From: an uncultured Gammaproteobacteria bacterium | GTDB taxonomy: Bacteria > Patescibacteriota > Microgenomatia > Levybacterales > UBA12049 | Assembly (NCBI GenBank): GCA_964416505.1 | Contig: CAYQEJ010000002.1 | Location: 968-64,967 of the forward strand | Reading direction: 5' to 3' | Length of the DNA: 64,000 nt | Shown: piece after piece, positions 1 through 64,000 of the stretch | How the letters are laid out: every line of letters begins with the position of its first letter | Position numbering within the stretch: the stretch's first letter is position 1 | Translations under genes and position numbers: made by a program | The notes under the pieces: model-generated | Database searches by the model: none | Told to the model about the DNA's origin: nothing | What the model saw: the letters and a program-made list of their open reading frames with translations, nothing else

Positions 1-278
1 TAGTAAGTAAAATTAAGAAATTAAAAAATGATGGAAATAAAGATCTTCAGGTCTATGGAAGCGGCAATTTTATTCAGACACTTCTAAAAAATGATTTGGT
101 GGATGAATTATGGCTTAAAATTTTTCCTCTTACGCTTGGAAATGGAAAAAAATTATTTGAAAAAGGAACAATCCCAGCAGGATTTAAACTAATAAATGCG
201 CAAGTTTCTCCAAGCGGAGTTATTTTTGCCAACTACAAACGCTCCGGTGAAATAAAAACAGGTAACATAGGCGAATAA
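1..278 (+). CDS. dihydrofolate-reductase-family protein (RibD C-terminal domain), 5'-partial at window edge
   Basis: Frame is open from the window edge to the stop at 276-278. The C-terminal sequence ...VYGSGNFIQTLLKNDLVDELWLKIFPLTLGNGKKLF... matches the RibD_C / DHFR-like fold signature. Confidence 0.5.
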   Translation, partial: VSKIKKLKNDGNKDLQVYGSGNFIQTLLKNDLVDELWLKIFPLTLGNGKKLFEKGTIPAGFKLINAQVSPSGVIFANYKRSGEIKTGNIGE

Positions 279-346
279 TAGCCTCTTTTACATCTATCCT
301 ACATTTTTCCAACATCAACATTACATTTTTTTGTCAGAATCAATTA

Positions 347-1048
347 ATGGAATCTGCTCAAACAGGAAATAGATGGTACGTGGACATAAAATTCATCGAA
401 CAGGGAGATATATATTTTTTTTATAAACCCAAGAAAGGCCTAGAAAAAATTTCAGGAAAAGATGACGTCGCAAGATTTTTCTTTGTACTGGACCCAGATG
501 GCACAAATCCTTCAAGATATATAGTTTTAGGCAATAAAAAAATGCCTGAACTTAAAGACGGAGGAAAAACAAATTGGGGATTTATTCAAATAGTAGGTGG
601 CAGAGGATTTAAAACATCAAATAAACCGAAGGCAACTGTTAAAAATGCATCTCGTCCTATTGGAGAAGGCATATATTCGATAATAAACCACAGAAACCAT
701 ACTCATCTTCTTTATTCTCTGGAGCTTCCTAAGAAAATCGGAGAAGTTCAAGAAGAATTTAGCATAAGAGAAGAGGGAAATTATATATTTATGGAACGCT
801 CTATAGAAAACTCTCCACGTACCATCGAAGAACCATTCTCAAATTTTTCTTCCGTTACTATAAAAAATCTAAATAGAAGAGGAACAGAAATATTATTAAT
901 AGGAGTTGGAGCAGATTTAGGTAGGCTTGGAGTTAAAGCTCAAAAGGATGATGAAGATATTGAAAGCGCCGATATATTTTCAAAGCTAGAATTAGATAAA
1001 AGAAGACATCCTACTTACTCACTTATTTCAGGAAAATGGGAACGATAG
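347..1048 (+). CDS. hypothetical protein (233 aa)
   Basis: Long ORF with no recognisable motifs. Coding-like composition. Confidence 0.4.
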   Translation: MESAQTGNRWYVDIKFIEQGDIYFFYKPKKGLEKISGKDDVARFFFVLDPDGTNPSRYIVLGNKKMPELKDGGKTNWGFIQIVGGRGFKTSNKPKATVKNASRPIGEGIYSIINHRNHTHLLYSLELPKKIGEVQEEFSIREEGNYIFMERSIENSPRTIEEPFSNFSSVTIKNLNRRGTEILLIGVGADLGRLGVKAQKDDEDIESADIFSKLELDKRRHPTYSLISGKWER

Positions 1049-1642
1049 TTACTTTCTTTTAGCTCGTGGCTTTCTTTTTGGGGCTGGACTTTCATTAACT
1101 ATTTCCTGTGTATTTGCTTTTGGTCTTGAAAAAAGATAAACAAGCGTAGTAGCGCCTACTCCTAATACCCATGCTGCTAGAGAATACAAAAGAACTATTT
1201 TTTCTCTTTTTTCAATCTCACTTAATGATCTTCCTGCCAAGATATATCCATCTTTGTACTTTATCATCACCACTGCGTTTCTAACGCCTTTTTTTGGTTC
1301 CCAGGTAAATCTGGATTCATTATTATTTTTTACTTTTTCAAAAGCTCCTGATGGGGGAGTCGGAACTTTTTTATCTAGTTGGACTGTACTTCCAGCTACT
1401 TTCTCTTTATTGTCATAAATAATCACAAAAGAGGAAAGTGTATTTGCCATATCTGAAGCTGTAAGAGAAAGTTGAGCTGGCTCTGCGCCCTCATTTAAGG
1501 ATTCTAAAACATCACGAACTATCTGGGTTTGAGGATCATCTGCGGAAAGCCTAAGGCTTTGTTGGGTTGAAGCATAAACTAGTCCACAAAAAAGTGTAAT
1601 TAAGAAAAAAGCTAATAAAAAATATAAATTTTTAGTCTTCAT
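1049..1642 (-). CDS. hypothetical N-terminally membrane-anchored/secreted protein
   Basis: Start moved to internal MKTKNLYFLLAFFLITLFCGLVYA, a signal/TM segment. The rest is hydrophilic. No family recognised. Confidence 0.45.
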   Translation of the reverse strand: MKTKNLYFLLAFFLITLFCGLVYASTQQSLRLSADDPQTQIVRDVLESLNEGAEPAQLSLTASDMANTLSSFVIIYDNKEKVAGSTVQLDKKVPTPPSGAFEKVKNNNESRFTWEPKKGVRNAVVMIKYKDGYILAGRSLSEIEKREKIVLLYSLAAWVLGVGATTLVYLFSRPKANTQEIVNESPAPKRKPRAKRK

Positions 1643-1756
1643 TAGAACTATTATATCATATGCATTTAGCCTCAAAATGATTGACTTTGCGACCAAAACT
1701 TGATACACTGCCGACTCTTAACTGCCAACTAGAAATAGTTGGCTTTTTAAGAATTT

Positions 1757-2416
1757 ATGGAACAAAGTTTACTAGCAGGCGTTCTAACGCTCTCCTTAGT
1801 ACTCCTCAATCCTTCTTCAGCGTCCTCCGCGCAATCATCTCAAATAACTGAGGTTAGAGAGGTGCGGGATTATACTGTAAATCAGGGAGAAAGTCTTTCT
1901 AGTATCGCTGAAAGGGAATATGGTTCAGTTGATTTTTGGACAAATATTTGGATTGAAAATCCTTGGATTCAGAATCCAGACAGCATAGAAAAAGATTGGG
2001 TAATTAAATTATCAAAAAACGAACCTGAAAGACCAGCAACTTTGAGCGCTGATCTCAAGGCAAAACTTACAAAACAACTTCCCCAAGTAGAAAAGTCAAA
2101 CATGTCTGGTAATGAGACTCAAACTCTACCTTCTCAATCAAATTATTCAGGCGGAGTCTTAAATGAAGCTCAAATGTCATTCTTGGGAAATTGTGAATCC
2201 GGAATGACGGCAACGAGAAATAGTGGAAATGGCTATTATGGCGCATTTCAGTTTTCATATGGAACATGGCAAAGAATGAACACAGGATACGAACGAGCAG
2301 ACTTAGCTCCTCTTGAAGTTCAAAAAGATGCTGTTCAGAGACTTTTGTCTAGATCAAGCATATTTACTCAATTTCCTGGTTGTGCAGGAAAAATGCAAAA
2401 CCTCGGCCTCTTATAA
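1757..2416 (+). CDS. secreted LysM-domain protein with Rpf-type transglycosylase-like domain
   Basis: N-terminal signal peptide. LysM block YTVNQGESLSSIAEREYGSVDFW...WVIKL. C-terminal CESGMTATRNSGNGYYGAFQFSYGTWQ closely resembles the resuscitation-promoting-factor transglycosylase-like domain. A TTGACT-N17-TACACT promoter lies upstream. Confidence 0.7.
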   Translation: MEQSLLAGVLTLSLVLLNPSSASSAQSSQITEVREVRDYTVNQGESLSSIAEREYGSVDFWTNIWIENPWIQNPDSIEKDWVIKLSKNEPERPATLSADLKAKLTKQLPQVEKSNMSGNETQTLPSQSNYSGGVLNEAQMSFLGNCESGMTATRNSGNGYYGAFQFSYGTWQRMNTGYERADLAPLEVQKDAVQRLLSRSSIFTQFPGCAGKMQNLGLL

Positions 2417-2473
2417 CACCAAATTACTATAGTTCGTTGACTATACCGGGGGAGGTTGCTAGTATATTTATTC

Positions 2474-3241
2474 ATGGGAGGGATAGTAGCAGGAGCTATG
2501 TTTCTTTTATCGGTTTTAACGCCGATTAGTAAGTCGTCTCATCATGAGACTGCTCATATAAGCCCCTCAAAAGCCCCAACTCCCACGCCCACACAAATTC
2601 CCAAACCAACAGAAAAAATTTATAAAGTAGAATCTGGAGATACTTTATTTACTATCGCTGAAGAAAAACTTGGTGGGCAAAAATACTGGATAAATCTATG
2701 GAATCATAATGATTGGATTGAAGATCCAAGACTCATAAGAAGCGGTTGGGAACTTAAAATCCCTATTTCCAAACCAACCGAAGTTGAAAAACCATTAGAA
2801 AAACTCTCTACTATATATAAAGAGATAACTGATCCAAGTCCCACTCCTTCTCCGGAACCCATCAAAGAAGTGGCAGGAGTTACGGCTCCAGCGGGTTCAT
2901 TTGAAAACATATATAAAGAAGCTGGTTCTAAATATGGAGTGCCTTGGGAAATTCTTTATGGACTCCATTTAACCGAAACAGGTCTTAGGGATGGAGCAAT
3001 TTCTAGCGGTTATGGAACCGGTGCGCAGGGACCTATGCAATTCATGCCTGGAACGTGGTCGCTTTATGGAGTTGACGGAAATGGTGATGGCATAAGCGAT
3101 ATAAATAACGCTTCGGATGCTATATATGGAGCTGCAAACTACTTAGCAGCGCATGGCGGAGTAGACCTAGGGCTTAAATCATATGGAGGAGACACACAGA
3201 GCATCCTGAACGCCGCCCGTTCCCGCGGTTGGAGTCAGTAA
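2474..3241 (+). CDS. membrane-anchored LysM + lytic transglycosylase (MltB/SLT-like) protein
   Basis: TM anchor, Pro/Thr linker, LysM (YKVESGDTLFTIAEEKLGGQKYW...WELKIP), then GVPWEILYGLHLTETG...GAQGPMQFMPGTW...AANYL lytic transglycosylase motifs. ATG at 2474 sits 8 nt after TAGTAT of a TTGACT-N17-TAGTAT promoter, suggesting a leaderless start. The upstream TTG at 2456 was rejected as start. Confidence 0.65.
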   Translation: MGGIVAGAMFLLSVLTPISKSSHHETAHISPSKAPTPTPTQIPKPTEKIYKVESGDTLFTIAEEKLGGQKYWINLWNHNDWIEDPRLIRSGWELKIPISKPTEVEKPLEKLSTIYKEITDPSPTPSPEPIKEVAGVTAPAGSFENIYKEAGSKYGVPWEILYGLHLTETGLRDGAISSGYGTGAQGPMQFMPGTWSLYGVDGNGDGISDINNASDAIYGAANYLAAHGGVDLGLKSYGGDTQSILNAARSRGWSQ

Positions 3242-3242
3242 T

Positions 3243-3620
3243 TTAACTTCGGCTCAATGCTATTTCAACTGCTGCGCTTAGCAAATTATATCTTCTGAGA
3301 TCTTGTTCGCGCTCAAGTATTAGCTCACGACTTCTTTCAATTCCAACCATAAGAGGTGCTCTTCCTTGAAACTGCGCTCTAGTAAAATCTATTTCCCCAT
3401 CAGGCAACCTATTCCAGTAGTGAGATCTCAAATATTCAAAATCTGTTCCTTTAAGAGTAGCTCTTAGAATATCTCCTCCAAAGTAGTCCTGGGCTACCAC
3501 AGATGCCACTGCGCAATGACCAAGCATTGGATTTTCTGGAGTCCATAATTCAGGCGCTGAAGATGTTTCCCTGGCTACACTCACAGCTAAAGCGGTCTTA
3601 AATGCTTCTCTACTTATCAT
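3243..3620 (-). CDS. hypothetical conserved protein (125 aa)
   Basis: The ORF track's N-terminus overlaps tRNA-Gly. Start moved to the internal Met (MISREAFK...). No family assigned. Confidence 0.4.
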   Translation of the reverse strand: MISREAFKTALAVSVARETSSAPELWTPENPMLGHCAVASVVAQDYFGGDILRATLKGTDFEYLRSHYWNRLPDGEIDFTRAQFQGRAPLMVGIERSRELILEREQDLRRYNLLSAAVEIALSRS

Positions 3621-3633
3621 AGATGGGGCGGTG

Positions 3634-3705
3634 AGCGGATGACCGGATTCGAACCGGCGACCTTCTCGTTGGCAACGAGACATTCTACCACTGAACTACA
3701 TCCGC
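3634..3705 (-). tRNA. tRNA-Gly (anticodon GCC)
   Basis: The reverse complement folds as GCGGATG/CATCCGC acceptor, D-arm AGTTCAGTGGTAGAA, anticodon stem-loop CTCGT-TTGCCAA-ACGAG, T-arm GCCGGTTCGAATCCGGT. CCA is not encoded. Confidence 0.85.
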
Positions 3706-3809
3706 GCTTTGCAAGTATAGCAAAATAGCCTCAACTACTCAATTATCAAATAGTTTGAACTACTTTGTTCGGTTGACAGATTCCGTCTAAAAATGCCAAA
3801 ATAAGTTTC

Positions 3810-4382
3810 ATGAAAAAACTCGCTGTCCTTGGAGGTTTTTTTCTAGGTACTCCTCTTTTCCTTTTCCTAACACTTTCTTATCTTTTGCAAATCTCCTCTC
3901 TTAAGGGAAGTGGTGCAGTTCTATCCGAAAGCACTCAAGGAATTGCTTATGCAGCTCTTCCTCCAAACGACAATACTATCGAGGGAACAGTCGTTCAGGA
4001 AGATTCCAAAGTTGAGATCGTAAGACAATTTTTAGCTAAATATGATTCACCCTTAGCTGAATATGCTCCAGATATAATTGCTGCATCCAATCGATATGAT
4101 ATAGATTACAGATTGCTACCAGCCATAGCTATGCAAGAATCTATTGGCTGCAAGAGAATAATAAAAGATTCAAATAATTGCTGGGGTTGGGGAATCTATG
4201 GAGGAAAAGTTACTAAATTCAACAATTTTCCAGAGGCTATAGAAACAATTACAAAAACTCTCTCTACGAAATACAGAGACCATGGACTAGTAACTCCATT
4301 TGAAATAGCCAAACTTTATAATCCCCGAAATACAAATAACTGGGCTGAGAACGTTTCTCATTTTATGAACCTCCAAAAGTAA
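3810..4382 (+). CDS. secreted peptidoglycan-hydrolase-like protein (glucosaminidase-like domain), paralog 1
   Basis: Signal/TM N-terminus. Conserved block FLAKYDSPLAEYAPDIIAASNRYDIDYRLLPAIAMQESIGCK...NCWGWGIYGG shared with the downstream paralog. Family assignment is tentative. Confidence 0.45.
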   Translation: MKKLAVLGGFFLGTPLFLFLTLSYLLQISSLKGSGAVLSESTQGIAYAALPPNDNTIEGTVVQEDSKVEIVRQFLAKYDSPLAEYAPDIIAASNRYDIDYRLLPAIAMQESIGCKRIIKDSNNCWGWGIYGGKVTKFNNFPEAIETITKTLSTKYRDHGLVTPFEIAKLYNPRNTNNWAENVSHFMNLQK

Positions 4383-4523
4383 TCCTATAGTTGGGTATTG
4401 ACAAATCCTATAGTCTTTGATATACTTCGCAATTAGATCCTAAGGTGCGCCTTTCCAAATGCTCACGTTAGGATTTTTTTTGGCCTAAAAACTTAGAAAC
4501 CCTTTTTAAGTAGGCCAAAAAAT

Positions 4524-5072
4524 ATGAAAAAAATCCTAACAATTTCACTAGCTGTAGTTATGCTTTTAATAGGCACTGGGAAATCTTATGCTTATGAAGC
4601 ATCAGCCTCGTCTGCAAAGCTACAACCTACAATAGTGAGTAAACCATACGACAATAGAGCAGAAGTACTCAGGGGGTTCTTAGAATCTTACGATTCACCT
4701 CTTGCTCCTTATGCCGGAGAATTTGTCTATTATGCAGATAAATACAATCTTGATTGGAGATTAGTTGCATCAATTGCAGGCCTTGAATCAACTTTTGGTA
4801 AAAGAATTCCTTACAACTCATATAACGGATGGGGATGGGGTATTTACGGAGATAATATGATCAGATTTAATTCTTGGTCTGAAGGAATCGAAACAATTTC
4901 AAAGGGAATTCGTGATAGATACCTTAAAGAAGGACAATATTCAGATCCATATGTAATTGGCCCAACTTATGCTGCTTCTCCTACATGGGCAGTTAGAGTA
5001 ACATTTTTCATGAATAAAATGGAGCAGTATAGAATAAAAAACGGTAAATCTACCCTTGCCCTTGCTCTATAA
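4524..5072 (+). CDS. secreted peptidoglycan-hydrolase-like protein, paralog 2 (tandem duplicate of 3810-4382)
   Basis: Signal peptide. FLESYDSPLAPYAGEFVYYADKYNLDWRLVASIAGLESTFGK...NGWGWGIYGD is collinear with paralog 1. Confidence 0.45.
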   Translation: MKKILTISLAVVMLLIGTGKSYAYEASASSAKLQPTIVSKPYDNRAEVLRGFLESYDSPLAPYAGEFVYYADKYNLDWRLVASIAGLESTFGKRIPYNSYNGWGWGIYGDNMIRFNSWSEGIETISKGIRDRYLKEGQYSDPYVIGPTYAASPTWAVRVTFFMNKMEQYRIKNGKSTLALAL

Positions 5073-5206
5073 AGCTTGTCCGCAATTTTTAAATAAGTTA
5101 TAATCAAGCATAGAAATTGTGCGAAATCGTTGGCTTTTGAGCTCCGATTTTGCAGTCCCTAAAGGAAAATCGTTGGGAAAAACGCGAGTTTTGTCCCACA
5201 TGACGG

Positions 5207-5290
5207 GCGGATGTGGTGGAATGGTAGACACGCAAGGTTTAGGACCTTGTGCCGTTAAAAGCATGGGGGTTCGAGTCCTCTCATCCGCAC
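5207..5290 (+). tRNA. tRNA-Leu (anticodon TAG)
   Basis: GCGGATG acceptor, GTGGAATGGTAGACAC D-arm, anticodon loop TTTAGGA, long variable arm, GGGGGTTCGAGTCCTCT T-arm, CATCCGC-A 3' end. Confidence 0.85.
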
Positions 5291-5347
5291 TCTTATACTA
5301 CTTGCTTATTTTTAGATAACACGCTAGAATTATAGGCCTAAGTTTAT

Positions 5348-6238
5348 ATGGCAACAAAATCTAAAAAACAAATTAAAAAAGTTGAACCTGTCGCTTCAGA
5401 AAAGGCGGAAAAAGTTGAACCCTTTAAAAAAGGGACTGACGGGACAATTGAATTAAGACTTATTCTTCCATGGGATTTAGTTAAGAAAACCCAAGAAGTT
5501 GTTATGGAAGAAATGTCAAAAGGAGTAACGCTTCCTGGATTCCGAAAAGGAAAAGCCCCAAAAAAATTAGTTGAAGAATCTCTCAATAAATCTAGAGTAA
5601 GAGATGAAGTAATTAGACATTTACTTCCACAAGCATATGCAGAAGCTGTAAAAACCAATAACATAAAACCAATCATTGATCCAAATATTCATGTAGATGA
5701 AGCTCTTGTGGACGGAAAAGACTGGGAATTTCACGCTCTAACTTGCGAAGCTCCAGTTATTGATCTTAAAAATTACAAAGAAGTTGTGGGTAAAATAACA
5801 GCAAAAAGCAAAATTGTTGTGCCTGGGAAGGAATCTGAAGCTCCAAAATTTGAAGAAATCATTAATGCACTTCTGGAAACAGTTGATGTAAATATTCCAA
5901 ATGTATTAGTTGAAAGAGAAGCAGATAGACTTTTGTCTCAAACTCTTGATGAAATTAAAAAGCTAGGAATGACACTTGATCAATATTTAGCTTCAACAAA
6001 AAAGACAGCAGAGCAAATAAGAGCTGACTATTCCCAAAAAGCTATAAGAGATTTGAAGCTTGAATTTATACTTCAAAAAGTTGCGGAAACTGAAAAAATA
6101 TCCGTAGATGATGCTGAAATAAATAAAACTATTGAAAATGCAAAGCCAGAAGAAAAACAAAGTTTAGCAGCAAACAAATACCTTCTTGCCTCTATAATCA
6201 GGCAGCAAAAAACGCTTGATTTCTTGAAGAACCTGTGA
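5348..6238 (+). CDS. tig: trigger factor (short form, no PPIase domain)
   Basis: N-terminal ribosome-binding domain with the GFRKGKAP signature, then a C-terminal arm-domain-like region. 296 aa versus ~430 typical. Confidence 0.65.
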   Translation: MATKSKKQIKKVEPVASEKAEKVEPFKKGTDGTIELRLILPWDLVKKTQEVVMEEMSKGVTLPGFRKGKAPKKLVEESLNKSRVRDEVIRHLLPQAYAEAVKTNNIKPIIDPNIHVDEALVDGKDWEFHALTCEAPVIDLKNYKEVVGKITAKSKIVVPGKESEAPKFEEIINALLETVDVNIPNVLVEREADRLLSQTLDEIKKLGMTLDQYLASTKKTAEQIRADYSQKAIRDLKLEFILQKVAETEKISVDDAEINKTIENAKPEEKQSLAANKYLLASIIRQQKTLDFLKNL

Positions 6239-6246
6239 TAAATTAG

Positions 6247-6894
6247 GTGCGATTTATGCAACATTCAAAGCTAAAAAGCGGCAAAAAAGAGCCGAAACAA
6301 TATATCACCGAAAATCCTTTTGAATCCCTTTTGGGAGTAGGAAAAGGCGTAGTTGATTCACTAAAAGAGCAGGCTGGAAAAGACGCTGTATACGATGCCT
6401 GGGATTCAATTATAAATAAAGCTCCAAGAACACACGAAGGCCATGGCGAGCAGGAAATGCATGCTGGTGAGGAAGTAGACATAAACAATCATGAAAAAAA
6501 TACGCACAAGGAAGCTGGCAACAATTATCATAGAGACATTATTCATACATCTGAGAGAAGCGCCTCCTATGAAAGCCGGGAAGTAGCTGTTAAGGTACAG
6601 GAAATTCTTATTGAAATTAAACAGCTCGCCAACAGCTCAGCTATGCTTAAGAAAAAGATCGATGTTGTGGCTATCGAGCAAATGGGAGAAAATCCCGGAA
6701 AATATCAACTCAATTTCTTGGAGCAAATGCTTACATGGATAAGAGAAGCCAGAATGACCGTAGAGGATTCTTTGGCATGGTTTAGCGCACTTAGAAGCAA
6801 GAAAGCAGCACGCCAGTATGGTTCACTTGCTAAAAAACACGGTGCATCATTTATGCTTTCAGGCGAACGCGCACCAGTTACACAAACAGGCTAA
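6247..6894 (+). CDS. hypothetical protein (215 aa)
   Basis: ORF with charged N-terminus. No motif recognised. Confidence 0.4.
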   Translation: MRFMQHSKLKSGKKEPKQYITENPFESLLGVGKGVVDSLKEQAGKDAVYDAWDSIINKAPRTHEGHGEQEMHAGEEVDINNHEKNTHKEAGNNYHRDIIHTSERSASYESREVAVKVQEILIEIKQLANSSAMLKKKIDVVAIEQMGENPGKYQLNFLEQMLTWIREARMTVEDSLAWFSALRSKKAARQYGSLAKKHGASFMLSGERAPVTQTG

Positions 6895-6938
6895 TTTTCT
6901 TATTGACTGATTAAGTAATAATTGGTAATATTTTATTT

Positions 6939-7056
6939 ATGCAAAAAATTAAAAATCTTATTCTCGTCATTCTTAACTCCTTGAAGGGAGGGAAGTCTGA
7001 CGCGTAAATAAGATAGATACGCAAAAAGACAAGCCTCCCAAACGGGAGGTTTTTTT
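6939..7056 (+). promoter_or_regulatory. leader-peptide + terminator module, copy 1 (candidate attenuator)
   Basis: A TTGACT-N17-TAATAT promoter lies at 6902-6930. A 22-codon ORF MQKIKNLILVILNSLKGGKSDA* (6939-7007) is rich in Ile/Leu/Val. An upstream GGGAGGG could pair with the CCTCCC arm of the downstream terminator GCCTCCC-AAAC-GGGAGGT-T7 (7033-7056). Confidence 0.35.
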
Positions 7057-7069
7057 GTGGTTAAAAATT

Positions 7070-7429
7070 ATGAGAGACATATACGATTCATCAATACATC
7101 ATGCAATAAAAGGTCCGGTTCCTCCTGCTCTTTGGAGAAGTTATGAAATAGGAGATAACGGCAGAGCTGAAATTTACACTCTTGGAGATACGCTTATTAC
7201 CAAAGAAACCCGATTTGTAGGCAGTGAAAGGAGACCAAGTTTTAGGTTCGAAGTAGACGGAGGTACTTTAAAGGATAAATTATCAGCTGCTAATTGGCTA
7301 GCTGAAAGTATTGCGAGAGACAAAGATAGATATAGAATTTCTCAGCCTGGAACTCAGGTTTTCCCAGATAGAGTTGTTTTCAAATCAGGAACATATTTAG
7401 AAGACACTACAGAAGGGGGAGGTGAGTAG
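7070..7429 (+). CDS. hypothetical protein
   Basis: ORF directly after the terminator. ATG at 7070 (MRDIY...). Locally elevated GC. Confidence 0.4.
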   Translation: MRDIYDSSIHHAIKGPVPPALWRSYEIGDNGRAEIYTLGDTLITKETRFVGSERRPSFRFEVDGGTLKDKLSAANWLAESIARDKDRYRISQPGTQVFPDRVVFKSGTYLEDTTEGGGE

Positions 7430-7431
7430 TT

Positions 7432-7641
7432 ATGGAAGGAAATAGAAGATTTGGACAAGACCCAGGATTTAGCGGTGGACCGGGATTCGAAAGGCCTCGG
7501 CCAAAACAACCATTTGCTGGAGATTTAACGATCGGTCCAAACGGAAGAGTAATTCAGCAAGGGCAGGAAAGAAGATCCAGTGGTCCCGTACCCGGAACGT
7601 CAGCCAGAAAACACAGAACATCTGGCCAGCGCGGCAGATAA
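7432..7641 (+). CDS. hypothetical small basic Gly/Pro/Arg-rich protein
   Basis: 69-aa ORF starting 3 nt after the previous stop. GC about 48%. Confidence 0.3.
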   Translation: MEGNRRFGQDPGFSGGPGFERPRPKQPFAGDLTIGPNGRVIQQGQERRSSGPVPGTSARKHRTSGQRGR

Positions 7642-7671
7642 ATATTTTATTAAAAAAGGAGGTGATTAATT

Positions 7672-7899
7672 ATGACACAAAGAACAGTTTTTAGTAGATT
7701 ACAAAGCGTTGCAGAACATCGCGAAGCCCAAGCATTGGGAGTGCAAAGTGCTCATTTAGGAGAAGCAGTATTGCCACCTGCAAATTACTTAAGAGGTCCT
7801 TATTTGGACCAAATAGCAAGAACACATCCCGAAAGACACGAACAAGCAACTCAATTAGTTGAAAAAGTGGTTGGTGGATCCAGGGAAAGAATGGGCTAG
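7672..7899 (+). CDS. hypothetical protein
   Basis: Consensus RBS AAAGGAGGTG, 7 nt spacer, then ATG. Confidence 0.45.
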   Translation: MTQRTVFSRLQSVAEHREAQALGVQSAHLGEAVLPPANYLRGPYLDQIARTHPERHEQATQLVEKVVGGSRERMG

Positions 7900-7934
7900 A
7901 AAAAAATTTTTAAAAAGGAGGTGTATTAACATAG

Positions 7935-8198
7935 TCAAAAGAATTTTTAGATCCAATAAATCAACTTAATAAGGCTAGAACAAATGAGGAGATTAGAGAT
8001 GCTCTCGGTGCAATAAAAGAAGGCAGAAATTCTCTTTATAACCTAGTAGATATTTCCTATGAAATTTTACTAGAGCAGGAACAAATTGAAGTTGAGGTTC
8101 CAGCATATGGAACTCATCCACAGAGAAAAAGATACGCAAGTGGTTTTCCTAAAGGTGAATGGAATCATAATTTTGGAGTAGATAAAGCCAAAGAATAA
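7935..8198 (+). CDS. 88-codon ORF lacking a canonical start (possible frameshifted gene or pseudogene)
   Basis: Consensus RBS GGAGGTG (7917-7923) has the same spacing as the upstream gene but points at ATAG (7931-7934). The coding-like open frame SKEFLDPINQLNKARTNEEIRDALGAIKEGRNS...GVDKAKE* begins right after that TAG. Deleting one base would give ATG TCA. Confidence 0.3.
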   Translation, partial: SKEFLDPINQLNKARTNEEIRDALGAIKEGRNSLYNLVDISYEILLEQEQIEVEVPAYGTHPQRKRYASGFPKGEWNHNFGVDKAKE

Positions 8199-8205
8199 TA
8201 GTTTG

Positions 8206-8279
8206 TGGGCCCGACAAGAGTCGAACTTGTGACCTTTACAATGTCAATGTAACGCTCTAACCAACTGAGCTACGAGCCC
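8206..8279 (-). tRNA. tRNA-Val (anticodon GAC)
   Basis: Reverse complement GGGCTCGTAGCTCAGTTGGTTAGAGCGTTACATTGACATTGTAAAGGTCACAAGTTCGACTCTTGTCGGGCCCA forms a cloverleaf with anticodon loop TTGACAT. Confidence 0.85.
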
Positions 8280-8372
8280 GATGCGCTTATTTTAACAGAA
8301 TGGTATCCTAGGTTCAATTATATATCCTAGAGTATTTGACCTGAAGCTAAAACTAAGCTATAATTCTGCGCT

Positions 8373-9530
8373 ATGACAAGAGATTCTGAAAGACAGATGG
8401 GAATGTATGGTCAGGCGCCATCGGAAATTGGCGCAGTAAGAATCCGTTTTGGAACTGGATTATCAGCTCCAGTTGTTAGAGATGCAGAAATCTATATAAG
8501 AGAATTGGTGGCTGGACAAGCTACACCCGAGCAAAGACCAGATTCTCTTAATACACCAGAAGCAGAAGCTTTCCTAACAGAAGGAAGACCTGAATTTGGT
8601 GGCAGAAGTATTTTTGCAACACTACGGCACATTGTGGGAGAGGAACTTAAAAGAGGCACTTTCACACCAGGCGCAGCAGTTCCTCCTCTAGAGCTTGTGC
8701 AGACCATTTCTCGAAAAAAAGAAGGAAGAAAATCACCTGACGACACATGGGTAGGTAGAAATCATTTTTACGGAATTGGCGTACCCAGGCAAGTACTTAA
8801 TCAAATACTTTCAGAAGTACCCACTCAGCCAAGACAAAAAGGATCAGAAATACTTACTACTTATGATAGGCAAGCAGTGGAGGAACGCTTACAAAAATAC
8901 TTTGCCCAAACACCAAGAGTAAACTCTAGAACAGGACTTTTTGAAGATGAAAGCGGAGTTTGGGTCACGCGTGCGTATTTAACAGCTAGATATGGAATTT
9001 CACATTTTCTTCTAAACACTTACCTTACAGATGTCTTAACCAGACCAGGACTAAACAAAGGAAAAGACGCAACGCTTTATAATTTAAGTCAGGCAAAAGA
9101 AAATCTTAAAGGATTAATTCAAACTCCATCAGAGACAGGCGGAAGAGGAAGCCATGTTGAAAAAGGCGTAGATTGGATAAATGCAGAAGAAATCGCAAGA
9201 AGACTTCATCTTTCTCCCTCAACAGTAAAAGCTGCACTTACTGACGAAAGGTTCAAAACCGTTAGAGGAAAGAATGGAAAAGATTCAAAATGTTATGACT
9301 TTGGTAGAGCCAAGAAATTACTGGAACCTTTAACTTCTCTTCCGGTGGCAAATCCTACAAGTAACGGCAGGATGGTTACTGGAAGCTTTTTAGCAGAAAG
9401 ATACCCTTTAAGCATACCTACAATTGCAAATAGATTAAAAACTATTGGCGTAAGAGGCAGAGGAATTGGCGGAAGACACGCAATCCTTTATCCGCTCCAT
9501 GAAGCAGAAAAAATTCTTGCAGAAAAATAA
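8373..9530 (+). CDS. hypothetical protein with three tandem ~50-aa HTH-like repeats
   Basis: Promoter TTGACC-N17-TATAAT ends 8 nt before the ATG. C-terminal half holds three collinear modules (VWVTRAYLTARYGISHF..., DWINAEEIARRLHLSPSTVKAAL..., RMVTGSFLAERYPLSIPTIANRL...) resembling DNA-binding HTH units. Elevated GC. Confidence 0.5.
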   Translation: MTRDSERQMGMYGQAPSEIGAVRIRFGTGLSAPVVRDAEIYIRELVAGQATPEQRPDSLNTPEAEAFLTEGRPEFGGRSIFATLRHIVGEELKRGTFTPGAAVPPLELVQTISRKKEGRKSPDDTWVGRNHFYGIGVPRQVLNQILSEVPTQPRQKGSEILTTYDRQAVEERLQKYFAQTPRVNSRTGLFEDESGVWVTRAYLTARYGISHFLLNTYLTDVLTRPGLNKGKDATLYNLSQAKENLKGLIQTPSETGGRGSHVEKGVDWINAEEIARRLHLSPSTVKAALTDERFKTVRGKNGKDSKCYDFGRAKKLLEPLTSLPVANPTSNGRMVTGSFLAERYPLSIPTIANRLKTIGVRGRGIGGRHAILYPLHEAEKILAEK

Positions 9531-9548
9531 ACTGATATAATAGTTCAA

Positions 9549-10121
9549 ATGACTAGACAGGAAGCCTGGGAAGAATTAAATAAAAATATTAAAAATCCAA
9601 ATCTAATTAAGCATCATCTCGCATGTGAGGCAATAATGATCTCACTTTGCAAAAAATTAGTTCCGAATGCTGATGAGATTACCATAGGTAAATGGGGACT
9701 GACTGGACTTCTACATGATGTAGATTACGAACTCACCCGTGAGACACCGGAAAAACATGGAATTGTTTCATCAGAAATACTTAAAGATAACATAGACAGC
9801 GATATAATCTATGCAATTCGAGCACATAATTACACTAGAAACGGTGCGGAAGCTCCCAAATCCTTCATGGACTGGAGTATGTATACATGTGACGAATTAT
9901 CAGGTCTTATAATTGCAGCAACTCTAATTCATCCAGATAAAAAATTAGCTTCTATCGACGTCCCATTTATTTTAAAAAGATTTAACGAACCTAGTTTTGC
10001 AAAAGGAGCAGATAGAAACCAAATCAAGATGTGTGAATCAGAGCTTAAAATTCCTCTTGCGGAATTTGTACAAATTGCGCTTTCTGCAATGCAAAAAATT
10101 TCTACCGATTTAAATCTTTGA
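9549..10121 (+). CDS. HD-domain phosphohydrolase-family protein
   Basis: H..H (HHLACEA) and HD (LLHDVD) metal-binding motifs of the HD superfamily. Confidence 0.6.
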   Translation: MTRQEAWEELNKNIKNPNLIKHHLACEAIMISLCKKLVPNADEITIGKWGLTGLLHDVDYELTRETPEKHGIVSSEILKDNIDSDIIYAIRAHNYTRNGAEAPKSFMDWSMYTCDELSGLIIAATLIHPDKKLASIDVPFILKRFNEPSFAKGADRNQIKMCESELKIPLAEFVQIALSAMQKISTDLNL

Positions 10122-10153
10122 CATTTATTCTAAATTTAACCTAAACTAAACTT

Positions 10154-10372
10154 ATGAGCGAAAATAAATACGAGTTGGTTACTAAATCCCGAAAAGACAT
10201 AATTACAAATAATTTTCTAGGTGGCCTTGCGTGGGGAGTGGGAGTCACATTAGGACTTACTATTCTTTTTGGAATCATAGCTTTTGTTTCTTCTCACATT
10301 AATTTCGTACCGATTGTTGGAGAATTTGTCTCGAAAGTTTTGAATTACGTACTTACAAATAGAGTAAGATAG
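10154..10372 (+). CDS. small membrane protein (72 aa)
   Basis: Single hydrophobic segment GGLAWGVGVTLGLTILFGIIAFV. Confidence 0.4.
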   Translation: MSENKYELVTKSRKDIITNNFLGGLAWGVGVTLGLTILFGIIAFVSSHINFVPIVGEFVSKVLNYVLTNRVR

Positions 10373-10418
10373 TCCCAAACAATTGCTAATTTGAGGCTAT
10401 ACTGCTAAAATCCGATTC

Positions 10419-12173
10419 ATGAATAATATTGATCTCTCCAGCATAAGACATTCCACTGCTCATCTTCTGGCAGCTGCTATTTTAAAACTCTATCCTGATA
10501 CGAAATTAACTATTGGCCCAGCAATTGAAAATGGTTTTTATTATGATTTAGATTTTTCAAATCCAATTTCAGAAAATGATCTCCCTAAAATTGAAGAAGA
10601 AATGAGAAGAATACTCCCAAGCTGGAATTCTTTTTCACATAGAGAAGTTTCCGATCAAGAAGCAAAGGAATTCTATAAAAATAATCAATACAAACTAGAG
10701 CTAATAGATGAAATTGTAGAAAAGGGTGAAAAAATAACTTTTTATAAAGCGGGAGAATTTGAAGATCTTTGCCGCGGCGGACATAGCGAGAACCCCTCAG
10801 AAGAAATTGGCGCATTTAAGCTTCTTTCTATCGCTGGTGCCTATTGGAGAGGAAGCGAAAAAAACAAAATGCTCACTCGTATTTACGGAACTGCTTTTTC
10901 AACTCAGAAAGAACTAGATGAGTACTTAGTAATGCTCGAAGAAGCAAAGAAAAGAGATCATAAAAAATTAGGTTTAGAATTAGATCTTTTCATGTTTCAT
11001 GAAACATCTCCAGGAATGCCATACTGGCTACCTAAAGGATTTGCTCTATATAATTCGCTTCTTAATTTTTCAAGAGAAGTTCACAAGAAATATAGATATC
11101 AAGAAATCGCAACTCCAATTCTAAACAAAAAAGATCTATATATGACTTCAGGTCACTGGTCTCATTATAGAGATGATATGTTCCTGTCTCCAATGTCTTT
11201 CATAAGAGATGATTCAAAAGAACTTCTGGAGGGTGGAGAAGTATTCGGCATCAAACCAATGAACTGTCCAAATGCTATGAATGTATTTTCGATGACAATT
11301 AGATCTTATAAAAATCTGCCTCTTCGTTTTTCAGAAACTTCAGCTCTCCATAGATTTGAGCCTTCAGGCACACTAAATGGACTTTTCAGAGCAAGAGAAT
11401 TCCACCAAGACGACGCTCATATTTTCCTCATGACTTCTCAAGTAGAAGATGAATTTCAAAAAATAATGGAGATGATCGAAGAACTCTATGGCGCATTCAA
11501 TCTTTCATATAGGCTTAGATTTGGTACAAGACCTGAAAACTTCATGGGCGAAAGTAAAGATTGGGACGAAGCCGAAGATGCATTAAAATCAGTGCTTGAT
11601 AAATCGGGCAAAGAATACGTAACTGAAGAAGGAGAAGGAGCATTCTACGGACCAAAGATAGATATTCTTATGAAAGATTCACTAGGACGTGAATGGCAAA
11701 CAGGAACAATTCAATTAGATTTCCAACAACCCAAAAATTTCAAACTAGAATATATTGATGAAAGCGGAAAAACTACTACCCCTGTTGTTCTTCATAGAGC
11801 CCTATTTGGCTCATTTGAAAGATTTCTAGGAATTCTTTTAGAACATTTTGCAGGTATACTCCCAATTTGGCTTTCTCCTATTCAAGTAATAATTCTACCA
11901 ATAGCAGATAAGCATAATGATTTCTCTCAAAATTTAGTAAATGAGCTTAGAAAAAATGGTATCCGAGCAGAGGTTGATTCTCGAAGTGAGAGACTTCAAC
12001 TTAAAATAAGAGAAGCGACTTTGCAAAAGATTCCATATTTAGGTATAATAGGGGACAAAGAAATTGAAAAAAATTCAGTTTCAGTTAGAGCTTTAGATGG
12101 GGAAGATTTAGGAAGTTTAAATCTTTCTCATTTTTTAGAAAAGCTAAAAGATCAAATTGATAAAAAAGTCTAA
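10419..12173 (+). CDS. thrS: threonyl-tRNA synthetase (short form, no N-terminal TGS domain)
   Basis: Class II aaRS core with ThrRS editing/catalytic motifs (HSTAHLLAAAI..., FHQDDAHIF, anticodon-binding C-terminus). Confidence 0.9.
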   Translation: MNNIDLSSIRHSTAHLLAAAILKLYPDTKLTIGPAIENGFYYDLDFSNPISENDLPKIEEEMRRILPSWNSFSHREVSDQEAKEFYKNNQYKLELIDEIVEKGEKITFYKAGEFEDLCRGGHSENPSEEIGAFKLLSIAGAYWRGSEKNKMLTRIYGTAFSTQKELDEYLVMLEEAKKRDHKKLGLELDLFMFHETSPGMPYWLPKGFALYNSLLNFSREVHKKYRYQEIATPILNKKDLYMTSGHWSHYRDDMFLSPMSFIRDDSKELLEGGEVFGIKPMNCPNAMNVFSMTIRSYKNLPLRFSETSALHRFEPSGTLNGLFRAREFHQDDAHIFLMTSQVEDEFQKIMEMIEELYGAFNLSYRLRFGTRPENFMGESKDWDEAEDALKSVLDKSGKEYVTEEGEGAFYGPKIDILMKDSLGREWQTGTIQLDFQQPKNFKLEYIDESGKTTTPVVLHRALFGSFERFLGILLEHFAGILPIWLSPIQVIILPIADKHNDFSQNLVNELRKNGIRAEVDSRSERLQLKIREATLQKIPYLGIIGDKEIEKNSVSVRALDGEDLGSLNLSHFLEKLKDQIDKKV

Positions 12174-12747
12174 CAAAAATAACAATAAATTTTACAGAAT
12201 TAACGAGCGAATATTTGCAAACGAACTTCGAGTAATTGACAGTGAAGCTAAGCAAATAGGGATATTAAGTAAGTCTGAAGCACTTGAAAAAGCAAGAGAA
12301 TTGGGAATGGATTTAGTAGAAATTGCCCCAACTGCTAAACCACCAGTTGCTAGAATTATTGATTTTAAGAAATTTCTTTACCAGGAAGAAAAGAAGAAAA
12401 GAGAAGAAAAGAAAAAATCAAAAAATTCTGAAACGAAAGAAATTAGATTAGGACCTTTCATGAATGATCATGATTTGGAAACAATGGTCAAGAGAGCAAG
12501 AGAATTTCTTGAAGGGAACGATAAAGTAAGATTAGTTGTTAGATTTAAAGGTCGCCAGATGGGACATCCGGAATTCGGCCATCAAGTACTTGGAAAAGCT
12601 ATAGCAAGCCTTTCCGATATATCAAAAGTTGATAAACAGGCACATTTTGAAGGGAGATCGCTTATTTCAATGCTTTCTCCAGAAAGGAAGAAAAACAATG
12701 ACGAAGAACAAAAAGAAAATAAAGAAATCGATAGCAACTCGCTTTAA
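12157..12747 (+). CDS. infC: translation initiation factor IF-3
   Basis: INERIFANELRVIDSEAKQIGI...RLGPFMNDHDLETMVKRAREFLEGNDKVRLVVRFKGRQM is typical IF-3. Non-ATG start (TTG at 12157, or ATA/ATT nearby) overlaps the thrS 3' end. Confidence 0.75.
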   Translation: MIKKSNKNNNKFYRINERIFANELRVIDSEAKQIGILSKSEALEKARELGMDLVEIAPTAKPPVARIIDFKKFLYQEEKKKREEKKKSKNSETKEIRLGPFMNDHDLETMVKRAREFLEGNDKVRLVVRFKGRQMGHPEFGHQVLGKAIASLSDISKVDKQAHFEGRSLISMLSPERKKNNDEEQKENKEIDSNSL

Positions 12748-12898
12748 GGTTACAAAAACCGGAAAAGTGATGTTTTCGCATCAAAACAATCAGCACCGTT
12801 TTTCTCACAAAAACAAAAGACAAAAAAGAAGAAATAACGTAGATGGAGTATTAAATAATGATTTTGCTAAAAAAATTAAATCATTATTAGGAGAATAA
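12698..12898 (+). CDS. rpmI: 50S ribosomal protein L35
   Basis: MTKNKKKIKKSIATRFKVTKTGKV...HKNKRQKRR. AGGAAG RBS. Start moved to an internal Met of the track ORF. Confidence 0.85.
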   Translation: MTKNKKKIKKSIATRFKVTKTGKVMFSHQNNQHRFSHKNKRQKRRNNVDGVLNNDFAKKIKSLLGE

Positions 12899-12899
12899 T

Positions 12900-13241
12900 A
12901 TGAGAGTAAAAAGAGGAGTAGTATCCAAAAGAAGACATAATAAATTATTTGATAGAAATAAAGGCTTTAAAGGCACAAAAAATAGACTTATTAAAGATGC
13001 CAAAGAAGCAGATTTACATGCAGGTGCATATGCGTATCATGGAAGAAAACTTAGAAAAAGAGACAATAGAGCTCTTTGGATTACTCGCATTTCAGAAGCT
13101 TCAAAAAAAGAAGGAATGTCTTATTCAGTCTTAATTAATAAACTTAAAAATGCTCAAATTACACTTGATAGAAAAATCTTAAATGATTTAGTTCAAAACG
13201 ATCCAGAAACATTTAAAGAAGTAGTATCCTCAGTTAAATAA
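12900..13241 (+). CDS. rplT: 50S ribosomal protein L20
   Basis: MRVKRGVVSKRRHNKL...AYAYHGRKLRKRDNRALWITRI matches the L20 signature. Standard infC-rpmI-rplT order. Confidence 0.9.
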   Translation: MRVKRGVVSKRRHNKLFDRNKGFKGTKNRLIKDAKEADLHAGAYAYHGRKLRKRDNRALWITRISEASKKEGMSYSVLINKLKNAQITLDRKILNDLVQNDPETFKEVVSSVK

Positions 13242-13251
13242 CTTCTAAAAT

Positions 13252-13536
13252 ATGCCCTACCTCTTTACCCAAGAAGGCTACGAAAAATTAAAAAAAGACC
13301 TAGATGAATCAGAAAAAAGAAGACCTGAAGTAGTAGCTACTCTTTCTAAAGCTCGCGCCATGGGAGATCTTTCGGAAAATGGATTTTATAAAGGAGCAAA
13401 ATTCGAGCTAAATGACTTAGATAGGAAAATAAGGCATCTTAAGCATCTTATAAAGGAGGCTAGAATAATAGAAAAACCTACACAAAATGAATTTGTACAA
13501 ATTGGCCACACTGTAAAACTTAAAAGAATTAATTGA
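13252..13536 (+). CDS. greA: transcription elongation factor GreA, N-terminal domain only (short/truncated)
   Basis: Coiled-coil GreA N-domain (LSKARAMGDLSENGFYKGAKFELNDLDRKIRHLKHLI) then the first ~20 aa of the C-domain. Stop TGA is embedded in the TTGACA of the downstream promoter. Confidence 0.55.
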   Translation: MPYLFTQEGYEKLKKDLDESEKRRPEVVATLSKARAMGDLSENGFYKGAKFELNDLDRKIRHLKHLIKEARIIEKPTQNEFVQIGHTVKLKRIN

Positions 13537-13571
13537 CACCATTTAGTTTTTTCTGCTAAAATCACCATCAT

Positions 13572-14372
13572 ATGCTTCCCCCTGATAGAAGACCTGGAGT
13601 ACAATATACTGGAATAGGAATTATAACACCCGATCAAAGATTAACCGTCGATAAACCTGATATTTTTGCACCTCAAGTAGTAAAAGACGCATTAGCCAGA
13701 ATAAGAAGCATAGATACTGATATGCAGGGATTTAGACAAAGCTCTGATTTAATTTTTAATATGCAAGGAGTTAGGCTTGCAGAAGAACTTCCAAAACGAA
13801 GAATATCCGTAGAGACTCCAGTTGGAACTCTTAGTACAGAAGTTAGCGACTCCCGCGGAGTACTACTTATTGGAATTCTTAGATCAGGACTTCCAGCAGC
13901 CCAAGGAATCAGAACAGCAATGCCTGACGCAACAATTGGAGTCGTTGACATAAAAAGAGACGAAGAAACAGCGCAGCCTTCTATGTTCTACGATGGAATT
14001 TCAGGATTGGACTTATCAGGATTTAATCAGGTTATAGTTCCAGATCCAATGCTTGCAACTGGAGGATCAGCATCAATGGCTATCGATTTATTAAAAGATA
14101 GAGGAGCAAGTAATATTCACTTAGTTTCTTTAGTAGCAGCTCCTGAAGGAGTAGAACGTATTCAAAAAGATCACCCAGATGTAAAAATAACTACAACAGC
14201 CATGGACGAAAGATTAAATGACAGAAGCTACATTGTTCCAGGACTCGGTGATTTTGGAGATAGATATTTCGGTAGAGATCCAATGGATATTAGAGACGAA
14301 ATCCAAGATGTAACTCTTCATTATGAAAATGGAAGATTATTTGTTCCAGGTCCAAAAGGAAGTCTTTTCTAA
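13572..14372 (+). CDS. uracil phosphoribosyltransferase-like protein with ~60-aa N-terminal extension
   Basis: C-terminal PRTase motifs VIVPDPMLATGGSASMAIDLLKDRGA and YIVPGLGDFGDRYFG. Promoter TTGACAcc-N17-TAAAAT overlaps the greA stop. Elevated GC. Confidence 0.6.
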   Translation: MLPPDRRPGVQYTGIGIITPDQRLTVDKPDIFAPQVVKDALARIRSIDTDMQGFRQSSDLIFNMQGVRLAEELPKRRISVETPVGTLSTEVSDSRGVLLIGILRSGLPAAQGIRTAMPDATIGVVDIKRDEETAQPSMFYDGISGLDLSGFNQVIVPDPMLATGGSASMAIDLLKDRGASNIHLVSLVAAPEGVERIQKDHPDVKITTTAMDERLNDRSYIVPGLGDFGDRYFGRDPMDIRDEIQDVTLHYENGRLFVPGPKGSLF

Positions 14373-14400
14373 ATTGTAATTTCTTTTCTTATTTGCTATT

Positions 14401-14513
14401 ATGTTTTTTATGATTAAAGGTTTGAATTTTGGTTTTTACTTTACACACCCTACGGGGAGGTAACGTATTGCCAAAATAAAAGGCAATAAGCCTCCCAAAC
14501 GGGAGGTTTTTTT
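14401..14513 (+). promoter_or_regulatory. Phe-rich leader peptide + rho-independent terminator (candidate pheA attenuator), module copy 2
   Basis: Leader ORF atg ttt ttt atg att aaa ggt ttg aat ttt ggt ttt tac ttt aca cac cct acg ggg agg taa (MFFMIKGLNFGFYFTHPTGR*, 5 Phe). GGGGAGG just before the stop can pair with the CCTCCC arm of terminator GCCTCCC-AAAC-GGGAGG-T7 (14490-14513). A hairpin TTGCC-aaaataaaa-GGCAA lies between. The terminator segment is identical to the 7033-7056 copy. Confidence 0.45.
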
Positions 14514-14521
14514 GTGTTTAT

Positions 14522-15727
14522 ATGGGAAGTTTAGAACGAAGAATACAACAAAAAAAATTAGGAACCAGAGAAATAGTACAGCCAAGAATGATTGCATGGC
14601 TTGGTCCTCGCGGAAATTTCACCCAACTCGCCCTAGAACAATTAGCTACTAGGGGCTCTCGGTATGATGATGCAATTCCCATGGAGGCAAGATCAATTGG
14701 AGAAATGTTTGATCTCGTAGAATCCGGGGCCTGTGAACTAGCTCTTGTTCCTTACGAAAACTCATCTGATGGACCAGTAGGCGAATCGCACAGAAATTTG
14801 CACGATAGATCTGTTCAGATTGTCGATGAAACTGTACTTGGGATAGAACAAGTGCTTTATATGAAGCGCGGCGTATTCGTAGGAGATATACAAGTTGTTG
14901 CATCTAAAGACTCTGCACTTGGCCAATGCGATTCACATATTTCTCAAGTTTTCGGAGAACATATCAAAAGACTTCCTACAAAAAGCACAGGTGAAGCAGT
15001 TGCAATGGCCGCAGAGGATCCAAGAATTGCCGCAATCGGCAGCAGTATTTCTGCCACAGCTCAGGGCTTAGACAAACTTTTAATAGCAACTAGAAATTTC
15101 CAAGACAATCCAGGAAACGCAACTACATTTACGATTATTCAAAAACCTGGCGAATTGCCGGCGCCTACTGGAAACGACAAAACCACATTTATCTTAACTA
15201 TTCCTGATCAAACAGGCAGTCTTCACAAAGCGCTTATGGAACTTTCGGCAAGAGGAGTAAATCTTAACAAAATTAAGTCTATGCAGAAAGCAGATGGAGG
15301 AATGAGATTCTTGATGTCTATAGACGGTCATATTACTGATCCAAATGTACACTCAATTCTTATGACTCTTAGAGCTCAGGAAATGAAAATTCTAGGTTCA
15401 TACCCGAGAGCAGATTATACACCCGCGAGAACAGGAAGAGCTTACGCTATGGATTATGCGGTTAAAAGAATTAAGGATGAAGCACAAAACGGAGATCAGG
15501 CAACGGATCAAAGAACCTTAGTCTTTACCGTAAAAAACGAGCCTGGATCTTTATTTAAAGCGCTTGGAGTATTTGCAGAAGCAGGAGTAAGTCTGAAAAA
15601 AATTGATTCCCAGCCAAGCGGAGAATTCGAAGAATACATCTTTTATGTAGCATTTAAGCAATCTCTAACATCCGATGACTTAATTACCCAATTAGGAAAA
15701 CACACTGATTATTTAAAACAAATTTAA
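14522..15727 (+). CDS. pheA: prephenate dehydratase with two C-terminal ACT domains
   Basis: PDT-domain motifs IAWLGPRGNFTQLA and LALVPYENSSDGPV, followed by two ACT-like modules (TFILTIPDQTGSLHKALMEL...; LVFTVKNEPGSLFKALGVFAEAGVSL...). Confidence 0.75.
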   Translation: MGSLERRIQQKKLGTREIVQPRMIAWLGPRGNFTQLALEQLATRGSRYDDAIPMEARSIGEMFDLVESGACELALVPYENSSDGPVGESHRNLHDRSVQIVDETVLGIEQVLYMKRGVFVGDIQVVASKDSALGQCDSHISQVFGEHIKRLPTKSTGEAVAMAAEDPRIAAIGSSISATAQGLDKLLIATRNFQDNPGNATTFTIIQKPGELPAPTGNDKTTFILTIPDQTGSLHKALMELSARGVNLNKIKSMQKADGGMRFLMSIDGHITDPNVHSILMTLRAQEMKILGSYPRADYTPARTGRAYAMDYAVKRIKDEAQNGDQATDQRTLVFTVKNEPGSLFKALGVFAEAGVSLKKIDSQPSGEFEEYIFYVAFKQSLTSDDLITQLGKHTDYLKQI

Positions 15728-15740
15728 GGAGGTGATTAGT

Positions 15741-15983
15741 ATGACAGAAAGAATAGATTTAGATTATAAATCTTTACCAATAGCAGATCCGCATGCGGGT
15801 ATAGCTCCTGAGAGAAAATTAGTTGTCTTAAGTACAAATCCGTCAGCTCATGCACTCTATACAGCTGAGAGAGAAAGAGCGGAAAGAATTCGAATAAATG
15901 AGATTACAGCTAAAGTGAAGGGATGGATACGCGACCAACGCTCGATAGGCATGGGGGAACAACTTGATTTAATTGCTAAATAA
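15741..15983 (+). CDS. hypothetical protein
   Basis: Consensus RBS AAGGAGGTG then ATG 6 nt later. Elevated GC. Confidence 0.4.
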   Translation: MTERIDLDYKSLPIADPHAGIAPERKLVVLSTNPSAHALYTAERERAERIRINEITAKVKGWIRDQRSIGMGEQLDLIAK

Positions 15984-16020
15984 TTGACATTAAAAATTTC
16001 AAATGTTATCATCCCAGGCA

Positions 16021-16526
16021 TGCAAGATAGATATAGACCTGCTGCAACACCGGCAGAAATTAGAGAAGGTGCTGACCAAACAATTGCAAGACTCAGGTCA
16101 TTAACTGCGGAATATCAGTCAAAAGGAATAGCGCTTACTAGATGGCATGTAGATCCTATTGCAGGATCCCATGCAAATCTTGATGTTGCTCAGGATTTAT
16201 TGGATACGACAAATCCATTAAGACAATTAACTCGAAGAGATTTGACCCTTGATAGACTTGGAGAATATCCATCTATCAAAATCTTTCCTAGTGGGGACGG
16301 AAGTAAAATCGGCCTTATTACCCCACATTTTACATATCAATTTAGTCATCAGAGAATAGAAACAGTTTTTAATGGAGGGTTTGATGTTCCAAGAAGAGTA
16401 AGACTTTTAGAAAGATTTGGAAGACAAACTCCAGGACAATTAATTTTAAAGGCAATGGAAGAAGCCCAAGAAGAAGCAAGATATGGAAGAACAATTTTTT
16501 CTAGATTTACAGGTAGAAATAAATAA
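16021..16526 (+). CDS. hypothetical protein
   Basis: TTGACA-N17-TATCAT promoter ends 7 nt before ATG (MQDRYRP...). The TTG at 15984 belongs to the -35 hexamer and is not a start. Confidence 0.4.
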
Positions 16527-16571
16527 ACCAGATTCTCCCAATTTGCCCACAAATTAGATATACTTATTTAG

Positions 16572-17606
16572 ATGGAAAATGATCTTATAAATATTAAAAA
16601 CACAGCTCTTTCTATGATTTTGGATACAAGTGATCCAAAGGAGTTAGAGGAGTTAAAGCTACAATTTCTTGGAAGAAGCGGTCAGCTTACCATAGCCATG
16701 AAAGAACTTCCTAAGATAGATCCAGAAAAAAGAAAAGAAGTGGGTATACTAGCAAATGAAGTAAAAACTACAATAGAGGATGCTTTGAAGGAAAAAGGAA
16801 GAGATATAAAACATGGAGAAACAAAATTAAAAATTGAAAAAATAGATGTAACAAATCCAGGAATCAGACCTCCACTTGGCCATCATCATTTAATTACTCA
16901 AGCAATTTCAGAAATAACAGATATATTTGGAAGAATCGGGTTTACTCGAGTCAGATATCCAGAAGTGGAGTGGGACTGGTATGCATTCGGGGCACTAAAT
17001 TTTCCAGAAGGTCATCCAGCAAGAGATGATTGGGAGACTTTTTTCATAGATGCTCCTGTTAACAAGAAATATGGCCCTATGCTATTAACTCCTCATACAT
17101 CTAGCGGTCAAATTAGAGAAATGGAAGCAAATAAACCACCCATCAAGATGCTTAACATTGCTAAATGCTACAGACGCCAATCTGACATTTCACATACTCC
17201 TATGTTTCATCAATTTGAAGGATTAGCGGTAGATAAAAATCTTTCAATTGTAAACTTAAAAGGGGTTCTAGACTTTTTTGTAAAATCCTATTTTGGAGAA
17301 AAAAGAAGTGCCAGAATAAGACCTTATCATTTTGAATTTACAGAACCATCTTTTGAAGTTGATGTAAGCTGCGGAGTTTGCAACGGCAAAGGGTGTAAGC
17401 TTTGTAAGGAAGGATGGCTTGAAATGGGAGGCGCTGGAATGGTTCATCCAAACGTTTTAAAAAACTGCGGAATTGACCCCGAAGAATATAACGGATTTGC
17501 ATTCGGGTGGGGAGTAGAAAGAGTTCTAATGATGAAAGAAGGAATTGAAATTGATGATCTAAGACTTTTATATAACAATAAACTTGAATTTTTGGAGCAA
17601 TTCTAA
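16572..17606 (+). CDS. pheS: phenylalanyl-tRNA synthetase alpha subunit
   Basis: Class II motifs FPEGHPARDDWETFFI..., HTSSGQIR, GWGVERVLM. Confidence 0.9.
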   Translation: MENDLINIKNTALSMILDTSDPKELEELKLQFLGRSGQLTIAMKELPKIDPEKRKEVGILANEVKTTIEDALKEKGRDIKHGETKLKIEKIDVTNPGIRPPLGHHHLITQAISEITDIFGRIGFTRVRYPEVEWDWYAFGALNFPEGHPARDDWETFFIDAPVNKKYGPMLLTPHTSSGQIREMEANKPPIKMLNIAKCYRRQSDISHTPMFHQFEGLAVDKNLSIVNLKGVLDFFVKSYFGEKRSARIRPYHFEFTEPSFEVDVSCGVCNGKGCKLCKEGWLEMGGAGMVHPNVLKNCGIDPEEYNGFAFGWGVERVLMMKEGIEIDDLRLLYNNKLEFLEQF

Positions 17607-19549
17607 TGAATATAAAAATAATTGATTCTTGGTTAAGAGAATTTCTGAAAACGAAGGCGAATGCTAATGAAATAGCTAAAGAACTTTCTTTAACATCGGT
17701 TTCAGTAGAACGTGTCGAAAAAAAAGGGAATGATTATATTTACGACATTGAGGTTACAACTAACAGAGCAGACCTTATGTGTGTTGAAGGTATTGCCCGA
17801 GAAGCATCTGCCGTCTTACCCCAGCAAGGCACTGCGGCAGAATATATTTCTCATAAATCTCCAAAGGTTGAAGGCGGAAATATTTCTTTTCCTATCGAAA
17901 TAATAAATGATCCAAAACTAGTTAACAGAATAATGGCAGTAGTTATGGAAGTTGAAATTGGAGAAAGCCCTAAGGAAATTAAGGAAAGATTGGAAACTAG
18001 CGGAATTAGAAGCTTAAATAATGTGATCGATGTCACAAATTATATTATGCGAGAAGTAGGTCACCCGGCGCATGTTTTTGATTATGATCTTCTAGATACT
18101 AAGAAAATGATTATAAGAGAATCTAAAGATGGAGAAGAACTAACAACTTTAGATGGCAAAAAATACAGATTAAGCGGCGGAGATATAGTAGCGGACAATT
18201 CGCGCGGAGAAATCATAGATCTTCTAGGAGTAATGGGAACAAAAAATTCTGTAGTTCAAAACAGCACTAAAAGAATATTATTTTTCTTAGATAATAATAA
18301 TCCTAAAAAAATTAGAAACACTTCTATGAATCTTGGAATAAGAACTGAAGCAGCAATAATAAATGAAAAGGGAATTGACCCCGAGCTAATGGAAGAAGCA
18401 TTCAAAAGAGGTGTTGAGCTTTATAAAAAAATCGCAAAAGGAAAAGTTGTTTCAAAAGTTTTGGATATTTATCCAAACAAATCAAAAACTCATATCATTA
18501 AAGTTTCAATAGAAAAGATAAACAAAATAATAGGCGTAGAAGTTCCTGTTAATAAATCAGTAGAGATTTTAAAAAACTTGGGGTTTGAGACAAAGAAAAC
18601 TGATAGATATTTAGAGGTAGTTGTACCAACCGTTAGATCCAGTGAAGTATTGATCGAAGAAGATGTCATAGAAGAGATAGCAAGAGTTTATGGATATCAT
18701 AAATTACCAAGTATAATTCCAACATTTTTAAACAATAAAAATAAAACTTATTTAGATAATTTTTTTATTGAAGAAAGAATTAAAAATTCATTAAAATATT
18801 GGGGATATACTGAAGTTTACAATTATTCACTTATTTCAGAAGATCTATTTGACGGACCCATAGAGAAAGCGGTAAAAATTAAAAATCCACTATCTTCCGA
18901 TATGGAATATTTAAGGAATAGTCTCATTCCAGGAATGCTTCAGGTTATAGAAAATAACAAAAGCAGAGACGTAATAAAAATTTTTGAACTTTCAAATACT
19001 TACCAGAAAACAGACTTACTCCCACAGGAAAAATTAATGCTTGGTGGAATTTTAAAAAAACCAAATGTATCTTTTTTTGAAATAAAAGGTGTTATCGAAG
19101 TTTTATTAGAAGATTTAGGAATAAAAAATTATAAATTTAAAGAAAGAAAAGATGAAGTAGGTGCATATATACATATTGGAACTGACGAATTAGGATATAT
19201 AGAAGTTTTAAGCGGGAATGTTTTAGATTTTGAACTTTCTATGGATGTAATAATCAAACATGCAACTCTTAAAAAAATATACAAACCTATCGCTAAATTT
19301 CCTCCCGTTGTTGAAGATATTACATTTGTTCTTAACGAAACATCCAATACGGAAGAGGTCATAGAAGAAATAAAACTTCAGAGTTTTTTAATATCTGACG
19401 TAACCCTTAAAGACCAATATGAAAATGCAAAAACATTCCATATCGTTTACCAAGCACCTGACAAAAACTTAACTAGCGAAGATGTAAAAGAGATTAGGGA
19501 ACAAATTATAAAATCAATTACCAATAAATTTAAGGCGATTGTGAAATAG
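17606..19549 (+). CDS. pheT: phenylalanyl-tRNA synthetase beta subunit (short form)
   Basis: Immediately follows pheS with ATGA overlap. tRNA-binding, B3/B4 and B5 core regions are recognisable. 647 aa. Confidence 0.85.
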   Translation: MNIKIIDSWLREFLKTKANANEIAKELSLTSVSVERVEKKGNDYIYDIEVTTNRADLMCVEGIAREASAVLPQQGTAAEYISHKSPKVEGGNISFPIEIINDPKLVNRIMAVVMEVEIGESPKEIKERLETSGIRSLNNVIDVTNYIMREVGHPAHVFDYDLLDTKKMIIRESKDGEELTTLDGKKYRLSGGDIVADNSRGEIIDLLGVMGTKNSVVQNSTKRILFFLDNNNPKKIRNTSMNLGIRTEAAIINEKGIDPELMEEAFKRGVELYKKIAKGKVVSKVLDIYPNKSKTHIIKVSIEKINKIIGVEVPVNKSVEILKNLGFETKKTDRYLEVVVPTVRSSEVLIEEDVIEEIARVYGYHKLPSIIPTFLNNKNKTYLDNFFIEERIKNSLKYWGYTEVYNYSLISEDLFDGPIEKAVKIKNPLSSDMEYLRNSLIPGMLQVIENNKSRDVIKIFELSNTYQKTDLLPQEKLMLGGILKKPNVSFFEIKGVIEVLLEDLGIKNYKFKERKDEVGAYIHIGTDELGYIEVLSGNVLDFELSMDVIIKHATLKKIYKPIAKFPPVVEDITFVLNETSNTEEVIEEIKLQSFLISDVTLKDQYENAKTFHIVYQAPDKNLTSEDVKEIREQIIKSITNKFKAIVK

Positions 19550-21785
19550 TTGGAGAGTTTCCGCTATCCCCAGATCCTGTAATTTCAGAAGGTGGATGAT
19601 ATAAAGAGTCATCTTTATGATTTTGCTCAATCCAAGCATCAATTCCTTGCTGCCATCTGTTAATTCCATCTGTCGAAACTGGATCTGATTCTCTTATCCA
19701 AAGATAGACTTTATCATCCTTTTTCTTATAAATTGGTGACTCCGAAGTTGGCTCAGTTCCCTTAACGAAATACTCTGATCTTGTTGGCTTCCCGGATGTA
19801 GGCATTCCTCCACCTACAGTATCTACCTGTACAGCAACCACATTATCTGGTTTTTTAAATTCTTCCTTTTTCTTTACTTCCAACGCTTCAAGCATTATTT
19901 TTCTCCAAATAGGGGAGGCTCCAGTTACACCCGATGCAATCGCAGGATTCATGGGGCTGTTATCGTTATTTCCAACCCATACTCCAACTACGACTCCAGG
20001 AGTATATCCAATTGTCCAATTATCTCTTTTTTCATCAGTTGTTCCTGTCTTTACTGCAACTCCAGGAATATTTAATGCTGAATTTGGACCAAATGCATCG
20101 CTTCTGGCATTATTATCTAAGAGAATATGAGATATCAAAAATGCTATTTCTTCAGATAAAACCTTTTGCCCTTTCTTTTCCTTATACTTATATAAAGTTT
20201 TACCTTTTGCGTCCTTTACTTCAAGGATAGTTACCGGCTCCTGCTTTATCCCTTTGTTAGCAAAAACACTATACGCTGTAACTTCATCCATCAGAGAAAC
20301 TTCACGTCCTCCAAGAACTAAAGAAAGCCCTACATTCTGCATGTTTGCGTTAGTCGGTTCCCAATTATCGAGACCCATTTCATATCCTTTCTCCATCACA
20401 TCTTTTATCCCAACTTTTGCAAGCATTTTTACAGCGGGTATGTTAAGAGAATTTCCCAATGCAAATCTTACCTGAACTGGACCTCTAAATTTCCCATCAT
20501 AATTAACGGGAGTATACATACCACCACTTCCATTTGGAAACTCAGTTTTTACATCCATAAGCATAGTAGAAGGTGAGTAACCTTTTTCAAAAGATGCTGC
20601 ATACACAACTGGCTTCAGAGAAGAACCTGGCTGACGATTAGCTAAAGCAACATTAAAATTCCCGTCAGATTTTTCGTCAAAATAATCTTTACTTCCTACC
20701 ATCGTAAGAACCTCGCCTGTTTTTGGATCTATTACCATTGCCGCTCCATTTCCCACTTTATAACCCTTTAGTTTTTCTATTTCTGTTTTTACGATATCTT
20801 CAGATTTTTGCTGAAGCTCATAATCCAACGTAGTTTTTACTTGAAGACCACCTGTCTCAACCAACGATTCGCCAAATTGAGAAGCCAATATTTGCTTTAC
20901 ATAAATTACGAAATGTGGCGCTTTCATAGAAACTGCATCTCTTTTTGTGAATTTCATTTTCTTAATTTCTTCAAGAGCTTTAGTTTCTTGATCCTTACTG
21001 ATATATCCCTGCTCGCGCATACTTTTCAGCACGACACGGCTTCTAGCAATATAGTAATCATTTCCTGAAAATGGTGAATATGCACTAGGACTCTGGGGAA
21101 GACCGGCTAGAAGTGCACTTTGTGCTAAGTTGAGATCTTTAACTTTTTTTCCAAAATATGATTCTGATGCAGCTTCTACGCCAATTGCTGTTCCTCCATA
21201 AGGCACATCATTTAGATACATTTCCAAAACCTCTTCTTTTGTATATCTCTTATCTACTTGAATAGACAAGACAAGTTCTTTAACTTTTCTAGGAAGTGAT
21301 CTTTCTGAAGTTAACAAAACATTTTTAACAAGCTGCTGAGTAATTGTGGATCCTCCCGTAACACGCCTTCTAAAAATTGGATCAATTACTAATCCTCTAA
21401 AATAACCAGTTATAGAAAATCCCTTGTTCTTATAAAAATTTTTATCTTCAACTGCTATTGTTGCTTCTTGAAGATATTTTGGAATCTCTGGAAGCTCTAC
21501 ATAAGTTCTATTTATATTTTCATAAACAGAATAAAGGGGGACGTCATTCCTATCATAAATTCTCGTAGAATTTTCTGCTTGGGCCTCAATTAATTTTCCA
21601 GGTTCTGGTAGATCACGACTAAACCAGAAAAACATGAGAACCATCATGATAATTCCCCCGACTAGTGCAATTAATGCATAACGAGATAATTTTGAGTAGA
21701 GGACTATTTTATTTGGAAGGCGACTACCACTTCGAGACCTTATTCGGGTTCTTTGCCTTCTGGAACGAGATCCATAATCGACCAT
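19530..21785 (-). CDS. class A penicillin-binding protein (glycosyltransferase + transpeptidase, PBP1A-like)
   Basis: N-terminal TM. GT51 motifs EDKNFYKNKGF, GGSTITQQLVKN. Transpeptidase STMLM-type SxxK, SxN, KTGT. Gly/Ser-rich C-terminal tail. Confidence 0.85.
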   Translation of the reverse strand: MVDYGSRSRRQRTRIRSRSGSRLPNKIVLYSKLSRYALIALVGGIIMMVLMFFWFSRDLPEPGKLIEAQAENSTRIYDRNDVPLYSVYENINRTYVELPEIPKYLQEATIAVEDKNFYKNKGFSITGYFRGLVIDPIFRRRVTGGSTITQQLVKNVLLTSERSLPRKVKELVLSIQVDKRYTKEEVLEMYLNDVPYGGTAIGVEAASESYFGKKVKDLNLAQSALLAGLPQSPSAYSPFSGNDYYIARSRVVLKSMREQGYISKDQETKALEEIKKMKFTKRDAVSMKAPHFVIYVKQILASQFGESLVETGGLQVKTTLDYELQQKSEDIVKTEIEKLKGYKVGNGAAMVIDPKTGEVLTMVGSKDYFDEKSDGNFNVALANRQPGSSLKPVVYAASFEKGYSPSTMLMDVKTEFPNGSGGMYTPVNYDGKFRGPVQVRFALGNSLNIPAVKMLAKVGIKDVMEKGYEMGLDNWEPTNANMQNVGLSLVLGGREVSLMDEVTAYSVFANKGIKQEPVTILEVKDAKGKTLYKYKEKKGQKVLSEEIAFLISHILLDNNARSDAFGPNSALNIPGVAVKTGTTDEKRDNWTIGYTPGVVVGVWVGNNDNSPMNPAIASGVTGASPIWRKIMLEALEVKKKEEFKKPDNVVAVQVDTVGGGMPTSGKPTRSEYFVKGTEPTSESPIYKKKDDKVYLWIRESDPVSTDGINRWQQGIDAWIEQNHKDDSLYHPPSEITGSGDSGNSPTISQSP

Positions 21786-21840
21786 TTTGTATCATTAATT
21801 ATATCAAACTTCAAATAATTTATGCTATACTCAAGCCTAT

Positions 21841-22986
21841 ATGGACGATCTATTAACGAGGGGCGTAGCGAATATAATTCCAGGTCAAAATGAACTTGAA
21901 AAGGTATTAAAAACAGGCAAAAAACTAAACATATACATCGGCATAGATCCAACAGCAACAAAAATCCATTTAGGCCATGCATTGCCACTAAGAAAACTTC
22001 AGGAATTCGCAAAATTAGGACACAATATTACTTTTTTAATCGGTGATTTCACTGCTCTTATTGGAGACACATCGGATAAAGATTCAGAAAGACCTTCTCT
22101 AACCAGTGAAGAAATTAAAGAAAATTTTCAGTCTTACAAAGAACAAGCTGAGAAAATTCTGGATTTTTCAAAAATAAAAGTAAGATTTAATAGCGAGTGG
22201 CTTTCAAAACTCTCATTTGAAGAAATAATAAAACTTTCTCAAAATTTTTCCGTAGGTGATTTTGTTGGAAGAGAACTGATCAAAAAAAGACTTGCTGAAG
22301 GGAAAAGGGTAGGACTTCATGAATTTATGTATCCGGTAATGCAGGGCTATGATAGTTATTTTATGGATACAGACATACAGATAGGCGGAGCCGATCAAAT
22401 CTTTAATATGCAGGCGGGTAGAATACTCCAAAAGAATTTAAGAAATAAAGACAGTTTTGTATTATGCACTGATTACCTCTTGGGAACAGATGGGAGAAAA
22501 ATGAGCAAAAGCTGGGGTAATGCAATTTGGCTTAGCGATGAACCTAAAGATATGTACAGAAAAGTTATGGCAATAAACGATGATCAAATAAAAAATTATT
22601 TTGTCCTTGCTACCAACTTACCATTGTCAGAAATTCCATCAGATGAAGAAATAAAAAATAATCCTCTAGAAATTAAGAAAAAATTGGCAAACATAATAGT
22701 TTCCGATCTTCATTCAACAAAAGATGCAGAAATCGCAAGGAATTTTTTTGAAGGAAGAACAGAAGAAGAAATTCGAACTGTAAAATTTGATTCAAACCTA
22801 AATTCATCAGTTCTGGACGTAATTATAAACGCTGGATTATTAAATAGCTCTTCCGAAGTAAAAAGAAAGTTTTCTGAAAAAGGAATAAAAATAAATGATG
22901 AAATTCCAGAAAACTTGAAGACAATTCCACTCGAAGGAGATATAATTAGCGTAGGAAGAAATAAAATAAAACTTATAAAAAGCTAA
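21841..22986 (+). CDS. tyrS: tyrosyl-tRNA synthetase
   Basis: HLGH (IHLGHALPL), LIGDTSDK and KMSKS motifs, plus a C-terminal S4-like domain. Confidence 0.85.
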   Translation: MDDLLTRGVANIIPGQNELEKVLKTGKKLNIYIGIDPTATKIHLGHALPLRKLQEFAKLGHNITFLIGDFTALIGDTSDKDSERPSLTSEEIKENFQSYKEQAEKILDFSKIKVRFNSEWLSKLSFEEIIKLSQNFSVGDFVGRELIKKRLAEGKRVGLHEFMYPVMQGYDSYFMDTDIQIGGADQIFNMQAGRILQKNLRNKDSFVLCTDYLLGTDGRKMSKSWGNAIWLSDEPKDMYRKVMAINDDQIKNYFVLATNLPLSEIPSDEEIKNNPLEIKKKLANIIVSDLHSTKDAEIARNFFEGRTEEEIRTVKFDSNLNSSVLDVIINAGLLNSSSEVKRKFSEKGIKINDEIPENLKTIPLEGDIISVGRNKIKLIKS

Positions 22987-23092
22987 TATGGACTTGGAAA
23001 GAAAACATAGAGTGATCCTTATAATAATTACATCGTTTGTAGTAATTTCTCTTATTGCATCCTCAATTCTTCCTTTTATAATTCAATAATCT

Positions 23093-25111
23093 ATGTCAGG
23101 GCTTCAAACAAATATTCGCTCCCTGGGAGGAGTTTATAAAAGATATTCAACACTTCTTGAGAAACTGGGAATAATAAAACTGGAAGATTTTTTATATCAT
23201 ATTCCTTTTAGATATGACGATTATTCTTTAATTTCTAAAATCTCAGATATTCAAGCCGGAGAGATTGTAACGATAAGAGGGGAAGTAATTGACATAAAAA
23301 ATCAATATACTAGACGAGGCTTTACTCTTCAAAAAGCAAAAATAAAAGACGAAACAGGAACTATAAATGCCACTTGGTTTAATCAACCCTATATACCCAA
23401 AAGCATCTCGGAAGGGGATAAGATTTCGCTATCTGGAAAAGTAGATTTTAACGCGGGAAAACTTGAATTAAAATCTCCGGATTACGAAATTGGTGAAAAA
23501 GATTTTATTCACACAGGAAGACTTGTTCCCATTTATCCTGAAACCAGAGGACTAACTTCTAAATGGATACGAAGACAGGTCTTTAAAATTTTAAATGAAA
23601 GTAAAAATGATTTATCTGATTTTTTACCAAAAGAGATAAAAGAAAGAAATAATCTCGAGGATCTTTATGATTCTTTTAGAATGACTCATTTTCCAGAGAA
23701 TTTTGAAGAAGCAAAATTAGGAAAACAAAGACTTTCTTTTGATGAACTTTTTTTAACCCAAACTTCAGGTCTTTTAAAAAAAGAAGAATGGCAAAAAAAT
23801 TTAAAAGGTTATAAATTTAACTTTTTAAAACACAAAGAAAATATCGATAAACTTATAGAAGGTCTGCCTTTCGAATTAACAAACGCTCAAAAAAGAACGA
23901 TCGAAGAAATTTTCAAAGATTTGTCTCTGGAAAAACCAATGAACAGACTTCTTGAAGGAGATGTAGGTAGTGGAAAGACAGTCGTAGCTGCTATATCAAT
24001 TTATTTGGCATATTTAAACGGATTCCAATCTGTTCTAATGGCTCCAACGGAAATACTTGCAAACCAACACCTAAAGACTATTTCAAATTTATTATCTCCA
24101 TTAAAAATAAAGATTGGATTTGCAACAGGTGCAAAAAAAGAAAACATAGAAGACTTTGATATCCTAATTGGAACTCACGCAGTAATAGTAGAAAAAATTA
24201 AATTTAAAAAACTTGGACTTGTGGTAATTGATGAACAACAACGATTCGGAGTAGAGCAGAGGGGCATTTTAAGAAAAAAAGGGAGCAATCCTCATCTCCT
24301 AACAATGACTGCAACACCTATTCCTAGAACCATAGCTCTAACAATGTATGGTGAACTTTCGCTTTCAATTCTTGATGAAATGCCAAAAGGTAGAAAAATC
24401 ATAAAAACTTGGTTGGTTCCAAAAGAAAAAAGACTAAATGCTTACGAATGGATAAAAAAAGAAATAAAAGGGAAGGGAAGTCAGGTTTTTATTGTTTGTC
24501 CTTTTATTGAAGAATCTGAAACCATGCAGACAGTTAAGGCAGCAACTAAAGAATTTGAAGTTTTGAAAAAAAGTATTTTTAAAGATTTTAAACTAGCGCT
24601 CCTACATGGAAAATTAAAATCTAAAGAAAAACAGGAAGTTCTGACAGATTTTAGAAATAAAAAATTTGATATTTTAGTAGCTACTCCAGTTGTAGAAGTC
24701 GGAATTGATATCCCCAATGCAGACATAATCCTAATTGAGGCTTCTGAAAGATTTGGCTTATCGCAGCTTCATCAGTTAAGAGGACGTGTTGGCAGAAATG
24801 ATAGGCAAGCATATTGTCTTCTTTTTACAGAAAGCCTAAATCCTATGACCATAGAAAGATTGAAGGCGATGGAAAAAACAAACGTTGGAGCGGTTTTAGC
24901 TGAGCTAGATTTAAAATTAAGAGGCCCGGGGGAAATTTTTGGAACAGAACAATCAGGCAGAAAATTTTTAAAGATCGCTAATTTTTCTGATTTTGAACTT
25001 ATTAAAAAAACTAAAAAAGAAGCTGATAAAATTGTGAAAGAAATTGACAAATACGCACTTCTTAAAGAAAAAGTCTTAAAAATAAGCGGCAAAGAAGTCA
25101 GCCCTGATTAG
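23093..25111 (+). CDS. recG: ATP-dependent DNA helicase RecG
   Basis: N-terminal wedge/OB domain. Helicase motifs GDVGSGKT, DEQQRFGV, TATPIPRT, QLHQLRGRVGR. Confidence 0.85.
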   Translation: MSGLQTNIRSLGGVYKRYSTLLEKLGIIKLEDFLYHIPFRYDDYSLISKISDIQAGEIVTIRGEVIDIKNQYTRRGFTLQKAKIKDETGTINATWFNQPYIPKSISEGDKISLSGKVDFNAGKLELKSPDYEIGEKDFIHTGRLVPIYPETRGLTSKWIRRQVFKILNESKNDLSDFLPKEIKERNNLEDLYDSFRMTHFPENFEEAKLGKQRLSFDELFLTQTSGLLKKEEWQKNLKGYKFNFLKHKENIDKLIEGLPFELTNAQKRTIEEIFKDLSLEKPMNRLLEGDVGSGKTVVAAISIYLAYLNGFQSVLMAPTEILANQHLKTISNLLSPLKIKIGFATGAKKENIEDFDILIGTHAVIVEKIKFKKLGLVVIDEQQRFGVEQRGILRKKGSNPHLLTMTATPIPRTIALTMYGELSLSILDEMPKGRKIIKTWLVPKEKRLNAYEWIKKEIKGKGSQVFIVCPFIEESETMQTVKAATKEFEVLKKSIFKDFKLALLHGKLKSKEKQEVLTDFRNKKFDILVATPVVEVGIDIPNADIILIEASERFGLSQLHQLRGRVGRNDRQAYCLLFTESLNPMTIERLKAMEKTNVGAVLAELDLKLRGPGEIFGTEQSGRKFLKIANFSDFELIKKTKKEADKIVKEIDKYALLKEKVLKISGKEVSPD

Positions 25112-25150
25112 ATCTTTGCAAATAGCCGTGATTTAAGGTAAAATACGCAT

Positions 25151-25357
25151 ATGGCTGGTGAACCAAAAAGAAGACATTCTAGACAAAGGAAAGGAAAAAG
25201 AAGAGCGAGTATTTCGCTTAGCATTCCTAACGCAGTTGTTTGCCCAAATTGTGGCGTCATGAACGTAGCGCATGCAATTTGCAAGAATTGTGGTTTTTAC
25301 AAAGGAAAAGAATATATTTCTAAGTCAGAAAAGAAAACAGAAGTTGCCAATTCATAA
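25151..25357 (+). CDS. rpmF: 50S ribosomal protein L32
   Basis: MAGEPKRRHSRQRKGKRRA... N-terminus and CPNCG...CKNCG zinc-ribbon. Confidence 0.8.
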   Translation: MAGEPKRRHSRQRKGKRRASISLSIPNAVVCPNCGVMNVAHAICKNCGFYKGKEYISKSEKKTEVANS

Positions 25358-25723
25358 ATGAAAACTGCGCTTGACCCTCGCCACAGGAGAAGGCAAAAAA
25401 TAGTTGAGGACCTCTTTAAAGTTGAATTTCACAAACAGCCAATTACAGCTCCCTCAAAAGAAGTCATGAACGAATTAAAACTGATTGATGAGAAAATCAC
25501 AGTTGCTGCACCTGAATTTCCAATTGATAAAATTAATAAGGTTGATTTAGCAATTTTAAGATTAGCAATATACGAACTTCTAATCTCGAAAAAAGAACCA
25601 CCAAAAGTTATAATTGATGAAGCCATAGAACTTGCAAAAGAATATGGTGGAGAAACAAGCCCTGCATTTATAAATGGTGCATTGGGTAAGATAATAGAAA
25701 ATGACAAATCTTCCAAAAATTAA
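25358..25723 (+). CDS. nusB: transcription antitermination factor NusB
   Basis: [11 protein letters not shown]..., [40 protein letters not shown] are NusB family hallmarks. Confidence 0.75.
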
Positions 25724-26363
25724 TAATCAAATTCTTTTCGAAGAATCTCTAACTCATCGTTCTTATTTAAACGAATCGAAAATAAAAGTTAATTCTAATG
25801 AAAGATTAGAATTTTTAGGAGATAGTATTTTATCGCTTATAGTTTCAACTTATCTTTTTAAAAATTACCCTGAATACAACGAAGGAAAATTAACAAATTT
25901 AAGATCTCTTCTCGTCAACACAAAAACGCTTGCGGAAATCGCTTTAGAGTATGATTTAGGCAGCAGATTAAGACTTTCAAAAGGAGAAGAAGAATCTGGA
26001 GGAAGAAAAAATCAAAGCTTACTAGCTGATGCACTGGAAGCATTTATAGGTGCACTATTTTTAGATCAGGGGATTGAAGAAGCTGGAAAGTTTATTGAAA
26101 CAGCAGTAATTCCAAGAACTGAAGCATTTATTGAAAAGAATATGCTTAAAGATCCCAAGAGCTTACTCCAAGAATATATTCAATCAAAAAAACAAGGTTC
26201 TCCCTTATATAAAGTCTTGGTCGAAGATGGTCCGGCGCATGCACGAATATTTACAGTTGGTGTGTATGTAGGAGAAAAATTAATTGGTCAAGGACTGGGA
26301 AAATCAAAGCAAGAAGCAGAGGAAAAATCAGCAGAAAAAGCTTTAGCAGATCTAAAGAAATAG
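25701..26363 (+). CDS. rnc: ribonuclease III
   Basis: LTHRSY...[11 protein letters not shown] catalytic signature plus C-terminal dsRBD. Confidence 0.85.
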
Positions 26364-26403
26364 ATTCTTTTCAAAAAGTTTAAAAAATGGTACAATTGAG
26401 CCT

Positions 26404-26634
26404 ATGTCATTAGTAATAAGACTCTCAAGAACGGGAAAAAGAGGAGAAAGAAAATTTAGAATTGTGGTTGCAGAAAAAAGATCGCGAAGAGAAGGCGATC
26501 CTATTGAGATGCTTGGATCTTTTGAAAAAGGAGCAAAAACATCTCCATCAAATCTTAAAAAAGACAGATTTGATTACTGGGTTTCTCAAGGCGCAAGACC
26601 AACTCCAACAGTTTCAGCTATCTTCAAAAAATGA
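26404..26634 (+). CDS. rpsP: 30S ribosomal protein S16
   Basis: MSLVIRLSRTGKRGERKFRIVVAEKRSRREGDPIE is a typical S16. Confidence 0.85.
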   Translation: MSLVIRLSRTGKRGERKFRIVVAEKRSRREGDPIEMLGSFEKGAKTSPSNLKKDRFDYWVSQGARPTPTVSAIFKK

Positions 26635-26864
26635 ATAAAACACTAACAGAAATTATCAAAGGAATAGTAGACAAACCAGAAGAAGTCATTGTCAACGAAG
26701 AAGAAAATCAGGGAATTGTAAATTTGACAATAAAAGTTTCTCCGGAAGATATGGGAAAAGTAATTGGCAAAGAAGGAAAAGTAATAAAAGCTATTAGAAA
26801 TTTAATGAGAATTCCTGGTGTCTTAGAAGGCAAAAAAATTTATATAAATCTTGCAGAAAATTAA
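26631..26864 (+). CDS. KH-domain RNA-binding protein (YlqC/UPF0109-like)
   Basis: Conserved rpsP-KH-trmD synteny. GKVIGKEGKVIKAIRNLMRI is a KH GXXG loop. Confidence 0.65.
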   Translation: MNKTLTEIIKGIVDKPEEVIVNEEENQGIVNLTIKVSPEDMGKVIGKEGKVIKAIRNLMRIPGVLEGKKIYINLAEN

Positions 26865-26884
26865 TTTTATTTTCTTAAGATTTT

Positions 26885-27550
26885 ATGAAAATTTCCATAC
26901 TCACATTATTCCCCCAAATGTTTCAAGGTCCCTTTGACTATTCCATCATTAAACGCGCCATAGACAAGGAACAAGTAGAGATAAATTTCATTGATATAAG
27001 AAATTTTGGAATCGGAAAACATAAAATAGTCGATGACAAACCATATGGTGGGGGAGTTGGTATGGTTCTAAAAATTGACGTTTTGGTAAATGCCCTAAAA
27101 AGCGTATTGGATAAAGATCTAGAAAAAGAGGAGCAAAAAATTATTTTAATGAGTGCCTCAGGAAAAACCTACAATCAAAGCAAAGCTAGGGAGTATTCAC
27201 AATTAAAACATTTAATTATTATTTGCGGGCATTACGAAGGAGTAGATGAAAGAATTTTAGAGTATATTGATGAAGAGATTTCGATAGGAGACTTCGTACT
27301 AACGGGTGGGGAGATTCCAGCCATGCTAATAATCGACAGTGTTACAAGGTTAATTCCTGAAGTACTTAAAGAAAATGCAACAAAATATGAATCCTTTTCT
27401 GAAGATCTTCTAGAACATCCTCAGTACACACGTCCTGAAGAATTTAACGGTCAAAAAGTTCCTGAAATTCTACTTTCAGGAAATCATAAAGAAATTGATA
27501 ATTGGAAAAAAGAAGAATCGATAAGAAAAACTAAGAAAAATAAATCCTAA
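26885..27550 (+). CDS. trmD: tRNA (guanine37-N1)-methyltransferase
   Basis: ILTLFPQMF, YGGGVGMVLKIDVL, IICGHYEGVDERI, VLTGGEIPAMLIIDSVTRLIP match TrmD SPOUT motifs. Confidence 0.9.
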   Translation: MKISILTLFPQMFQGPFDYSIIKRAIDKEQVEINFIDIRNFGIGKHKIVDDKPYGGGVGMVLKIDVLVNALKSVLDKDLEKEEQKIILMSASGKTYNQSKAREYSQLKHLIIICGHYEGVDERILEYIDEEISIGDFVLTGGEIPAMLIIDSVTRLIPEVLKENATKYESFSEDLLEHPQYTRPEEFNGQKVPEILLSGNHKEIDNWKKEESIRKTKKNKS

Positions 27551-28260
27551 AAAGGTGACCCTGAAGTTCTCGCAGAAGAGGAAGCATTTTCTTCAAAAAT
27601 TATTTCCCCGGTATTTGACTCATTCCAGTTTTTAATTTCGTTTAAAACTTTGCTTTGCTCAATAGTTAATGCCTTAAGTAGATTTCTGCTCTCTCCCTCT
27701 ACGATAGGAAAGGGTTTATAAAAAAAACTAATAGTGATTGTTGAATCACCCAAATCACTCTGAATACCTGTAACTTCGGAGATTGGAAATGTCTTATATA
27801 ATTCTTTGATAAAAGGAGTTGTCTCTCTAGCATCTCCTAAAATTGTTACCCTAAAATCAATTTTTAAATATTTCGAAGGTGTAGTACCGGAAACATCTAA
27901 ATTTTGAAATTGATAATTTTCTATTTGAGTTCCAGATAGTGCTGCCGCAGTTGAAATACCATTCAAAATCTCTTCAAATGATTTTGTCACAGGAAGTGTT
28001 TTCGTAACTAATTTAAGATTGGAATCTAGCTCATCATTGTCTTGTGATACTATAATTTGCTCTGTTTCTTTTATTTTATTTAATTTTTCATTTTCCAAAT
28101 CAACAGATTGTTTTTTTGCGGGAAAAGAAATCAATTGGGGTAGAATAAAAATAAAAAATAATACTATTGATACACCAATCGCGACAAAAGGAATTAGGTA
28201 ATCCTTATTTTCATAATATGCTAACTGCAAACTTTCTTTATTTATTTTATTTATATTCAT
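27547..28260 (-). CDS. pilO: type IV pilus assembly protein PilO-like
   Basis: Single N-terminal TM then coiled-coil. Position after pilM-pilN. Confidence 0.5.
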   Translation of the reverse strand: MNINKINKESLQLAYYENKDYLIPFVAIGVSIVLFFIFILPQLISFPAKKQSVDLENEKLNKIKETEQIIVSQDNDELDSNLKLVTKTLPVTKSFEEILNGISTAAALSGTQIENYQFQNLDVSGTTPSKYLKIDFRVTILGDARETTPFIKELYKTFPISEVTGIQSDLGDSTITISFFYKPFPIVEGESRNLLKALTIEQSKVLNEIKNWNESNTGEIIFEENASSSARTSGSPF

Positions 28261-28779
28261 TTAATTGATCGTTAATGCTACTGTGTAACCATCCGAACCC
28301 GACGTAAGTTGATTTAGCGTAACGGAATTTATTTTTCTAGATTTTGAAAGCTTTAATAAATAATTAATATAATTATTCATATCTAACAGCGACCTAGAAG
28401 TTACGGTCATTGCCGCTGAAGAATTATCAATTTTATATTCTTGTATAGAAATCACGCTTGGCATTTCTTGAAATATTAATTCCGTCTTTTCATGATATTT
28501 TTTTCTTTGAGAAATTATGCTCGTAATATCCGTTACTCTTTGGTTGAGTAGAAAAATCTTAGAAGCTGTTTCATCATAGGTAGACAACTCTTGAATTAAT
28601 TTATTTTGCTGATTCTTTACATAGTTTACTGAAAATCTTAAATTTATTAAAAATAAGATTACAGATAAAAGCGCAGTTATAATAAGAGCACTAAAAGAAA
28701 TTGCTTTTATCTTTTTTAATCTTTCGTCTCTAGATCCTTCGGAAGTCTTCTTTGTAACTAAGTTAATATCAATGCTCAT
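28261..28779 (-). CDS. pilN: type IV pilus assembly protein PilN-like
   Basis: Short cytoplasmic N-terminus, TM (ISFSALIITALLSVILFLI), periplasmic domain. Overlaps the pilM 3' end. Confidence 0.5.
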   Translation of the reverse strand: MSIDINLVTKKTSEGSRDERLKKIKAISFSALIITALLSVILFLINLRFSVNYVKNQQNKLIQELSTYDETASKIFLLNQRVTDITSIISQRKKYHEKTELIFQEMPSVISIQEYKIDNSSAAMTVTSRSLLDMNNYINYLLKLSKSRKINSVTLNQLTSGSDGYTVALTIN

Positions 28780-29812
28780 AGTCCCGTAGGCTTAACCCAA
28801 CAGCAATTGAGTAATCCGGAGCTTTATCAAGTATTTCTTTCGGGACTTGAGTTGGATTTAAAAATTTCCAGGGATTTGCGATTACTGATTCTATTCCAGA
28901 GCTATTTGCAAAATAAGTATCAATCCCAGGAAGTTTTGCGCTTTCCCCAGAAAGAATTATTTGCTCAATTCTACTATCTTTATATTTTTGCGAATAATAT
29001 ATAACTGCTTTTTTAACTTCAGAAAGAATAGAAGACATTATGGGTTCTGTTGCAGCTCCGATTCTTTGTCCCAATGGTCCTTTTGAAATACCATAAGTTT
29101 TTTTATACTCTTCCGCCTGAACACTAGAAAGTCCAAAATCAGCAGATATAGCCCTATTTATAGCGGAACCACCAATAGGAAGAGAGTAGGTAAATACAAG
29201 ATTATTTCCTATAACTATGGCAAGAGAGGTGGTGATGGCTCCAATACTTACAATAATTGTTGGTGTTATAGAATTTGTCGGCATGAATGCAGTAAGAGCT
29301 CTTACGCATGAAATTATTTCTGTTTCCATAGCATTCACGCTTAGCCCTGCCATTCCAAGAACTTTTTGATATTTTTTAACTATCAAGCTTGGTGCGCCCA
29401 CCATAAGCACTTCCATTTTTTCACTTGACTTATTATTTGCAGATCTTTTAATCACGTTCCATGAAAGCGAAATATTAGCAAGGGGAATTGGAATATATTG
29501 CTCTGCCTCCCAGTAAATTGCGGATGCTAATTCTCTGTCTGAGAGATATGGCATTTCAACTACTTTTGTATATACCTGATTTTCGGGAAGCGCAACGTTT
29601 ACGCTTTTTGTTGAAATTCCAGCATCAGAAACAGCTTTTTTAATTGCCTGAGCCATCTCCTCCTCATCAACTGGAGACTCAGAAAGCATTCCCTTAGGTG
29701 GGGTGGGGACCACAATACACGCGCTTAGCTTAAAGCTTTCTTTATCAGCTCCTAATTCCACAGCCTTTATGGTTGACGTACCTAAATCTAATCCGAAGGA
29801 TTTTTTATTCAT
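28769..29812 (-). CDS. pilM: type IV pilus assembly ATPase-fold protein PilM
   Basis: Actin-like fold motifs FGLDLGTSTIKAVEL, VNAMETEIISCVRAL. Confidence 0.8.
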   Translation of the reverse strand: MNKKSFGLDLGTSTIKAVELGADKESFKLSACIVVPTPPKGMLSESPVDEEEMAQAIKKAVSDAGISTKSVNVALPENQVYTKVVEMPYLSDRELASAIYWEAEQYIPIPLANISLSWNVIKRSANNKSSEKMEVLMVGAPSLIVKKYQKVLGMAGLSVNAMETEIISCVRALTAFMPTNSITPTIIVSIGAITTSLAIVIGNNLVFTYSLPIGGSAINRAISADFGLSSVQAEEYKKTYGISKGPLGQRIGAATEPIMSSILSEVKKAVIYYSQKYKDSRIEQIILSGESAKLPGIDTYFANSSGIESVIANPWKFLNPTQVPKEILDKAPDYSIAVGLSLRDYEH

Positions 29813-29814
29813 AA

Positions 29815-30624
29815 TTATGGAAGGAATAAGTTATAAGGAAAATATTCAACAGGGACTTTGGGAAATCCCTTAAACACCCTTACTCTTCTTTTAGTATTTC
29901 CTGATGTTCCTACAGAGTCAATAACATAACCCTGAATAGGAAAATTTGCGCTTCCTCTCACCCCAATAAAAGTGTTTGCAAACAAAGGAATAATTCTTGC
30001 TATATAACCTTGAGAAATATTTATACGAGTTCCTCTGTCATACGTAACTCCATCTACAGTGAGCGATCCTGGAGGTGCACTAGGTGTAGAAAAACCACTT
30101 CTTCCGCATCTATCTACTACTGTTCTCGTCATATTAGGACTATTCCTATTCGCTCCACTTATAATTACTATTTCCAAAGCTGGATCAGGATCCTCATCAG
30201 CCGGTGGATTACAACCATTATTATCCTTCCAGTAAATATCTAAATTCCCAGTCCAGGGAGTTCCGCCAAAATTTGGATGTGTTGTAAGCCAAAGATCCAC
30301 TCCGTCATCTTTCAATACTTCTCCTTTTCCATTTAAATTAACTTCCAGTCCGTTTTGAGGATCCACTGTAGCATCAAATCCAGTATTTGAGGAAAAATCT
30401 GGCTTAGATAAATTAGCAGGAGTGGAATCTTTAATAAGCTCTTCTACTCCTGCTTCAGCTGCAGATAAAGCTTTTTGAGAATTTGCTTCTTCAGTCGTTA
30501 CGCTCGTATTTGTAATTGTTCGCGATACAGCGGATAAACCAACTGTTAAGGATACTACAGCAGCTAAAACAACAATGAGGAGAATTTGCCCTTTTTGGCT
30601 ATTTTTTGGACGGAAAAGCCCCAT
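29815..30624 (-). CDS. pilus-associated membrane-anchored protein (possible PilX/minor-pilin-like)
   Basis: N-terminal hydrophobic anchor QILLIVVLAAVVSLTVGLSA without the G|FTLIE cleavage motif. Lies between pilM and the prepilin genes. Confidence 0.35.
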   Translation of the reverse strand: MGLFRPKNSQKGQILLIVVLAAVVSLTVGLSAVSRTITNTSVTTEEANSQKALSAAEAGVEELIKDSTPANLSKPDFSSNTGFDATVDPQNGLEVNLNGKGEVLKDDGVDLWLTTHPNFGGTPWTGNLDIYWKDNNGCNPPADEDPDPALEIVIISGANRNSPNMTRTVVDRCGRSGFSTPSAPPGSLTVDGVTYDRGTRINISQGYIARIIPLFANTFIGVRGSANFPIQGYVIDSVGTSGNTKRRVRVFKGFPKVPVEYFPYNLFLP

Positions 30625-30664
30625 ACTTTAAGACTAACAATGCCAAAGCTTGATGTCAACACGC

Positions 30665-31210
30665 TTAAAGATTGCGCATTTTTATCGATGTGGAGAAATA
30701 ATTTGATTTCGTTTTATTTGAATCAGGTGCTCCTAAACGAGTTAAACCAAAACTCACCCCAATTACTGGTGGGGTAGAATCATCTTTTCTTACGCAGGTA
30801 ATCTGGCAGGAATCTGGAATAACTTGAACTCTTGATTTATCCAAATAGGTAACAGTATCAATTGCTATATCTTCATCCGTACAAGAAATCATTCTCGTAG
30901 CTCCTCCGCTTTTTATTTTTACGTACTTATAATAAAGTCCGCTTACAGTATCAGAGCATGAAGTTATATATGAGTCGGCTTCTCCTGTTTCACTTACTCC
31001 TTCAAAACCCTCTGCGAACTGAATTGACCGAGAAATTCTGGTTAGGGCACTTGTACCATTTTGCCTAACTTCTTCTGAGACAGTAGACTTTGTAACACCT
31101 GTGAAAGATGAAGCGAGAATAGAAACAACAACCGTAGTTGTAGTTATGATAATCGCCATCGAAACAAGCATCTCGATTAATGTAAATCCAAAATTTAATT
31201 TATTTTTCAT
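30665..31210 (-). CDS. type IV prepilin/pseudopilin
   Basis: Class III signal MKNKLNFG|FTLIEMLVSMAIII. Confidence 0.7.
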   Translation of the reverse strand: MKNKLNFGFTLIEMLVSMAIIITTTTVVVSILASSFTGVTKSTVSEEVRQNGTSALTRISRSIQFAEGFEGVSETGEADSYITSCSDTVSGLYYKYVKIKSGGATRMISCTDEDIAIDTVTYLDKSRVQVIPDSCQITCVRKDDSTPPVIGVSFGLTRLGAPDSNKTKSNYFSTSIKMRNL

Positions 31211-31211
31211 A

Positions 31212-31718
31212 TTAAGGATTATTTAACTTATCTAAATCTGATAGGCAAGTATCTAAGGCCACCTTATGACAAAAATCTCCATTTGTACATTTAGGATCAG
31301 TCCAACTAGCAGTAGAGGAAACAAATGATGAACCCACCTCGCATTGACTTACGCCAGTTTTATCCCTACCTCCAGACAAAGCGGTTCCATGATCAATATA
31401 AATCTCTATTAAGAATTGATCTTTTGTACAAACATCAGAAATCTCGAGGATTCCATCCTGCGTTGGACAATACAACGGTCCTCCACCAAAAGAAGTCGCA
31501 AGAGAAATAAACGAATCATAGTCAGAAGACTTCATATATCTGGCGATATCAATTCCTTCTTGAGCATATTGAGTAGCTGCATTCTGACTTTTGGTATAAG
31601 TTGCATTATTCAAACTACTAGTCACTGCTACTACTACCGCAGTAATTATAGCCACTGCAAAAGTTAACGCCAAAAGCGCTTCAATCAATGTACTTCCTCT
31701 TTGTAATTTATTACTCAT
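31212..31718 (-). CDS. prepilin-like protein
   Basis: MSNKLQRGSTLIEALLALTFAV is a degenerate prepilin leader. Confidence 0.55.
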   Translation of the reverse strand: MSNKLQRGSTLIEALLALTFAVAIITAVVVAVTSSLNNATYTKSQNAATQYAQEGIDIARYMKSSDYDSFISLATSFGGGPLYCPTQDGILEISDVCTKDQFLIEIYIDHGTALSGGRDKTGVSQCEVGSSFVSSTASWTDPKCTNGDFCHKVALDTCLSDLDKLNNP

Positions 31719-32211
31719 TTTCAGTTATGATTCCTGAAGTATCGACGCCAATTGATCTATATGAAGAACCACTTGTAATTCTAATTACAGCATTATTATT
31801 TGCTTCTCCAGATAATATATAAAATCTAATGGGGGAAGAGGAAGATGGCGTCGGAGGAGATTCAAAATTTACTCCAGTCGGAAGACTAATCGTTTTAACA
31901 ATAGGGAAATTAGTTACACCACTACAAACCTCTTGTAAAAAATATCTGTCTGGATCAGTTGAAAAATCAAAACTTACTTGATATCCGACCAATGCTCTAC
32001 CGGTTTGATTGCAAGCTGCTGTTGCCACTACCTGTGAAAGCGCTTTTGCTTTTGCTTCATTAAGAGTATTTAAAAGCGTATCTCTGGCTATGTTTAAGTT
32101 TTGATTTGCACTAAACCGTCTAAATCCCACTAAAGAGCCAATTGACACCAAAAGAATAATTGCCATAACTAATAGAATTTCAAGAAGCGTAAAGCCTTTA
32201 TTGAAGTTCAT
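31711..32211 (-). CDS. type IV prepilin/pseudopilin
   Basis: MNFNKG|FTLLEILLVMAIIL. ATGA overlap with the upstream pilin stop. Confidence 0.6.
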   Translation of the reverse strand: MNFNKGFTLLEILLVMAIILLVSIGSLVGFRRFSANQNLNIARDTLLNTLNEAKAKALSQVVATAACNQTGRALVGYQVSFDFSTDPDRYFLQEVCSGVTNFPIVKTISLPTGVNFESPPTPSSSSPIRFYILSGEANNNAVIRITSGSSYRSIGVDTSGIITENE

Positions 32212-32798
32212 GGATTTTGTACAAAATAATAATACCCACTTGCGCATCCTAGATAGGCAGGGGGAGTTCCTGTTGCCCTTTCGCTATCATTTCTTTCCAA
32301 ACAAGCATAAAGCCTATATCCTCCAGTTGTCGCTCCGCATCCTGGATCAGTGCAGTAATAATAATTATTTGATGATTTAGGATCCTTTGGAACAGATTGT
32401 AGATAAGTTACCTGAGGAGCAGAACAATCATCCTTCATGGATGTATTGGAATCGCAATTCGCTACAGTATTACTTATTCCTTGATCAGGATAAACACCTT
32501 GATCTGATCTATAAAGCTCGAGTGCTGCCTGAATTTGTTTCATATCTGATTTTCTCTTTGAATCTCTCGAATGCTTAAGCTGATTCGCAGGATTAATTAT
32601 AGTTATTAGTCCTGCGGCAAATATGCCAAGCAAGGCTACTACTATAACAAGCTCTACTAACGTAAAACCCAATTTTGAAGTGCGAGAAGAGTTGTAATTT
32701 TTGGTATCAAAATTTCTGAAAAAAACAAAACTACGATTGCTCCGAAAACTAAAAAAGGACCGAATGGTACGGCAAATTTCATGGATTTTTTCTTCCAT
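32208..32798 (-). CDS. type IV pilin with unusually long (43-aa) leader. Start uncertain.
   Basis: SKLG|FTLVELVIVVALLGIFAAG pilin N-domain. The only in-frame ATG is 43 codons upstream and overlaps the pilD 3' end by ~140 nt. No nearer ATG/GTG/TTG. Confidence 0.5.
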   Translation of the reverse strand: MEEKIHEICRTIRSFFSFRSNRSFVFFRNFDTKNYNSSRTSKLGFTLVELVIVVALLGIFAAGLITIINPANQLKHSRDSKRKSDMKQIQAALELYRSDQGVYPDQGISNTVANCDSNTSMKDDCSAPQVTYLQSVPKDPKSSNNYYYCTDPGCGATTGGYRLYACLERNDSERATGTPPAYLGCASGYYYFVQNP

Positions 32799-33472
32799 AA
32801 AATTAGTATGATGCCCACAATTCCTCCTGTCAAGAACGCTACGTAAAGCGATAAAACAATTCCCGGGAAGCCAAGTATCAATCCTAAAACAAAAGCAAAT
32901 TTCACATCCCCAAAGCCCATCCCTTTTCCTTTTGTTAATAAAAATATTAAAAGAAAAAATAAAAAAGTACCTAAACCAGTAAATAGATTTATTACTAATA
33001 AATTTGGATTTATAAAAATATTAAATATCAAACCTAGGATAACTAAAAAAATTAAAACTTTATCTGGGATGATTCCGAATTTCAGATCTACAAAAAATAT
33101 TACAATCAGACTTGAGACTATCAATAAATTGTATGAAGTAAGCAGAATATCAGGATAACTCGCCAAATAGATAAACATAAAAAACAGACCAGTTACAATT
33201 TCCAATAACAAATATTGGTAAGAAAGCTTTATCCTGCAATATCTACATCTTCCTTTTAGCACTAAAAAGGAGAGGAGGGGAATAAGATCAATCCACTTTA
33301 GAGTTTTTTTACAGTTTTCGCAGTAAGACCTTCCAAGCAAAGTTTCATTTCTAGGAAGTCTGTCTATGAGAACATTAAGAAAAGAACCAACAAATGTTCC
33401 CAGTATAAAAAAAATTAAGCCGAAAAAAATGCTCACCAAAGTGAGCATAATAAAATACGAAGACAAGGTCAA
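32657..33472 (-). CDS. pilD: prepilin peptidase (A24 family)
   Basis: N-terminal Cys-box CENCKKTLKWIDLIPLLSFLVLKGRCRYCR, polytopic membrane core, catalytic Asp region GFGDVKF. Confidence 0.8.
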   Translation of the reverse strand: MTLSSYFIMLTLVSIFFGLIFFILGTFVGSFLNVLIDRLPRNETLLGRSYCENCKKTLKWIDLIPLLSFLVLKGRCRYCRIKLSYQYLLLEIVTGLFFMFIYLASYPDILLTSYNLLIVSSLIVIFFVDLKFGIIPDKVLIFLVILGLIFNIFINPNLLVINLFTGLGTFLFFLLIFLLTKGKGMGFGDVKFAFVLGLILGFPGIVLSLYVAFLTGGIVGIILILWKKKSMKFAVPFGPFLVFGAIVVLFFSEILIPKITTLLALQNWVLR

Positions 33473-33473
33473 G

Positions 33474-33962
33474 TTAGTTGCATGCGCTTGCTGAAGTTGG
33501 AGCTGATGCTACAAAACATGACTTTCCAGTTTGAGAAGAATACATAAAATATGGGTTTGAAGTATATTTCTTAGATTTTACAGTTCCATATACTACAAAA
33601 TTATTATTTGTAGTATCTACTAAGTAGTCCATTGTCCATCCACTTGGAACACTGCTCAAATTAATTTTCATAGTTGTTAAATTTGCCGAAGTATTCGTTA
33701 AATAAGTTCCATTGTTGCTTTGTATAGCATACTGTTCAGCTCTATTAGCATACTCTCTAACTGAATTCATAACATTTTGATCATTTGCTTGTTTTATTTT
33801 ATCTGCTGGATCTATTGCGAGAAGAAGTCCTGCAGCTAAAATACCTAAAATTGCTATAACTATTAAAAGCTCTACCAATGTAAAACCTGAAGAACTAGAA
33901 GAATCTGATGAACTCGAAGAACCGCCGAGAAGCTTCTTAAGTAATTCGAGCAGTTTTTTCAT
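33474..33962 (-). CDS. type IV pilin (candidate major pilin)
   Basis: Ser-rich leader then G|FTLVELLIVIAILGILAAGLLLAI. First structural gene after pilC. Confidence 0.7.
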   Translation of the reverse strand: MKKLLELLKKLLGGSSSSSDSSSSSGFTLVELLIVIAILGILAAGLLLAIDPADKIKQANDQNVMNSVREYANRAEQYAIQSNNGTYLTNTSANLTTMKINLSSVPSGWTMDYLVDTTNNNFVVYGTVKSKKYTSNPYFMYSSQTGKSCFVASAPTSASACN

Positions 33963-34015
33963 ACTAACTTATATTAGTCACAGCAAAACTCTCTTGTCAA
34001 TAGCCTCTATAGAAA

Positions 34016-35221
34016 CTATTGAACAGCGTTAAGAATGCTATAAATTGGAGTAATAACTGAGAAAACCAAGAAGCCTACGCCGACGCCCAAAACAATCATA
34101 ATGAAAGGTTCCATTGCAGTAGTAAGTGTTTTTACAGATTGACCAACTTCGTCTTCAAAATACTCAGATGCCTTGAGCAGATTTTCATCCATTTTTCCTG
34201 TTTCTTCTCCAACTTTCACTAATTGTATTAGAAGAGGAGGGAATATTGCGTAATAGGAAAGCGCTTCACCTACAGGTACTCCTTTTTCTACTCTTTTCGC
34301 AACATCCATTACGGCTTTTTCATAAAGAATATTTCCTGTAACCCCAGCGCTCTGATTTAAAGCATCTACTATAAGCGTTCCTGTCCCAACTAGAAGGCCA
34401 AAGGTTCTGGAAAATTCAGTAAGAATTGTTTCCTTCATAATCCTCCCAAAAAGAGGAAGCTTCAAAATATTTTTATCGTAAATCTCTCTTCCCGTAGGTG
34501 TTCTTTTCCATCTTATAAAACCATATATAAATACTCCAAAGAATCCCACAAGGAGAAACCAGATTTTTCCTATCATACTTGAAACACCCACCACTATTCG
34601 GGTCACTAAAGGCAAGGTTACCCCCAGACTGTCATACAACCTACTTAGCTGAGGAATAACAAATATCATTAAAATAAATATCACGACAAACATAAGTGTT
34701 ATAACGATGGCAGGATACATAAGCGCCCCTTTGACAGTACTTCTCAACTTATGTTGTTTTTCTAAATTTGTGGCTAGACGAAGAAAAACCTTATCCAAGA
34801 GTCCTGAGGATTCTCCTGCTCTAACCAAAGAGACATAAATTACTGGAAAAACATCTGGATATTTAGAAATTGATTCTGAAAAAGATTTTCCCTCTTCGAT
34901 ATCCAGCAAAACTCCTCCTATCGTTTCCTGAAGATATTTATTAGCAGTTTGCTCTTTTAATATTTCTAGAGCTTTTACAAGAGTGAGACCTGAAGCAAGC
35001 ATGGAAGATAATTGTCTTGTAAAAAGAATTAAATCTTTAGACTTAACTTTGCCGGTTCCCGGAAGTTTTTTTAGAAGTTCATACTCTGCTTCTTTTGATA
35101 TCTGAATAGGAATAAGGTTTCTTTGTCTTAAATAATAAGCTGCGTCTTTAATTTCTTTTGCTTCTACAAATCCTCTTACTTTTTTTCCATCCTGAGAAAC
35201 TGCTTTATATCTTAATCTCAT
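34016..35221 (-). CDS. pilC: type IV pilus platform protein PilC (GspF family)
   Basis: Two GspF repeats with TM segments. Lies between pilT and the pilin. Confidence 0.85.
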   Translation of the reverse strand: MRLRYKAVSQDGKKVRGFVEAKEIKDAAYYLRQRNLIPIQISKEAEYELLKKLPGTGKVKSKDLILFTRQLSSMLASGLTLVKALEILKEQTANKYLQETIGGVLLDIEEGKSFSESISKYPDVFPVIYVSLVRAGESSGLLDKVFLRLATNLEKQHKLRSTVKGALMYPAIVITLMFVVIFILMIFVIPQLSRLYDSLGVTLPLVTRIVVGVSSMIGKIWFLLVGFFGVFIYGFIRWKRTPTGREIYDKNILKLPLFGRIMKETILTEFSRTFGLLVGTGTLIVDALNQSAGVTGNILYEKAVMDVAKRVEKGVPVGEALSYYAIFPPLLIQLVKVGEETGKMDENLLKASEYFEDEVGQSVKTLTTAMEPFIMIVLGVGVGFLVFSVITPIYSILNAVQ

Positions 35222-35223
35222 AA

Positions 35224-36291
35224 TTAAACAACCATTCTAAGAAGATCGTCAGGTCTAGCTGCGTAGCTTTTTGCAGTCTCTAGACTAATAGTTCCACTCA
35301 TTACCAGAGAAGAAAGTGAGGACTCAAGACTTATCATTCCAATATCCTGAGAAGTTTCTATTATCGAATCAATTAGATGTGTTTTTCCTTCACGAATATT
35401 TGTAGCAACAGCATTGTTCCCAATAAGAACTTCTGCTGAAGGAACTCTTCCGCCATTTATTTGAGGCAAAAGTCTTTGAGAAATAATTCCTTTAAGAGTA
35501 GATGCAAGCTGAATTCTTACTTGGGCTTGCTGACTTGGCGGGAATGAATCAATAATTCTATCAATTGTTTGCGATGCTGAGTTAGTATGAAGAGTAGAAA
35601 AGACCAAATGTCCTGTTTCGGCGATTGTAATAGCAGCAGAAATTGTTTCTGGGTCTCTCATTTCTCCGACCAAAACTACATCTGGATCTTCACGAAGAGC
35701 AGAACGTAGCGCATAATTCCATGAATGTGAATCTTGTCCCATCTCTCGCTGAGACACGATACTTTTTCCCACAGGATAGACATATTCGATAGGATCTTCG
35801 ATTGTTAAAATATGCATTGACCGATTAACATTTATCTCGTTTATCATTGCGGCAAGCGTGGTCGATTTTCCATGACCAGTTGGGCCTGTCACTAAAATAA
35901 AACCCTGTTTAAGTTTGGCAAATTCATTACAAATCTTAGGAAGCCTTAGCTCCTCAATAGTTCTAATTCTTGGCTCCAAAAACCTAAATGCACCAGAAAT
36001 ATAACCTCTTTGATAATAAATATTTACCCTAAATCTTCCTTCAGAGCCGCTTTCATCTTTAGAATAACCAAATGAAAAATCCAATTCTTTATTTGCAAGT
36101 AAAAGCTCTTTTTGATGTGGACTTAAAATGGAAAAAATCATCATTTCCAAAACTTCACTTGTTAAAGGTGGATAATTTGATAAAGGAATCAAGACCCCGT
36201 CAATTCTCAGAGTGGGAACAATTCCCACTAAAAGATGTAAATCTGATGCTTTATTTTTTACTGTTAAACTTAAAAGTTCTTTAATATCCAT
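35224..36291 (-). CDS. pilT: twitching-motility retraction ATPase PilT
   Basis: Walker A GPTGHGKST, Asp box, Walker B, His box. PilT-size protein of 355 aa. Confidence 0.85.
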   Translation of the reverse strand: MDIKELLSLTVKNKASDLHLLVGIVPTLRIDGVLIPLSNYPPLTSEVLEMMIFSILSPHQKELLLANKELDFSFGYSKDESGSEGRFRVNIYYQRGYISGAFRFLEPRIRTIEELRLPKICNEFAKLKQGFILVTGPTGHGKSTTLAAMINEINVNRSMHILTIEDPIEYVYPVGKSIVSQREMGQDSHSWNYALRSALREDPDVVLVGEMRDPETISAAITIAETGHLVFSTLHTNSASQTIDRIIDSFPPSQQAQVRIQLASTLKGIISQRLLPQINGGRVPSAEVLIGNNAVATNIREGKTHLIDSIIETSQDIGMISLESSLSSLVMSGTISLETAKSYAARPDDLLRMVV

Positions 36292-36312
36292 AAAAATATA
36301 TAACTAAAATAA

Positions 36313-38025
36313 CTATTCCTGCGCAACGCGCAAAACTTCTTCTACCGTAGTGACTCCTTTTAGCACTTTAATATATCCATCCTGCTTCATAGTAATCATT
36401 CCTTCAGCGACAGCTTCTTTTTCCAAAGAAATACTATCTGACCTTTTTAAAATCATTTCCGCAATTTTTGTAGTTATGGGCAATACCTCAAAAATTCCAA
36501 CTCTTCCTTTATATCCTGAATTATCACATTCGACGCAACCTTTAGTCCTAAAGAACTTTGCTTCACCAGGAGGGAAAAGTGGTCCAAGCTCTTTTTTCAT
36601 AGTCTCTAAAAGCTGTGGTGGGGGAGGATATCCTGTTTTGCATGTCTGACAAAGCCTTCTAACAATTCTTTGTCCAACAATTGCATTCATAGAAGAAGAT
36701 AAGAGAAATGTTTCTGCTCCTAAATCCAAAAGTCTTGGTAACGCACCAGAAGCGTTGGAAGTATGTAGAGTAGAGAAGACCAAATGTCCTGTTAGCGCAG
36801 CTTGTATTGCCAGATCTGTGGTTTCTTTATCACGAATTTCTCCTACAAGTATAATATTTGGATCCTGTCTCAAAAATGCTCTAAGACCCGTAGCAAAAGA
36901 AAGCCCCACTCCGCTATTAACCTGAACCTGATTTATTCCTGGCATTTCATACTCAACGGGATCTTCCAAGGTCATAATATTTACCTTAGGACTATTCAGC
37001 TTGTTCAAGACTGAATAGAGCGTAGTTGTTTTTCCAGATCCCGTAGGTCCACAGACAAGTATTATTCCATGGGGTCTTAGCATATTTGTCTCTAAATTCC
37101 TAAGAGAAGTTCCTACAAGCCCAAGCTCTTCCAGAGTTGGTATACCTCCGCTTTTTCGTAAAAGTCTCATTACAATTTTTTCTCCATGAGCAGCAGGAAG
37201 GACTGAAATACGAAGATCAACTTCTTTATCATCCACTTTAAAATTAAATCTTCCATCCTGAGGTGTTCTATGCTCATCAATTTTCATTTCTGAAAGAATT
37301 TTAATTCTTGAAACTACTGCTTCTTGTACAGTTTTTGGAAGACTAAGTCTGTCATACAAAATTCCGTCAATTCTGTATCTGACTCTTACTCTTTCTTCCT
37401 GAGGCTCTATGTGAACATCTGAAGCTCTACTTTTTACAGCATATTCGAGAATAGTTGATACAATCTTGGCAATCGGAGCTTCTTTAATTATTTGAGCAAT
37501 CTGAGTAGAATCTACTGTCTTTGTTTTTGGAGCCTCTTCTGTCTCTTTAAGCGCTTCTCCAACTTGACCCACCAAAGCTTGCTTGTACTGCATATCAATT
37601 GCTTGCTTAACAGCAGTTGGCGCAGCAGCGAATGCTTTGATATTAAGTCCGGTTTTTTGTCTTACAAATGAAATCGCATCAAGATCCACTGGATTTCCCA
37701 TAGCAATCGAAAGCGTTTTTGTCCTATCGTCATAAGCGAAGGGAATAAGATTAAATCTTTGAACTACCGCTTCAGGCACAAGACCAAGTGCTTGGGGAGA
37801 AAAGGAAGTAGCATCAATCGAAATATATGGAATTCCTAAAAGCTTAGCTTTTACTTCTGAAAGCTTGTCTTCACTCACATATCTTAGAGTGTTAAGAGCA
37901 TCTTCTTCTGAAATTCCCTGAGTTACAACGCGAAGTTTTATGTCATTATATTGAACAGGCGACAGAAGTCTCTGTGCATAAAGCGCGTCGGAAATAGCTG
38001 TTTGAGTAACAGGATTTATGGGCAT
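36313..38025 (-). CDS. pilB: type IV pilus assembly ATPase PilB (GspE family)
   Basis: N-terminal GSPII domain, Walker A GPTGSGKTTTL, tetracysteine motif. Start set at MPINPV... because the upstream ATG would overlap the divergent holB start. Confidence 0.85.
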   Translation of the reverse strand: MPINPVTQTAISDALYAQRLLSPVQYNDIKLRVVTQGISEEDALNTLRYVSEDKLSEVKAKLLGIPYISIDATSFSPQALGLVPEAVVQRFNLIPFAYDDRTKTLSIAMGNPVDLDAISFVRQKTGLNIKAFAAAPTAVKQAIDMQYKQALVGQVGEALKETEEAPKTKTVDSTQIAQIIKEAPIAKIVSTILEYAVKSRASDVHIEPQEERVRVRYRIDGILYDRLSLPKTVQEAVVSRIKILSEMKIDEHRTPQDGRFNFKVDDKEVDLRISVLPAAHGEKIVMRLLRKSGGIPTLEELGLVGTSLRNLETNMLRPHGIILVCGPTGSGKTTTLYSVLNKLNSPKVNIMTLEDPVEYEMPGINQVQVNSGVGLSFATGLRAFLRQDPNIILVGEIRDKETTDLAIQAALTGHLVFSTLHTSNASGALPRLLDLGAETFLLSSSMNAIVGQRIVRRLCQTCKTGYPPPPQLLETMKKELGPLFPPGEAKFFRTKGCVECDNSGYKGRVGIFEVLPITTKIAEMILKRSDSISLEKEAVAEGMITMKQDGYIKVLKGVTTVEEVLRVAQE

Positions 38026-38068
38026 TACTATAATAGTATGTAAAAGTGTGGTATAAATCAAGAAAAAC

Positions 38069-38710
38069 ATGAATACATTTATCATTTCTTCAAAAAATTT
38101 AGAAAAGGGAATAGGGGAGAGTGAAAAATTAATTAAGGGATATAAAATTGACGCTTTTGATATTCAAAAATTAGAATTTGAAAAAGCGCTGGGAATTGAA
38201 GACGTAAGGAAAATTCAGGAAAAAATTTATCTAAAACCTTTCAAAAGTGAAAAAAAAGCAGTAGTCATTATTATGAAAAATGGCGCTACAGTAGATGCTC
38301 AAAATTCCATGTTAAAACTTCTAGAAGAACCCCCAACCACAACGCTTATTTATTTGATTACGGATAATTTCCAATCTTTTCTTCCTACTATTTTATCTCG
38401 CGCAAAAATTATAGAACTTAGAGAAGAATTAGAAGCAAATATAGAAAATCTGGAAAAAATTTTGACATTAGATAAGACAGGAGACAGGCTTTATCTCGCA
38501 CAAGAAGTTTCTAAGGAAAAAGGGGATGCCATCAAATGGCTTGAAGGAGCTATACTAGCGGGTCGTGAAGAAATGTTAAAAACTTCAGATAAAGAAGAGG
38601 CCTTAAAATTCAGGAAGTTAATACACAAACTCGAACTAACTCATTATGATTTAAAAACCACCAACGCCAATCCTCGCCTCGCATTAGAAAACCTATTTCT
38701 AAACCTATAG
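38069..38710 (+). CDS. holB: DNA polymerase III delta-prime-like subunit (small AAA+ lid-type)
   Basis: LKLLEEPP and ILSRA motifs. 213 aa. C-terminal 15 codons (ANPRLALENLFLNL*) are the source of the downstream repeats. Confidence 0.6.
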   Translation: MNTFIISSKNLEKGIGESEKLIKGYKIDAFDIQKLEFEKALGIEDVRKIQEKIYLKPFKSEKKAVVIIMKNGATVDAQNSMLKLLEEPPTTTLIYLITDNFQSFLPTILSRAKIIELREELEANIENLEKILTLDKTGDRLYLAQEVSKEKGDAIKWLEGAILAGREEMLKTSDKEEALKFRKLIHKLELTHYDLKTTNANPRLALENLFLNL

Positions 38711-38721
38711 AAATTTACGCA

Positions 38722-38746
38722 CGCAAGGCCTGGCCTTGCGAGGCTA
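38722..38746. repeat. palindromic hairpin element H1 (CGCAAGGCC-t-GGCCTTGCG + AGGCTA)
   Basis: Perfect 9-bp inverted repeat with 1-nt spacer and no T-run. Related copies at 41312-41342 and 42246-42270. Confidence 0.6.
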
Positions 38747-38771
38747 GAGAACTCATAGTATAATCCGCGCC

Positions 38772-39323
38772 ATGAGTAAAGAAAATTTATTGCACCAAGA
38801 AGATGACTTTAGAAGTGAATTCCGAAGACATTTTCCGTCAGGAACAATAATTCCATTAGAAGCTTCACAAATTAGAGATAGAAGGGTAAGACGTTATTTT
38901 AGAATGGACGACCCAACGGAAGGTGGAGGAGATTTAAATTTTGCAGTTCGACATCCAGATGAAAGCACAACTTATGCTTTTGCAACATATGACCCTGACA
39001 CAACCGTAGTGGGCGAAATGGGTTTTATAGATATAAGTCCCCGTGGACTAGTAGCAGGTTATGGATCAATGATGTTTGGCTGGATAGGTGAAAACGCTGA
39101 GCAACTAATAGCAGAAGTAAGGTGGACAGACACCGTAAGACACATGAGAAGAAGGGGACTTGGAACCAGAAGGCTAGAACTGATGAATGCGTTCGCAAGA
39201 ACTTTTCGCGGTGTTCCTCTTCAATCCGATTGGCCAACTGAATCAGCAACTGGAGTATGGCAAAAACTTGTTAATCAGGAAAGAGCCACAACTACAGAAC
39301 ATGGAGATTTTATTTTCCGCTAG
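38772..39323 (+). CDS. GNAT-family N-acetyltransferase-like protein (cassette 1)
   Basis: Acetyl-CoA-binding motif HMRRRGLGTRRLELMNAFAR (R/Q-x-x-G-x-G/A). TATAAT 7 nt before ATG. GC about 42%. Confidence 0.45.
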   Translation: MSKENLLHQEDDFRSEFRRHFPSGTIIPLEASQIRDRRVRRYFRMDDPTEGGGDLNFAVRHPDESTTYAFATYDPDTTVVGEMGFIDISPRGLVAGYGSMMFGWIGENAEQLIAEVRWTDTVRHMRRRGLGTRRLELMNAFARTFRGVPLQSDWPTESATGVWQKLVNQERATTTEHGDFIFR

Positions 39324-39374
39324 ATATACGCCAACCCCCGCCTCGCATTAGAGAACTTATTTCTAAACCTATAG
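39324..39374 (+). repeat. holB 3'-tail copy B (encodes IYANPRLALENLFLNL* in frame after the cassette-1 stop)
   Basis: 43/47 nt identical to holB 38663-38710. Followed by TTTAGCCTCA and a TATAAT box. Confidence 0.7.
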
Positions 39375-39409
39375 TTTATTTTTAGCCTCACTTCTGATAT
39401 AATTTCGCG

Positions 39410-40036
39410 ATGCATGAACTTGGCCCACGTCCAGGAGTAGACCAGAGATCTCAACAGAGCAGAAGAGACTTTCTCAAAAACGCTGCAAGATTTTCTACTG
39501 GTATAGTTATCGCAAGTGCGCTTCCGGAAATCGAAAAACCGGCTTTTGGTGAATTGAGCAGAATAACTGCTGATGTTACAAGAAAACAAACAGGAAATTC
39601 TGGATTTAGAGATAACATTCTTGAACAGTGTAAAAATAGCCCTGATATACAACAGTGCAGTACGGATTATTTACGCTCACCTGACACTCAGCTATTAACT
39701 GTAGTTTTTGCGCCGATAAATGAAGAATTTCAATACAGAGCGGTGCCATCTTTATTGGTCAGTGCAACTGACAAAAACACAAAAAATCCCTTTAAGGATT
39801 TAGCTGTTGGAACTGGAGGCTTTAAATTTAGCAGAAGAGAACTCGTGGCGGGTGCCATAACTACATTAACTTTCGGATTTTTACATAACGTAACAAATAA
39901 GGGCTTCGACACAAATACAATTCCTGTATCTCAGCTAGCTCTAGGAGCTGTAAATTGGGTATTACAAAGAAGATTTGGAGCACTGGCTCCGATAATTAAT
40001 CATGCTCGATGGAATTATAAGTTTAACAACGAATAA
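39410..40036 (+). CDS. Tat-signal secreted hypothetical protein (cassette 2)
   Basis: Twin-arginine signal SRRDFLKNAARFSTGIVIASALP. Hydrophobic C-terminal region. Confidence 0.45.
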   Translation: MHELGPRPGVDQRSQQSRRDFLKNAARFSTGIVIASALPEIEKPAFGELSRITADVTRKQTGNSGFRDNILEQCKNSPDIQQCSTDYLRSPDTQLLTVVFAPINEEFQYRAVPSLLVSATDKNTKNPFKDLAVGTGGFKFSRRELVAGAITTLTFGFLHNVTNKGFDTNTIPVSQLALGAVNWVLQRRFGALAPIINHARWNYKFNNE

Positions 40037-40045
40037 ACTTATTCC

Positions 40046-40093
40046 TACGCCAATCCTCGCCTCGCCCTCGAAAACCTTTTCCTAAATATTTGA
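40046..40093 (+). repeat. holB 3'-tail copy C (YANPRLALENLFLNI*) fused to TTGACA-N17-TATAAT promoter
   Basis: Differs from holB mostly at synonymous positions (gca tta to gcc ctc, cta ttt cta to ctt ttc cta). Its TGA stop is the TGA of TTGACA (40090-40095). TATAAT at 40113-40118 lies 5 nt before the ATG at 40124. Confidence 0.7.
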
Positions 40094-40123
40094 CACCTAA
40101 TTATCCTGTAGTATAATTACGCT

Positions 40124-41281
40124 ATGGGAAACGAGGGGAACATAAGACCTATTAATCCTAAGGATGCAGCATTTATCTCAAGATTAAGAACTATCGCATC
40201 TCCAACTCCTGTTGTAATTGAGCCATCAATAACTCCTAAAAATCCAGATGCTCCCGATAGAGAAAGGGCAATAAAAGCAACTTTCGAAGCAGCAAATCAA
40301 GCTGTGGGCACTATGCGTCTTGCAGAAGAAATAAGAGACCATCTACTCCCAGGCTGGAGCGTTGAAACGATAGACTCTACCTCTTTAGGATATCAAACAA
40401 GCTATCGTTTTAGTGAACATTCCCCACGTCATGAAGGAGAAGAAATGAGATTTTCTTTTTTTGGAGCAATATTAAAAAATTCCATGGAAGGAAAAGTCAT
40501 CGCAGTAGGATTCGCAGGAGATCCATTCAGTGATTATATATTTGGTCCAGAAGATATCGATAGGGGATTTACTGGTTTATCTTTTGGAGTTTCCTATGCG
40601 GAAGGTAAACCAAATTCAGATACAAATACACTCGCCGAAGCAATAAATGCAATTAGAGGAATAGGGATTGAAGATGTGCGTCATGAACCAGAGCCTAGAT
40701 ATAGATATTTTGACACAACATCGAGGGTAGTCCTTGGTAAAAGATCAAGACAAAGCATAAAATCTAATGAAGAAACTCCGACTGAAGATCAAAGTGATTT
40801 TAATCCTGAAAGTGGAGCTATATTAAAAGACTATTACCCAGCAGAAGGAATGTATGTAGAAAAATTAAGACAAGTTATGGAAGATGGACTCGCAGCAGTT
40901 TTTGAACTACAACCTAATTTACCAGTCCAAGAAAGAAATCGAGAGCTTACACCACATATAATAGACGTTATTAGACAGACCATGTCTCATTATGCTAGCC
41001 TAGGAGCAATGAATGATCGACCCTATGGAGATATTGGAGGCCAATATATAGCTGCAACCGAACGGGGCTACGGAAATTATTTGTCATCCATAACTAGCCT
41101 TCAAGAAGTTGTAACAAAATGGTGGATGGAGGGAGCAGCAAGAATTAGATCTCTTAGAGAGAGCAGGCCTTTGATAATTCCATCAGGAGGAGGAAGATAC
41201 CATACGCCTCCTTCTCCTACATTCCTAGGTCAACCCATAATTCATATTGAAAGACCCTTTGATCCGGATTCTGCCGACTAA
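40124..41281 (+). CDS. hypothetical protein (385 aa, cassette 3)
   Basis: Long ORF with a leaderless-type promoter. No family recognised. Confidence 0.4.
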   Translation: MGNEGNIRPINPKDAAFISRLRTIASPTPVVIEPSITPKNPDAPDRERAIKATFEAANQAVGTMRLAEEIRDHLLPGWSVETIDSTSLGYQTSYRFSEHSPRHEGEEMRFSFFGAILKNSMEGKVIAVGFAGDPFSDYIFGPEDIDRGFTGLSFGVSYAEGKPNSDTNTLAEAINAIRGIGIEDVRHEPEPRYRYFDTTSRVVLGKRSRQSIKSNEETPTEDQSDFNPESGAILKDYYPAEGMYVEKLRQVMEDGLAAVFELQPNLPVQERNRELTPHIIDVIRQTMSHYASLGAMNDRPYGDIGGQYIAATERGYGNYLSSITSLQEVVTKWWMEGAARIRSLRESRPLIIPSGGGRYHTPPSPTFLGQPIIHIERPFDPDSAD

Positions 41282-41311
41282 TCAAAAATTGCTTAAATTC
41301 CCTTTAAATAT

Positions 41312-41342
41312 TAGCCTCGCAAGGCCAGACCTTGCGAGGCTA
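41312..41342. repeat. palindromic hairpin element H2 (TAGCCTCGCAAGG-ccaga-CCTTGCGAGGCTA)
   Basis: 12-bp perfect inverted repeat with 5-nt loop. Contains the TAGCCTC motif in both arms. Confidence 0.6.
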
Positions 41343-41385
41343 TTTGATAATTGAAATAGGGAGATGTATACTACAGGACAATAAA

Positions 41386-42165
41386 ATGTCCAGAGATATT
41401 TACGATCAATTTAGAGCTGCTCAAGAAGCATTAGCTGTAAAAGCAGCAGAAGAAGCAAGAAGATTAAATGAAGCTGCACAAAGAGCAGCTGACGTAGAGG
41501 CTGCAAAAAAAGCTGAAGTAATTAGGGCAGCCAATGAAAAACAACGCTTAAGAGATGAAAAAGTAGCCGCGCAAAGAAAAGAACTAGAACCTGTTGCCCA
41601 ACAACTTCAGGAAATTTTGGAAGCCATTAAAAATCATGATCCAAGGATTCAGGCAGCAAGAGAAAAAGATGTTGCACTAACAACTGCAATTATTGGACAA
41701 ATTGATGATCCTAGATTGTTATTTGTTCTATTCCTAAGATGGGGAAATAAATTTGGGTTATCCCCACAGGAAGTACATCAACTAGAACATCCTAAAAAAG
41801 GACTCATAGCAAAATATTTAGGAGAAGAAACTCCAGACAAAATAATCGGTGAAGATTTCCAGCAGGTAACAGTAACTCTAGGCGTTGACTGGATAAGCAC
41901 TGTGTCCGAACATGGCTTAGCTCCTAGACTAAAAACAGAAGACTTTATTGGAGACAATTCGTTAGTTTTTCCTACGCTGGCTACTGCTATCGAACATCCT
42001 ATGAGTAGATTTGAGTCTTTTGAACTTTTTAACAACAAATATTCAGATACAAAACATTATCAACGAAGAGATAGACAGGGTAGAGGATGGGATATGAGTT
42101 CTGTAGATTTATTTGGAAGAAGAGAATTTGAAAATCAACCTCAAGATCCTGGTGATTCATGGTAA
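41386..42165 (+). CDS. hypothetical coiled-coil protein (cassette 4)
   Basis: Start taken at MSRDIY. A 6-codon uORF, MYTTGQ*, precedes it. N-terminal Ala/Glu/Lys-rich coiled coil. Confidence 0.4.
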   Translation: MSRDIYDQFRAAQEALAVKAAEEARRLNEAAQRAADVEAAKKAEVIRAANEKQRLRDEKVAAQRKELEPVAQQLQEILEAIKNHDPRIQAAREKDVALTTAIIGQIDDPRLLFVLFLRWGNKFGLSPQEVHQLEHPKKGLIAKYLGEETPDKIIGEDFQQVTVTLGVDWISTVSEHGLAPRLKTEDFIGDNSLVFPTLATAIEHPMSRFESFELFNNKYSDTKHYQRRDRQGRGWDMSSVDLFGRREFENQPQDPGDSW

Positions 42166-42178
42166 AACTTTCTTTTCC

Positions 42179-42223
42179 GCCAACCCCCGCCTCACCCTCG
42201 AAAATCTATTTCCAATTATTTGA
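42179..42223 (+). repeat. holB 3'-tail copy D (ANPRLTLENLFPII*) fused to a TTGACAcc -35 element
   Basis: More diverged copy. Again ends in the TGA of TTGACA (42220-42225), followed by hairpin H3 (42246-42270, CGCAAGG-tctgg-CCTTGCG + AGGCTA). Confidence 0.65.
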
Positions 42224-42287
42224 CACCTAAATATCCTGTAGCCACGCAAGGTCTGGCCTTGCGAGGCTAAGAAAAATGTAAAAATTC

Positions 42288-42887
42288 CTAGACTCGGAAG
42301 CCTTCGCTTCTTAAAGCCACTTTGTTTAATTCTACCGTAGCTCGATCGGTTGTAAAATATGGCCGATTAACTGTAATTATCGCACTTCCTCGTGCATGAT
42401 GTTCATAACCTCGGGTTAATTCATGCCAAGTAGTAACATGAGGAACTAGAGGAGACCTGATTGGGACAAGATCGTATATAGTAGCCTGCTCATACCCAGA
42501 GGGATCCTCAAAAATTAAGGTATCAGGAGAAGTTCTTGGAAAAACCCCAAGCTGAAAACCGAGATCAAGTACTACATCTGAGGTAAAACCTCTTTCTCCT
42601 GTAATCTCGGGTATTACTTTTCTGAATGTATCGCTAAATTCTCCCTCTCCCCAAATTAGCTTAGCGCCAGAGACCAGAAGGGCTCCTGGTTTCTTAGTGG
42701 CTGCTAGTTCCCTTATTCTTCTTAAAGCTTCTTCAACTGTAACTCCTAGTTCGTATGAACCCCATCCGTCAATTGCGCCTTCATATCCGGGTCTTCCTTC
42801 CCTCATCGCTTCAAGGTCGCGTCTCCTCCAATCAATGTCGAACTCTAAAGAGCCTTGAAATCTTGGGCCACTTTCTACTTGACTCAT
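42288..42887 (-). CDS. hypothetical protein (199 aa)
   Basis: ORF with elevated GC. No motif recognised. Confidence 0.4.
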   Translation of the reverse strand: MSQVESGPRFQGSLEFDIDWRRRDLEAMREGRPGYEGAIDGWGSYELGVTVEEALRRIRELAATKKPGALLVSGAKLIWGEGEFSDTFRKVIPEITGERGFTSDVVLDLGFQLGVFPRTSPDTLIFEDPSGYEQATIYDLVPIRSPLVPHVTTWHELTRGYEHHARGSAIITVNRPYFTTDRATVELNKVALRSEGFRV

Positions 42888-42963
42888 CCTATAATTATAC
42901 CACCGAAAGCCAAATTAGCCTTTTAAATTGACACTAAAGCTGATTTTTGAAACTATCAGATTG

Positions 42964-43344
42964 GTGAATAATTGTAAGTTTTGTAAAAGTCCCACTCAGG
43001 AGAGTTTTTATTTCTGTCCTAATTGTGGAAAGAAAATAAAAGAACCTCCATTTAAGTTTTCGGTGGGGAAGTCTATTACTATTATAATAGGGGCGATTCT
43101 TCTACCTCCTTTTGGAATAATTCCGGGAATTCGATATTTCCTGAAAGATGACAGACGGGCGCAATTTGTGGGAGTAACTACAATTGTTGTTACTATAATT
43201 ATGTCAGTCTTAGCAGTTTTGTTTACGATAAATTTAGTTAATGGATTTTCAAAATCATACAACGATATTCTAAAACTCCAAGGAGGCGCACCAGCATCCA
43301 CAAATCAAAAAGATATCTTAAATCAAATCCAAGATCTTCAATAG
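42964..43344 (+). CDS. zinc-ribbon membrane protein. GTG start inferred.
   Basis: CKFCKSP...CPNCGKK zinc ribbon followed by two TM helices. The track's TTG start is the -35 TTGACA. Start low confidence. Confidence 0.4.
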   Translation: MNNCKFCKSPTQESFYFCPNCGKKIKEPPFKFSVGKSITIIIGAILLPPFGIIPGIRYFLKDDRRAQFVGVTTIVVTIIMSVLAVLFTINLVNGFSKSYNDILKLQGGAPASTNQKDILNQIQDLQ

Positions 43345-43375
43345 CTTCTTATATTCATTTGGTATAATATCAGGC

Positions 43376-43603
43376 ATGGAAAGACCTGTTTGGATCAGTA
43401 GATCAACGATTAGAAGAACCGACGCTCCCAGATGGGAACCAAAACGAGTAGAACCTATAAATGACATAATTCATAATCATGCAATTCATGAAATCAAAGA
43501 AGAAATGATGCATGAACTATGGGGGAGATATGGGAATGATAGAACTTTTGGAAGATTTGTCGATAGAATAAAAACACAAGAAGGACTTGAAGATCATAGA
43601 TAA
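43376..43603 (+). CDS. hypothetical protein (75 aa)
   Basis: TATAAT 7 nt before the ATG, a leaderless pattern. Confidence 0.4.
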   Translation: MERPVWISRSTIRRTDAPRWEPKRVEPINDIIHNHAIHEIKEEMMHELWGRYGNDRTFGRFVDRIKTQEGLEDHR

Positions 43604-43645
43604 GATCTGGAAACCATTCGTTTTTTTTGCTAAGATAGTCTATAA

Positions 43646-45652
<2,007 letters not shown>

Positions 45653-45709
45653 AAGAATTTGAATAATAATCATTGAGGAGTCAAGCTAAAATTGCTATAA
45701 TATCTTTTT

Positions 45710-47749
45710 ATGGATTTATCTTTCATAATCAGTAATGCCCTAAACCTCTGCTTAGGAGCTGGATTTTTATCCATTCTTTATGGCGCGTATTTAAGCTTTG
45801 TAATCATCAGGAATCCTCGCGGTGATGAAAAAATGAACGCAATAGCAGATGCTATCTCTCAAGGAGCAAATGCTTTTATGAGAAAGCAATATATTGTTAT
45901 CTCTATAATAGGAATTGTTATTCTCGCAGGATTATATTTAATTCTTGGTTCATATACAGCAATTGGTTTTGCAATCGGAGCAATATTTTCTGCACTAGCA
46001 GGAATTTTCGGAATGAGTATTGCCGTAAAAAGCAATATTAGGACTGCGGAAGCTGCAAAATCCGGATTATCAAAAGCATTTGGGATGGCATTTAAAGGCG
46101 GAGCAGTCACAGGACTATTAGTTTGTGGACTTGCTCTTATATCTGTAGCAGGCTTCTATATGTTTCTTAGCTCACAAGATTCCACACCAAACCTACAACC
46201 TTTAGTTGCGCTCGGTTTTGGTGGATCACTTATTTCTGTTTTCGCTAGACTCGGTGGAGGAATATTTACAAAATCTGCTGACGTAGGAACAGATATGGTA
46301 GGAAAGATCGAAAAGGGAATTCCAGAAGATGATCCTAGAAATCCAGGAGTAATCGCTGATTTAGTAGGGGATAACGTTGGAGATGATGCAGGAATGGCAG
46401 CAGATCTATTCGAAACTTATGTAATCACTGCAGTTGCAACAATGATTCTTGGAGATTTAGCATTTAGAGGAAATCAATCAGTTCTACTTTACCCATTATT
46501 AATTGGTGCAATTTCTATAGTTACAAGTATTGTTGGTACTTGGTTTGTAAGAGTCAGAGGAAAATCTATTATGGCAGCTTTATATCAAGGGCTCTTAGTA
46601 TCAGCAGGGCTCGCTTTGGTAGGATTTTACTTCTTAACCAATCTCTTCTTCCCAAATGGACTAGGTGGAATTAGTTCAATGTCTATTTTTATTTCTTCCA
46701 TCATCGGACTCGTTATTACGCTTGGAATGGTAGCAATTACTGAATTCTATACCTCCAAAAAATTTAGTCCTGTTAGAACAATTGCAAATGCTTCGACAAC
46801 TGGACACGGAACAAATGTAATCGCCGGACTAGCAGTATCTATGAAATCTACTCTTCTCCCAATTCTTTTAATCTCAGCTGGAACACTCTTAGCTTACCAA
46901 TTAGCAGGTCTTTATGGAATTGCTATAGCTGCAATGTCTATGCTTTCTCTTACTGGAATCGTTGTGGCAATCGATGCATTCGGACCCATCACAGATAACG
47001 CAGGAGGAATCGTAGAAATGTCAGGCCTTCCTGAAAAAGTAAGAAATGTTACAGATCCGCTTGATGCCGTAGGAAATACTACAAAAGCAGTTACCAAAGC
47101 ATACGCGATTGGTTCTGCAGGACTTGCTGCATTAGTTTTATTTGCAAGCTACACAGAAGAGTTAGTTCATCTTGGAGGAGAAATTACTTCGGCTGCATTC
47201 ACTCTTTCTGATCCAAGAGTAATCATTGGACTTTTCATCGGAGGAGCATTACCTTATTTCTTCGGAGCATTAGCAATGGAAGCAGTTGGAAAAGCTTCAG
47301 TAGCAGTAGTAGATGAAGTAAGACGTCAGTTCAAAGAGATCAAAGGAATTATGACTGGAAAAGCAAAACCAGAATATGCAAAAGCTGTAGATATCGTTAC
47401 AACCGCTGCAATAAAACAGATGATTGTTCCAGCGCTTATTCCAGTAGTTGCCCCTATCTTAGTTGGATTCTTATTGGGACCAAAAGCACTCGGTGGACTT
47501 CTTATCGGATCCATCATAACAGGACTGTTTGTAGGAATTTCAATGACTACAGGTGGAGCTGCATGGGATAATACGAAAAAATACATCGAAGAAGGAAAAC
47601 TAGGTGGAAAAGGAAGCTTTGCTCATCAAGCAGCAGTCACCGGAGACACAGTAGGAGATCCATACAAAGACACAGCCGGACCAGCAATCAACCCAATGAT
47701 TAAAGTACTAAACATCGTAGCATTATTAATTGCTTCATTTTTAGTTTAA
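45710..47749 (+). CDS. hppA: membrane-bound proton-translocating pyrophosphatase
   Basis: About 15 TM helices with signature [21 protein letters not shown] and [18 protein letters not shown]. Confidence 0.9.
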
Positions 47750-47833
47750 TTACTAATCTTTCCTCAAAATCAAACAAATTTTGAAGGAATGAAACGGCCG
47801 AAAAGCCGAAGGCAATAACCTTATTTCGACGAC

Positions 47834-50296
47834 ATGGCTGACATAGGAAAACTTCACCAGACAGAAATCACCAGCGAGATGAAAAGAGCGTATTTAGATT
47901 ACGCTATGTCAGTTATCGTCTCCCGCGCACTCCCAGATGTCAGAGACGGCCTAAAACCAGTACATAGAAGAATTCTCTTTGCTATGGATGAGCTGGGCCT
48001 TTCTCATAGTGCAAAATATTCCAAGAGTGCAAAAATAGTTGGAGAAGTAATGGGAAAATATCATCCGCATGGAGATATGGCTATTTATGATGCACTCGTA
48101 CGTCTTGCTCAAGATTTTTCTATGAGATATCCACTTATCGACGGGCAGGGAAATTTTGGCTCCATGGATGGAGATCCACCTGCTGCTATGCGTTACACAG
48201 AAGCCAGAATGTCATCGATTACAGCTGAAATGCTTCATGACATTGAAAAAGAAACGGTAGAATTTATAAATAACTTCGATGCTACACTTCAGGAACCAAA
48301 CTATCTCCCTGCAAAGCTTCCAAATCTTTTATTAATGGGTTCAGAGGGAATTGCTGTAGGAATGGCCACAAAAATTCCACCACATAATCTTGGAGAAATA
48401 ATCGATGCCGTAAATTACATGATAGGAAAAACCAAGGTAAATCCAGATCCAATTTCCGTCACCTCAGATGTTACAGTTGATGAGCTTCTAGAATTTATAA
48501 AAGGTCCAGATTTTCCAACGGCAGGAAGTATCTATGACATAACTGAAATTAAAAATGTCTACACAACAGGACGCGGGAAGATTCTAATTCGAGGAAAAGC
48601 AGATATCGAAGAAATCGGTCAGGGAAAATCCGCAATTATAATCACGGAACTTCCATATCAGGTTAATAAGGCCCTTTTAGTAGCAAGAATTGCAGAGCTA
48701 GTAAGAGAAAAAAAGATTGAAGGAATTTCCGACCTTAGAGACGAATCAGATCGACATGGAATCAGAGTTGTAGTTGAACTTAAAAGAGACTCTTCACCCA
48801 AGAGAGTACTTAATAATTTGTTTAAGTACACAAGTCTTCAAACTACATTTCCAGCAAATATTGTGGCACTTGTAGACAACACACCACAAACATTAAATCT
48901 TAAAACGATTCTTGAAGAATACATAAAACACAGATATATAGTTGTTAAAAAACGCTCTGAATTTGAACTCAAACAGGCAAAAGCACGCCTTCATATTTTA
49001 GAAGGACTCAAAATCGCTGTTGACAATTTAGATGCAGTAATTAAAACAATAAGAGAGTCTAAGACTCAAGATGATGCTAAGGAAAACTTAATGAAAAAAT
49101 TCAAGCTATCTGAGCTTCAGGCAGTAGCAATACTCGACCTTCAACTTCGTCGACTTGCAGCTCTTGAAAGACAAAAAATAGAGGACGAATATCAGATGGT
49201 TAAAGAAACTATCGCATACCTGGAAGATCTTTTAGCACATCCTGAGAAAATCTTAAAAGTCATAAAAGATGAATGCGACTATCTTAAGGAAAAGTATGCG
49301 GATGAAAGAAGAACAAAAGTTTATAAAGGAAAAGTTGGAGAATTCTCCGAAGAAGATCTTATTCCAAATGAACCAACAGTTATAACGCTTACTACTACTG
49401 GATACATAAAAAGACAAAGCTTAACCAGCTTCAGAACTCAACAAAGGGGAGGGAAGGGAGTTAAAGGCATGACCACTAAGGATGAGGATGGAATTATGAA
49501 TATCAGATCTACTATGACACATGATAATATACTATTCTTTACAAATAGAGGCAAAGTTTATCAAACAAAAGCTTATGAAATAGATGAATCTTCAAGAACA
49601 AGTAAAGGAACTGCAGTAGTGAATTTAATCAACATTGAATCCGGAGAAAAAGTAGAATCATTTATTACATACAATAAGGATGATCAATTCAAATATATTT
49701 TCCTAACTACCAGAAATGGTACTGTTAAAAAAACTGCAAAATCAGAATTTGAAAATATCAGAAAATCAGGAATCGTAGCAATAAAACTTGATAAAGGAGA
49801 CGAGCTTGCATGGAGCAATCCTACAACAGGCGCAGATGACATATTAGTCTATACAAGAAACGGAAAGTGCATCAGGTTTGACGAGAAATCAATTAGACCT
49901 CTAGGAAGAGCCACTATGGGTGTTCGAGGAATTAAGCTGTCAGGAGATGACATGGTAGTAGGAATGGACGTAGTTACCAAAGATGCAAATCCAGAGCTTT
50001 TAACTATCATGGAAAATGGGTACGGAAAGAGAACCTTAGTTAAAGAGTTCAACGCGCAAAGTAGAGGAGGAATGGGAGTAAAAATCGCTGAAGTAACTAC
50101 AAAAACAGGGAAAGTAGCATCCTCTCAAATTATTCCAACGAATGCAAAAGAAGTTATTATCACTTCTATCAAAGGTCAGGTCGTAAGACTAGAAATAAAT
50201 TCAATACCAAAACTTTCACGCGCGACTCAAGGAGTAATTCTTATGAGATTTTCTAAACAAGACGATAAAATCGCAGCCATAACTTGCGTAGAATGA
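47834..50296 (+). CDS. gyrA: DNA gyrase subunit A
   Basis: [16 protein letters not shown], active-site Tyr region [11 protein letters not shown]-terminal beta-pinwheel repeats. Confidence 0.95.
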
Positions 50297-51135
50297 AACT
50301 AGACGGTAAAACAATTTCTTCCAATATACTAATTGAACTAGAAAAGCGTGTAGAAGTTCTCAAGAAAAAAAACACAGTGCCCACAATGGCCATAATCCTT
50401 ATGGGAGACAATGAGGCTTCTAAGATCTATGTCAACCAAAAAAGATTAAAAGCAGAAGCAATAGGAGCTAAAGTAGATATTTATCCAACATCAAACGAAA
50501 CCACGCAAGAAGAATTGGAAAAACTTATCAAGAAGCTTGATAAAAATCCTAAAATACATGGAATAATCATTCAACGTCCAGCTGGACCAAATGTCGATGC
50601 TGATAAGTTGACTGAATTAATTTCAGGAAAAAAGGAAATTGACGGATTTGGTTCACACTCAGAATACCCAGTTCCAGTTGCCGAAGCTTCACTTCTTATG
50701 ATTCAGGAAGCGTTCGAGACGAATAAACAAAAGAAAGGTTTTTCCAGTTGGCTTAAAAATCAAAAAATCGCTGTAATTGGAAAGGGAGAAACAGCAGGAA
50801 AACCTATTATCAATTTGCTTGAAAAGAATGGAGTCATTCCTACAGTTATTGATTCAAAAACAGAAAACAAAGAAAAAAAACTCAAAGAAGCAGATATTAT
50901 TATCACCGCTGTCGGAAAAACTATTCTTTCAACTAAGCAATTTAAAAAGGGCGCAATTCTTATCGGAGTCGGCCTCTACACTGATGAAAATGGAAAACTA
51001 AGAGGCGACTACAATAATTCTGACGTTGAAAATGTGGCAAGCTTTTACTCCCCAACCCCTGGTGGAGTAGGACCTGTAAATGTTGCATGCCTTTTAGAAA
51101 ATTTAATCAAAGCTGCAGAAAATCAATCCAAATAA
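50284..51135 (+). CDS. folD: bifunctional methylenetetrahydrofolate dehydrogenase/cyclohydrolase
   Basis: [15 protein letters not shown]..., [37 protein letters not shown]. Confidence 0.85.
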
Positions 51136-51227
51136 CCTCTAGTTAGACTTTATAGTTGATAAACATTGATCTATCAATCTAATTTTTATTGACATCATAA
51201 CTTATAGTGTGCTAGAATCCGCAAACA

Positions 51228-51647
51228 ATGAAAAACACTGATAATTTTGAAATAAACTACTGGGGGAAAGACTTCCAAAATATTTACACAGAAGAGGATT
51301 ATTTACCCAAAAGAACTTTTAAACAAAAGCTTTTAATAGTAGTTTCATTCATTTCTGTTTTAGCAATCTTACCAACAACTATATTTACGATCACCACAAT
51401 TAATCAGAATAACGGCGAAAAAATTTCTAGCGCGATCGAAGCTCCAATCCCATCTCCAACTAAAGACGCGGAAATTACTCCAAAAATCGCGAGACCTGAT
51501 GCAGTGGAGATAATTAATAATGATAGTTATTGGAAAATAAGTAAGCGCGCTTGTGGAACAGGTAAATATTACCTTTCTATTCAAGAACAAAATGAAGGAA
51601 AAGCATTATATAAAGGTGAATTTGTAAAAGTAGATTGCTCCCTGTAA
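51228..51647 (+). CDS. hypothetical membrane-anchored protein
   Basis: One TM (LLIVVSFISVLAILPTTIFTI). Confidence 0.4.
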   Translation: MKNTDNFEINYWGKDFQNIYTEEDYLPKRTFKQKLLIVVSFISVLAILPTTIFTITTINQNNGEKISSAIEAPIPSPTKDAEITPKIARPDAVEIINNDSYWKISKRACGTGKYYLSIQEQNEGKALYKGEFVKVDCSL

Positions 51648-51704
51648 GTTAGATTGTCCTCTCTTGACAAACTCCTCCTCAATGTTTCAAGATAAATGTA
51701 TACC

Positions 51705-52487
51705 ATGGAAAGATCTAAAGGGATAGACCTTATTGGTGCTATTGTCGTTTTTTTTGTTCTTCTTTTTGTTTATACCAAATTTATTGGCCCAATTCCTTTT
51801 GCTATAAATAGCACAAACACTGCTACCACAGACGTCTTCCAGTCTCAAGGTAGCGGAAAAGCCTCCGCTGCTCCCGATGAAGCATTGATAAATCTTGGTG
51901 TAACATCTCAAGGATCCAATGTAGAACTAGCACAAAACCAGGCAAATGAAGCCTCCAAAAAAATAATTGACTCACTAAAAAAACAGGGAATTAGCGAAGA
52001 TGAAATTAAAACTACTAATTATTCTATTAACCCAAATTATAGTTTTTCTGGAGAATCCCAAAAAATAATAGGATATTCTGTTTCCCAGAATTTCGAAGTA
52101 AAATCTCCTATTGGAAAGACAAATCAGATTGTAGATTCTGCAACAAGTGCCGGAGCAAATATGATAGGGAATATAATATTTAAATTAAATGATGAAAAAG
52201 AAAAAGAATTAAAAAACCAAGCAAGAAAAGAAGCAGTGGATAATGCAAAAACGTCTGCCGAAGGCCTCGCAAAATCTGCAGGAATGAAATTAGGGAAAAT
52301 AATCAACATAACTGAAACAAACGGAACATCTGGTGTTCCTATGCCATTTGCGGTCGCAACAAAAGCACTAGATTCTTCTCAAGGTGGAGAAATATCATTA
52401 CAAAACTCAACAAGAGAAGTATCAAGTATCACTCCTGGGGAAAGCAATGTCGAGGTAACTGTGATACTAACTTACCAAACAAATTAA
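51705..52487 (+). CDS. SIMPL-domain (DUF541/YggE-like) membrane-anchored protein
   Basis: N-terminal TM then two-lobed SIMPL pattern (LINLGVTSQGS...IIGYSVSQNFEVK...NAKTSAEGLAKSAGMKLGKII). Confidence 0.55.
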   Translation: MERSKGIDLIGAIVVFFVLLFVYTKFIGPIPFAINSTNTATTDVFQSQGSGKASAAPDEALINLGVTSQGSNVELAQNQANEASKKIIDSLKKQGISEDEIKTTNYSINPNYSFSGESQKIIGYSVSQNFEVKSPIGKTNQIVDSATSAGANMIGNIIFKLNDEKEKELKNQARKEAVDNAKTSAEGLAKSAGMKLGKIINITETNGTSGVPMPFAVATKALDSSQGGEISLQNSTREVSSITPGESNVEVTVILTYQTN

Positions 52488-52629
52488 AATGTCCAAGGAC
52501 GAAGTTAAGTTTCAAAAAGCGTTTTTATTACAAATGAAAGCTTCTTTAAAAGGAGATTCCACAGAAGCAAGTAAAGCTCGCTCAATAGTAAATTTCTACA
52601 GAAAAAGAATAGAAGGAAAGAATTAAATA

Positions 52630-53565
52630 TTACTTATCATTTCCACTATGAAATGATCTATGTACCTCTCTTAGCTGCTTGTTTGTTATATGTGTGTAAA
52701 TTTGAGTAGTTGCAATATTTTTATGCCCCAACATTTCCTGAACACTTCTCAAATCTGCTCCATTCGTTAGAAGATCTGTTGCAAAACTGTGTCTTAATGT
52801 ATGAACGGTAGCATCCACCGGAATCCTAGTTTGGCGAACATATTTCTTAACAATCCTTTCCACACTTCTAGCAGTGAGTCTCATTCTTTCCCCATTATTT
52901 TCTTCACTTATTGCACCAGAGTAACGAATAAACATTGGTTTAAAAGGATCTTTTCGATGATTGAGGTATTTTTGTATCCAATCTGCAGCTCTATCTGAAA
53001 CGAACACAATTCTTGATCGTCTACCTTTTCCTATAATTCCAAACTCTTTTCTATCCAGATTAATCTGATCGCGATTAAGACTCACTAACTCAGACACGCG
53101 AAGTCCAGTAGAAAATAAAAGCTCCATTATAGCCCTATCCCTAACACCTTCTTCTTTAGATGTATCGGGTGCTGTAACGAGTCTCTCAACCTGATCTCTT
53201 TCCAAAAACTTAAGAGACCTACTTTCCGTTTTAGGTAAATCTATCTTTGAAGGCTCGAGAGTTTTCTGATCATTTTTTATAAGAAATCTTAAGAACGAGC
53301 GGAGCGCTATTATGTAATAATTCTGAGTAACCCTCTTAAGACCTGCGCCTTTTTCATCTGTCTTATTTGAAAGAAATACTCTGTATTTTCTTATATCAGA
53401 AAGCTCTATATTTTCAAGATTTTTATTTGGTATGTTATCCAAATACCACAGCTTAAATATTTCTAGGTAATGCCTGTAGTCTCTAATAGTAAGCTTGCTG
53501 CAGTTTTTTTCTATTTCTAAATATTCTAGAAAATCTTGAGTTAGCTTTGTAAGTTTTTCATCCAT
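52630..53565 (-). CDS. tyrosine site-specific recombinase (XerC/XerD-like)
   Basis: Core-binding N-domain. Catalytic R...HxxR...Y with RHSFATDLLTNGADLRSVQEMLGHKNIATTQIYTHI. A TTAGCCTC motif lies 19 nt upstream of the start. Confidence 0.8.
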   Translation of the reverse strand: MDEKLTKLTQDFLEYLEIEKNCSKLTIRDYRHYLEIFKLWYLDNIPNKNLENIELSDIRKYRVFLSNKTDEKGAGLKRVTQNYYIIALRSFLRFLIKNDQKTLEPSKIDLPKTESRSLKFLERDQVERLVTAPDTSKEEGVRDRAIMELLFSTGLRVSELVSLNRDQINLDRKEFGIIGKGRRSRIVFVSDRAADWIQKYLNHRKDPFKPMFIRYSGAISEENNGERMRLTARSVERIVKKYVRQTRIPVDATVHTLRHSFATDLLTNGADLRSVQEMLGHKNIATTQIYTHITNKQLREVHRSFHSGNDK

Positions 53566-53848
53566 AATAAATTAATTTAAATTCGAGGCTAATTTTTTAA
53601 AAAAAGAGTCATTAGCAGAAGGAAGGGGAGAGTGCCACGTTTGAAATTTTTCTATATCGAAGTGGATCAAAGAATATCTGATTTTTTTAAACATTTGGAC
53701 AGAGAATAAAAATTAAAAAGTTCAGTGATGCCAATCCATTTTACGACATACACGCGTCGTAAAATAAAATGAATAAAGCAACATTATAAATTTATTATAC
53801 GACGTGAATAATTGATAAGTCAACTGATTTTATTTATAATATGCGACT

Positions 53849-54214
53849 ATGTCATTAGAAGCAATGAATCCAACAGATAAAAAGATAAACCCAAAAATCT
53901 TATCTAGAGCAATTGATGCTTCCATAGCAAGATTAACCGGAAGTCAAATAGTAGAGCCCGGAACAACAATTCATTTTAACGGGAGATACTTTGGAAGCCA
54001 TAAAATTGATTCATCAGGTGAAACTGCACATTTCTATGAAGGACCAGATTTCTCTGATTTTAGGACAAGAAGAGGCTTCATCGTTCAGGGAAAAAAACTG
54101 GAAGGATACTCATACCAAACAGGAACTGACATATTAACCAAATATCCTATTCGTCCAATTGATGCAATACGGATGCTTGATACTATCCCAAACATGACCC
54201 CTAAATCGCGTTAA
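53849..54214 (+). CDS. hypothetical protein (121 aa)
   Basis: ORF inside the candidate element. GC above local background. Confidence 0.35.
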   Translation: MSLEAMNPTDKKINPKILSRAIDASIARLTGSQIVEPGTTIHFNGRYFGSHKIDSSGETAHFYEGPDFSDFRTRRGFIVQGKKLEGYSYQTGTDILTKYPIRPIDAIRMLDTIPNMTPKSR

Positions 54215-54254
54215 TTTGTTTGCATTATAAAAATTGTAATGTTATAAATTATGC

Positions 54255-54938
54255 ATGGAACATTCTGGCGACAGACCCATACCAAACATAAGAGAAAGCT
54301 CTTCGAGCTCAGGAACTACGGGTGAAGTAATACCTCCTCAGCAAGTCCCGACTGCAAAATCAGTAAATCAAGATTTATCCTCAGTTAGAGGCAATTTATC
54401 GAGCCTACAAGCCCCTACGATTAGTTTAGAGGGGTTTAATTTTAGATTTACTACTGATACTCCTTCTAAAGTTGATCAACCTAAAGGATTCGCTGGAAAA
54501 GTTGTTAGTTCTCTAAGAAAATTAAAGGACATATTAGTTGTTAACGATAAACCGGTTCCAATCGAACAGTTAGACGAAAGAACTGTTGCTTACTTGATAC
54601 TGACTAATCAAAGAAATGTTCTCAGAGGATCCAACCCAACACTAATACAACCGTTTAATGCTGCTGATATTCTCAGAGATGCTGGATATATTGCTTTAAA
54701 TCCAAACGCAGATTATGAATCCAAATGGCCAGCTCCCTATACAAGAGCCCTACATGTCCTACGATCTCTTCGGGATAATGGTGCTATAGAATTTCTAGAA
54801 CCTGATCAAGATCATGCCCACCGAAATCCAGGATACCGAGTACTTCCTGAGCAAGCTCCACTCCTTATGGAGCTAGCTAAAACAGCCAGCCAGACAGATA
54901 AAAGATTTGATCCTAAAAGCCTAACACCTTTAAAATAG
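54255..54938 (+). CDS. hypothetical protein (227 aa)
   Basis: ORF inside the candidate element. Confidence 0.35.
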   Translation: MEHSGDRPIPNIRESSSSSGTTGEVIPPQQVPTAKSVNQDLSSVRGNLSSLQAPTISLEGFNFRFTTDTPSKVDQPKGFAGKVVSSLRKLKDILVVNDKPVPIEQLDERTVAYLILTNQRNVLRGSNPTLIQPFNAADILRDAGYIALNPNADYESKWPAPYTRALHVLRSLRDNGAIEFLEPDQDHAHRNPGYRVLPEQAPLLMELAKTASQTDKRFDPKSLTPLK

Positions 54939-55886
54939 ACCTCTCCATGCGTAGATGAGTACGATAGTATTCAAATTTTAGCTTCATTTAGCCTCAAAAT
55001 AATTTATTTCATAAAACCTATAGCGGGGGATAGCAGAAAAATTAAGCAATTGGAAAATATAGAGAGAAATCCATGCCAATAATAAAACGAAATTTAAAAA
55101 TTTAAATAAAATGGAGAAAAAAATTGGTAAGGAAAATGGGTCTTCTCCGGGAATTTAGCCTCCGTGACGTCGTAAAAGTATTATTCTACGACATAATCAA
55201 TCTATACTTCCTAGTGCCTAATTTGTCCAAATTTTGTTATAGAAAGACATCTAGAGGAACGTAGTAAATATTCCTACTCTTATTGCTTAAGTAATACCTC
55301 TTCCTTTCCTAAGTAAACGATAATATCTATAAATTAGCCTATGTTACAAAGCCCCTCCTCTGAGTTATCCACATGTGTTTTATTTAGCTTGTTAAATCAA
55401 TCTAATCGCATTATTTTAGCCTCAAAATATAACAAGAAATAACGTTCGTATTTTTTTCGATTTGAAAACAACAAGGTATTAAAACGAGGAGGAAGTACTA
55501 GCGCATGAAGTATAATCTTAGGGATAATTACCGAGATTCAGCTCCGTGTCAATTAACCATACACCACTCTCCATAAGAGATATGAGCGTGTCCACAGGCT
55601 CGTGAAAATTTACTTAAAAGCTCGTGAAATTACGACATGAGACCATTTTTTACCCATAAATATGTCCTATAATATTTAACTAAATATATCAAACTATATC
55701 ATCACTACCTGTATCAAACTATATCATTTAGCCACAACACCCTCTCCTCTTCCCTGTCTTCAGTTGACCATTTTTTTATAAACAAATTTAGCCTCAAATT
55801 ATGCGTAAATAATTAATTCCCACTTAGCCTCTAAATCAATTTAAATATAAGGGTTTGTAGCTTAAAATCTCTTCTCCACTTTCCTA

Positions 55887-56690
55887 TTATGTCCAGGAGG
55901 TAAAAAACACAAGAACGATAAAAACAAATACAGCTACCCAAATGTACTCCCAAAGCACAGATTTGAATAATCTCTTTTCAAACCATAAGTGAGACAAACC
56001 AACAATTATATAAAAAAATCCAGTTAGAAAAAGAGATATAACTAATGGTTTACTTGGCCAAAACCATAAAAGAAAAGACATCTCGGTAAGAGTGATACTT
56101 AAAAATGCGCTCCAAATGATTTCGTTTTTTATTTTCTTTTCTAAGGTATAAGTCCATAACGAATGAACAATTAAAAAGAAAGAGTATGAAAATATCAATG
56201 GAAGTATTATGAAAAAGCTCAACTGAGAACTAAAAATAGTATTTGTGAAAAAGGCATAGATAAAAATAGATAACACGAACGATACTGTTCTCGCACTAGA
56301 TAAAAGTGCAATAGTTCTAACAGATGAAACCGTGAAAATGTTCTGACTTAAGTATGCAGAATATAACCCAACTGCATATAAAACAGTCAAAAATGATTGC
56401 ACTAAAAGCCGTGGGGGTAGTGAAAAGTAAAACAAACCAAAAGCCAATGTAAAAGCAAAAGGAAGTATCAAAACCTGCGGTGAAAAATTTTCTTTAAATT
56501 CTTTTTTAAGTGCCCAATAAAGAAAAACATCTGTCAGAAAAGATAAGAAAACTACGAAGTATATACCGAGACTTGTTAAGAAATGTTCAACTAAAAAAAG
56601 ACTAACTGATAAAATTATTACACCTGTAACGAATCTTTGTCTTTTAGTTAGGAAGTTTTTTCTAAAAGAAGACAAAAATTTAATTTTCAT
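55887..56690 (-). CDS. polytopic membrane protein (hypothetical)
   Basis: At least 8 predicted TM helices. Co-directional with yebC. Confidence 0.45.
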   Translation of the reverse strand: MKIKFLSSFRKNFLTKRQRFVTGVIILSVSLFLVEHFLTSLGIYFVVFLSFLTDVFLYWALKKEFKENFSPQVLILPFAFTLAFGLFYFSLPPRLLVQSFLTVLYAVGLYSAYLSQNIFTVSSVRTIALLSSARTVSFVLSIFIYAFFTNTIFSSQLSFFIILPLIFSYSFFLIVHSLWTYTLEKKIKNEIIWSAFLSITLTEMSFLLWFWPSKPLVISLFLTGFFYIIVGLSHLWFEKRLFKSVLWEYIWVAVFVFIVLVFFTSWT

Positions 56691-57431
56691 TTAAAGACTA
56701 ATATTTGAGTATACCTTTTGCACGTCATCCATATCTTCGAGAGCAGATAAGAAATTAATAATTTTTTCCTTTTCTTCCTCGCCTACACTTACTGTGTTTT
56801 TTGGTTTTCTGGAAATTTCCGCTCCTGTAATTTCAAACCCAAGCTTTGATAATTCTTCCTTTATTCTCGCTAGATCAGAAATCTCCGTATAAATCGATGC
56901 CTCTTCCCCATTATCTTCAACGTCCAATGCTCCAAGCTCTGCGGAAGCCATAAAAATATCATCTATTGATTTATCGTTTTTTTTAATAGTTATCTCACCT
57001 TTCTGATCAAACTGATAAGCTACAGATCCAGGCCCAGCGAAACTTGCTCCTGACTTATTGAATAAACTTTTTACCTCAGAGGTAGTTCTATTAGTATTAT
57101 CCGTTACCGCTTCCACCATTACAGAAACTCCCCCAGGAGCAAAACCCTCGTAAGTAAGCTCAGTCAAATCCCCTGCTTCTTTACTTGTAGCTCTAGCAAT
57201 TGCTCTTTCTATATTGTCTTTCGGCATGTTAGCGCCTCTCGCTAATTCAATTGCTAGTCTAAGCCTTGGATTCTGATCTGGATCACCTACTCCTCCACCC
57301 TGCTTAACGGCAATTGTGATAGCGTTTGAAATTTTTGTAAAAGTAGCTCCTCGCTTTGCATCTGCTACTCCTTTTTGTCTTTTAATTGTCGACCATTTAG
57401 AATGACCACTCATAGGCATATATTTTACCAT
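56691..57431 (-). CDS. yebC: YebC/PmpR-family transcriptional regulator
   Basis: MSGHSKWSTIKRQKGVADAKRGATFTK N-terminus is the family signature. Confidence 0.85.
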   Translation of the reverse strand: MVKYMPMSGHSKWSTIKRQKGVADAKRGATFTKISNAITIAVKQGGGVGDPDQNPRLRLAIELARGANMPKDNIERAIARATSKEAGDLTELTYEGFAPGGVSVMVEAVTDNTNRTTSEVKSLFNKSGASFAGPGSVAYQFDQKGEITIKKNDKSIDDIFMASAELGALDVEDNGEEASIYTEISDLARIKEELSKLGFEITGAEISRKPKNTVSVGEEEKEKIINFLSALEDMDDVQKVYSNISL

Positions 57432-57485
57432 TTGATTATTGACTTTTGCAATTTGTAATAGTAAAATTTTTCAATTAAATCCTCA

Positions 57486-58169
57486 ATGAAAATTACTTCT
57501 AATGATGCAATTCAAGCCACGCTTAACGGTAATTGGGACGAAGCTATAAAACTTAATAAAAGTCTTCTGGAAGATAATCCTAAAGATGTTGCAGCCCTTA
57601 ATAGAATGGGACTAGCTTATGTGATTCTTGGGAAAAGTAAGTCCGCGAAGGATGTATTTAGTAAAGTTTTGGAAATTGACCCTCTGAATTCAATTGCAAT
57701 AAAAAACTTAAGTAAAATCAAATCAGACTCTTCAGATGATGGAGAAACAATAACAGTGAATGTAAATAACATATTTATTGAAGAGACTGGAAAAACAAAA
57801 GTAGTAGAATTAATAAATCTAGCTCAAGCTGAAATTCTCGTATCCCTGAGAACAGGACAATCACTTGACCTATCAACGAAAAGATTAAAAGTATTCATCT
57901 CTCAAGGAAAAAAATATATAGGAGTTTTACCTGATGACATAGGAAAAAGACTAATTAAATTTATTAATGGCGGAAATAAATATGAAGCATTTGTAAAATC
58001 AGCAAATCATCAAAACGTAACTATATTTCTTAGAGAATTAAAAAGAGCCACTAAATTTAAAGATCAACCATCATTTCTTCACGCGATTGAAAAAAAGCTT
58101 AGTATCAAAAAAACAAACAAGAAAAGTAAAGATGATTACGATGATGAATCTGGTGAATCAGAGGAATAA
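57486..58169 (+). CDS. TPR-repeat protein
   Basis: N-terminal TPR-like helices (AIKLNKSLLEDNPKDVAALNRMGLAYVILGKSKSAKDVFSKVLEIDPLNSIAI). Acidic C-terminus. Confidence 0.5.
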   Translation: MKITSNDAIQATLNGNWDEAIKLNKSLLEDNPKDVAALNRMGLAYVILGKSKSAKDVFSKVLEIDPLNSIAIKNLSKIKSDSSDDGETITVNVNNIFIEETGKTKVVELINLAQAEILVSLRTGQSLDLSTKRLKVFISQGKKYIGVLPDDIGKRLIKFINGGNKYEAFVKSANHQNVTIFLRELKRATKFKDQPSFLHAIEKKLSIKKTNKKSKDDYDDESGESEE

Positions 58170-58300
58170 TAAATCACTTTTCCTTTTTTTAAATCATCTC
58201 TAACTTCCTTCACTTCTTTTTTATTTTTTTCTTTTTTTAACGAAATCATGGCTAATATGACTGATATTAAAAAAATAGCAGCAACAAAAACGTAAATCAT
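58136..58300 (-). CDS. small membrane protein (54 aa), translationally coupled
   Basis: GGGGGAGG then ATG with 4-nt spacer. ATGA overlap with the upstream gene stop. MIYVFVAAIFLISVILAMISL TM. Confidence 0.3.
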   Translation of the reverse strand: MIYVFVAAIFLISVILAMISLKKEKNKKEVKEVRDDLKKGKVIYYSSDSPDSSS

Positions 58301-59082
58301 AAATCCTCCCCCTTATCCTTCCCTATTACTATCACTATTTGAGCAATTGAGCTAGCTTTTTTCTTTTCTGTTTTCATTTTCAAAATCTTTGACAATTTTC
58401 TTACTGTGTAACTATCATTTTCAAAATAAATTATCGATTCGGTTTGCTGGTCTTTCGAATTGTTCACCAATACCACTGCTCCTCCTAGATTTGAAACCAT
58501 TGAGGCAACTCTATTCCCCAATCCTCCTATCTGAGTAGAATTAGTAATCTGAATATCTATTTTTTCCTTTGCTAACTCTTGATCTTCAAATTTCTCTGAA
58601 GAAATATTTGCCAGACTCTGAACTTCATCTTTTTCTATTTTTTCCCTCTCAAACTTATCGCTCCCCACTCCAAGCGAATACATACTTAATTTGAATAAAT
58701 CCCAAACATTAATATCACCATTAATTTTTCTTTTATTTATCAACATTCTCAAGAAGATTAATTTCGAATCTGGTGAAAAATGAGATTTTGTTTTTACATA
58801 AGAATCAATCGGTATGGAATATGCCTTTGTGGGATCATTTAAGATCTCGCCTTCAATATTAATATTTAGCTGCTGTCCTTCGCTAGGTAAAACAGTGTAG
58901 ATGTCCCAATCATTATTATTTACAACAGCAACAGTAAATCGGTGCTTACTATCAAATTTACTTTTTCGCACCAAGTCAAAAGCTTTAAATAAAACTGAAA
59001 TTATTATTATTAGAAGTACTAAAAGACCAAAGTATAAAGCTAAATTTATACTCTTCACTTCTCCATTCTTCGATTTTCTCAT
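58297..59082 (-). CDS. membrane-anchored LytR_C-domain (LCP-associated) protein
   Basis: TM anchor. C-terminal IQITNSTQIGGLGNRVASMVSNLGGAVV resembles the LytR C-terminal domain. Start ATG at 59082 overlaps the upstream stop (TAATG). Confidence 0.5.
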   Translation of the reverse strand: MRKSKNGEVKSINLALYFGLLVLLIIIISVLFKAFDLVRKSKFDSKHRFTVAVVNNNDWDIYTVLPSEGQQLNINIEGEILNDPTKAYSIPIDSYVKTKSHFSPDSKLIFLRMLINKRKINGDINVWDLFKLSMYSLGVGSDKFEREKIEKDEVQSLANISSEKFEDQELAKEKIDIQITNSTQIGGLGNRVASMVSNLGGAVVLVNNSKDQQTESIIYFENDSYTVRKLSKILKMKTEKKKASSIAQIVIVIGKDKGEDL

Positions 59083-59216
59083 TACCAATCTTTCTTTTTC
59101 TTGGAGATTAATTCGGGCATAACATATGTTGGAGCTGTTGAGATTCCTCCTTTATTGTCCTTGCCCTTTTTAGGTTTTTTCTTCTCTCCTTTATAAAATC
59201 CACCAAATCCTGGCAT
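59082..59216 (-). CDS. small basic protein (44 aa) with consensus RBS
   Basis: AAGGAGGTG, 5-nt spacer, ATG. MPGFGGFYKGEKKKPKKGKDNKGG... Stop overlaps the next start. Confidence 0.35.
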   Translation of the reverse strand: MPGFGGFYKGEKKKPKKGKDNKGGISTAPTYVMPELISKKKKDW

Positions 59217-59240
59217 AATTTCACCTCCTTAATTAGTTTA

Positions 59241-59969
59241 TCAATTAGATGTTGTTGAAATCAACTTTAAAAATTTCTCTAGTTCTGGACTTAATTCACT
59301 TTTATAATGAACCTTCTCATTTGTTTTTGGATCCAAAAAATCTATTTGCTCCGCATGAAGAAATATCCTACCCAAGTTCTTTCTATCATCACGAGAAACT
59401 TTTCTCCCTCCATACAAAGGATCCGAATAAATCGGGTAATTTAAATGTTTTAAATGTACTCTTATCTGATGCGTTCTACCTGTTTTAGGAAATAACCTAA
59501 CAAGACTTAAAATTTCATTTTTGAATTTGTAATATTTGATAACCTCGTATTTAGTTAACGCCTCCCTACCACCAGCCAAAACTCCAAACCTCATTCTATT
59601 CCAAGGAAGTCTACCAATTGGAGCATTTACTTCTCCATTTTTTGGTTTAATTTCTCCATGCGCTAAAGCTACATATGATTTACCAACTAATCTATCTTTA
59701 AATTGCTTCTGAATTGCTCTAAAAGAAAAAGAGTTTTTAGCAATTATTAATATTCCTGATGTTTCTTTATCAAGCCTATGAACAATTCCGGATCTATCTA
59801 TAAACTCAGCATCCTCACTATTTGTATCAATTTTTTTTGAATGATTTATTAAATCTTGTAAAGTTTCTTCGTTATTTGTAGTATCGGATTTATTAACAGT
59901 AATCCCAGCTTGTTTTTCAATGATAAAATAATCATCATTTTCAAACAAAATTTTTAATTTATTTTCCAT
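59241..59969 (-). CDS. RluA-family pseudouridine synthase
   Basis: Catalytic HRLDKETSGILIIAKN motif with Asp. Confidence 0.8.
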   Translation of the reverse strand: MENKLKILFENDDYFIIEKQAGITVNKSDTTNNEETLQDLINHSKKIDTNSEDAEFIDRSGIVHRLDKETSGILIIAKNSFSFRAIQKQFKDRLVGKSYVALAHGEIKPKNGEVNAPIGRLPWNRMRFGVLAGGREALTKYEVIKYYKFKNEILSLVRLFPKTGRTHQIRVHLKHLNYPIYSDPLYGGRKVSRDDRKNLGRIFLHAEQIDFLDPKTNEKVHYKSELSPELEKFLKLISTTSN

Positions 59970-60657
59970 TTTTTATAGATATTCTCCCGGTTAATTCTTG
60001 CTTAATTATTGTGATTATCGAAACTATTAAAATCCCCAATAGAATAAAATTTTCTTTATGATTTATAAAATAATTTACTCCCGGATTATCGATTGCCATA
60101 GAGAGAAGCGAAATTAATGAAAAGAATGCGAGAAACAGCGCTCCGGTAGTACCATCTTTTATTTCAAGTGAACGAGCTTTAGGATACAGGTATATATTTG
60201 ACGCTATTAATATTAAGCAATACAAAACAAACTTTACATTGGTCCCAAGAGAAAAATTTTGAGAAAGAAGAAAATATCCTAAAAATCCAAAAGGAATTAC
60301 AAAAATAAATGAAATTGAGAAAAAATCAAATATCCTTCCCATAGATATTTTTTTTCGCCTACAAAAAAGGTAAATTGAAATTATTCCTCCAATTACCGCG
60401 CCGGTCATAGAAAGCCCTGGAAAATATGGAAATAATATAAAACCTAAAGGGTTTAAAAAAACTTGACTCGGATTCATAAAAACAAAAAATATTCTTGATA
60501 CGATCAATGATATAAATGCTGTTACGAATACTGCATTAAAAACATCTTCAACAGAAATATTTTTTTTAACTAAAAAAGAATCGTCTATGGCAAGATGATA
60601 AATTCTATACAAATATAAAACTATACAAATTAACAAAACAAAAATAAAAAACTGCAT
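59959..60657 (-). CDS. prolipoprotein diacylglyceryl transferase-like membrane protein (short)
   Basis: Polytopic. SMTGAVIGGIISIYLFCRRKKISMGRIFDF resembles the Lgt G-box region. The GNFINGE-like motif was not clearly found. Confidence 0.45.
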   Translation of the reverse strand: MQFFIFVLLICIVLYLYRIYHLAIDDSFLVKKNISVEDVFNAVFVTAFISLIVSRIFFVFMNPSQVFLNPLGFILFPYFPGLSMTGAVIGGIISIYLFCRRKKISMGRIFDFFSISFIFVIPFGFLGYFLLSQNFSLGTNVKFVLYCLILIASNIYLYPKARSLEIKDGTTGALFLAFFSLISLLSMAIDNPGVNYFINHKENFILLGILIVSIITIIKQELTGRISIKNGK

Positions 60658-60658
60658 A

Positions 60659-61909
60659 TTACTTATATTTAAGTATTCTTAAGAGCGCTACTGCGATAAC
60701 ACTCATCCCTATTAATGTAATTACCCTAGAAATCCCAATAAAATCAGCAAGGGCACCAACTCCTAAAACAGGAATTATCGACACAATTCCAACTAACGTA
60801 TTCAATGATCCGTAAATTTTACCACGTTGTTTATCTGTAGTCTCTTCCTGAATAAGTGTATTCGAAGGAACAAAAACCAAAGAAAATGCAAAACCAACAA
60901 TCACAGCTAAGGTAACCATAATATGAATATCAGTAATGTGTAGAAAAACTGGAACTAAGGAATTTATTTTTTGAACAAACTCTCTTGAGGTTACCAAATA
61001 GCCATAAGGAAAAAGAAGAATCACAAAACCTATAATTAAAAGTCCGATTTTAGCTAATGTTTGTTTGGACTTTTTATGCCAGAAATTACCAATAAGAACT
61101 GCCCCTATGCTCATTCCTATCACTGCGGGGGTAACAAAAAGTATTGGAAATTTTTCTACTTCAATATGCAAAATGTTTTCAGCATAACCAGGACCTATAA
61201 CTGCTATTATCAATATTAAAGTTTGAAGAAGAGTTAACAAAAACAAAGAATGATATACATTATTTTTCTTTGCCATTAACGAAAAAGCATCCCTCACCTC
61301 TTCAAGAATATTTATCTTAACTTTCTCTGAATTATTTTTTTTAAATTTAATCAAATATGCAAAGAGTGCGGAAAGAAAAAATAGAATCGTAATTAATCCG
61401 AATACATTCTTCTCCCCTAACACCAATAGAAGCGGGCCAGATAATGCATAAGCAACTATAATTGATCCAAATATTCCCATACTAAAAAGTGCATTTGCAC
61501 TTATTAAATTTCGCTTAGGTACCAAAAGAGGAATTATTGGTGTCTCTGCAGGAATAAAAAATTGAGTTATTAAAGAAATTAAAAAGCTTAAAAAATACAC
61601 AAGAAAAAGTTCACCAGAAATAAAAATCAATGGAAAACTTGCTAAAGCACGCAGAAGATTTGTATAAACTAAAACATGTTTTTTATTCCATTTATCAACA
61701 TAAACACCTGCAATTATTCCAAATAATATTGACGGCAGAGTGAAAGATAAAACTACGCCTGCAACAGCAACATTTGATTTAGATAACTGAAAAACCACAA
61801 TTAACAAAATGAAATTCAATAAATTCATTGCAAACTGTGAGAAAAATTCAGAAATAAGAAGATACAAAAAGGATGGAATAGAAAGAACCTTTAAAAAGGG
61901 GTTGGACAT
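60659..61909 (-). CDS. MFS-family transporter
   Basis: 12 predicted TM helices in a 6+6 arrangement with a central loop. Confidence 0.65.
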   Translation of the reverse strand: MSNPFLKVLSIPSFLYLLISEFFSQFAMNLLNFILLIVVFQLSKSNVAVAGVVLSFTLPSILFGIIAGVYVDKWNKKHVLVYTNLLRALASFPLIFISGELFLVYFLSFLISLITQFFIPAETPIIPLLVPKRNLISANALFSMGIFGSIIVAYALSGPLLLVLGEKNVFGLITILFFLSALFAYLIKFKKNNSEKVKINILEEVRDAFSLMAKKNNVYHSLFLLTLLQTLILIIAVIGPGYAENILHIEVEKFPILFVTPAVIGMSIGAVLIGNFWHKKSKQTLAKIGLLIIGFVILLFPYGYLVTSREFVQKINSLVPVFLHITDIHIMVTLAVIVGFAFSLVFVPSNTLIQEETTDKQRGKIYGSLNTLVGIVSIIPVLGVGALADFIGISRVITLIGMSVIAVALLRILKYK

Positions 61910-61912
61910 AAA

Positions 61913-62473
61913 TTAATTAACTTTTTGCGAATATTCTCCGGTTCTAGTATCAATCTTAACCTTGTCCCCTACTTTTATAAAGAGAGGTACTCTAGTCTTT
62001 AATCCATTATCTAAAGTTGCATCTTTGTAAATATTTGAAGCAGAATTGCCTTTTACACCCGGGTCCGCTTCTTCTACTTCAAAATCCATTTTTGGAGGCA
62101 AGTTAAGAGCTAAAACTTCATTATCTAAAACTGAAATATTAAAACTCTCTCCCTCTTTCAGATACGCTCCATCCGTTCCAACCAAACTTAAAGGAACAGA
62201 AATCTGCTCAAATGTACCAGGATCCATAAAAAAAGCATTTTCCGAATCTTTATAAAGATATTGGACATCCTTCTTAAAAACCTGAACATTATTCACTTTT
62301 GCATTATTAGTAAATCCTTTTTCTGTGGTAGAGCCTTGTCTTATGTTTTTAACTTTTACTTTAATATTTGCTGATCCTCTACCCATTTTTATGTGCTCAT
62401 ATGACAAAACTTGATAGAGTTGTCCATTCTCTTCAAAGATTGTCCCAGCACGAAGTTCTTGTACGCCTATCAT
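61913..62473 (-). CDS. efp: elongation factor P
   Basis: KOW-like N-domain. C-terminal KVPLFIKVGDKVKIDTRTGEYSQKV is EF-P-like. Confidence 0.85.
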   Translation of the reverse strand: MIGVQELRAGTIFEENGQLYQVLSYEHIKMGRGSANIKVKVKNIRQGSTTEKGFTNNAKVNNVQVFKKDVQYLYKDSENAFFMDPGTFEQISVPLSLVGTDGAYLKEGESFNISVLDNEVLALNLPPKMDFEVEEADPGVKGNSASNIYKDATLDNGLKTRVPLFIKVGDKVKIDTRTGEYSQKVN

Positions 62474-63426
62474 TTATTTCTTCTTACTCGGATCAGTCCA
62501 GATCCGGCAATAATCTCTACTCCTTTCTTTTCTATTAAATCTAAAAATATATTCGCTCCAATTGAATCTGAGGCCATATGTCCTGCATTAATTACATTTA
62601 CATGAAGTTTTTTTAATTCTTTCAATGCGTCTTCTGGGATATGCATGTCAACAAGTGTACCAACTCCTGCTTTAGCAAGTTCTGCATATACCTCTTTTGA
62701 AGGATTTGTTCCTCCTGTAAAGAAAATCGCTACTTTTCCAGCTCTAGACTTGGAACTTCCAGACACAATCTCAGGACCATTCTTGCCCCTCATAGCTTCC
62801 TGATATTCAGGAAGTTCCATGAGATAATCGACTATCTCCCCTACTGTGTCAAATTTCTTCTTTGATAAATAATTTTTCATAAACTCGTCACCAATATTGT
62901 CCCAAGTAGTATGCAGATTCATCAAAGGCATTTCCAAAAGTCTTGCTGTATCAACTATTTGATTGTGATTACTTGGGTGAATCCTTCTTTTTATATCATT
63001 CATTCTTTCCCCCATTAAGGCATCTACAACATTTATAGGGACTCCAGCTTGAGCATAAGCATCTACTTGAAGATCCATAACATCATGAAGTGCTGCAAGA
63101 GAAATTCCAACTGGATGATGTCCAACTACTGCGTCAATTTTTGCACCTTTTTGGTTAAGCCTATCTGCTAATAAAATCTCTGTTGCGTCAGGATCGATCC
63201 CTACTAATATTTTCTTAATCGGTGTCTTAGGGTCACCAAATAGAATTCTTGTGTCAGAATATGGATTCGTAAGCGCTTCCTTATCAAAATACTTTTTCTT
63301 TGACTCTGGAAGCTCTTCAAATTCTTTTTTTATTCTTTTAAGAAGCGACAAAACCCCCGATTTACCTCTTGGATCCGCATTTATACCCATTTCGAGAGCT
63401 AAATCATAAATTTCTTGAAGTGTCAT
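62470..63426 (-). CDS. Nif3-family dinuclear-metal-centre protein
   Basis: VVGHHP and AGHMASDSIG motifs. Longer than typical because of a central insert. Confidence 0.65.
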   Translation of the reverse strand: MTLQEIYDLALEMGINADPRGKSGVLSLLKRIKKEFEELPESKKKYFDKEALTNPYSDTRILFGDPKTPIKKILVGIDPDATEILLADRLNQKGAKIDAVVGHHPVGISLAALHDVMDLQVDAYAQAGVPINVVDALMGERMNDIKRRIHPSNHNQIVDTARLLEMPLMNLHTTWDNIGDEFMKNYLSKKKFDTVGEIVDYLMELPEYQEAMRGKNGPEIVSGSSKSRAGKVAIFFTGGTNPSKEVYAELAKAGVGTLVDMHIPEDALKELKKLHVNVINAGHMASDSIGANIFLDLIEKKGVEIIAGSGLIRVRRNK

Positions 63427-63473
63427 ATGGGAAAGTATATAATATTCGAAGCTAAAAATAAAGATTTAAACGA

Positions 63474-63557
63474 GGCGCGGTGGTGGAATGGTAGACACGA
63501 AGGTCTCAAAAACCTTTGAGCTTTAAACTCATGTGGGTTCGACTCCCTCCCGCGCTA
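63474..63557 (+). tRNA. tRNA-Leu (anticodon CAA)
   Basis: GGCGCGG acceptor (G1-U72 wobble), GTGGAATGGTAGACAC D-arm, anticodon loop CTCAAAA, long variable arm, TTCGACT T-loop, CCGCGCT-A 3' end. Confidence 0.8.
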
Positions 63558-63637
63558 CTTAATATAAAAAAATTAGACTAGCTTCCAAATGTTGCTAGTC
63601 TAATTTTGTTTCGAAACAAATTACTCAAAGAAAAAAC

Positions 63638-63943
63638 TTAAACAGTTCCTCCTTGACCAGATGTTCCTTGATCTCCACCCCCCATTCCTGGATCTTGAGG
63701 TGGCATTCCACCTGCATTTGGGTCTGGTGTTGGAGTAGGTGCTGGAGGTGGTGGCGTCCAACCTTGATTTGGATCAACTACTGGAGCCTCTTGTCCTACA
63801 CCTGGATCAGCTGGAGGTGGAGTTGTTCCACCAACGTTTGGATCTTGTGCTGGCATTCCCCCTCCCATTCCTGGATCTACGGGTGGCATTCCACCTGCAT
63901 TTGGGTCTGGTGTTCCTACTGTTGGGTTATTTTGGTCGTCCAT
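63638..63943 (-). CDS. Pro/Gly-rich low-complexity repeat protein
   Basis: GGGAGGTG RBS, 5-nt spacer, ATG. Internal repeats DPNAGGMPP(V/Q)DPGMGGG. Chosen over the complementary W/C-rich shadow ORF because of the RBS. Confidence 0.5.
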   Translation of the reverse strand: MDDQNNPTVGTPDPNAGGMPPVDPGMGGGMPAQDPNVGGTTPPPADPGVGQEAPVVDPNQGWTPPPPAPTPTPDPNAGGMPPQDPGMGGGDQGTSGQGGTV

Positions 63944-64000
63944 ATAATCACCTCCCTCTTGCCTGGGTAACCAGGACTTTGTCTTATCATATCGGTCTTA

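Follow-up and report, generated by a model that had tools for sequence, protein, structure and literature searches.

The closest described systems are two Phe-rich leaders of Escherichia coli, pheL and pheM. The pheL leader (Rfam RF01859, Phe_leader) precedes pheA. Gurvich et al. (2011, PMC3082878) define it by five or more Phe codons that lie in frame in a stretch of 60 nt, two or more of them side by side, and, ahead of pheA, by a terminator as well as alternative structures. It has been reported in Gammaproteobacteria, with few candidates elsewhere (PMC3082878). The pheM leader belongs to the pheST-ihfA operon, where the genes run thrS-infC-rpmI-rplT-(leader)-pheS-pheT. Leader peptides translated from leaderless mRNAs are known in Deinococcus deserti (de Groot et al. 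2014, PMC4007540), and similar ones have been reported from Corynebacterium and Streptomyces transcriptomes. Gene regulation in bacteria of the Candidate Phyla Radiation (CPR) is little known, and no published report linking these bacteria with leader-peptide attenuation was found in the literature.

The DNA analysed here, a stretch of 64 kb referred to as the window, is from a member of the Levybacteria (CPR, or Patescibacteria); the named relatives of its PheS protein, at 77–79% identity, are Candidatus Levybacteria. A preliminary description had proposed that a pheL-pheA-like attenuator lies directly upstream of a prephenate dehydratase gene in this window, and all the features that it stated were confirmed at the positions given. 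The tract GGGGAGG occupies positions 14454–14460 and abuts the stop codon of the leader ORF, TAA 14461–14463. A rho-independent terminator with the core GCCTCCC-AAAC-GGGAGG-T7 (14490–14513), whose stem including its extension is 9 bp long, stops 8 nt short of the pheA start codon, ATG 14522. The gene indeed encodes a prephenate dehydratase that carries ACT domains (Pfam PDT, 2.3e-36; NCBIfam NF008865, 211.9 bits, just below the cut-off of 219). The features of the locus are as follows.

14374–14402, forward strand: promoter-like site, with a −35 box TTGTAA (14374–14379), a 17-nt spacer and an extended −10 box TGc-TATTAT (14394–14402)
14410–14463, forward strand: leader ORF MIKGLNFGFYFTHPTGR, 17 codons, or 20 codons from the alternative ATG 14401
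14426–14477, forward strand: predicted hairpin 1:2 (pause or anti-antiterminator hairpin), in which the stretch of Phe and Tyr codons through CCC (14426–14450) pairs with GGG..CCAAAAUA at 14455–14477
14455–14496, forward strand: antiterminator 2:3, GGGAGGU (14455–14461) paired with GCCUCCC (14490–14496) and enclosing an inner hairpin (14466–14472 with 14482–14488)
14488–14513, forward strand: intrinsic terminator 3:4, AAGCCUCCC (14488–14496), loop AAAC (14497–14500), GGGAGGUUU (14501–14509) and U7 (14507–14513)
14514–14534, forward strand: mini-ORF MFIWEV (GTG-TTT-ATA-TGG-GAA-GTT-TAG), overlapping the pheA ATG out of frame
14522–15727, forward strand: pheA-like gene, 401 aa, with a prephenate dehydratase domain and two ACT-like domains
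15732–16526, forward strand: lineage-specific ORFs orf83 (15732–15983) and orf168 (16020–16526), between pheA and pheS
15984–16012: promoter-like site between orf83 and orf168, 11/12 match
16572–19549, forward strand: pheS and pheT, which may form the distal part of the attenuated unit

As in E. coli pheL, a prephenate dehydratase gene would stand under the control of a short ORF with Phe codons, and the end of this ORF is segment 1, which is predicted to pair with a GGGAGG-type segment 2 beside the stop codon. The two terminators are alike (GCCUCCC...GGGAGG with U7 in the window, GGCCUCCC...GGGGGGCC with U6 in E. coli), and the leaders end, immediately before the stop codon, in FFFTFP in pheL, FFFTFA in the CPR consensus and FYFTHPTGR in the window. 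Unlike pheL, which has seven Phe codons, the window leader probably has three non-adjacent Phe and one Tyr; it lacks a Shine-Dalgarno sequence and looks leaderless. The PheA protein of the window lacks the chorismate mutase domain of its E. coli counterpart and carries a second ACT domain, and the hosts differ, Levybacteria (CPR) here and Gammaproteobacteria for pheL. The Rfam Phe_leader model gives 36.7 bits in the window (E = 1.1e-4 in a 351-nt search) and 29–40 bits in the relatives described below, in both cases under its gathering score of 55. Rfam at its thresholds misses these elements. A blastn search of the region against E. coli genomes gave no match, and the likeness to pheL is visible to covariance models and to the eye only. 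It may reflect common descent, transfer or convergence; since UUC and ACC codons (Phe, Thr) force a CU-rich segment 1 and GA-rich partners, the coding requirement could itself drive convergence.

The leader ORF can be read from two start codons. From ATG 14401 it is MFFMIKGLNFGFYFTHPTGR with five Phe (F2, F3, F10, F12 and F14), as the preliminary description had stated; from ATG 14410 it has three Phe, none of them adjacent, and one Tyr, and is weaker than classic leaders with 5–7 Phe. The predicted −10 box overlaps ATG 14401 and ends 7 nt before ATG 14410, so the latter is the likely start, and the Phe count of PMC3082878 is reached only from the former. The reported length of 17–20 codons stands, but the translated leader probably contains three Phe and one Tyr, not five Phe. 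The regulatory codons are TTT 14428, TTT 14434, TAC 14437 and TTT 14440, which fall in an F-G-F-Y-F cluster at 14428–14442; the clusters of relatives read FFF, FFFF or FWYFYF. The promoter-like site upstream matches the consensus at 9 of 12 positions with the TG present, and the position of its −10 box makes a transcript start at about 14409–14410 likely. No Shine-Dalgarno sequence or purine-rich tract is seen ahead of ATG 14410; judging solely by promoter spacing, the leader is most likely translated from a leaderless mRNA. A −10 box also stands 5–9 nt ahead of the ATG of 16 longer ORFs in the window, so that leaderless mRNAs look common in this genome. In Deinococcus deserti, by comparison, the starts were mapped by dRNA-seq, whereas the Levybacteria starts are predicted from the −10 box; the phylum is different and there is no sequence relationship.

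The RNA of the leader region folds with an energy of −37.7 kcal/mol (z = −4.15 relative to shuffled sequence). Hairpin 1:2 is present in the minimum-energy and centroid folds and also in the fold of the nascent RNA in the absence of a ribosome. It overlaps the end of the leader ORF and, when no ribosome is present, sequesters segment 2, after which the terminator forms. When a ribosome is modelled at the stop codon, the terminator alone remains. With segment 1 masked and segment 4 not yet made, the antiterminator reaches −18.9 to −20.3 kcal/mol and is competitive, as the preliminary description had anticipated, with the terminator hairpin (−13.8 kcal/mol for the core, −18.8 kcal/mol extended). 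Its duplex is better than those of shuffled sequences at p = 0.001. The regulatory codons lie 15–27 nt before segment 2, so a ribosome stalled on them would leave segment 2 free; the stop codon overlaps segment 2, and a terminating ribosome would therefore cover it. Once segment 4 has been made, the terminator conformer wins in the equilibrium fold even with a stalled ribosome. Thus, the switch must be kinetic. A kinetic choice between conformers is textbook attenuation behaviour.

The element very probably attenuates transcription by way of a ribosome on its leader ORF, and would thereby sense charged tRNA-Phe and perhaps also tRNA-Tyr. Its anatomy, alternative pairings, conservation and geometry, established by computation and comparison, support the pheL-pheA-like logic proposed earlier; we infer the leaderless start, termination itself, its dependence on Phe and how far the operon reaches. 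Transcription would begin at or beside ATG 14410, and a ribosome would load on the leaderless 5' AUG and trail the RNA polymerase. When Phe-tRNA is plentiful, the ribosome should get to TAA 14461 and cover GGGAGGU (segment 2), leaving GCCUCCC (segment 3) to pair with GGGAGG (segment 4), and transcription would stop at the U-tract 14507–14513. When Phe-tRNA is scarce, the ribosome should stall on the TTT and TAC codons of 14428–14442, where it would break hairpin 1:2 and leave segment 2 free to capture segment 3 before segment 4 is made. The polymerase would then read through into pheA and orf83 and possibly as far as orf168-pheS-pheT. With no ribosome on the leader, hairpin 1:2 would form, making termination the default.

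The window PheA falls into a small family, some 40 clusters of PDT+2xACT proteins of about 400 aa. A search of genome contigs with the single window PheA sequence gave no match, and an alignment-based search gave two loci only; a metagenome search returned nearly all ordinary PDTs, which served as negative controls. The comparison set consists of all obtainable loci of the PDT+2xACT family (L003–L007 and L087–L098). Nearly all of them have the gene order thrS-infC-rpmI-rplT-(0–1 gene)-pheA-pheS-pheT, and the PheA proteins of the element-bearing loci are 31–48% identical to that of the window, except for L003 with 97%. Every fetched family locus that reaches upstream of pheA carries a Phe-rich ORF, a terminator and a stretch able to pair with the 5' arm of that terminator, so the expectation that the Phe-rich leader would be kept in homologous loci holds. 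Fourteen further elements have all parts present, 13 of them before pheA in family loci and one before pheS in L098, which also has an element before pheA. The parts are a promoter, a short FFF- or FxFYF-containing ORF, segment 2 on the stop codon or close behind it, and the terminator. In public annotations of these loci the leader is sometimes absorbed into a called gene (P0009, 455 aa).

The promoter in the relatives is TTGAC-17-TGnTAnAAT, and the ATG follows mostly 6–8 nt on, or 10–13 nt on in about seven elements. Their leader ORFs have 13–26 codons with the consensus end (A/S)FFFTFA before the stop codon, which is followed by GCGGAGGU, a small inner hairpin, ACCUCCG-loop-CGGAGGU and U7. 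In essentially all elements a perfect U7–8 tract follows the stem. The leader of L003 differs from that of the window by a single substitution, H13Y, and a substitution in its terminator loop keeps the stem. Measured on elements in which segment 2 had been placed correctly (the automatic arm finder chose over-long hairpins in 9 of 26), the regulatory codons precede segment 2 by 13–33 nt, and the stop codon falls inside segment 2, immediately ahead of it or no more than 27 nt beyond where it begins. Segments 2, 3 and 4 change in concert between lineages, as listed here in the order 2 / 3 / 4.

Window: GGGAGG / CCUCCC / GGGAGG
L004: UCGGGG / CCCCGA / UCGGGG
Consensus type of the relatives: CGGAGGU / ACCUCCG / CGGAGGU
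L098, one element: GGGGAG / CUCCCC / GGGGAG
L098, other element: GGGGGCU / AGCUCCC / GGGAGCU

Could the arrangement in the window be a coincidence, in which the ordinary terminator of upp happens to follow a chance Phe-rich ORF in an AT-rich spacer? Phe clusters (at least three Phe in five codons) are not rare, occurring in 27 of the 612 small ATG ORFs of the window (4.4%), and the terminator is downstream of upp with no other terminator between. However, the ORF, the complement in segment 2 and the terminator are conserved jointly where the upstream gene differs or diverges: the upstream neighbour may be rplT, orf123, a DAHP-synthase-like gene, a divergent aspS or pheT. A terminator belonging to upp itself is contradicted by this conservation across different upstream genes. 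The element also appears to have a promoter of its own, at 14374–14402. In the L100 locus, whose PheS is 88% identical to that of the window, the NFGFYFT core of the leader differs at three nucleotides, all of them synonymous. The covariance model built from the element, R1, has no matches in control loci. Strong intrinsic terminators are infrequent: the 64 kb contain four, and Markov shuffles 0.3 ± 0.6. The pheA leader ORF (counted at 14401 and 14410) is the only Phe-rich small ORF within 150 nt upstream of one. A chance arrangement is thus extremely improbable.

The terminator and hairpin 1:2 are also borne out by alignment. Across the relatives the terminator helix is 98.3% paired with four compensatory pairs, a level that none of 500 shuffles reaches, and RNAalifold predicts the terminator and the apex of hairpin 1:2 de novo. 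Helix 1:2 is 82.6–83.8% paired, with compensatory changes (3 of 500 shuffles for 83.8%). In the model alignment, which was fitted to the structure, helices 1:2 and 3:4 together are 89.7% paired with 12 compensatory pairs (0 of 500). The antiterminator helix is 80–85% paired in register and 37–57% when slid, but its covariation is not significant on either alignment (104 and 65 of 500 shuffles reach the observed pairing) because the GGAGG/CCUCC core hardly varies. For this helix, formal covariation was replaced with a duplex test against shuffles at each locus: in 25 of 25 elements, which are related and hence not independent, the 5' arm of the terminator has a better upstream partner than in shuffled sequences (p = 0.001–0.027).

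The position of the element recalls pheM. The genes that surround it follow the order known from the pheST-ihfA operon, and in L100 and L098 a CPR element directly precedes the pheST unit, as pheM does. L100 has no pheA and has kept the element (MIKIINFGFYFTFPSGR, 66.5 bits with R1), which stands immediately before orf88-orf169-pheST, i.e. homologues of orf83 and orf168 followed by pheST. The pheM leader has GGAGGCU and the terminator AAAGCCUCC-CAGU-GGAGGCU-U7, and the leaders of L004 and L090 end in FFFTS before the stop codon. Unlike in the pheM operon, pheA lies between the leader and pheS in the window and in most relatives. The CPR leaders are, in addition, apparently leaderless, and R1 gives just 26.8 bits on the pheM leader; the pheL-pheA leader is matched weakly too, at 38.7 bits.

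R1 was used to search 689 kb. In 79 loci with ordinary PDT genes (about 0.5 Mb) it had zero matches. The window contains a second attenuator-like element, for which R1 gives 39.6 bits.

6903–7056, forward strand: second attenuator-like element, with promoter TTGACT-17-TAATAT followed after 7 nt by ATG 6939
6939–7007: its leader MQKIKNLILVILNSLKGGKSDA, with the codon cluster LILVIL
6986–6991: its segment 2, GGGAGG
7031–7056: its terminator, preceding orf119 (7070–7429)

The 29 nt at 7031–7059 are identical to 14488–14516 at pheA, and this second element is conserved in L100. Other sister elements in CPR loci have leaders rich in Trp, Tyr and Phe (FWYFYF, WFYFYY, FWFYYF, WYYFYF, FWNYYYF and WNFYYF), which precede DAHP synthase genes, the gene of a conserved 123-aa unknown protein and orf107 (FWFYYF, L087). 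DAHP synthase catalyses the initial step that the three aromatic amino acids share. A LALLLCL leader precedes a gene for a stand-alone LeuA allosteric domain, and an IIQISII leader precedes a gene of unknown function. Wherever the downstream gene is recognisable, the amino-acid class of the leader (F; W/Y/F; L; I) fits it. Such variation of the class from copy to copy, together with its fit to the gene, is expected of a sensor based on the ribosome; no model with RNA alone predicts it.

This observation bears on whether the ORF might be incidental to a structured leader that senses a signal other than the ribosome, as a T-box, a metabolite riboswitch or a protein-bound RNA would, or whether its terminated product acts mainly in trans, as a small RNA or peptide. 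T-boxes are the usual control of pheS in Firmicutes, and many Gram-positive bacteria have T-box-controlled pheS genes. Attenuator-derived small RNAs and peptides with roles in trans exist as well, for example rnTrpL/peTrpL (PMC7298713). However, the T-box model gave no hit, either at the gathering score in the window or at E ≤ 10 in the region, there was no riboswitch match in either, and both readings were set aside. The element is just about 105 nt long from start to U-tract, and its sisters conserve a class of codon cluster in one frame, which only a translation-based sensor explains. A sensor of this other kind, or a leader that acts mainly in trans, is therefore very unlikely.

The sister elements suggest a broader reading, which we put forward tentatively, as a possibility of somewhat less than even weight. 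The Levybacteria and their relatives might possess a modular family of leaderless attenuators on a GGAGG/CCUCC scaffold, in which codon clusters (Phe; Trp/Tyr/Phe; Leu; Ile/Leu/Val) have been swapped and the 3' arm of the terminator doubles as a ribosome-binding site, so that one switch would set both transcription and translation. The targets of such a family would include pheST, the rare PDT+2xACT protein, DAHP synthase, the stand-alone LeuA domain and lineage-specific ORFans. If this is true, reduced and presumably host-dependent cells monitor their amino-acid supply via tRNA charging, and transcription and translation are tightly coupled in them. The composition of a leader would also hint at the amino acid to which ORFans and odd enzymes (PDT+2xACT, the orf123 family, orf119) are tied.

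The presence of attenuation in a streamlined genome had been called unexpected, and fairly so: the element is very probably a leader-peptide attenuator of the classical type, of which no case seems to have been described from this lineage. The elements indicate that these small genomes invest in amino-acid-specific sensing. Classical attenuation needs a ribosome close behind the RNA polymerase, so the conserved family is indirect evidence for transcription-translation coupling. It is likewise indirect evidence for the translation of leaderless mRNAs in this lineage.

The region between the terminator and pheA suggests that translation, too, may be gated by this switch. The pheA gene itself lacks a Shine-Dalgarno sequence. 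GTG 14514, the start of the mini-ORF, sits 7 nt past the GGGAGG of the terminator 3' arm (14501–14506), and the mini-ORF may be the ribosome entry site for pheA. An ATG, GTG or TTG directly follows the U-tract in 18 of 26 related elements. In seven loci the resulting ORF has 3–14 codons (3–5 in six of them) and ends on the pheA ATG or 1–5 nt past it, and L003 and L095 have the start codon in the pheA reading frame. The element could then be a translational switch, instead of or besides a transcriptional one: helix 3:4 would hide the GGGAGG that serves GTG 14514 as a Shine-Dalgarno sequence and helix 2:3 would expose it, so that ribosome entry to pheA would be gated with or without real termination. 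Besides the start codons just described, this accords with the use of GGAGG Shine-Dalgarno sequences elsewhere in these genomes. A translational switch has, however, no need of the near-invariant U7–8 tract, which is a hallmark of termination and superfluous for hiding a ribosome-binding site; the start codon is missing in 8 of the 26 elements, and the target gene in L100 possesses a strong Shine-Dalgarno sequence itself, 50 nt downstream. We regard this reading as unlikely, and translational control is best taken as a possible second layer on the transcription attenuator, not as its replacement.

The unit under control of the attenuator is probably pheA-orf83 and not pheA alone, with orf83 starting 4 nt past pheA. 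It perhaps includes orf168-pheST as well; the promoter-like site at 15984–16012 could, by its match to the consensus, drive orf168-pheST independently of the attenuator. The putatively co-regulated ORFans orf168 (three relatives) and orf119 (seven relatives) have no Pfam or NCBIfam match that would point to a function.

Of the aromatic pathway genes, pheA alone is visible in the window. It had been placed in a higher-GC island, and its GC content is indeed above that of the window (40.5% and 35.7%, respectively), but the difference is mild and GC3 is 28%. A recent transfer of pheA gets no support from GC3. The gene is distributed patchily among close relatives, as its absence from L100 illustrates. 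The closest relative of the PheA protein is 97% identical to it, and all others are at most 48% identical.

The predicted Phe-rich leader-peptide attenuator ahead of pheA (the pheA element) is accompanied in the window by a second attenuator-like element, with the following parts (orfN denotes an ORF of N residues):

6903-7056, second attenuator-like element, upstream of orf119 (7070-7429)
6939-7007, its leader ORF, MQKIKNLILVILNSLKGGKSDA*, with an Ile/Leu/Val cluster
7031-7056, its terminator

Its promoter is of the leaderless type, its segment 2 (the antiterminator strand near the leader stop) reads GGGAGG, and its terminator region shares a 29-nt identity with that of the pheA element. The genes behind it, orf119, orf69 and orf75, have no known function. 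A conserved counterpart lies at 2890-3007 of the relative L100. Apart from the terminators of these two elements, the 64 kb contain just two strong intrinsic terminators, at 26480-26500 (-) and at 33430-33447 (-); the latter is of the usual gene-end kind, lying about 25 nt past the ORF at 33474-33962.

Predicted sister attenuators with other codon clusters occur in the fetched loci of relatives:

L094, 5249-5374
L092, 2787-2910
L087, 2758-2891
L005, 5251-5393
L090, 3425-3542
L006, 5249-5367
L098, 5211-5325 and 5969-6085

Leaders rich in Trp/Tyr/Phe precede genes for DAHP synthase (or DAHP-synthase-like proteins) and a conserved 123-aa unknown protein, while that of L087 precedes a different unknown ORF, orf107. 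A Leu-rich leader stands ahead of a stand-alone LeuA allosteric-domain gene and an Ile-rich one ahead of a gene of unknown function. The record of L006 (DATLDE010000011.1) is titled Candidatus Limnocylindrales (Chloroflexota). Its taxonomic label or binning looks doubtful: gene order at this locus matches that of the Levybacteria loci, and the orf124-like protein shares 80% identity with its L090 counterpart.

In the pheA element (14501-14534), and at the equivalent position in L003, L004, L005, L006, L090, L092, L094, L095 and L097, a start codon lies immediately 3' of the U-tract, 7-9 nt beyond the GGAGG in the terminator 3' arm. Often this codon begins an ORF of 3-5 codons (MEKI*, MGKIW*) whose end falls on the pheA ATG; alternatively, it shares the pheA reading frame. 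A second role as ribosome-binding site is possible for the terminator 3' arm. In L090/L091 (P0009, 455 aa) and L005 (5911-7227), public or mechanical pheA gene calls begin too far upstream, spanning leader and terminator, and therefore hide the element in annotations.

In 16 ORFs of the window, each 60 aa or longer, the promoter-like motif TTGnnn-16..18-TAnnnT ends 5-9 nt 5' of the ATG. This pattern suggests that the genome makes common use of leaderless mRNAs. Examples of such ATGs are:

10419, thrS
13572, upp
16020, orf168
40124
45710

The gene behind the pheA element and the two lineage-specific ORFs separating attenuator and pheA from pheS are:

14522-15727, prephenate dehydratase with two ACT-like domains (family P0001-P0040)
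15732-15983, orf83
16020-16526, orf168
L003 4301-5095 and L100 9142-9954, counterparts of the orf83/orf168 region

The PheA family is small (about 40 clusters) and has a conserved N-x-T-x-F motif, NATTF in the window protein, whose C-terminal ACT-like domain is similar to the phenylalanine hydroxylase regulatory domain. In most fetched loci the family gene adjoins pheST; it is absent from L100, which has a PheS 88% identical to that of the window. Between the window and L003, identity is 97% for PheA, 99% for orf83 and 65% for orf168, which has only three relatives among 5.8 billion proteins.

A 94-aa ORF at 13252-13536 encodes the GreA/GreB N-terminal coiled-coil domain alone, without the C-terminal domain, and relatives keep this N-terminal-domain-only ORF (L003, 1810-2094; L100, 8102-8383).

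Follow-up and report, generated by a model that had tools for sequence, protein, structure and literature searches.

In one clade of Levybacteria (CPR), which are tiny uncultured bacteria, the interval from the essential gene holB to gyrB serves as a hotspot of gene exchange, where mostly single-gene units lie between displaced copies of the 3' end of holB. Related species hold the same units in other orders, and the interval is therefore a real gene-swapping hotspot. We explain it by homology-anchored acquisition of related DNA, amounting to an iterated "insertion with long target duplication", to which we give a probability of about 0.5. The spare tails are best read as displaced former holB ends, with no dedicated attachment site, that were then used as crossover sites. 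The first-pass annotation had offered an integron-like array or homology-anchored acquisition with the holB tail as crossover point, and the latter is the better fit. In the window (the whole 64-kb stretch of DNA that was analysed), the features are as follows:

38069 to 38710, plus strand: holB, DNA polymerase III delta', 213 aa (PF13177, E=2e-21), left core-gene border of the hotspot
38664 to 38710, plus strand: functional holB tail, copy A, ending in ..ANPRLALENLFLNL and the stop (sequence comparison)
38714 to 38748, plus strand: hairpin 1, probably the ancestral terminator-like stem of holB (-16.3 kcal/mol, z -3.2)
38772 to 39323, plus strand: F19, leaderless cassette gene, 183 aa, with its own promoter (-10 at 38759-38764)
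39328 to 39374, plus strand: spare holB tail B, 91% identical to copy A, with 4/4 differences synonymous
39383 to 40036, plus strand: F6 cassette, with a TAGCCTCA motif and GATATAAT (39396-39403), then a 208-aa protein
40047 to 40093, plus strand: spare holB tail C, 79% identical to copy A, its TGA stop inside TTGACA
40124 to 41281, plus strand: F13, cassette gene, 385 aa, sole homologue in L001
41312 to 41342, plus strand: hairpin 2, a perfect 13-bp stem between F13 and F8 (-24.5 kcal/mol, z -7.3)
41386 to 42165, plus strand: F8, cassette gene, 259 aa, coiled-coil N-terminus (-35 TTGATA at 41344)
42165 to 42241, plus strand: spare holB tail D (42177-42223, 68% identical to copy A) and a truncated copy of the F13 promoter
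42239 to 42270, plus strand: hairpin 3, fused to the truncated promoter via a shared TAG (-20.7 kcal/mol, z -4.95)
42269 to 42288, plus strand: decayed left copy of the zinc-ribbon gene 5' end (..TGTAAAAATTCC) at the u199 unit junction
42288 to 42887, minus strand: u199, 199 aa, inserted at the zinc-ribbon gene 5' end, 89.8% nucleotide identity to L093
42928 to 43344, plus strand: alternative ("type II") promoter, then the functional gene for the zinc-ribbon membrane protein (ORF 42964-43344), which opens the right core border
43376 to 45652, plus strand: conserved 75-aa gene (43376-43603) and gyrB (43655-45652), right core border

The last 45-47 nt of holB are present four times in register, once as the functional tail and three times as spare copies. 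A degenerate 34-nt tail pattern matched exactly these four (0 expected), bearing out the threefold downstream recurrence first noticed, and a tail HMM found no further copy in the 64-kb window. The array is no scaffolding artefact, because Logan contigs L101 and L102, from an independent per-run assembly of SRR12487045, reproduce 37136-43647 at 100% identity. A tail had been reported after the stop of each cassette gene, which holds for B, C and D, but the 385-aa F13 is followed by a hairpin instead, with no detectable tail remnant after it. B and C do share a frame with the stop before them, but across loci the frame is inconsistent, and the match is hence due to chance. Tail D belongs to a 77-nt direct repeat (family D2) shared by 42165-42241 and 40035-40111 at 82% identity, and it encodes L12P and N13I, two residues absent from all functional tails. 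Immediately left of holB lie the type IV pilus genes pilB, pilT, pilC and pilM; the context of minus-strand pilB followed by holB is common to L001-L010 and L013, whose holB orthologues are 62-70% identical.

Every unit has its own promoter in a promoter scan, and the genes are mostly leaderless. The cassettes are therefore not mRNA-derived. The F13 promoter (40090-40117) is a 12/12 match whose -35 TTGACA contains the tail C stop, and in L001 a tail C-type end plus promoter makes up the functional holB stop. Of the two tails said to end in a TTGACA driving the next gene, C does so, but D is followed by a truncated copy of C's promoter (TTGACACCTAAATATCCTGTAG, 42220-42241). F19 has no match in Pfam, NCBIfam, PADLOC or PDB, and the GNAT-like nature ascribed to it found no support in Pfam, NCBIfam and PDB sequence searches; a homologue occurs in L010 at another place of the hotspot. 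The 208-aa F6 protein is putatively Tat-secreted, as was proposed, judging from a visible SRRDFLK motif, and has a weakly Rce1/CPBP-like C-terminus; a set of 5.8 billion proteins includes 5 members of its family. F13 has no family or PDB match and u199 no family match, while the F8 family has 4 members, of which a distant one (34% identity) lies in a non-holB context without tails. The supposedly higher GC content of the cassettes is marginal (0.38-0.44, where the ORFs of the window average 0.358 with sd 0.037), and their GC3 equals that of the backbone.

Three GCAAGG-N5-CCTTGC palindromes, at 38723, 41319 and 42246, were confirmed where 0 are expected by chance. Their folding energies run from -16 to -24.5 kcal/mol (z -3.2 to -7.3), and none has a T-run. 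TAGCCTC, taken as a mark of their flanks, is instead spread throughout the window (18 copies vs 6.3 expected). Nor are the hairpins attachment sites at cassette boundaries, as had been suggested, since cassette-free relatives carry one after the holB stop: L008 and L010 have the same hairpin directly 3' of it, and L007 one with compensatory changes. The element of hairpin 1 also follows the holB stop in L003b. The window hairpin thus looks like an ancestral holB terminator-like stem. According to the promoter scan, the right arm of hairpin 1 provides the -35 (TTGCGA, 38736-38741) of the F19 promoter, and the hairpin-F8 arrangement of hairpin 2 is seen twice in L001.

At the right border, the first ~26 nt of the zinc-ribbon gene are duplicated around u199, a mirror image of the holB tail displacement. 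The left copy in the window matches the same junction in L093 at 15/18 nt; L093 itself has preserved an intact left copy, which agrees with window 42969-42992 at 24/24 nt. At the F16 joint, also at the start of the zinc-ribbon gene, there is 4-8 nt of microhomology. The "type II" promoter also precedes this gene in L001, L002 and L008, and the right-border gene order is kept in L002, L003, L006, L008 and L014.

Among relatives, 15 spare tails were found in 10 loci (at least 8 lineages), 1-3 per locus, all between holB and gyrB and all in holB orientation. They are absent in L007, L008, L010 and L014, and in L022-L024 gyrB directly adjoins holB. The comparison of related genomes that the first-pass annotation called for thus reveals units gained, lost and re-ordered, and the discrete units described as accreted at the holB 3' end are real and mostly single-gene. 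F6 is tail-flanked in 7/7 loci holding it, with different neighbours each time: holB, F19, F8 or X111 upstream, and F13, hairpin-Zn, hairpin-F8, a 273-aa gene or a PIN module downstream. The units are mobile between genomes, and cassettes show higher between-genome similarity than the flanking core genes. In L094 and L001, the F6 unit with both its tails is 93.8% identical, vs 87.5% for holB (p=0.004) and 86.5% for Zn (p=4e-5). Between the window and L093, the 89.8% of u199 compares with 74.8% for F6 (p=6e-9).

Spare tails have a foreign origin. In 13 of them, from all loci, 71/113 nucleotide differences from the functional tail of the same genome are synonymous vs 25% expected (p=2e-17), which agrees with the earlier claim that each was a selected holB C-terminus. 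They therefore derive from other holB alleles. Six encode fully functional-type peptides, yet differ by 3-9 synonymous nucleotides each (39 in total) from the tail of their own genome; 39/44 of their differences are synonymous, against 0.40 expected under drift of a resident copy (p=3e-11). Tails decay with distance from holB, distal ones having more aberrant residues or indels (L005 4851-4882, L001_d and window_D). The left boundary varies from 13 to 22 holB codons, and several tails share codon -14, which could be one ancestral junction or a preferred site. The 3' part and promoter of a tail go with the downstream gene, and the 5' junction with the upstream gene. In the only recent event resolved at both ends (L001 vs L094), both exchanges fall within the tail's 5' core, within about 14 nt of the GC-rich CCCCGCCTCGCC. 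Across species, conservation of the core codons AAC-CCC-CGC-CTC-GCC is unusually high, as is their GC3 (CGC in 13/16 and CTC in 12/15; GC3 0.8-0.9 vs about 0.25).

Small self-promoted, mostly leaderless genes would be stacked through recombination anchored in the conserved ends of the flanking core genes. DNA of a related lineage would enter, plausibly by transformation (competence being assumed), bringing along holB and the tail belonging to it, the gene or genes that come first downstream and, in many cases, the beginning of a further tail. The left exchange would fall in holB or in a tail and the right one in the resident tail, via short homology; in founding events it would instead be an illegitimate joint, some codons short of the holB stop. 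The incoming tail would become functional, and the resident tail with all behind it would be displaced downstream. Once any lineage had a tail-gene-tail unit, its relatives could gain, exchange or lose that unit through crossovers between tails, while unrefreshed spare tails would decay and their units fuse. Presumably a mirror process displaced the copy of the zinc-ribbon gene start, and the hairpins may be the holB stem travelling with each displaced tail. Both the recombination pathway (RecA-type homology, with an illegitimate joint now and then) and the way in which DNA enters are inferred. Uninterrupted tail identity reaches 39 nt between genomes, which attains the minimal processing segment quoted as 25-35 bp (PMC6382021). 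It never exceeds 19 nt within one genome, which is consistent with a loss by deletion of all less diverged repeats. Against this homology reading, RecA works poorly on arms of ~45 nt that are 70-90% identical, and a conserved GC-rich core near the exchanges would look like a recombinase core site. The tail is also not the sole long identical stretch of holB, being the longest run in 21/78 species pairs.

The rival that survives best, though we consider it unlikely, is a site-specific recombinase encoded elsewhere and acting in trans, with the holB tail as an attB/attP-type site. The cassettes would then, no more probably, be integrase-less units mobilizable in cis, excised as circles and re-integrated at the functional tail, as in CIME accretion at fda, SCC at rlmH or tycheposon islands at tRNA genes. 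Direct repeats of the target's last 45-66 nt around units are a canonical integrase footprint (10.1101/2020.12.28.424599). The polarity of tail decay, the single orientation of all tails and the location of both resolved exchanges in a 14-nt core, conserved at the nucleotide level beyond protein need, point the same way. However, the variable regions contain no recombinase: no integrase, excisionase or other mobile-element gene was found in about 25 loci and 15 units, nor was an integrase found beside any of these loci. Islands built by integrases normally include at least occasional integrase-bearing members. No tail was found among the 2.9 million viral contigs of IMG/VR, the tail has no conserved inverted-repeat core, the unrelated zinc-ribbon 5' end is duplicated likewise, and the interval varies without any tail copy in L043, L010, L025 and L031. 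The sole recombinase in the window, correctly noted earlier as distant from the array, is an XerC/D-like gene (52630-53565) whose generic product scores below the XerC/D equivalog cut-offs.

It is very improbable that the tails are maintained regulatory modules (insulator or terminator plus promoter-upstream sequence) and not recombination scars. Tail ends do overlap or adjoin promoters, as with the TTGACA in C, and several spare tails exceed the neighbouring spacers in conservation, but tails are decayed or lost with the downstream gene kept in L005, L006, L002, L013 and L043, and spare tails are unstructured. Their variation tracks the holB reading frame, with an in-register stop in 12/13, a pattern that regulatory selection would not produce.

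Just as little credence attaches to hairpin-dependent mobilisation by a Y1 transposase (IS200/IS605 or REP-associated) with the palindromes as element ends. An IS200-like Y1 transposase with REP-like hairpins does lie directly 3' of holB in L017 and L018, and in L017 it rewrites the last holB codons; L002 and L004 have a related hairpin behind the tail that precedes F10. However, the L017 and L018 hairpins are a different sequence type, while in about 0.9 Mb of retrieved DNA the window type occurs at the holB locus only, and cassette-free relatives also have it. The units have tails, not hairpins, at their borders, B and C lack hairpins, and Y1 transposition does not produce a 45-nt target duplication.

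Least credible is an integron or CALIN (an attC cluster without integrase) with the tails as attC sites, since despite co-oriented, mostly single-ORF units shuffled among relatives, very short non-coding spacers and accessory cargo like that of chromosomal integrons (unknown proteins, a glyoxalase/bleomycin-resistance fold, small regulators, a PIN module), three defining features are already contradicted and membership in an integron-like array falls. No junction folds like an attC on either strand (z +0.6 to -1.1), every unit brings a promoter of its own, and IntI is absent (the Xer-like protein scores 113 bits vs a 265-bit cut-off with the integron-integrase model). The repeat, besides, consists of coding sequence from the end of a housekeeping gene of the host.

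The statement that the architecture is not a described system was too strong, as both insertion with long target duplication (PMC2853133) and islands growing by serial integration at a gene 3' end have been described. Tandem accretion at gene 3' ends is known for ICESt/CIME at fda, SCC elements at rlmH and e14/phage 21 at icd. As in these elements, a copy of the target 3' end bounds each unit, the target gene is restored, each newcomer shifts the older units outward and old attachment copies decay. However, those elements are multi-kb and carry, or are demonstrably served by, an integrase, whereas the holB units are 0.6-2 kb with an integrase at no locus, and here a second, unrelated gene end behaves alike. 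Tycheposon islands likewise arise by tandem accretion of integrative elements at tRNA genes (10.1101/2020.12.28.424599).

Core-gene-flanked hotspots, or minimal mobile elements, of Neisseria (PMC3787668, PMC3082526) similarly hold whole-gene cassettes between two conserved genes without mobility genes, and their exchange is ascribed to homologous recombination in the flanks. Displaced ends of flanking genes between cassettes are not described there, whereas at holB such copies divide the site into modules. Furuta et al. (2010; PMC2853133) reported insertions, mostly in competent species, with 30-400 bp target duplications across gene stops and no mobility genes, for example a 46-bp repeat overlapping the HI0105 3' end. 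The holB units share with them the lack of mobility genes, direct repeats of >30 bp, a single copy at empty sites and repeat lengths that differ between events; the repeats often span a gene stop or start, and the target gene therefore stays intact. Unlike those insertions, the holB events are iterated up to three times at one target in a CPR bacterium, with units re-assorted among species and single ORFan genes as cargo instead of restriction-modification systems. Their repeat copies are not near-identical and differ at synonymous sites, so that at least one copy arrived with the insert.

The last codons of holB recur downstream of the gene as a 47-nt repeat family with four in-register copies in the window, beginning at 38664, 39328, 40047, and 42177. 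The first, tail A, is the true holB end (PF13177), and tails B, C, and D are 91, 79, and 68% identical to it. The repeat search, a degenerate 34-nt tail pattern matching exactly these four sites (none in 100 shuffles), and a profile HMM built from 22 tails agree on the repeated tails reported in the first-pass annotation, and the HMM found no fifth copy in the 64 kb. The palindrome GCAAGG-N5-CCTTGC (hairpins 1 to 3) occurs three times in the window against zero expected.

Order of features in the window, from holB to gyrB
holB with its functional tail A, then hairpin 1
F19 (183 aa), then tail B
F6 (208 aa), with an SRRDFLK Tat motif and a weak Rce1-like match
tail C, whose TGA lies within the TTGACA of a 12/12 promoter
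F13 (385 aa), then hairpin 2
F8 (259 aa), a coiled-coil protein
tail D with a truncated copy of the F13 promoter, forming a 77-nt repeat with 40035-40111
hairpin 3, then a decayed fragment of the 5′ end of the zinc-ribbon gene
u199, a 199-aa gene on the minus strand
a second promoter and the zinc-ribbon gene, then a 75-aa gene, then gyrB

Two per-run Logan contigs (SRR12487045) are 100% identical to the window over 37136-38745 and 38717-43647, with their sole break at the first palindrome, and the array is thus not a binning or scaffolding artefact. No strain variants of the window's own array were found, the one further assembly being identical. Upstream, the longest pilB ORF (36313-38085, minus strand) overlaps the start of holB (38069-38710, plus strand) by 17 nt; this long ORF is probably over-extended, because the Logan gene call starts further in and leaves a divergent promoter region of ~43 nt.

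Each unit, consisting of a cassette gene and its bordering tail or tails, has its own -35 and -10 boxes ~7 nt from the ATG. TATAAT lies ~7 nt 5′ of the ATG in every gene of the array, core genes included, and leaderless starts are therefore usual at this locus. The GC content of the cassettes is slightly raised (0.38-0.44 against 0.358 ± 0.037), as noted before, whereas their GC3 is that of the backbone; the cassettes are at home in the lineage.

Relatives were obtained by holB searches of GTDB genomes and JGI metagenomes, the matches being Levybacteria/Patescibacteria loci, and all comparisons are based on MAGs and contigs. The conserved backbone is pilB (minus strand), holB, the zinc-ribbon gene and the 75-aa gene (neither always present), gyrB, H+-PPase, and gyrA. 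Between holB and gyrB, gene content differs from one related locus to the next, mobility genes being absent, and the presence/absence variation that the first-pass annotation had proposed as a test was found, some loci having extra tails and others being array-free.

The holB-gyrB interval in the window and related loci
L022-24: array-free, holB adjoins gyrB
L014 and L007: array-free, the zinc-ribbon gene alone lies between
L008: array-free, with one extra glyoxalase-fold gene
the window and L001: three extra tails each
L005 (=L034): two extra tails, one of them decayed
L002, L003, L095, L004, L013, L093, and L094: one extra tail each

L003 and L095 are 98% identical and hence do not represent independent lineages. 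The tail is single-copy in L007, L008, L010, L014, and L022-24, while the array repeats measure 45-66 nt. Locus L043 (196-225; also L020, 1075-1100) repeats the final four holB codons and the stop in tandem as a 15-nt micro-duplication (CTTCTTAATATTTGA CTTCTCAATATCTGA), which is a miniature tail duplication without an inserted gene.

The units behave as cassettes, in line with the gain and reordering first suggested. F6 occurs in seven loci and has tails on both sides in all of them, with an upstream neighbour that may be holB (L003, L094, L095), F19 (window), F8 (L001), or a Trp-repressor-like gene (L005), and a downstream neighbour that may be F13, a hairpin with the zinc-ribbon gene, a hairpin with F8, a 273-aa gene, or a PIN module. 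F13-hairpin-F8 forms a two-gene block common to the window and L001, and hairpin-F8-tail also stands alone in L001. The F6 unit with both tails is 93.8% identical in L094 and L001, compared with 87.5% for holB (p=0.004) and 86.5% for the zinc-ribbon region (p=4e-5); for the window and L093, the values are 89.8% for u199 and 74.8% for F6 (p=6e-9). Together with the changing neighbours, these unequal identities indicate that each unit has a history of its own, distinct from that of the backbone and of the other units.

The cargo is rare. The F6 family has five members among 5.8 billion proteins, and the protein database search returned four members for F8 and one homologue for F13; F19, F13, F8, and u199 had no Pfam, NCBIfam, PADLOC, or PDB match. 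A distant F8 homologue lies in an ordinary, tail-free chromosomal context. The Trp-repressor-like cassette gene (141 aa) carries the 14-bp palindrome ATATACATGTATAT in its promoter and just 3′ of its stop in three genomes (L005 3600-3637 and 4064-4095; L013 11630-11657 and 12084-12110; L043 265-291 and 718-745), likely as operators or as ends of the unit. Two minus-strand, two-gene modules in the hotspot, the interval from holB to gyrB, are toxin-antitoxin-like cargo: 130-aa and 76-aa genes in L094 (1791-2416) and, in L093 (718-2016), an 83-aa gene paired with one for a 337-aa PIN-domain protein.

Until recently, the spare tails served other holB alleles as working ends. In an alignment in the holB frame, 12 of 13 complete spare tails retain the in-register stop, and most encode peptides inside the range of functional tails. 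Relative to their own genome's functional tail, 71 of 113 nucleotide differences are synonymous (25% expected), in agreement with the synonymous bias initially described, and in the six spare tails with fully functional-type peptides the proportion is 39/44, against 40% expected under neutral drift of a resident duplicate (p=3e-11). This excess shows that spare tails did not arise at insertion by copying of the resident tail. Tail copies within a genome are 64-91% identical, and their longest uninterrupted identity never exceeds 19 nt, whereas that between tails of different genomes reaches up to 39 nt. Nor are spare tails maintained indefinitely, since the L005 remnant carries an indel (E=1e-6 with the tail HMM in a small search), L006 holds a trace at most (E=0.5), and distal copies have residues never found in functional tails. 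Even when the search space was limited to 1.7 kb, the HMM detected no decayed tail in the gap from F13 to hairpin 2.

The holB homology of spare tails extends to a left limit of 13 to 22 codons. The 3′ part of a tail and the following promoter track the downstream gene (..CTAAATATTTGAC with F13; ..AACCTATAG and TAGCCTCA with F6), and the 5′ junction tracks the upstream gene (e.g., taaaac..ttttcc after F8), which places exchanges inside the tail. The frame of tails relative to the preceding stop, noted for copies B and C in the first-pass annotation, is inconsistent across loci, and no significance is given to it. Only one recent gain/loss pair could be resolved (L094/L001). The functional tail of L094 consists of the left end of the L001 functional tail and the right part of its second tail, placing the left exchange in CCCCGCCTCGCCCT; at the opposite end of F6, similarity drops sharply beyond GCCAACC (10 differences in 45 nt against 2.8 expected, p=6e-4). 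Both resolved exchanges (n=2) lie within CCCCGCCTCGCCCT. Across 16 species the core codons, AAC-CCC-CGC-CTC-GCC in most of them (N-P-R-L-A; 38669-38683 in the window), vary unusually little and have a high GC3 (0.8-0.9 against a holB mean of ~0.25), arginine being CGC in the core and AGA elsewhere, which suggests nucleotide-level constraint or horizontal homogenisation of this ~15-nt core. The core and the hairpin arms share GCCTCGC, seven of whose eight copies in the 64 kb lie within the holB locus; not being dispersed, it was rejected as a DNA-uptake sequence.

The hairpins, initially taken for att or recombination sites, follow holB itself. The same stem lies 3′ of the holB stop in the cassette-free L008 and L010, and cassette-free L007 has a stem there of different, fully compensated sequence. 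The search for further copies that the first-pass annotation proposed returned none outside the holB locus in the window and ~0.9 Mb of fetched loci. The hairpin also abuts the next promoter's -35 or supplies part of it, and we read it as a terminator-like element of holB travelling with the displaced tail and not as a recombination site. It holds TAGCCTC twice in inverted orientation. This motif, given as the hairpin flank in the first-pass annotation, is over-represented throughout the window (18 copies against 6.3 expected), often as tTAGCCTCAAA and usually 5-8 nt upstream of a -10 box (e.g., TAGCCTCAAATTTGATATAAT); sites include 279, 1667, 3726, 10393 (minus strand), 39383, 53585 (minus strand), 54989, 55417, 55789, and 55825. 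It is possibly a lineage-specific promoter-proximal element, and also occurs in F5 promoters in L001, L002, L006, and L008. Five TAGCCTC motifs and the sole perfect DnaA box of the window (55365) fall in an intergenic stretch of ~950 bp (54939-55886), which may be origin-like or encode a non-coding RNA. At the array itself GC skew simply follows gene strand and DnaA boxes do not cluster, and a replication origin there was rejected.

At the other border, copies of the zinc-ribbon gene's first ~26 nt stand on both sides of u199, mirroring the holB tails. In L093 the zinc-ribbon promoter and first 28 nt are intact (2116-2143; 24/24 nt identical to window 42969-42992) and run straight into the u199 3′ end. 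The same junction is a decayed remnant in the window (42269-42288), where the complete gene follows u199 under a different promoter (copy 42964-42992). Thus, a second, unrelated conserved gene end is duplicated around an insert. Relatives differ in which of two promoters precedes the zinc-ribbon gene and in whether it starts with ATG or GTG. In L002 and L008, the original zinc-ribbon promoter and ATG now serve the glyoxalase-fold gene, which captured them at a joint with 4-8 nt of microhomology, showing that illegitimate joints also occur in the hotspot.

The simplest account is homology-anchored recombination in the ends of flanking core genes after uptake from related lineages, which we prefer because it covers both borders, the foreign-allele tails, their variable extent and decay, the mosaic linkage, and the lack of a recombinase. 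A donor fragment of the form holB-tail-gene(-tail) would exchange on the left in holB or a tail and on the right in a resident tail, pushing that tail and all behind it outward. A founding event would require a single illegitimate joint shortly before the stop, as in homology-facilitated illegitimate recombination (reviewed in PMC6382021), and for later events tail-by-tail homology alone would be enough. The identity runs between genomes reach the minimal processing segment of 25-35 bp cited there, and the short runs within a genome would shield surviving arrays from deletion. From cassettes more alike than their flanks, and from the type IV pilus genes adjoining the hotspot, which are compatible with competence without proving it, we infer homologous recombination after transformation.

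A site-specific recombinase acting in trans on the tail is a plausible alternative, as units bounded by repeats of a target gene's 3′ end are the canonical att-like footprint, the array is polar, both resolved exchanges fall in one core, and the codon conservation of that core is odd. Against this, no unit in ~25 related loci encodes an integrase or recombinase, the zinc-ribbon end is duplicated as well, and L043, L010, L025, and L031 vary without tails. Tail alignment and folding revealed no conserved inverted repeats of the recombinase-binding type around the core, and no conserved 11-6-11 arrangement of a dif-like site was seen by eye. A viral or plasmid carrier was rejected, the exact degenerate-pattern scan of IMG/VR giving 0 matches to the tail.

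Mobilisation by a Y1 transposase acting on REP-like hairpins draws on L018 (4345-5030) and L017 (1760-2430), where an IS200-like Y1 transposase gene (PF01797, minus strand) directly follows holB, flanked by inverted CAACCCCTGGGGTYG-type hairpins. However, it leaves the tail-bounded units unexplained; among the loci examined the transposase occurs only in these two, with a hairpin different from the window's, which is confined to the holB locus. In L017 the CAACCCCTGGGGTYG-type hairpin replaces the last holB codons (..LFLSTPGVGD*), and in L002 and L004 it also follows the tail upstream of F10.

The first-pass annotation likened the array to an integron; membership of the integron/CALIN class fails on three defining features. 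IntI is absent from the array and its flanks, the nearest tyrosine recombinase (52630-53565) scoring 113 bits against the 265-bit TIGR02249 cut-off and matching XerC/XerD models best; junctions B, C, and D do not fold like attC as RNA or DNA on either strand, with energies equal to shuffles (z +0.75 to -1.1); and each unit has its own promoter instead of being promoterless under a common Pc. That the tails are regulatory modules is contradicted by their variation, which follows the holB frame, and by their decay without gene loss. Known RNA families gave only sub-threshold noise over 37.8-43.8 kb.

A bolder reading, which we hold to be plausible but less likely than not, is that the terminal ~45 nt of an essential gene give a population-wide pool of single-gene, self-promoted CPR cassettes a portable site for recombination, either as an integrase-free integron analogue or through an unrecognised chromosomal integrase acting on the CCCCGCCTCGCC core; each arrival would then automatically regenerate the host gene.

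CPR/Patescibacteria have tiny genomes with few recognisable mobile elements, and their acquisition of accessory genes is therefore poorly understood. The holB locus is a concrete, sequence-defined site of clade-restricted gene gain, loss, and reordering at which the essential gene stays intact. Purely homology-driven exchange would mean that a modular cassette array can be organised by short conserved gene ends, with no recombinase involved. "Insertion with long target duplication", described long ago but with its mechanism still open, would then be accounted for as well. Should a recombinase instead recognise the conserved core, its att specificity would be new, and in a phylum so far unexplored. 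In both cases the array offers a ready-made marker of strain-level heterogeneity in groundwater metagenomes.

Insertions with long target duplication likewise show direct repeats of >30 bp, present only once at the empty site in relatives, and inserts with neither transposase nor integrase, but there both copies are resident-derived and near-identical, whereas here they differ (64-91%) and stem from different holB alleles. Serial integration at a gene 3′ end (10.1101/2020.12.28.424599) follows the same logic of island growth. Integrase-built islands share units bounded by repeats of the target gene's 3′ end, but have an integrase in some units or in a helper, whereas none lies in the ~25 related loci here. 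Neisseria minimal mobile elements (PMC3787668) resemble the array as cassettes between core genes devoid of mobility genes. The holB array is unlike known systems in being single-gene and modular, in its repeat copies from different alleles, in the displaced gene ends at both borders, and in its CPR hosts.
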